Positions 1-20,000 of a DNA stretch of 20,000 nucleotides are shown in pieces. This DNA is from an uncultured virus (IMG/VR IMGVR_UViG_3300017746_000005). Its lineage: Duplodnaviria > Heunggongvirae > Uroviricota > Caudoviricetes. The notes beneath the pieces are model-generated. The model was given only the letters and a program-made list of their open reading frames with translations. It made no database searches and was not told the DNA's origin. Position numbers and translations under genes: made by a program. Location: the IMG/VR virus record IMGVR_UViG_3300017746_000005, positions 54,074-74,073 of that record, one strand, 5' to 3'. Within the stretch, counting starts at the first letter, position 1. Every line of letters starts with the position of its first letter.

Positions 1-1
1 T

Positions 2-274
2 CCACATATTCATTCTGGAGCTCAATGGAGTTTTGTAATTTATGTGGATGTTGAGGAATCTAAGACTGTTTTTCTTTCCCCAAGTAGACATAATCAAATG
101 AATCAATGGGGATATCTAGGTCATGCTTTTCCTATAGAGTATATGCCAAAAGTTTCTTCTGAAAATATTATAATTTTCCCGTCATTCATTGAACATTTTG
201 TTCCCCCTGGGAATGAAGGCATAACTATATCAGGTAACATTTATTATGATCAGCCTCCAGGAGGACCAGTATGA
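2..274 (+). CDS. Putative 2OG-Fe(II) oxygenase (TIGR02466-like), 5'-truncated by the window edge
   Basis: The frame of ORF 44..274 is open back to base 2 and reads PHIHSGAQWSFVIYVDV... (HxH iron-ligand motif), then IIFPSFIEHFV...ITISGN, the typical C-terminal strand motif. The GTG at 44 is therefore probably internal. Confidence 0.75.
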   Translation, partial: PHIHSGAQWSFVIYVDVEESKTVFLSPSRHNQMNQWGYLGHAFPIEYMPKVSSENIIIFPSFIEHFVPPGNEGITISGNIYYDQPPGGPV

Positions 275-1389
275 AACAAGTTGGACTTAATCTTTCCCAT
301 GATTCCTCACTCTGTATTGTCGATCAAGGAGAAACAGAGATATTCATTGAAGAAGAGAGATATTCCAGAATCAAACATGATGGAGACCCATTTCATGTAT
401 TGGACAAACATTTTAGGGGAATAGATTCTGAAGATTATTCCAATACATACAATCTTGGAATGACTGGACTTTTAGATGAGGATCCTAAAGGAGGAAACGC
501 TCTACAAATTGCTTCAGAGACAGTCAATAGAACACTCTCTAAGATACTAACTTATAAAGATTTTGATAAGTGGTGTGCTCATAGTCATAAGCACGCACAA
601 AATGTAATATATAACGAGCATCATCTTTTACATGCTTATTCTGGATTCTATAATTCTGGATTTGATGATGCAGCGATTGTAGTAGTTGATGCTATGGGAA
701 ATACACTAAGGAATAATGATAGATATGTAGAAGTTGCTACTACTTTCATTGGTGGTTATCCAAATATAATGGTTCCAATTGTTGGAATGTCTACACCAAC
801 TTACATGGCTTGTGATTCTGCAGAACATAAAGGTGGATGGAACTGCGGAATCGGTATGGCATATTCTGCGGTATCGTCTTATCTTGGTTTTGGTGGACTT
901 GGGGCTGGAAAAGTAATGGGTCTTGCTCCATACGGTAAAGAAGATCCCAATATTAAATCTTTCATTTTAGATGATGGATATACTGTAGACTCGAATTTAT
1001 TTTACAGAACCAGATTTGGTGCAAACTTTATTCCATATGATTATCTCCCTCCTCATGTAGAAGCAGTAAACATAGAAAAACATTTCCAAAAACTTGCAAA
1101 TCTTGCTTGGAGACTTCAAGAAGATTTTCAGACTCATATGTTATTTCTTCTCACCGATGCACTTGAAAGAACAAATATGCGAAATCTTGTTCTTACTGGT
1201 GGATGCGCTCTAAATTGTGTTGCAAATTATTGGTACTTAGACAAGTTACCAAAAGATGTCAAACTATATGTAGAACCTATTAGTAATGATGCTGGAGTTT
1301 CTTTGGGACTTGCAAAATATTTGTATTACACTGAAACTGAATCATACAAAAAACATCCTCTCAAAAATTTGTATTTAGGTCCAAAATGA
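271..1389 (+). CDS. Carbamoyltransferase (CmcH/NodU/TobZ family), N-terminal Kae1-like domain only, copy 1
   Basis: Motifs SHDSS, EEERYSRIKHD, EHHLLHAYSGF, VVVDAMG, GKVMGLAPYG, GGCALNCVAN, NDAGVSLG. It ends at YLGPK, the inter-domain linker of full-length enzymes. ATGA overlap with the upstream gene. Confidence 0.9.
   Translation: MKQVGLNLSHDSSLCIVDQGETEIFIEEERYSRIKHDGDPFHVLDKHFRGIDSEDYSNTYNLGMTGLLDEDPKGGNALQIASETVNRTLSKILTYKDFDKWCAHSHKHAQNVIYNEHHLLHAYSGFYNSGFDDAAIVVVDAMGNTLRNNDRYVEVATTFIGGYPNIMVPIVGMSTPTYMACDSAEHKGGWNCGIGMAYSAVSSYLGFGGLGAGKVMGLAPYGKEDPNIKSFILDDGYTVDSNLFYRTRFGANFIPYDYLPPHVEAVNIEKHFQKLANLAWRLQEDFQTHMLFLLTDALERTNMRNLVLTGGCALNCVANYWYLDKLPKDVKLYVEPISNDAGVSLGLAKYLYYTETESYKKHPLKNLYLGPK
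642..673 (+). repeat. 32-nt exact direct repeat shared by the two carbamoyltransferase paralogues (second copy 1769..1800)
   Basis: tggattctataattctggatttgatgatgcag occurs at 642..673 and 1769..1800 (offset 1127). Confidence 0.9.
886..963 (+). repeat. 78-nt near-identical direct repeat between the paralogues (second copy 2013..2090)
   Basis: Manual alignment gives 75/78 identity at offset 1127. The three differences change codons AAA>ATA, CCA>TCA and AAA>AGA. Confidence 0.85.
1102..1143 (+). repeat. 42-nt near-identical direct repeat between the paralogues (second copy 2226..2267)
   Basis: cttgcttggagacttca(a/g)gaagattttcagactcatatgtta, 41/42 identical. Confidence 0.85.
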
Positions 1390-2513
1390 AATTGAAAAAA
1401 CAAGTAGGATTTCACTTATCCCATAACTCCTCAGTATCAGTTCTTTCTGAAGATGGGGACATTGAACTTTTCCTGGAAGAAGAAAGATTGTCTAGATTAA
1501 AATATGATAACGATCCATTTCATGCATGTAACATGGTTCTTGGTGGACTTACCATGGATGAGATTGAAAAATATGAAGTAGCAACATCTGCATTAATATC
1601 TAAAGACAAGCTGGGAGTAAGTACATTAGATCGTAGTAGTGATATGTTAATAATGTATGTTTCTAAATCATTAAAACTTCTACCACATGAACAAAACTCT
1701 TTTAAGTATGAAATAGTCAAAGAAAAATTTGAAAAGTTTTTTGATCATCACTTATTTCATGCTTATTGTGGATTCTATAATTCTGGATTTGATGATGCAG
1801 TTGTAGTTGTGGTTGATGGTATGGGAAACTTCCTTACTCCTGCAGAAGATAGGCATGAGGTTGTTTCCATATTCGATGCATCTTATCCATGTAATATGAA
1901 TTCTTTAGGAGGGATGTCTACACCCTCTTATGATAGTTGTGATGAATCTGAACATAAAGGTGAGTGGACATGTGGAATTGGTATGGTGTACTCCGCAGTA
2001 TCCTCATATATGGGTTTTGGTGGACTTGGGGCTGGAATAGTAATGGGTCTTGCTTCATACGGTAAAGAAGATCCCAATATTAGATCTTTCCTTTCTGATG
2101 GATTTAATGTAGATTCAAATCTTTTTTATAGGTCTAAGTATGGATGTAATTTTATTCCATATGATTACTTACCTCATCATAGAGAAGCTGAAAATACTGA
2201 GAATCACTTTGAAAAATTAGCTAACCTTGCTTGGAGACTTCAGGAAGATTTTCAGACTCATATGTTAAAAATTTTATTGGACGCTCTTGCAATATCGAAA
2301 CGTAAAAATATTATTTTAACTGGTGGATGTGCATTAAACTGTTCTGCAAATTATTGGTATTTGGATAAGTTGCCAAAAGATGTTAAACTATATGTGGAAC
2401 CTATTAGTAGTGATGCTGGAATTAGTATTGGAGTATCTAAAGCTCAATATTATTCCAAAACTGGTTCCATGAAAAAATATCCACTTAAAAACTTATACTT
2501 AGGACCCGAATGA
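1386..2513 (+). CDS. Carbamoyltransferase (CmcH/NodU/TobZ family), N-terminal Kae1-like domain only, copy 2
   Basis: Motifs SHNSS, EEERLSRLKYD, DHHLFHAYCGF, VVVDGMG, GIVMGLASYG, GGCALNCSAN, SDAGISIG. Ends at YLGPE. Clear paralogue of 271..1389, with ATGA overlap. Confidence 0.9.
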   Translation: MKLKKQVGFHLSHNSSVSVLSEDGDIELFLEEERLSRLKYDNDPFHACNMVLGGLTMDEIEKYEVATSALISKDKLGVSTLDRSSDMLIMYVSKSLKLLPHEQNSFKYEIVKEKFEKFFDHHLFHAYCGFYNSGFDDAVVVVVDGMGNFLTPAEDRHEVVSIFDASYPCNMNSLGGMSTPSYDSCDESEHKGEWTCGIGMVYSAVSSYMGFGGLGAGIVMGLASYGKEDPNIRSFLSDGFNVDSNLFYRSKYGCNFIPYDYLPHHREAENTENHFEKLANLAWRLQEDFQTHMLKILLDALAISKRKNIILTGGCALNCSANYWYLDKLPKDVKLYVEPISSDAGISIGVSKAQYYSKTGSMKKYPLKNLYLGPE

Positions 2514-2836
2514 GATATAATGTAGATATAGACGGCACTATCTGTATTCCTGGAAAAGGAGAAGGCAGATATACTGAAGCTGTACCTATCCCAGAAAGGA
2601 TCTCTAAAATAAATGATCTATATATTAAAGGACATCAGATAATCTACCATACCGCTAGAGGTATGGGTACATTTAATAATGATCGAGAACAAGCTAAGGA
2701 AAAGTATTACGACTTCACTCACAAACAACTGTTAGAATGGGGATGTATGTTTCACGATCTTTTCTTAGGAAAACCTTCAGCTGACTATTACATTGACGAC
2801 AAGGGAGTAAGTGCCGATGAATTCTTCGATACCTAG
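2510..2836 (+). CDS. Small capless HAD-superfamily phosphatase (capsule/sugar biosynthesis-associated type)
   Basis: HAD motif I DIDGT, motif II HTARG, motif III GKP, motif IV YIDDK. 108 aa. Confidence 0.85.
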   Translation: MRYNVDIDGTICIPGKGEGRYTEAVPIPERISKINDLYIKGHQIIYHTARGMGTFNNDREQAKEKYYDFTHKQLLEWGCMFHDLFLGKPSADYYIDDKGVSADEFFDT

Positions 2837-3191
2837 AGCAGCAGAACCAATTAAGTTCGTGTCCAAAGGATGGGGATATGAAAAATGGATAGTTAACTCA
2901 GAACAATATTGTGGCAAACTCCTTTTCATTGCAAAAGGAAAACAATGTTCTTGGCACTTTCATAAAAAGAAAGACGAAGTTTTCTATGTTCAAAGTGGAA
3001 AAATTAAAATCTACTATGGGTGGGATGACAATATTGAAGTCGCTAATGTATCTGTACTAGAAACTGGAGATAAGTTTCATGTTCCTATTGGAATGAAACA
3101 TAGAATGTATGGTCTTTCCGATACTGAATTATTTGAATTTAGTACAGAACATTTTGATGAAGATAGTAATAGAATTGAATCTGGAGATTGA
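2817..3191 (+). CDS. Cupin-domain protein, mannose-6-phosphate isomerase-like / sugar isomerase
   Basis: KGWGYEKWI...YCGKLL...CSWHFHKKKDEVFYVQSG...GMKHRM...FEFST cupin motifs. ATG 2817 is preferred over GTG 2811 because GGAG at 2804-2807 gives better RBS spacing. Confidence 0.8.
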   Translation: MNSSIPRAAEPIKFVSKGWGYEKWIVNSEQYCGKLLFIAKGKQCSWHFHKKKDEVFYVQSGKIKIYYGWDDNIEVANVSVLETGDKFHVPIGMKHRMYGLSDTELFEFSTEHFDEDSNRIESGD

Positions 3192-3796
3192 TGAGAGCTG
3201 AAAAAATAACAGATCTAATTGTGGTTTTGAAAAATCACATCCCAGACAAAACCTGTGATGAAATATTGGAATGGTTTAAATCGAACAAACATCTTCAAAG
3301 TGATGGGTGCGTTTATAGCACAAAAAACGGAAAAAACATTGGACCTAGTGTTAAAAAAGATTTTAAAAATGCTATTCAGACTCTAGTCCCTCCAGAAGCA
3401 CCTATCTCAGACAAGATGACAGAGATCACTATGTCTGCTTTTAGGGAAGCAGGTTCTAGATATCCAGTTCCAGAAGATAGCATGACTCTAAATGATTATT
3501 GCGTTAGGGTATATCCCAAGAACGAAGGAATATTTAAGACTCATGTGGACCAACATGCATTTGGTACAGTAAGTAGAATATTTGCTTGCATTATGTATCT
3601 CAATGATGTTGAGGAAGGTGGAGAAACAGAATTTCCAGATTGGAATATAGCAGTAAGACCAGAGAAGGGGAAAGTACTATTATTTCCATGCAATTATTTG
3701 TTCAAACATAAAGGAAATGCTCCCATTTCCGAAGAAAAATATATCGCTACAAATTTTATTAACTTTATGGTGCAAGATATTCCTCTAACGTCTTGA
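3191..3796 (+). CDS. 2OG-Fe(II) oxygenase, prolyl 4-hydroxylase-like
   Basis: HVD iron motif (FKTHVDQ), YLNDVEEGGETEFP, GKVLLFP...FKHKG...KYI. ATG 3191 overlaps the cupin stop (TGATG). Confidence 0.9.
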   Translation: MRAEKITDLIVVLKNHIPDKTCDEILEWFKSNKHLQSDGCVYSTKNGKNIGPSVKKDFKNAIQTLVPPEAPISDKMTEITMSAFREAGSRYPVPEDSMTLNDYCVRVYPKNEGIFKTHVDQHAFGTVSRIFACIMYLNDVEEGGETEFPDWNIAVRPEKGKVLLFPCNYLFKHKGNAPISEEKYIATNFINFMVQDIPLTS

Positions 3797-4568
3797 GTCT
3801 ATAGTTTAACCATTTCATATCTGCACAGGTATAATCTTGATACTTACCTTTTAGGTGATCTGGGAAAGGAATCATTTCGATTTCTCCCCCTTCTTTTTTA
3901 GCAACTAACTCTGCAACTCTCTGGAATGACATTGGTTTGCCAGTTCCAATATCATAGATTCCACTGGGAGCGTCATTATTCATGACAATATTGACTATAT
4001 CATCTACACATACAAAGTCCCTATAAAAATTATCCGATCCTTCAAACAATTTAAGTTTCCCAGTCTCTTTGATCTGTTTGGTAAACTTTGAGACTGGACT
4101 TGCTTGGTCTCCCTTATGATCTTCTCCAGTTCCGTATACATTAAAATATCTAAATCCTTGGATACTTTCAAACCGATCTATATTGTCCAATACGTAATAA
4201 TCTATGATTAGTTTTGAAATTGCATATTGATTCAGTGGATTGATCTTCCTACATTCTCTTGTTTGATTACCATACACAGATGCCGAGGATGCATACTTTA
4301 TAGGAATTTTATGTTCAATTGCATGTGAAAATAGGTGAGCAGTAAAAGATTGATTGTAATGTGCAATCTTTACCCAGTTTTTTTCTGTTGTAGATGAGAT
4401 TGCTCCATTATGAATTATTAAGTCTACATTTTCCCATCCATTAAATTTGGACAGAAATTTCCATGCGTTATCGACATCAATTCCAATAACATCATGTTCT
4501 CCTTCAGTTTCAAAATAGTTTTGAAAGTGAGATCCAATAAACCCTTTATATCCAGTAATTAAAATCAT
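3765..4568 (-). CDS. hldD: ADP-L-glycero-D-manno-heptose 6-epimerase-like NAD(P)-dependent epimerase (HldD/RfaD/GmhD)
   Basis: TGYKGFIGS Rossmann motif, HNGAISSTTE, YASSASVYG, PLNQYAISK (YxxxK), GFRYFNVYG...HKG..AS, RDFVCVDD and GKYQDYTCAD, all matching HldD-type signatures. Confidence 0.85.
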   Translation of the reverse strand: MILITGYKGFIGSHFQNYFETEGEHDVIGIDVDNAWKFLSKFNGWENVDLIIHNGAISSTTEKNWVKIAHYNQSFTAHLFSHAIEHKIPIKYASSASVYGNQTRECRKINPLNQYAISKLIIDYYVLDNIDRFESIQGFRYFNVYGTGEDHKGDQASPVSKFTKQIKETGKLKLFEGSDNFYRDFVCVDDIVNIVMNNDAPSGIYDIGTGKPMSFQRVAELVAKKEGGEIEMIPFPDHLKGKYQDYTCADMKWLNYRLKTLEEYLAP

Positions 4569-5275
4569 CAGTATACTATCGTTGGAATAGGTAGAAATAT
4601 TGATTGAGCGAGTCTATACACCTGTTGATCAAAGTGACCTGGATGTTGATATACACCATGAAGAAAATTATCTGGATATACAATCAATCTATTGTATTTC
4701 ATTTCTGCTAAGTGAACAAGTTCCCAAGGACCAACACTATCTCTTACGGTGTCCTCTTTCCAGATTCCAGATTGGTATACATCAACACAACTCATTCCCT
4801 TATAAGTATAAAATCCAGTGCCACCATGACATTCTTCTGGCGTGTTTAAATAAATTACACCTGCCCAACCCCTAACTAAATTTTTACTATCTATAGGAGA
4901 ATCTACGTGTGGAATAAGTGCTTGATCTGATGCAGTTACATTTACCGAGAATGTAAGTTGTTTGCATCCACAGATAAATCGTTCTTCTTCCTCTTTTGTC
5001 AATCCATAAACTGATTTGGCTATGTCAGTCCAGATTGGAACTAAATGATCAAGATCAAAATTTGCACTAACTCTACCACCTGGCACTCCTCCACAAATTC
5101 TTCTATTTAAAGTTGGAGGGATTCTTAGAGCCAAATCTCTAACTTGATCGGGATTTTTATAAAAATTATCGATGTATACGATTGGTTTTTCTTCCCATCC
5201 CATTAACTCTACTCTTGCATCCAATTCATCATTGACTGCAAACGTTTCGATTTCATTTATTAAGTACTTTTCCAT
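4568..5275 (-). CDS. DUF6445-like protein, probable 2OG-Fe(II) oxygenase fold
   Basis: IDNFYKNPDQVR...PHVD...GVIYLN...GGTGFY...KYNRLIVYP..FLHG...RLAQ (HxD...H triad). Its stop overlaps the hldD start (TGATG on the minus strand). Confidence 0.7.
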   Translation of the reverse strand: MEKYLINEIETFAVNDELDARVELMGWEEKPIVYIDNFYKNPDQVRDLALRIPPTLNRRICGGVPGGRVSANFDLDHLVPIWTDIAKSVYGLTKEEEERFICGCKQLTFSVNVTASDQALIPHVDSPIDSKNLVRGWAGVIYLNTPEECHGGTGFYTYKGMSCVDVYQSGIWKEDTVRDSVGPWELVHLAEMKYNRLIVYPDNFLHGVYQHPGHFDQQVYRLAQSIFLPIPTIVY

Positions 5276-5279
5276 GAGA

Positions 5280-5287
5280 TATAAATA
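5280..5287 (+). promoter_or_regulatory. T4-type late promoter (gp55-dependent) upstream of g13
   Basis: Perfect TATAAATA in the 38-nt divergent intergenic region. Confidence 0.8.
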
Positions 5288-5313
5288 TGTTGAGAACCCT
5301 ATGATTATTAGGA

Positions 5314-6132
5314 ATGGCTAAGCCCTCCAGTAGAGAAGCATTGAAGCAGTATTGCCTCAGGAAACTCGGAAAGCCAGTATTGGAAGTCAATGTCGATGAT
5401 GATCAAATCGAAGACTTGATAGACGATGCACTCCAATTATATCATGAAAGACATGGTGAGGGAATAGATAGAGTATTTTTAAAACATAAGTTGACCGAGG
5501 CAGAAAGAACTGCTATGGTTGGAATTGCTCAAACAACAACTGTTACTGATACTTTTGGCGGGATTTCTTCTGCAGATTATACAGAACAAGCTAACTACCT
5601 TCCATTACCAGACACTATTATTGGAGTCAATAAGATATTTAAAATGGACTCATCCACCTTATCGGCGGGGATGTTCAATATAAAATATCAACTCTTCCTT
5701 AATGATTTATACTACTACGGCGCAATAGATTTATTGAACTATAGTCAAACAAAATCATACTTGGAGACTATAGATTTTCTTCTTAATCCAGAAGTCCAAA
5801 TAAGATTTAACAAAAAGAACAGTAGATTATACATGGATATAAATCTAAAAGAACTCACAGAAGATCATTTTCTAATATTAGATTGTTATAGAGTTGTAGA
5901 TCCAGAAAGTGAAACTGCTGTATATAATGATCTATGGATTAAGAGGTATACAACATCTCTAATTAAAAGACAATGGGGACAAAACCTAATTAAGTTCCAA
6001 GGAGTTAAGCTTCCTGGTGGACTTGAGATGAACGGTAGACAACTATTTGATGACGCTCAACGAGAATTAGAAGATCATGAACAAAAGTTGATAACTGAAT
6101 ATGCCATGCCACCCCTAGATATGATAGGATAA
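5314..6132 (+). CDS. g13: Neck protein gp13 (head-tail adaptor)
   Basis: MAKPSSRE.LKQYCLRKLGKPVLEVNVDDDQIEDLIDDALQ...KRQWGQNLIKFQGVKLPGG..MNG...PPLDMIG, plus synteny. Confidence 0.95.
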   Translation: MAKPSSREALKQYCLRKLGKPVLEVNVDDDQIEDLIDDALQLYHERHGEGIDRVFLKHKLTEAERTAMVGIAQTTTVTDTFGGISSADYTEQANYLPLPDTIIGVNKIFKMDSSTLSAGMFNIKYQLFLNDLYYYGAIDLLNYSQTKSYLETIDFLLNPEVQIRFNKKNSRLYMDINLKELTEDHFLILDCYRVVDPESETAVYNDLWIKRYTTSLIKRQWGQNLIKFQGVKLPGGLEMNGRQLFDDAQRELEDHEQKLITEYAMPPLDMIG

Positions 6133-8423
6133 TGCCCTTAAATCCATTTTTTCTCCACGGTTCACCAAGCGAACAGAGATTGGTTCAGGACTTGGTTAAC
6201 GAACATCTAAAAATGTTCGGTCAGGATGTCTTGTACATGCCTAGGAGGATTGTTAATGAGCAAACAGTTATTAAAGAAATAACTGCATCTAGGTTTGATG
6301 ATAGTTTTAGACTCGAAGCTTACTTGGTTAACTTTGATGGATTTGGAAGTCCATCAGAAATTCTATCAAAATTTGGAGTTAGATCACAAGACGAGATACA
6401 ATTAGTAATATCTAAAGAAAGATATGATGATTTTATATCTCCTCTATTGAAGTTGTGGCCAGAAGATGAAATTAAAGTTGCAACTAGACCTCAAGAAGGA
6501 GATTTAATCTATCTCCCTCTAGACAACGCATTGTTTGAAATTAAGTTTGTAGAGACGAAAGTTCCTTTCTATCAACTCAATGATCTTTACATGTATGAAT
6601 TGAGATGCGAGATCTTTGAATATGAAGATGAGATCATTGATCTTCCAGATACTCTTGCTGGTGTCAATGGCGATGAAGTCATGGAACCAATTGGTATGGG
6701 TGGTCAATTTATATCCCTTCAGTTGGCTAAGGATACTTATGGTAATGCAACTGCATCGGTATCTCTTGCGTCTACAATTTTTGGAACAAAGTCGGTACAG
6801 TATATTCAATTATTTAATGATGGTAATTATAAATCAACACCATCAGTATATGTTTCAAAACCAACCAGAGGAAATCAAGCCACTGGTATTGCAACTGCGG
6901 TCAATGGTCGTGTAAAAACAGTCAATTTGCATTTTGGTGGAACAAATTATATTCAGATTCCACAAGTAACTTTTACACCGCCAAACAGAACGGTAGCAAC
7001 AGAAACAAAGTTTGGAAATAACTCCTTATATCACGACAATACTCAGGATACGGAACAGTCAAGATTTGAGTTCCCAACAAATATTGACTCTAGAGATACT
7101 GAAGATGGGAGATTGTCTTTTAGTATGTGGTTTTATCCAACTACATTTACTCCAAATCCAAGTTATGGTGGAGTTATTTTGTGGTCTGACAGAATCAAAG
7201 TATACCATAGAGATTCTGGAACTGTAGTTTTTGCTTCTGGATCTACTGCCATTGAAAATCCAAATCCACTTACATTGAATGCATGGAACTTCATTAGAAT
7301 TGAACAACATGGTTCTAATGCTAAACTCTGTGTGAATGGTAATCCTGGATCTGAGTATAGTAATGCAGACCCAATCATGTTCTTTGCGAACAACCAACTA
7401 CATTATGGTGCGGATGCTTCTGGTCTAGGCAAACTAGATACAATCAAAGATGGATATATTGGATATCTAGATCATGTGACTCTCAATCTTACTGGGGATA
7501 CTTCGTTTAGAACTGCCAGTGAAGCTCTTGTTCCAACAACAACATCAGAACAAGAAATAGATACACCAACATCCAAGACATCTCAGTTTGTTGAGAACCT
7601 CAATAATGAATATCCAGAAGTATATGCCTCTATAAATGCGGACAGAGAGGTGTCTGGACTGCAAATTGTTTACGGTGGTAGTGGATATGTTTCTAATCCA
7701 TTAATGACTATTGAGAAACCAGATCTTGGACAACAGGCAACTGCAGTTGCTATTATGACGAGCAGGACTGGCGTTTCCAATAAGGCTATTGATAGAGTTC
7801 TATTAATTAACCCAGGAACTGGATACACTACTCCTCCAAATATTACCTTTAGGGGAGGCAAACCAACATCAGTAGCTATTGCTACTGCTATAGTATCTAC
7901 TGGTGTCCTTGGATCAGTAGGAATCGATACCGCTGGATTTGGATACAACTTTACCCCAACTGTAGGGATCACTTCCGTGTTTGTTCCTCAGTCCAGTAAT
8001 ACCTCAGATCTAATTAAAAATGCACAGGCAGAATCAGTTGTAAGCACTGGATCTAGTATCGTTCAAATTAGATTCTCAAATGCAGGTGCGGGTTACACTG
8101 CGATTTCCCCATTGGTAGATATCCAAGAAGTTATAAATCCATTCTTTGGTGATTTCCTAATTGGAGAATCTGTGAGAGGAGTTTCCAGTGGAACAAGCGC
8201 ACTTGTTGCTTCTTGGGATTCTGGTAATAGAATATTAAAACTTGGCAATGCAACTGGAGATTTCCAGTATGGAGAAACTATTGTTGGTGCGGCAGCAAGT
8301 TATACTGTTGCTACTGCCAATTCTAATTTTGAAGGCAATGAGTTTGCTTCCAATGATGAGATTGAATTTGAAGCAGACAACATTATTGATTTTACAGAAA
8401 GAAATCCTTTTGGGGAAGTCTAA
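6132..8423 (+). CDS. g14: Neck protein gp14 (head closure), extended with repeats and a LamG-like insertion
   Basis: N-terminal gp14 core (EQRLVQDLVNEHLKMFGQDVLYMPR...RPQEGDLIYLPL...FEIKFVE...PFYQL...YELRCEIFEY) and conserved C-terminus DFTERNPFGEV. 763 aa. Confidence 0.9.
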   Translation: MPLNPFFLHGSPSEQRLVQDLVNEHLKMFGQDVLYMPRRIVNEQTVIKEITASRFDDSFRLEAYLVNFDGFGSPSEILSKFGVRSQDEIQLVISKERYDDFISPLLKLWPEDEIKVATRPQEGDLIYLPLDNALFEIKFVETKVPFYQLNDLYMYELRCEIFEYEDEIIDLPDTLAGVNGDEVMEPIGMGGQFISLQLAKDTYGNATASVSLASTIFGTKSVQYIQLFNDGNYKSTPSVYVSKPTRGNQATGIATAVNGRVKTVNLHFGGTNYIQIPQVTFTPPNRTVATETKFGNNSLYHDNTQDTEQSRFEFPTNIDSRDTEDGRLSFSMWFYPTTFTPNPSYGGVILWSDRIKVYHRDSGTVVFASGSTAIENPNPLTLNAWNFIRIEQHGSNAKLCVNGNPGSEYSNADPIMFFANNQLHYGADASGLGKLDTIKDGYIGYLDHVTLNLTGDTSFRTASEALVPTTTSEQEIDTPTSKTSQFVENLNNEYPEVYASINADREVSGLQIVYGGSGYVSNPLMTIEKPDLGQQATAVAIMTSRTGVSNKAIDRVLLINPGTGYTTPPNITFRGGKPTSVAIATAIVSTGVLGSVGIDTAGFGYNFTPTVGITSVFVPQSSNTSDLIKNAQAESVVSTGSSIVQIRFSNAGAGYTAISPLVDIQEVINPFFGDFLIGESVRGVSSGTSALVASWDSGNRILKLGNATGDFQYGETIVGAAASYTVATANSNFEGNEFASNDEIEFEADNIIDFTERNPFGEV

Positions 8424-8426
8424 ATA
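8419..8426 (+). promoter_or_regulatory. Late promoter upstream of g15
   Basis: TCTAAATA overlapping the g14 stop, 17 nt before the g15 ATG. Confidence 0.65.
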
Positions 8427-8443
8427 ATTAAAAATACTGTATC

Positions 8444-9523
8444 ATGTTAACTTCTCATTTCTATCACGAAATTATTAGGAAAGTAATTATTTCCTTCGGA
8501 ACCCTTTTTAATGGGATCGAAATAAAGCATCAAGATAAAAATGACAAGACGTTTAGTGTTATTAATGTTCCAATTTCTTACGGACCAACTCAAAAGTTTC
8601 TAGCACGACTAGAGCAAAGTAGAGATTTAAGATCTCCAGGTAAACCAGCTGGTGCGTTGACATTACCGAGAATGTCATTTGAGATGATTGGAGTTCAATA
8701 TGATGCTAGTAGGAAAATTTCTACTATGCAAACTTTTAAGGCTGTTAATAAAGATACAAATAAATTGATTAAGGGATATATGCCTGTCCCATATAATATC
8801 AATATGCAATTGAGTATACTAACAAAACTCAATGAAGATGCTCTAGAAATATTAGAACAAATTTTACCTTATTTTCAACCATCGTTTAATCTAACAGTCA
8901 ATCTCACTGATACTATTGGAGAGACTAGAGATATTCCAATTACATTAGAAGCAATTCAGATGGATGATAATTATGAAGGAGACTTTTTAACAAGAAGAGC
9001 TTTAATTTATACTTTAAATTTTACTTGTAAAGCCTATCTTTACGGTCCTATTAGTGCAACTACTGACGGACTCATCAAGAAAGTTCAAGTTGATTATATG
9101 CAAGGAACTGATAATCGCAAAACTCCAAATAGACAACTTAGGTATACTGCTGTTCCTATTGCTATTAAAGATTATGATAATGATGATACTGCTAGAACTG
9201 GAGAAGTATTTGATGATCGAGTAACGGCATTTACTGTCTCAGATGCAACTCCATTTGTTTCCAATAGCTACATTCAAATTGATGAAGAAGTTATGCGAAT
9301 CAGGTCTAAGAGTGGACAACGGTTGCATGTAGAGAGAGGAGAATACGGAACGGTTGCTGTCCCTCATGATATTGATGTCCAGATCAATGCAATTACTATT
9401 CAAGATGATGTATATGTAGAAGCAAATCTAGATGAGGATGACTTTGGATTTGGTGAAACGAGAACTGAATATTTGGATGGACAAGTCTATAGTATCAGTC
9501 AGAGTAGAGATTCTGACTTATGA
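8444..9523 (+). CDS. g15: Tail sheath stabiliser / tail terminator gp15, with a C-terminal extension
   Basis: HFYHEIIRKVIISFGTLFN...VPISYGPTQKFLARL...LTLPRMSFE...QILPYFQP...DDNYEGDF..RR.LIYTL.F. Confidence 0.95.
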   Translation: MLTSHFYHEIIRKVIISFGTLFNGIEIKHQDKNDKTFSVINVPISYGPTQKFLARLEQSRDLRSPGKPAGALTLPRMSFEMIGVQYDASRKISTMQTFKAVNKDTNKLIKGYMPVPYNINMQLSILTKLNEDALEILEQILPYFQPSFNLTVNLTDTIGETRDIPITLEAIQMDDNYEGDFLTRRALIYTLNFTCKAYLYGPISATTDGLIKKVQVDYMQGTDNRKTPNRQLRYTAVPIAIKDYDNDDTARTGEVFDDRVTAFTVSDATPFVSNSYIQIDEEVMRIRSKSGQRLHVERGEYGTVAVPHDIDVQINAITIQDDVYVEANLDEDDFGFGETRTEYLDGQVYSISQSRDSDL

Positions 9524-9948
9524 GTAAAAACTTTGATAGTATTGACGAGTCGTTAGATATTACTCCTTCGGAAGTATTACCCGAAGAAAAACCTGTCGTC
9601 AAAAAGAAACCTGTACGGGAAGAGAAGCCGGATATTGACCGAGACTATGAATATACTAGAGGTCATTTGTATTCCTTGATTGAGAAAGGACAGGAAGCAA
9701 TTGATGGTATTCTTGAGTTATCACAAGAATCGGATTCACCTAGAGCTTATGAGGTTGCTGGGCAGTTAATAAAGAATGTTGCGGATACCACAGATAAATT
9801 GATGGATCTTCAAAAGAAACTAAAGGATGTTAACGAGGAATCGAAAAAGAGTCCTACCAATGTCACGAATAACGCATTGTTTGTTGGAAGTACAGCAGAT
9901 CTACAAAAGATGCTAAAGCAAGCATCCAAAGATAATCAATCTAAATAA
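9520..9948 (+). CDS. g16: Terminase small subunit gp16
   Basis: DYEYTRGHLYSLIEKGQEAIDGILELSQESDSPRAYEVAGQLIK...NNALFVGSTADLQKMLK. Confidence 0.95.
   Translation: MSKNFDSIDESLDITPSEVLPEEKPVVKKKPVREEKPDIDRDYEYTRGHLYSLIEKGQEAIDGILELSQESDSPRAYEVAGQLIKNVADTTDKLMDLQKKLKDVNEESKKSPTNVTNNALFVGSTADLQKMLKQASKDNQSK
9940..9947 (+). promoter_or_regulatory. Late promoter upstream of the 82-aa ORF and g17
   Basis: TCTAAATA at the 3' end of g16. Confidence 0.6.
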
Positions 9949-9969
9949 TCATATAGATGTCTCTGAAAC

Positions 9970-10218
9970 ATGAAATCTTTCCAAATATTTCTAGGTGAAG
10001 GTGCAGACCGAATTGCTATGTACGGAAATTACTATACTATTAATCTAGTCTTTAGAGGGTCAACTAGATCTCTCCAAATGTTCTTCCCTCAAAGAGGAAG
10101 ACCTGTAAAGAAAGATGTTCAGTCTGAAGTGGATAAGGTATATCCTGGAGCAAAGGTAATTTATTTTTACCCTGCGGTGAAAGACCCTAGAGAACCCCTT
10201 TTTATGGTAAACCCCTGA
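9970..10218 (+). CDS. Hypothetical protein (82 aa), possible internal head protein
   Basis: Fills the g16-g17 gap and follows a late promoter. Its N-terminus MKSFQIFLGE resembles T4 capsid-targeting sequences. Confidence 0.7.
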   Translation: MKSFQIFLGEGADRIAMYGNYYTINLVFRGSTRSLQMFFPQRGRPVKKDVQSEVDKVYPGAKVIYFYPAVKDPREPLFMVNP

Positions 10219-10225
10219 ATAAGTT

Positions 10226-11881
10226 ATGTCTGATAATGGTGTATATCTTGGCAACCCAAATCTCAAGAAGTCCAATGTTGCTATTGAGTGGACTCAAGAT
10301 CAAGTTAAAGAATACTTAAAGTGTAAGGAAGATCCTTTATATTTTGCAGTTAATTATGTGAAGATTATCAGTCTCGATGAAGGACTGGTTCCGTTCAAAA
10401 TGTATGATTTTCAGGAAAAACTTGTAAAAAATTTCCATGAAAACAGATTCAACATTTGTAAGATGCCCCGACAGTCGGGAAAATCAACAACCGTCGTTTC
10501 ATATCTCCTACATTATGCACTCTTCAACGATAGCGTTACTATTGGTATACTTGCAAACAAAGCTGCAACTGCCAGAGAACTCTTAGGAAGACTCCAAACT
10601 GCTTATGAGGCATTACCTCATTGGATGCAACAGGGTATTGTTGCATGGAATAAAGGTTCCATGGAGTTGGAAAACAAATCAAAAATTCTTGCTGCATCGA
10701 CATCTGCAAGTGCTGTTCGAGGCATGTCGTTCAACATCATTTTCCTTGATGAGTTTGCGTTCATTCCAAATCACATCGCAGAGGAGTTTTTCAGTTCAGT
10801 ATATCCCACCATTTCATCTGGTAAATCTACAAAAGTAATTATCGTCTCTACCCCAAAGGGTATGAACCATTTTTATAGATTATGGCATGACTCCGAACTT
10901 GGTAGAAATGAATACACGAATACGGAAGTTCATTGGTCAGAAGTTCCTGGTCGTGATGATGCTTGGAAAGAACAGACTATAAAAAATACCTCGGAGTCTC
11001 AGTTCCGAGTTGAGTTTGAATGTGAGTTCTTAGGATCTGTAGACACTCTGATAGCGCCTTCAAAATTGAAGTCGATGGTATATGATGAACCAATAAATAC
11101 TGCAAAAAATGGCGGAGAGATATATTGCCATTCAATGGAGAATCATAATTATATTATGACGGTTGACGTTGCTAGAGGTGTAGAAAAAGATTATTCTGCT
11201 TTTATTGTATTTGATACAACAGAGTTTCCATATAAGGTTGTTGCAAAGTATAGAAATAATTCCATTAGACCAATGTTGTTCCCAAATGTTATTTGGGAAT
11301 TTGCAAAAGCATATAATGATGCATACATTCTATGTGAAGTAAATGATATTGGAGATCAAATTGCAGCAACTCTTCAATACGATTTAGAATATCAAAATTT
11401 ACTCATGTGTTCTATGCGAGGTCGAGCTGGGCAATTAGTTGGTCAAGGATTTTCTGGCAAAAAAACTCAGTTGGGTGTCAAAATGTCTAAGACAGTCAAG
11501 AAAATCGGATCACTAAACTTAAAGACAATGATCGAGTCTGATAAGTTATTGATAACCGATTATAATATTATTGCAGAACTTACGACATTTATTCAAAAAA
11601 ATAATTCTTTTGAAGCTGAAGAAGGATGTAACGATGACCTTGCTATGTGTTTGGTTATTTTTGCTTGGTTAGTCCAACAAGATTATTTCAAAGAAATGTC
11701 CGACGATGATATCAGAAAAAGAATTTACGATGATCAAAGAGATCAAATTGAACAGGATATGGCTCCATTTGGATTTCTAAGTGACGGAATCCATGAAGAG
11801 ACATCATTTGTAGATTCTAGTGGCGATAGATGGCATACGGATGAGTATGGTGATATGTCACATATGTGGGACTATCGGTAG
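10226..11881 (+). CDS. g17: Terminase large subunit gp17
   Basis: YLGNPNLK, Walker A MPRQSGKST, Walker B IIFLDEFAF, coupling motif IVSTPKG, nuclease motifs TVDVARG and NDDLAM. Confidence 0.98.
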   Translation: MSDNGVYLGNPNLKKSNVAIEWTQDQVKEYLKCKEDPLYFAVNYVKIISLDEGLVPFKMYDFQEKLVKNFHENRFNICKMPRQSGKSTTVVSYLLHYALFNDSVTIGILANKAATARELLGRLQTAYEALPHWMQQGIVAWNKGSMELENKSKILAASTSASAVRGMSFNIIFLDEFAFIPNHIAEEFFSSVYPTISSGKSTKVIIVSTPKGMNHFYRLWHDSELGRNEYTNTEVHWSEVPGRDDAWKEQTIKNTSESQFRVEFECEFLGSVDTLIAPSKLKSMVYDEPINTAKNGGEIYCHSMENHNYIMTVDVARGVEKDYSAFIVFDTTEFPYKVVAKYRNNSIRPMLFPNVIWEFAKAYNDAYILCEVNDIGDQIAATLQYDLEYQNLLMCSMRGRAGQLVGQGFSGKKTQLGVKMSKTVKKIGSLNLKTMIESDKLLITDYNIIAELTTFIQKNNSFEAEEGCNDDLAMCLVIFAWLVQQDYFKEMSDDDIRKRIYDDQRDQIEQDMAPFGFLSDGIHEETSFVDSSGDRWHTDEYGDMSHMWDYR

Positions 11882-12106
11882 ATGAACCTAGATGATGAGT
11901 TTGTGTTAGGACATCTTCTTCTAAATGAAAGGAAATGTAGGTCTTGTGGAGAGATAAAAAATTTATTAACAGACTTTTATAGGACGAGAAGAAATAGAAC
12001 CACTGCTTCTGCTTACTCTTATGAGTGTAAGGATTGTACTAAACAACGAGTAATGAGATCTAGGATTACAAAACTAAAAGACACATCTACATACCCAGAC
12101 TGGTAG
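11882..12106 (+). CDS. Small zinc-finger protein (CxxC...CxxC), 74 aa
   Basis: RKCRSCGEIK...FY...YSYECKDC...YPDW. Its ATG directly abuts the g17 TAG. Confidence 0.75.
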   Translation: MNLDDEFVLGHLLLNERKCRSCGEIKNLLTDFYRTRRNRTTASAYSYECKDCTKQRVMRSRITKLKDTSTYPDW

Positions 12107-12146
12107 GGAGTTCATGCATTGTTTCCCCACTTGAAAACGAGTAAAT

Positions 12147-12154
12147 TCTAAATA
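12147..12154 (+). promoter_or_regulatory. Late promoter upstream of g18
   Basis: TCTAAATA in the intergenic region, followed by an AGAGGA RBS before the ATG at 12195. Confidence 0.7.
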
Positions 12155-12194
12155 ATAACAGATAAAAAATGGACTTCTTAAAGAGGAACTAACA

Positions 12195-14624
12195 ATGTCA
12201 TTAAATTTAGTCTCCCCAGGCGTTAAGGTAAGAGAAGTTGACTTAACTATTGGACGTATTGATAATATTAATGATCAGGTGGGTGCCATTGCTGGTCCTT
12301 TTGAAAGAGGACCCGTAGATGTACCACTACTGATTGAAACTGAAAACGATCTTACACAAACGTTTGGTAAGCCACTATCTACTGATTCCCAGTATGAGTA
12401 CTGGATGAGTGCTTCATCGTATCTTTCTTACGGTGGTATTCTAAGAGTCATTAGATCTGCTCACCCAGACCTATCTAACGCCAACGTTGCACTAGCAGGG
12501 GGATCCCTGTCAAACTTGCAGATTAATTCCTCTGAGGATTATACAAATAATCACTTAGAAGATATCAACTGGACATATGCATCGAGAAACCCAGGTTCTT
12601 GGGCAAATGATCTAAAAGTTTGCACGATCGATGCTGCTGCTGACCAAAGACTGGCAATAGGTACAGACGGTCTCCAGGTAGGATATGCAATCACCGCTGG
12701 TTTCACTACAGCAGTAGCATTGAGTAATGGTACTGTCGGAATCGAAACTGGATACCTTAAGGGTGTCATCGCTGCAGTTAATACTAATTCGATTGACGTT
12801 AAAGTTCTATCTCAGCATAACGTCGTAACAGACACATGGTCAGAAACTGATTACCAGGAAGGTAGTTCTACAAGGGCATTCCTTGGATATGACGCAGGAC
12901 AAGAAGCATTCGTTAGTGGTATCAATACAACTAACTTCAACAATAGAAACCTTTATAGAATATTCGATAACGTAGGTGATCAAGTTAGTATTGAAAGGAC
13001 TAGATTCCAAGCAACTGTTGGTATTGGATCCACAATGATTGGATTTGGAGCTGACTTGGATAACACCAAGATTGCTTTTGGTGATAAAGTAAAGTCGGTC
13101 AATGGAAACTACGAAGGAACAGTTATTGGATTCACTACAGAAGGTGATTCAACCACTGCAGTCATCATGGACGTTGCAGCTTCAGTTTCTTTCGCTAATA
13201 CAGACTTCATTGTTAAGTCAGGTATTGGTAGTGGACTTTCACTAAGACAAGGAAATACTGCACAAGACTGGTATAACACACAGACTCTTGGACTAGAAAA
13301 CCAGACAATTTTCTGGAAGTCTCTTGCCGAGAGACCTTCAACATCTGCATATGCTGGAGAGAGAAGTTCTAGATTTGATGAAATGCATATCGTTGTTGTT
13401 GACGATACTGGTAAAGTAACTGGAAGTGCAGGAAACATCGTAGAGAAATGGATCGGTCTTTCTAAGGCTTCTGATGCAAAGATTTCTCCAAGTGCAGATA
13501 TCTTCTACAAAAACTATATTGCACAATATTCCCAAAATCTCTTTGTTGGTGCTGCCCAAACTGGCACATCACTTAAGTTCAGTATGTTGAGTGGTTATAC
13601 TCTAGATGCAAGTGGAACATGGGGACAACTTTCACAAGGAACAACATTTAACGGTGCTGGTGCTCAGACATTCTCCCTTGGAGGGGGTAATGATTATGGT
13701 GGTGTTGGAGTTTACAAGTGTAACCTCTCGGATGTTATTTCTTCGTATACTATCCTAGAAAACCCTGCAGAGTATTCCATTAATTATATTATCCAGGGGC
13801 CTTCATCAGGTGATACTGTTTTTGAGGCACAAGCTAAGGCGAACAAATTGATTCAAATTGCAAATACTCGTAAAGATTGTATTGCATGTATATCTCCATA
13901 CAAACCTGATGTTGTTGGAATTAGTGACTCGGATCAACAGACAAATAATGTTATCAACTTCTATGATAGTCTGTCTTCCAGTTCTTATGCTGTATTTGAT
14001 TCTGGTTACAAGTATACATTTGATAGATTCAATAATTCTTTCAGATATGTTCCTTTGAATGGTGATACTGCTGGTCTCATGGCAAGAACTTCAATCAATT
14101 CTTTCCCATGGTTCTCTCCTGCAGGTTCACAAAGAGGTTCAATTAATAATGCTGTTAAACTGGCATACAACCCATCACAGGCACAGAGAGATCTTCTGTA
14201 TCCCAAGAGAATTAACCCAGTGATATTCTCCCCTGGTGCAGGAATGGTTCTCTATGGTGATAAGACTGCTCTTAAAGAAGCATCTGCATTCGACAGAATT
14301 AACGTTCGTCGTCTGTTCCTCACTATTGAACAGACAATAGAGAGAGCTGCAAGAGCACAACTCTTTGAGTTCAATGACATTCTCACAAGAACTAACTTCT
14401 TGAATATTGTTGAACCATATCTTCGCGATGTTAAGGCGAAGAGGGGCATCATTGATTTCGTTGTCATTTGTGATGACTCTAACAACACACCAGATGTTGT
14501 TGATTCCAATCAGTTCAAAGCTGATATCTTCGTAAAACCAAATAGATCAATCAACTTCATTGGTCTGACATTCGTCGCGACACGCTCGGGAGTCAGTTTT
14601 GATGAAGTAGTTGGTAATGTTTGA
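12195..14624 (+). CDS. g18: Tail sheath protein gp18
   Basis: LVSPGVKVREVDLT, AGPFERGPV, FPWFSPAG..RG, LYGDKT, AFDRINVRRLF, LFEFND..TR, IFVKPNRSINFI.L.FVATR.GV.F.E. Confidence 0.98.
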   Translation: MSLNLVSPGVKVREVDLTIGRIDNINDQVGAIAGPFERGPVDVPLLIETENDLTQTFGKPLSTDSQYEYWMSASSYLSYGGILRVIRSAHPDLSNANVALAGGSLSNLQINSSEDYTNNHLEDINWTYASRNPGSWANDLKVCTIDAAADQRLAIGTDGLQVGYAITAGFTTAVALSNGTVGIETGYLKGVIAAVNTNSIDVKVLSQHNVVTDTWSETDYQEGSSTRAFLGYDAGQEAFVSGINTTNFNNRNLYRIFDNVGDQVSIERTRFQATVGIGSTMIGFGADLDNTKIAFGDKVKSVNGNYEGTVIGFTTEGDSTTAVIMDVAASVSFANTDFIVKSGIGSGLSLRQGNTAQDWYNTQTLGLENQTIFWKSLAERPSTSAYAGERSSRFDEMHIVVVDDTGKVTGSAGNIVEKWIGLSKASDAKISPSADIFYKNYIAQYSQNLFVGAAQTGTSLKFSMLSGYTLDASGTWGQLSQGTTFNGAGAQTFSLGGGNDYGGVGVYKCNLSDVISSYTILENPAEYSINYIIQGPSSGDTVFEAQAKANKLIQIANTRKDCIACISPYKPDVVGISDSDQQTNNVINFYDSLSSSSYAVFDSGYKYTFDRFNNSFRYVPLNGDTAGLMARTSINSFPWFSPAGSQRGSINNAVKLAYNPSQAQRDLLYPKRINPVIFSPGAGMVLYGDKTALKEASAFDRINVRRLFLTIEQTIERAARAQLFEFNDILTRTNFLNIVEPYLRDVKAKRGIIDFVVICDDSNNTPDVVDSNQFKADIFVKPNRSINFIGLTFVATRSGVSFDEVVGNV

Positions 14625-14632
14625 TCCGTCTC

Positions 14633-14640
14633 ACTAAATA
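14633..14640 (+). promoter_or_regulatory. Late promoter upstream of g19
   Basis: ACTAAATA, then an AAGGAG RBS before the ATG at 14664. Confidence 0.7.
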
Positions 14641-14663
14641 ACAGTATAAGGAGTTAATTAGCC

Positions 14664-15359
14664 ATGCCCAGTTCAAAGTCATTTAACCCACCATTGGTAG
14701 GGAATAGGACTATTGAGGATTTCAAGGCTCGACTATCTGGAGGGGCCGCCCGCCCCAATTTGTTTGAGGTTGAACTTGCTTTCCCAAGCTATGTCCAAGT
14801 CGCCACGGAATCTGTTGCCAATTCTAGATTTCTAATCAAGGCTGCTCAATTACCAGCCTCGAATATTAACGTCATCGACGTTCCTTTCAGAGGAAGAAAT
14901 CTTAAAGTTGCAGGTGACCGAACCTTTGATGTCTGGACTATTACAGTCATCAATGACATTTCATTCGATCTACGAAATGCATTCGAGCAGTGGATGAATG
15001 GCATCAATAAGCATGACAATGCTACTGGTGTTATTAATCCAACTCAATATCAAAAAGATGCAGTTGTGTATCAACTAGGAAGAAATACCAGAGGTTCTAC
15101 TGGTAGTTTCCCAACCACTATTAAAGATGCAACATTGGGTGCTGGTGATAAGTATCCCGTTCTGAAAAAATATGTCTTCCACGGTTTGTTCCCAACAAAC
15201 GTCAGTTCCATCGAACTATCTTACGACAACTCCGATACTATTGAAGAGTTTACTGTAGATATGCAAGTTCAGTGGTGGGATGCATATACTGCAGAGAACG
15301 TTAACCTCTTTGGTACAGAAGAGGAGCCAGTTCAATCAAGTGATTCTCAGACTGCTTAA
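14664..15359 (+). CDS. g19: Tail tube protein gp19
   Basis: GGAARPNLFEV, VPFRGRNLKVAGDRTFDVWTITVIND, FPTNVSSIELSYD..DTIEEFTV..QVQWW. Confidence 0.97.
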   Translation: MPSSKSFNPPLVGNRTIEDFKARLSGGAARPNLFEVELAFPSYVQVATESVANSRFLIKAAQLPASNINVIDVPFRGRNLKVAGDRTFDVWTITVINDISFDLRNAFEQWMNGINKHDNATGVINPTQYQKDAVVYQLGRNTRGSTGSFPTTIKDATLGAGDKYPVLKKYVFHGLFPTNVSSIELSYDNSDTIEEFTVDMQVQWWDAYTAENVNLFGTEEEPVQSSDSQTA

Positions 15360-15368
15360 TTCTCATTG

Positions 15369-15376
15369 AATAAATA
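15369..15376 (+). promoter_or_regulatory. Late promoter upstream of g20
   Basis: AATAAATA in the g19-g20 intergenic region. Confidence 0.7.
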
Positions 15377-15404
15377 CATTTGATGATGCCTCAAGTGAAT
15401 CTAA

Positions 15405-17078
15405 ATGGCTAGGTTGTTTGGTTTTAAAATTGAAAAAGAAGACGACACCTCGAAGAGTATCGTCTCCCCTGTTCCAAAGTCCGATGAGGATTCGTCGGAC
15501 TTTTATGTTAGCAGTGGTTTTTATGGTCAATATGTAGATATTGAAGGTGTATATAAGTCTGAATATGATTTGATAAAAAGATATCGAGAAATGGCATTGC
15601 ATCCTGAGGTGGATAGTGCCATTGAAGATATTATAAATGAGGCTATTGTCTCGGATCAGAACGATTCACCCGTTCAAATTGATCTGTCAAATCTTCCTGG
15701 TTCGGATAAACTCAAAGATCTTATAAGATCTGAGTTTAAAAAAGTCAAAGAAGTCATGGACTTCGACAAGAAGTGTCATGAAATTTTGCGTAACTGGTAT
15801 GTTGATGGAAGAATTTTCTATCATAAAGTAATTGACCTCAAAGCACCAGAAGAAGGCATTCAAGAAGTACGTTACATTGATCCTCTAAGAATTAAGTATA
15901 TTAGGAAGTTAAAGAAAAAAGATAACTTACAACAAACAGTAACAAAGATTCAAGATAATTCTAGTCCAACAAGTCCAGAGATTGAAGAGTATTATCTTTA
16001 TGATCCAAATACTCAATCAGCAAAAAATAATATAGGAGCTATCGGACAACCATTTAGTAATGCAAATAGACCAGTAAAAATTGCACTTGACGCAGTAACA
16101 TTCTGTCACTCTGGTTTAGTGGATAGGAATAAGCAAACTATCCTTTCATATCTACACAAAACTATTAAAGCACTCAATCAACTTCGCATGATTGAAGATA
16201 GTCTTGTAATTTATAGATTGTCCCGTGCTCCTGAAAGAAGAATTTTCTATATTGATGTTGGTAATCTGCCGAAGATTAAAGCAGAACAATACTTGAAAGA
16301 TGTGATGAGTCGTTATCGCAACAAACTAGTCTATGATGCATCGACTGGTGAAGTGCGAGATGATCGTAAGCATATGAGTATGCTTGAAGATTTTTGGTTG
16401 CCTCGTCGTGAAGGTGGAAGAGGAACTGAAATAACTACGTTGCCAGGTGGTCAAAACTTGGGAGAACTTTCTGATATTGAATACTTCCAGAAAAAATTAT
16501 ACAGATCACTGGGTGTCCCAGAATCTCGTATTGCTGGTTCTGGAGAAGGTTTCAATCTTGGACGTTCTTCGGAAATCTTGAGAGATGAAATTAAATTTAC
16601 CAAGTTTGTTGGACGTTTAAGAAAAAGATTTTCTGGTGTTTTCAGCGACATGCTGAAGACACAACTCATTCTTAAGAACATTGTTACGCCTGAAGATTGG
16701 GAAATTCTTTCCGATCATATCCAATATGACTTTGTTTATGATAACCACTTTGCAGAATTAAAAGAGACTGAACTACTTAATGAAAGACTTGGAACTGCTG
16801 CTGCGGTTGACCCATATCTTGGAAAGTATTTCTCTCTCGAATATGTAAGGAGAAATGTTCTCAAACAAAAAGATGAGGAGATGATCGATATTGATAAACA
16901 GATGGCACAAGAAATTAAGGATGGTAAGTTGATTGATCCTATGGAAGTTCAACAACTTGAAATGGGTATCGGTGCAGGCGAAGATCTTGGGTCTCCAATA
17001 ACAGAACCAGGTATTGATGATTCTGCAGTAGAAGCTGACGGATCATCCATAGAGATGCCCAAGGGAGGGGAAATATAA
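15405..17078 (+). CDS. g20: Portal protein gp20
   Basis: YREMALHPEVDSAIEDI, WYVDGR, NQLRMIEDSLVIYRLSRAPERRIFYIDVGNLPK.KAEQYL, MLEDFWLPRREGGRGTEITTLPGGQNLGE. Confidence 0.98.
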   Translation: MARLFGFKIEKEDDTSKSIVSPVPKSDEDSSDFYVSSGFYGQYVDIEGVYKSEYDLIKRYREMALHPEVDSAIEDIINEAIVSDQNDSPVQIDLSNLPGSDKLKDLIRSEFKKVKEVMDFDKKCHEILRNWYVDGRIFYHKVIDLKAPEEGIQEVRYIDPLRIKYIRKLKKKDNLQQTVTKIQDNSSPTSPEIEEYYLYDPNTQSAKNNIGAIGQPFSNANRPVKIALDAVTFCHSGLVDRNKQTILSYLHKTIKALNQLRMIEDSLVIYRLSRAPERRIFYIDVGNLPKIKAEQYLKDVMSRYRNKLVYDASTGEVRDDRKHMSMLEDFWLPRREGGRGTEITTLPGGQNLGELSDIEYFQKKLYRSLGVPESRIAGSGEGFNLGRSSEILRDEIKFTKFVGRLRKRFSGVFSDMLKTQLILKNIVTPEDWEILSDHIQYDFVYDNHFAELKETELLNERLGTAAAVDPYLGKYFSLEYVRRNVLKQKDEEMIDIDKQMAQEIKDGKLIDPMEVQQLEMGIGAGEDLGSPITEPGIDDSAVEADGSSIEMPKGGEI

Positions 17079-17081
17079 ATA
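17074..17081 (+). promoter_or_regulatory. Late promoter upstream of the g67-like ORF and g21
   Basis: Perfect TATAAATA overlapping the g20 stop codon. Confidence 0.8.
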
Positions 17082-17109
17082 CTTCTAGTTTGTATTTAAT
17101 TTACCTGTT

Positions 17110-17361
17110 ATGGATGACCTTATTGATTTGATTGTGAAGAATGACTCTCCTACAGAAATTCATTCTAGGATCAAAGATGTTTTATTTGCAAAGTCTGCAG
17201 AAAACATCGAAACCATTCGTCCAGCTGTAACAGCTGATGCGTTTGGAGGGCCCAATCCTTGGGTTGATCAATTAGATAATGCAGAACCAGAAACTTCTGA
17301 TGGTGAAGTAGAGGTATCTGCAGAACTTGAAACACCTGCCGAGGAACCAGAGGAAGAATGA
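17110..17361 (+). CDS. Small acidic prohead core protein (gp67-like by position)
   Basis: 83 aa between g20 and g21, with a helical N-terminus and a Glu-rich tail. ATGA overlap with g21. Confidence 0.65.
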   Translation: MDDLIDLIVKNDSPTEIHSRIKDVLFAKSAENIETIRPAVTADAFGGPNPWVDQLDNAEPETSDGEVEVSAELETPAEEPEEE

Positions 17362-18083
17362 AACTTATTACCGAAGAAATCGAATCAGCAAAGGTTCTTG
17401 TCGAAGAAAAAGACGGCAAGAAATCTATGTTTATTGAAGGTATTTTCCTTCAAGGAAACTTGAAGAATAGGAATGGTCGTTTCTATCCTGTTGAAACTCT
17501 GGATAAAGAGGTAAACAGATACAGCGAACAGTTTGTTTCTAAAGGACGTGCTCTTGGTGAATTGGGACATCCTGATGGACCAACTGTAAATTTAGATAGA
17601 GTTTCTCATAAAATTGTAGACCTTCACAAAGAGGGACATAATTTTATTGGAAAAGCTAAACTTCTCGATACCCCTATGGGCAAAATTGCTCAGTCACTGA
17701 TTGATGAGGGTGTCCAACTGGGAGTTTCTTCTAGGGGAATGGGAAGTCTACGTGATACAAATGAAGGATATAAAGTAGTTGGTGAGGATTTTATGCTCGC
17801 TACTGCTGCTGATATTGTCGCAGATCCCTCTGCTCCTGATGCTTTTGTTAACGGAATCATGGAAGGAGTTGAATGGATTTGGGATGCAGGTCTTCTAAAG
17901 GCACAGTCTCAAATTAGAGAAGCAACAGTCCAAGAAACCGTTGCGGTAATTGAGAAACAGCCTGAAGAAATTGTCGATCAGGCAATTAAAGAAACTAAAA
18001 AAACCATAAATAAATTTGTTGATCAAAAGAGACTAGACGAGAAGAAATTGGAAATCTTCCAAAACTTCTTATCAAATCTCTGA
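17358..18083 (+). CDS. g21: Prohead core scaffold protease gp21
   Basis: MKLITE, FIEGIFLQ...NRNGRFYP, ALGELGHP, LDRVSH, LGVSSRGMGSL, ADIVADPSAPDAFVNGIMEG.EW. Confidence 0.97.
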   Translation: MKLITEEIESAKVLVEEKDGKKSMFIEGIFLQGNLKNRNGRFYPVETLDKEVNRYSEQFVSKGRALGELGHPDGPTVNLDRVSHKIVDLHKEGHNFIGKAKLLDTPMGKIAQSLIDEGVQLGVSSRGMGSLRDTNEGYKVVGEDFMLATAADIVADPSAPDAFVNGIMEGVEWIWDAGLLKAQSQIREATVQETVAVIEKQPEEIVDQAIKETKKTINKFVDQKRLDEKKLEIFQNFLSNL

Positions 18084-18087
18084 ATTT

Positions 18088-18099
18088 AATAAATAAATA
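18088..18099 (+). promoter_or_regulatory. Tandem overlapping late promoter motifs upstream of g22
   Basis: AATAAATAAATA contains AATAAATA twice, followed by a GGAGAG RBS before the ATG at 18141. Confidence 0.7.
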
Positions 18100-18140
18100 C
18101 AGATTACGATATCTACAACGATTAAAAACGGAGAGTTCAA

Positions 18141-19226
18141 ATGTCTCGTGGAGATTTACAAGAAATGGAAGTAGGCACTAAGCAATCCAAAACCGCTGTC
18201 AATAGTGGTGCTGCGGCTGGTGATTCCATGCCCAAAACACCTAACTATGTTCCTGACAACGCTGCCGTTGAGGATCTCGGTGGACCTACCCCCGAGAATT
18301 CTAGACCAGACGATAATTCTAACGCGCTTAAAACTCCTACGCAGACTATTAAGCAAGTTAAGGATGTCGTCAACAAAGGCGCAAAACCTGCTGAACCAAT
18401 GCAACAAGCACCCAAGTACGCTGAAGAGGCCGAAGCATCTGCTGAAGAAGTAATTGCTGAGGAAGATCTGACCGAAACCGAAGAGAGCATCATTGATATT
18501 GATTCTGCGATTGCAGAAGATGTCGAAGCACTCCTGGGTGGTGAAGAACTCTCGGAAGAATTCAGAGAAAAAGCTAAACTAATCTTTGAAGCTTCGCTTA
18601 CCGCTAAGATCACAGATATCGAAAATCAGATTCAAGAGGCCTACGAAACTCAGTTTGCCGAGGAAGTTAAATCCATTAAGGTTGAACTTACCGAAAGACT
18701 AGATTCGTACCTCGAATATGTCGCTGAAGAATGGCTTGAAGAAAACGCTCTCTCCGTTGAGCGTGGAATCAAGACAGAGATGACCGAATCATTCCTTGAA
18801 GGAATGAAGGGTCTATTTGAAGAACATTATGTATCACTCCCTGAAGATAGATATGATGTACTTGAGAGCATGGTAGACAAACTTGATGAAATGGAGACCA
18901 AACTCAATGAGCAAATCGAAAGAAATGTTGCTCTGAATAGTAAGTTGTCGGTATCGACTGCTGAAACTATTATGAATACTGTTGCAGAAGGACTTGCAGT
19001 TTCTCAGAAAGACAAACTTGCAGTTCTTGCAGAAGGTGTTGAGTTTGAAAGTGAAGAAAGCTATCGTGAAAAACTAGAAACACTGAAGGAGTCGTACTTC
19101 TCTGGTAACTCTAGTTCTTCCAAGACGACAGAGACTCAAGTTCTGAAAGAAGAAGCAGAGCACGTAGAACCAGCAACTGGATCTATGGCTGCATACTTAA
19201 GAGCACTCTCTAACGTCAAGCAGTGA
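18141..19226 (+). CDS. g22: Prohead core scaffolding protein gp22
   Basis: Very acidic coiled-coil protein with EDLGGPTPEN, LSEEFREKAKLIFEA, DSYLEYVAEEWLEEN, KLETLKESYF and MAAYLRAL. Confidence 0.95.
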   Translation: MSRGDLQEMEVGTKQSKTAVNSGAAAGDSMPKTPNYVPDNAAVEDLGGPTPENSRPDDNSNALKTPTQTIKQVKDVVNKGAKPAEPMQQAPKYAEEAEASAEEVIAEEDLTETEESIIDIDSAIAEDVEALLGGEELSEEFREKAKLIFEASLTAKITDIENQIQEAYETQFAEEVKSIKVELTERLDSYLEYVAEEWLEENALSVERGIKTEMTESFLEGMKGLFEEHYVSLPEDRYDVLESMVDKLDEMETKLNEQIERNVALNSKLSVSTAETIMNTVAEGLAVSQKDKLAVLAEGVEFESEESYREKLETLKESYFSGNSSSSKTTETQVLKEEAEHVEPATGSMAAYLRALSNVKQ

Positions 19227-19262
19227 TTTAGAGATTATTAATTTCAAACCTAGGAATCCAAA

Positions 19263-20000
19263 ATGCAACAAAACATTAATTACCAACAGCTTACTGAAAA
19301 GTGGGCTCCCCTACTAGACCACGAAGGGTCTGGAGCTATCAAGGATAGTCATAGACGTAATGTCACCGCCGTTCTCCTTGAGAACCAAGAGCAAATGCTT
19401 AGGGAAGAAAATTCTTTCCTGAGTGAAGCATCCCCAACCAACTCGGCTGGTACTGGTGGTTTCAGTGGTTCTTCCACTGACACAGGTCCTGTCGCTGGTT
19501 TCGACCCAGTTCTGATCTCCTTGATCAGACGCGCAATGCCCAACTTGGTCGCATATGACCTTGCAGGCGTACAACCAATGAGTGGTCCTACTGGACTAAT
19601 CTTTGCAATGCGCTCCCGCTACACCAATCAGAGTGGTACTGAGGCACTGTTCAACGAGCCCGATACCGCATTCTCTGGTCAGGATAGTGATCAGTCCCTT
19701 ACAGGTGGACAAACCGACCAGGCTGCTGGTTTCGGTACAGGTGCTCAGGCAGGTTCTAACCCCGCAGTTCTGAACCCCGTTGGTTCCGCAACAACCTCTG
19801 CCTACAACGTAGGTCAGGGTATGTCAACTGGAGAGTCGGAAGCTCTCGGTGATGCCGCTTCTAATGCCTTCCAAGAGATGGCATTCTCGATCGAGAAAGT
19901 CACTGTAACCGCCAAGTCAAGAGCTCTGAAAGCAGAGTACTCCTTGGAACTGGCACAAGACCTTAAGGCAATTCATGGTTTGAATGCTGAGGCTGAACTC
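19263..20000 (+). CDS. g23: Major capsid protein gp23, 3'-truncated by the window edge (absent from the ORF track)
   Basis: ATG 19263 reads MQQNINYQQLTEKWAPLLDHEG...RRNVTAVLLENQE...AGFDPVLISLIRRAMPNLVAYDLAGVQPMSGPTGLIFAMRSRY...FQEMAFSIEKVTVTAKSRALKAEYSLELAQDLKAIHGLNAEAEL and is open to the end of the window. Confidence 0.98.
   Translation, partial: MQQNINYQQLTEKWAPLLDHEGSGAIKDSHRRNVTAVLLENQEQMLREENSFLSEASPTNSAGTGGFSGSSTDTGPVAGFDPVLISLIRRAMPNLVAYDLAGVQPMSGPTGLIFAMRSRYTNQSGTEALFNEPDTAFSGQDSDQSLTGGQTDQAAGFGTGAQAGSNPAVLNPVGSATTSAYNVGQGMSTGESEALGDAASNAFQEMAFSIEKVTVTAKSRALKAEYSLELAQDLKAIHGLNAEAEL

Follow-up and report, generated by a model that had tools for sequence, protein, structure and literature searches.

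The characterised class III carbamoyltransferases are single polypeptides that combine a Kae1-like with a YrdC-like domain (PMC9633730), and for TobZ and HypF, channelling of the intermediate from one fused domain to the other has been described (PMC6022934, PMC3814370). How, then, might two tandem genes of a marine cyanophage, ORF1 and ORF2, function if each encodes the Kae1-like half of such an enzyme? Both lie at the start of the window, i.e. the 20,000-nucleotide stretch analysed here (positions 54,074 to 74,073 of IMG/VR record IMGVR_UViG_3300017746_000005); the 74-kb contig to which it belongs represents ~32% of the genome (CheckV), and contig-level absences given below apply to these 74 kb. 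The features of the region are compiled in Table 1.

In the Pfam search, Carbam_trans_N (PF02543) matched both proteins above its 24-bit cut-off (ORF1, E 1.8e-23; ORF2, E 4.4e-16), while Carbam_trans_C (PF16861) matched neither of them, and a custom C-domain HMM found nothing in the two frames. Of the 528 positions of phrog_1601 (PHROGs), ORF1 and ORF2 cover only 1-333/334. NCBIfam yielded no equivalog for either protein, and gave a NodU fragment match in ORF1 (E 6e-4). The two proteins end in NLYLGPK (ORF1) and NLYLGPE (ORF2), and ATGA overlaps couple the stop of the upstream 2OG oxygenase to the start of ORF1 (271-274), ORF1 to ORF2 (1386-1389), and ORF2 to the following gene (2510-2513). 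This common end, YLGP(K/E) before the stop, together with the ATGA coupling, had been read from the sequence in the original prediction, and the alignment agrees: the border between N- and C-domain coincides exactly with the end of both ORFs, where LYLGP stands opposite LYTGFEY... in the full-length paralogue FL-A. In the wider clade of N-only proteins, the position of the stop varies, S-SSM7-type members being ~17 profile positions shorter.

Table 1. Features of the locus; positions refer to the window unless another source is given
Feature	Position	Strand	Description and basis
GT9-like heptosyltransferase, 396 aa	just upstream of FL-A		fold comparison
FL-A	G000:C1:50836-52632 (74-kb contig; outside the window)	same as ORF1	598 aa; N+C carbamoyltransferase
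2OG-Fe(II) oxygenase, 3' end	2..274; begins upstream of the window (L001:3195)	+	PF13759 E 8e-06; phrog_81 E 5.5e-19
ORF1	271..1389	+	372 aa; N-only (Kae1-like) carbamoyltransferase paralogue, extra copy
ORF2	1386..2513	+	375 aa; N-only (Kae1-like) carbamoyltransferase, widely conserved copy
HAD-type sugar phosphatase, 108 aa	2510..2836	+	TIGR01689 capsule biosynthesis phosphatase E 8.7e-08, below curated cut-off; phrog_1238 E 7.3e-29
Cupin protein, 126 aa	2811..3191	+	Cupin_2 E 8.2e-09; phrog_7851 E 1.4e-58
Prolyl-4-hydroxylase-type 2OG-Fe(II) oxygenase, 202 aa	3188..3796	+	PF13640 E 1.8e-11; phrog_61
HldD-like ADP-glyceromanno-heptose 6-epimerase, 267 aa	3765..4568	-	TIGR02197 E 2.5e-67, 227 bits, below 274.6-bit cut-off; Epimerase PF01370
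DUF6445 protein (2OG-oxygenase-like), 235 aa	4568..5275	-	PF20043 E 2.1e-13
gp13 neck / head-tail adaptor	5314..6132	+	phrog_211 E 3.9e-46; neck protein in Sf-FS3 and S-SSM7 annotation

A full-length neighbour and the probable supply of carbamoyl-AMP

The lack of a YrdC-like domain, correctly predicted for ORF1 and ORF2 themselves, does not extend to the genome. The single match to PF16861 in the contig (E 5.8e-64) lies inside the frame of FL-A, which precedes ORF1 by 1,711 nt on the same strand and within one gene string, so that the earlier assumption of no activating domain at hand, made from the window alone, is not supported. Neither PF16861 nor the custom HMM revealed a stand-alone C-only gene in the 74 kb, and the only match to Sua5/YrdC (PF01300) on the contig, a faint one (E 0.022, 9.7 bits), falls within the C-domain of FL-A and not in a gene of its own.

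A closed N-only gene is present in 31 of the surveyed phage loci (the present contig, four isolate records, and 26 IMG/VR contigs). Of these, 28 have a C-domain, either in a full-length or in a C-only gene; the remaining three have less than 2.8 kb of upstream sequence. In almost every case, the C-bearing gene is the closest one preceding the N-only gene on its strand, with gaps of -60 to 3,774 nt, and seven N-only frames begin before the full-length gene has ended, start and stop overlapping. Many of these loci are closely related, and only four independent origins can be counted, namely the four separate N-only lineages in a tree of 121 N-domains, all of which have a C-bearing neighbour. Because N-only genes lie nearly always just downstream of a C-bearing paralogue, ORF1 and ORF2 probably receive the activated carbamoyl group in trans, although the linkage could reflect inherited synteny instead of functional dependence.

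ORF1, ORF2, and their counterparts in phages Sf-FS3 and S-SSM7 (annotated 'nol' in the latter) belong to a 22-member clade which is entirely N-only and has long internal branches, with ORF1 as sister to the group of ORF2 and Sf-FS3. The sister group of this clade, seven full-length and two N-only members, consists of the second gene of full-length tandems (joint clade, SH-aLRT 99), and the upstream partners form a 19-member clade of their own (SH-aLRT 99). By this topology, the N-only clade descends from full-length tandems, in which the downstream copy lost its C-domain. No bacterial source of the short form was found among 78 loci in bacterial genomes: the sole close relative (44%) is a 13-kb contig of the 'Flavobacteriales TMED113' MAG with the phage arrangement, and the others, at ≤32%, are full-length apart from two cut by contig ends.

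In this class of enzymes, the YrdC-like domain, lost from ORF1 and ORF2, makes carbamoyl-AMP from carbamoyl phosphate and ATP. This intermediate would now be produced in trans, most likely by the YrdC-like domain of FL-A, and may reach the short proteins by release and diffusion or by transient contact, in the way TsaC/Sua5 feeds TsaD/Kae1. The channelling described for TobZ and HypF speaks against such delivery. With moderate confidence, we favour the reading that ORF1 and ORF2 carry out transfer themselves and receive their donor from this neighbour. The two-protein logic is the same as in TsaC/Sua5 with TsaD/Kae1/Qri7, where a YrdC-type protein makes an acyl-adenylate and a Kae1-type metalloenzyme transfers it; YgjD-YeaZ-YjeE and Qri7 are reported to transfer from supplied TC-AMP (PMC3814370). 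The presumed donor differs, however, carbamoyl-AMP in the phage versus threonylcarbamoyl-AMP in t6A synthesis, and the YrdC-like part, stand-alone in TsaC/Sua5, is here still fused to FL-A. Furthermore, ORF1 and ORF2 have no Pfam or NCBIfam match to TsaD/Kae1 at E ≤0.01.

Function in trans appears viable within the family, as suggested by the separate C-only and N-only gene pairs of S-RIM44, S-SCSM1, and the IMG/VR contigs L016 and L017. In S-RIM44 (gp035/gp034) and S-SCSM1 (gp178-gp175), as at the present locus, stand-alone N genes of T4-like cyanophages (337-410 aa) are found by a C-bearing gene; there, however, a dedicated C gene (181-189 aa) directly precedes each N gene in C-then-N order, whereas ORF1 and ORF2 lack such a gene and have the full-length neighbour, on which, unlike those pairs, they would rely. 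The pairs adjoin thyX/td and represent other N-only lineages of the tree. A stand-alone C-domain gene, one of the two sources of the donor originally proposed, is accordingly real in S-RIM44 (C then N) and S-SCSM1 (C-N-C-N), but was found neither in the 74-kb contig nor in Sf-FS3 and S-SSM7, whose complete genomes have C-domains only within open frames of ≥508 aa. Since further C-bearing frames (508-529 aa) occur far from the island in these genomes, one in Sf-FS3 and two in S-SSM7, FL-A is not the sole possible donor. Complex predictions of FL-A (alignment A3) with ORF2 (alignment A2), run without controls and judged by a mark of 0.32, scored 0.53, 0.29, and 0.00 and speak neither for nor against binding.

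The other source proposed at the outset was the host. Should the donor not stem from a phage C-domain, the short proteins might use an adenylate of host TsaC/Sua5, take carbamoyl phosphate as it is, or run another ASKHA-type reaction with ATP. As the fold matches show, a Kae1-like fold needs no partner to bind nucleotides, and no stand-alone YrdC gene exists on a contig that covers about a third of the genome. Such a supply predicts occasional N-only genes away from any phage C-domain, of which there is none among the 28 loci with enough flanking sequence; the four independent lineages have all kept their C-bearing neighbour, and the residues common to carbamoyl-AMP-using enzymes are unchanged. 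An external donor is hence considered unlikely, and the different adenylate that it would imply is unsupported. With a C-domain in FL-A and a conserved pairing, with no stand-alone C-only or YrdC gene on the contig, and with the C-domains of Sf-FS3 and S-SSM7 confined to the long frames, neither a separate C gene nor host TsaC/Sua5 is needed. An activated donor delivered in trans, the core of the original prediction, remains the most economical mechanism.

The active site of the short proteins

For GdmN, His 27 was identified as the base and His 133, His 137, Asp 156, and Asp 333 as the Fe ligands (PMC9633730). By way of the TobZ alignment, these residues correspond to invariant ones in the N-only proteins: His 13, His 121, His 122, His 125, Asp 144, and Asp 343 are retained in 51 of 51 relatives (~45% identity), comprising the catalytic histidine and all four metal ligands, and they align with the TobZ motifs HHLAH, VDGQG, and SDIG. 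In an alignment of 91 full-length N-domains, 32 columns are conserved to ≥90%, and the N-only clade matches this level in 30 of them. The ORF2 profile matches TobZ with E 1.1e-25, over residues 20-353 of 576 only. A structural model of ORF2 (pLDDT 90.3) has TobZ, GdmN, NovN, and VtdB as its top fold matches (Foldseek E 1e-15 to 5e-12), the likeness to TsaD/Kae1 being weaker (E 1e-9 to 1e-8). The short proteins share with TobZ, GdmN, NovN, VtdB, NodU, and CmcH the Kae1-like fold, the catalytic histidine, and the H,H,D,D metal ligands, and differ from this class in ending at the domain border, with no YrdC-like domain. ORF1 and ORF2 are intact class III Kae1-like carbamoyl-transfer enzymes, and probably active ones.

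The tight pairing with FL-A, down to the overlapping stops and starts, might also be expected of non-catalytic partners that dimerise with FL-A and alter its stability or choice of acceptor, as TsaB/YeaZ does for TsaD. TsaD-TsaB heterodimers are indeed among the Foldseek matches of ORF2, and FL-A (dN/dS 0.05-0.14) evolves more slowly than the short copies, ORF2 outpacing it 3-8 times by that measure. A mere scaffold, however, would not need the invariant histidine and metal ligands, nor the conserved core columns; TsaB has lost its catalytic and metal-binding equivalents. A purely supporting role is thus rather improbable.

The sugar island and its probable acceptor

FL-A, ORF1, and ORF2 belong to an island that ends downstream at gp13. 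Genes resembling HldE-I/II, a HAD phosphatase, and HldD are present, all their NCBIfam pathway matches being below the curated cut-offs. In the heptose pathway, the HAD phosphatase likely takes the place of GmhB, and the cupin protein is possibly a sugar isomerase or epimerase. The 396-aa protein next to FL-A has no Pfam match at E ≤0.01, Glyco_transf_9 included, and its profile found nothing below E 0.04 among PDB sequences; the likeness to GT9 comes from the fold only, with Z scores of 22.6 (3tov), 20.3 (1psw), 19.8 (4rap), and 18.6 (2h1h) at an rmsd of 3.6-4.1 over 254-280 residues. Compared with the GT9 heptosyltransferases (WaaC, WaaF, TibC), Z is 18.3-22.6, versus ≤12 for other GT-B families. 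The island looks like a complete kit to make, transfer, and carbamoylate a heptose, set among virion genes. The heptose would be made by the HldE-like kinase and adenylyltransferase, the HAD phosphatase, and the HldD-like epimerase, and would be transferred by the GT9-like enzyme; FL-A, ORF1, and ORF2 probably carbamoylate different hydroxyls of it, the latter two as putative acceptor-specific subunits. A heptose would then bear at most two carbamoyl groups in S-SSM7 and Sf-FS3, and at most three in phages that have both ORF1 and ORF2.

Fibre and neck genes likewise flank this island in S-SSM7 (SSSM7_123, the 'nol' gene) and Sf-FS3 (SfFS3_107, 'carbamoyltransferase domain-containing protein'), where there is one short copy in contrast to two in the present phage. 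Such cyanophage clusters were called LPS genes by Sullivan et al. in 2010 (PMC3037559); a missing C-domain is not mentioned in the accessible part of that text. Two occurrences of the T4-type late-promoter motif TATAAATA are located on the plus strand between contig positions 48001 and 60500, one before a 255-aa fibre-assembly-like gene and the other at window position 5280, 34 nt before gp13. Their number is no evidence, as ~1.5 per strand are expected by chance with the base composition of this DNA (a rough estimate), and their placement alone is suggestive.

Could the acceptor be phage DNA or a nucleotide rather than a sugar? A full-length, 63-kDa class III enzyme from phage metagenomes (MetaGPA), paired with a thymidylate-synthase homologue, carbamoylates 5hmC in DNA to 5-carbamoyloxymethylcytosine (PMC8670742), and the C+N pairs of S-RIM44 and S-SCSM1 adjoin thymidylate-synthase genes. 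It was, however, the pairing of carbamoyltransferase and thymidylate synthase that marked modified contigs (PMC8670742), and a 5hmC-type pathway finds no support here, as Thymidylat_synt (PF00303) has no match in the 74-kb contig, a fragment of the genome. ORF1 and ORF2, N-only in contrast to the MetaGPA enzyme, are surrounded by ADP-heptose genes and a GT9-like transferase, and a nucleic acid acceptor is therefore very improbable.

Maintenance of the short form

Contigs from two independent runs of two other studies bridge both stop/start junctions, and no indel is listed in either. In the first (X11, 2023) they span 774-1798 with no difference and 1769-2900 with one; in the second (X12, 2025) they span 644-1447 with none and 1771-2900 with two. 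The stops are thus not assembly errors, a possibility that the original prediction had named as fatal to it. The same stops occur in the IMG/VR contigs L009-L012 and L014 and in isolate Sf-FS3. Three error-free contigs of 151-173 nt from a metatranscriptome run (X17) also fall on the stretch; such libraries can contain DNA, so that expression is not demonstrated by them.

An orthologue of ORF1 was found only in L011 among the fetched loci (92% identity), and the close relatives L009, L010, and L012 lack it. ORF2 has orthologues, N-only as well, in L009-L012, L014, and Sf-FS3, with S-SSM7 'nol' in the same clade. Neutral evolution would bring dN/dS near 1; the values are 0.107 for ORF1 (versus L011) and 0.16-0.44 for ORF2, one close pair reaching 0.67 at a dS of only 0.03. 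An old and diversified clade, invariant catalytic residues, and dN/dS well below 1 support a maintained architecture as opposed to decay, as originally proposed. That the short ORFs are decaying remnants or artefacts, for which the missing domain and the patchy occurrence of ORF1 might be cited, is scarcely credible in the face of independently reproduced stops, the long internal branches of the clade, purifying selection, an invariant active site, and an unrelated gene beginning at each stop.

A bolder scheme, to which we give somewhat less than an even chance, has a single adenylating domain, that of FL-A, as the hub for stand-alone Kae1-like transferases. In this scheme, phages would have dropped or detached the redundant activating domain on four or more separate occasions. 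Where present, the C-domain covers the active-site chamber; its removal might let the N-only enzymes act on something as large as a heptosylated tail-fibre protein, by analogy with Kae1 acting on tRNA. A literature search, in which subscription journals were poorly covered, returned no paper on class III carbamoyltransferases that are N-only or split, nor any on a heptosyltransferase island encoded by a phage. If this scheme is true, these would be the first class III carbamoyltransferases to act in trans and on a macromolecule.

A family of transfer-only subunits that is conserved and under selection would mean that separate proteins can draw on the same carbamoyl-AMP. This would connect the mechanism of the antibiotic-tailoring enzymes with that of the ancient TsaC/TsaD system, and would suggest a modular biocatalysis of 'one activator, many transferases'. 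The isolates S-SSM7 and Sf-FS3 are at hand for testing. For the cyanophages, the function of the 'LPS genes' would be sharpened to a kit for making, transferring, and carbamoylating a heptose, carried by abundant phages of the ocean.

The two short genes

A T4-like cyanophage is the source of the 74-kb IMG/VR contig (completeness ~32% according to CheckV) whose final 20 kb form the window, and the closest isolate to positions 1-6000 is Synechococcus phage Sf-FS3, with 85% identity over 84%. The original prediction had described ORF1 and ORF2 as two half carbamoyltransferases with a common stop site and ATGA coupling; this is confirmed by the sequence itself, with ATGA overlaps at 271, 1386 and 2510, by Pfam, by phrog_1601, of whose 528 positions both proteins span 1-333/334 only, and by alignment with the full-length paralogue, which places both ends exactly at the junction of the N- and C-domains. 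The stops, checked as possible assembly errors, are both reproduced in contigs that other studies obtained from independent runs, X11 (774-1798 and 1769-2900) and X12 (644-1447 and 1771-2900), which bridge both stop/start junctions with 0-2 substitutions each and no indel listed. A marine metatranscriptome (X17) has error-free contigs, 151-173 nt long, at the ORF1/ORF2 junction (window 1340-1612) and in the HAD gene (2628-2800); they are a weak hint of expression only, because such libraries can contain DNA.

Coordinates of the carbamoyltransferase genes and of associated features
Feature	Coordinates	Length	Remarks
ORF1	window 271..1389	372 aa	Pfam Carbam_trans_N alone
ORF2	window 1386..2513	375 aa	Pfam Carbam_trans_N alone
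FL-A, N+C carbamoyltransferase	G000:C1:50836-52632 (contig)	598 aa	same strand as ORF1, 1,711 nt upstream of ORF1
X396	L175:13637-14824 = G000:C1:49636-50823	396 aa	phrog_8954; immediately upstream of FL-A, outside the window
Three tandem glycine-rich paralogues	L175:9589-12009	260-266 aa	phrog_4205, Gly_rich_2
Oxygenase	L175:12944-13585
Oxygenase	L001:3195 to window 274
Oxygenase	window 3188-3796
Oxygenase	window 4568-5275 (-)
S-RIM44 fission	L020:3422-5043		C then N
S-SCSM1 fission	L021:8183-11765		C-N-C-N
L016 fission	L016:7607-9321		C then N
L017 fission	L017:9381-11113		C then N
L018 pair	L018:489-2073	350 aa; 184 aa	N then C

Conservation and origin of the N-only family

When ORF2 was compared with the databases, 99 of its 120 best relatives contained PF02543 alone (218-389 aa) and the other 21 were full-length. 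Across 51 aligned N-only proteins (~45% identity), H13, H121, H122, H125, D144 and D343 are invariant; the catalytic base H27 and the Fe ligands H133, H137, D156 and D333 described for GdmN (PMC9633730) correspond to invariant N-only residues, as do the motifs of TobZ in a profile alignment. Thirty of the 32 columns that are at least 90% conserved in 91 full-length N-domains are kept equally in the N-only clade, the remaining two at 86%, and the predicted model of ORF2 (pLDDT 90.3) matches TobZ, GdmN, NovN and VtdB first, followed by TsaD/Kae1. The dN/dS values are 0.107 for ORF1 and mostly 0.16-0.44 for ORF2 (0.16-0.26 in comparisons with moderately diverged orthologues and 0.39-0.44 with the Sf-FS3 lineage; 0.67 for a single very close pair, at a dS of 0.03), compared with 0.05-0.14 for FL-A; purifying selection therefore acts on the short genes, which nevertheless evolve faster than their partner. 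That they are in decay is thus less well supported, and the earlier claim of a maintained architecture is borne out by the existence of an N-only family, its invariant active site and this selection.

The origin of the family was addressed with a tree of 121 N-domains (IQ-TREE quick mode, LG+G4), for which 201 rows were reduced to 170 by removal of near-duplicates and all 107 phage rows were kept, with the outgroup taken from the 63 bacterial rows, of which the first 14 were used. ORF1, ORF2, Sf-FS3 and S-SSM7 'nol' fall into a wholly N-only clade of 22 rows (SH-aLRT 89), which forms a clade (SH-aLRT 99) with a sister group of seven full-length genes, each the second in a full-length tandem, and two N-only genes that represent an independent loss of the C-domain. 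FL-A resides in a separate 19-row clade (SH-aLRT 99) of upstream partners from the same loci. From this topology the ancestor was a tandem of two complete enzymes, the downstream member of which lost its C-domain and gave rise to the N-only clade. ORF1 branches outside the group of ORF2 and Sf-FS3, and ORF1 and ORF2 share 58% identity at a saturated synonymous distance (dS 1.08); their duplication is therefore old. Among the fetched loci ORF1 is found in the present contig and L011 only, and short-copy number differs among close phages with FL-A 97-98% identical (one in L009, L010 and L012, two in L011).

Two further N-only lineages come from true gene fissions (S-RIM44, S-SCSM1, L016 and L017): a C-only gene of 181-198 aa lies directly before the N-only gene, matching the YrdC-then-Kae1 order of HypF. 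The pairs of S-RIM44 and S-SCSM1 come after thyX/td, a placement that recalls the context of a 5hmC carbamoyltransferase. In L018 the N-only and C-only frames overlap by 17 nt in different reading frames, and the locus holds either a gene split at its domain border or a full-length gene disrupted by a frameshift.

Linkage to an activating domain

The contig contains three N-domains (FL-A, ORF1 and ORF2) and, in a profile search, a single Carbam_trans_C domain (E 5.8e-64), which lies inside FL-A; the Sua5/YrdC model gave only a faint match on the contig, again within FL-A. FL-A and ORF1 are separated by an HldE-domain-II-like adenylyltransferase, an HldE-domain-I-like kinase and a 2OG oxygenase. 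Sf-FS3 and S-SSM7 share this layout with a single short copy (full-length gene, one to three genes, N-only gene), and in both complete genomes all C-domains lie within open frames of at least 508 aa, so that neither carries a stand-alone C gene.

With N- and C-domain HMMs built from the proteins of this analysis, all carbamoyltransferase frames of the contig, four isolate records, 88 IMG/VR loci and 78 bacterial-genome loci were classified. The closed genes of the phage set comprise 94 full-length, 35 N-only and six C-only genes. Closed N-only genes occur in 31 phage loci, 28 of which also contain a C-domain, a count that overstates independence because many of these loci are close relatives; the exceptions, L022, L038 and L042, extend just 2,735, 66 and 1,478 nt upstream. 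The nearest upstream same-strand gene is almost always the C-bearing one, in seven cases the N-only gene begins before the full-length gene has ended, and a C-domain adjoins the N-only gene in all four N-only lineages. The bacterial-genome loci hold 79 closed full-length genes, and closed N-only genes on one 13-kb contig only (L097). This contig, binned as Flavobacteriales TMED113, has the phage arrangement of X396 homologue, broken full-length gene (264-aa and 392-aa frames) and N-only gene, and is probably of phage origin, wrongly placed in a bacterial MAG.

In this enzyme class, the YrdC-like domain is described to form carbamoyl-adenylate from carbamoyl phosphate and ATP, which moves ~20 Å to the Kae1-like site, where the carbamoyl moiety is passed on to a hydroxyl (PMC6022934). 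In the homologous t6A system two different proteins carry out activation and transfer, and the Kae1-type enzyme can use TC-AMP supplied to it (PMC3814370). The most economical reading is that the C-domain of FL-A would make carbamoyl-AMP, which would reach ORF1 and ORF2 by diffusion or contact, and that both would be active transferases using it as donor. Another donor for the N-only enzymes, host TsaC included, is less well supported, as is a role of the N-only proteins as non-catalytic partners. Of the split system originally proposed, the maintained architecture and, probably, activation in trans are retained; the activator, sought there in a stand-alone C-domain gene or a host TsaC/Sua5-type enzyme, is most likely full-length FL-A just outside the window.

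The island and its likely acceptor

The genes belong to an island flanked by tail-fibre genes on one side and the neck gene gp13 on the other. On the fibre side are found a fibre protein of 1,477 aa that contains CBM_5_12, a fibre-assembly-like protein and, between the 1,477-aa gene and the sugar island, the glycine-rich paralogues, which are possible fibre-associated acceptor proteins. The island encodes the HldE-like kinase and adenylyltransferase, a HAD phosphatase, a cupin, an HldD-like epimerase and several 2OG/P4H-type oxygenases, with all NCBIfam matches under curated cut-offs. Four oxygenases of the 2OG-Fe(II)/prolyl-4-hydroxylase/DUF6445 type lie within ~11 kb of the island and might hydroxylate the sugar or a protein acceptor.

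X396 has no Pfam match; its predicted fold, confident over residues 9-330, resembles GT9 heptosyltransferases (Z 18.3-22.6; 3tov 22.6, WaaF 20.3, TibC 19.8, WaaC 18.6) far more than other GT-B families (Z 12 or below), and a homologue directly precedes A-type full-length genes in 48 loci. The modelled structure makes X396 a candidate phage heptosyltransferase. This and the gene content suggest a system of ADP-heptose synthesis, followed by heptosyl transfer and then multiple O-carbamoylations, with a virion protein or a host glycan as candidate targets; DNA as acceptor is less well supported.

Sullivan et al. 2010 listed cyanophage 'LPS genes' of unknown function here (PMC3037559), and isolates already carry annotations of these genes, S-SSM7 'nol' since 2010. 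No N-only or split class III carbamoyltransferase was found described in the literature searched, and according to the GdmN paper all characterised class members have both domains (PMC9633730). Given the precedent of TsaC/TsaD the step is an incremental one; activation in trans is a clear and testable hypothesis, and isolates exist.
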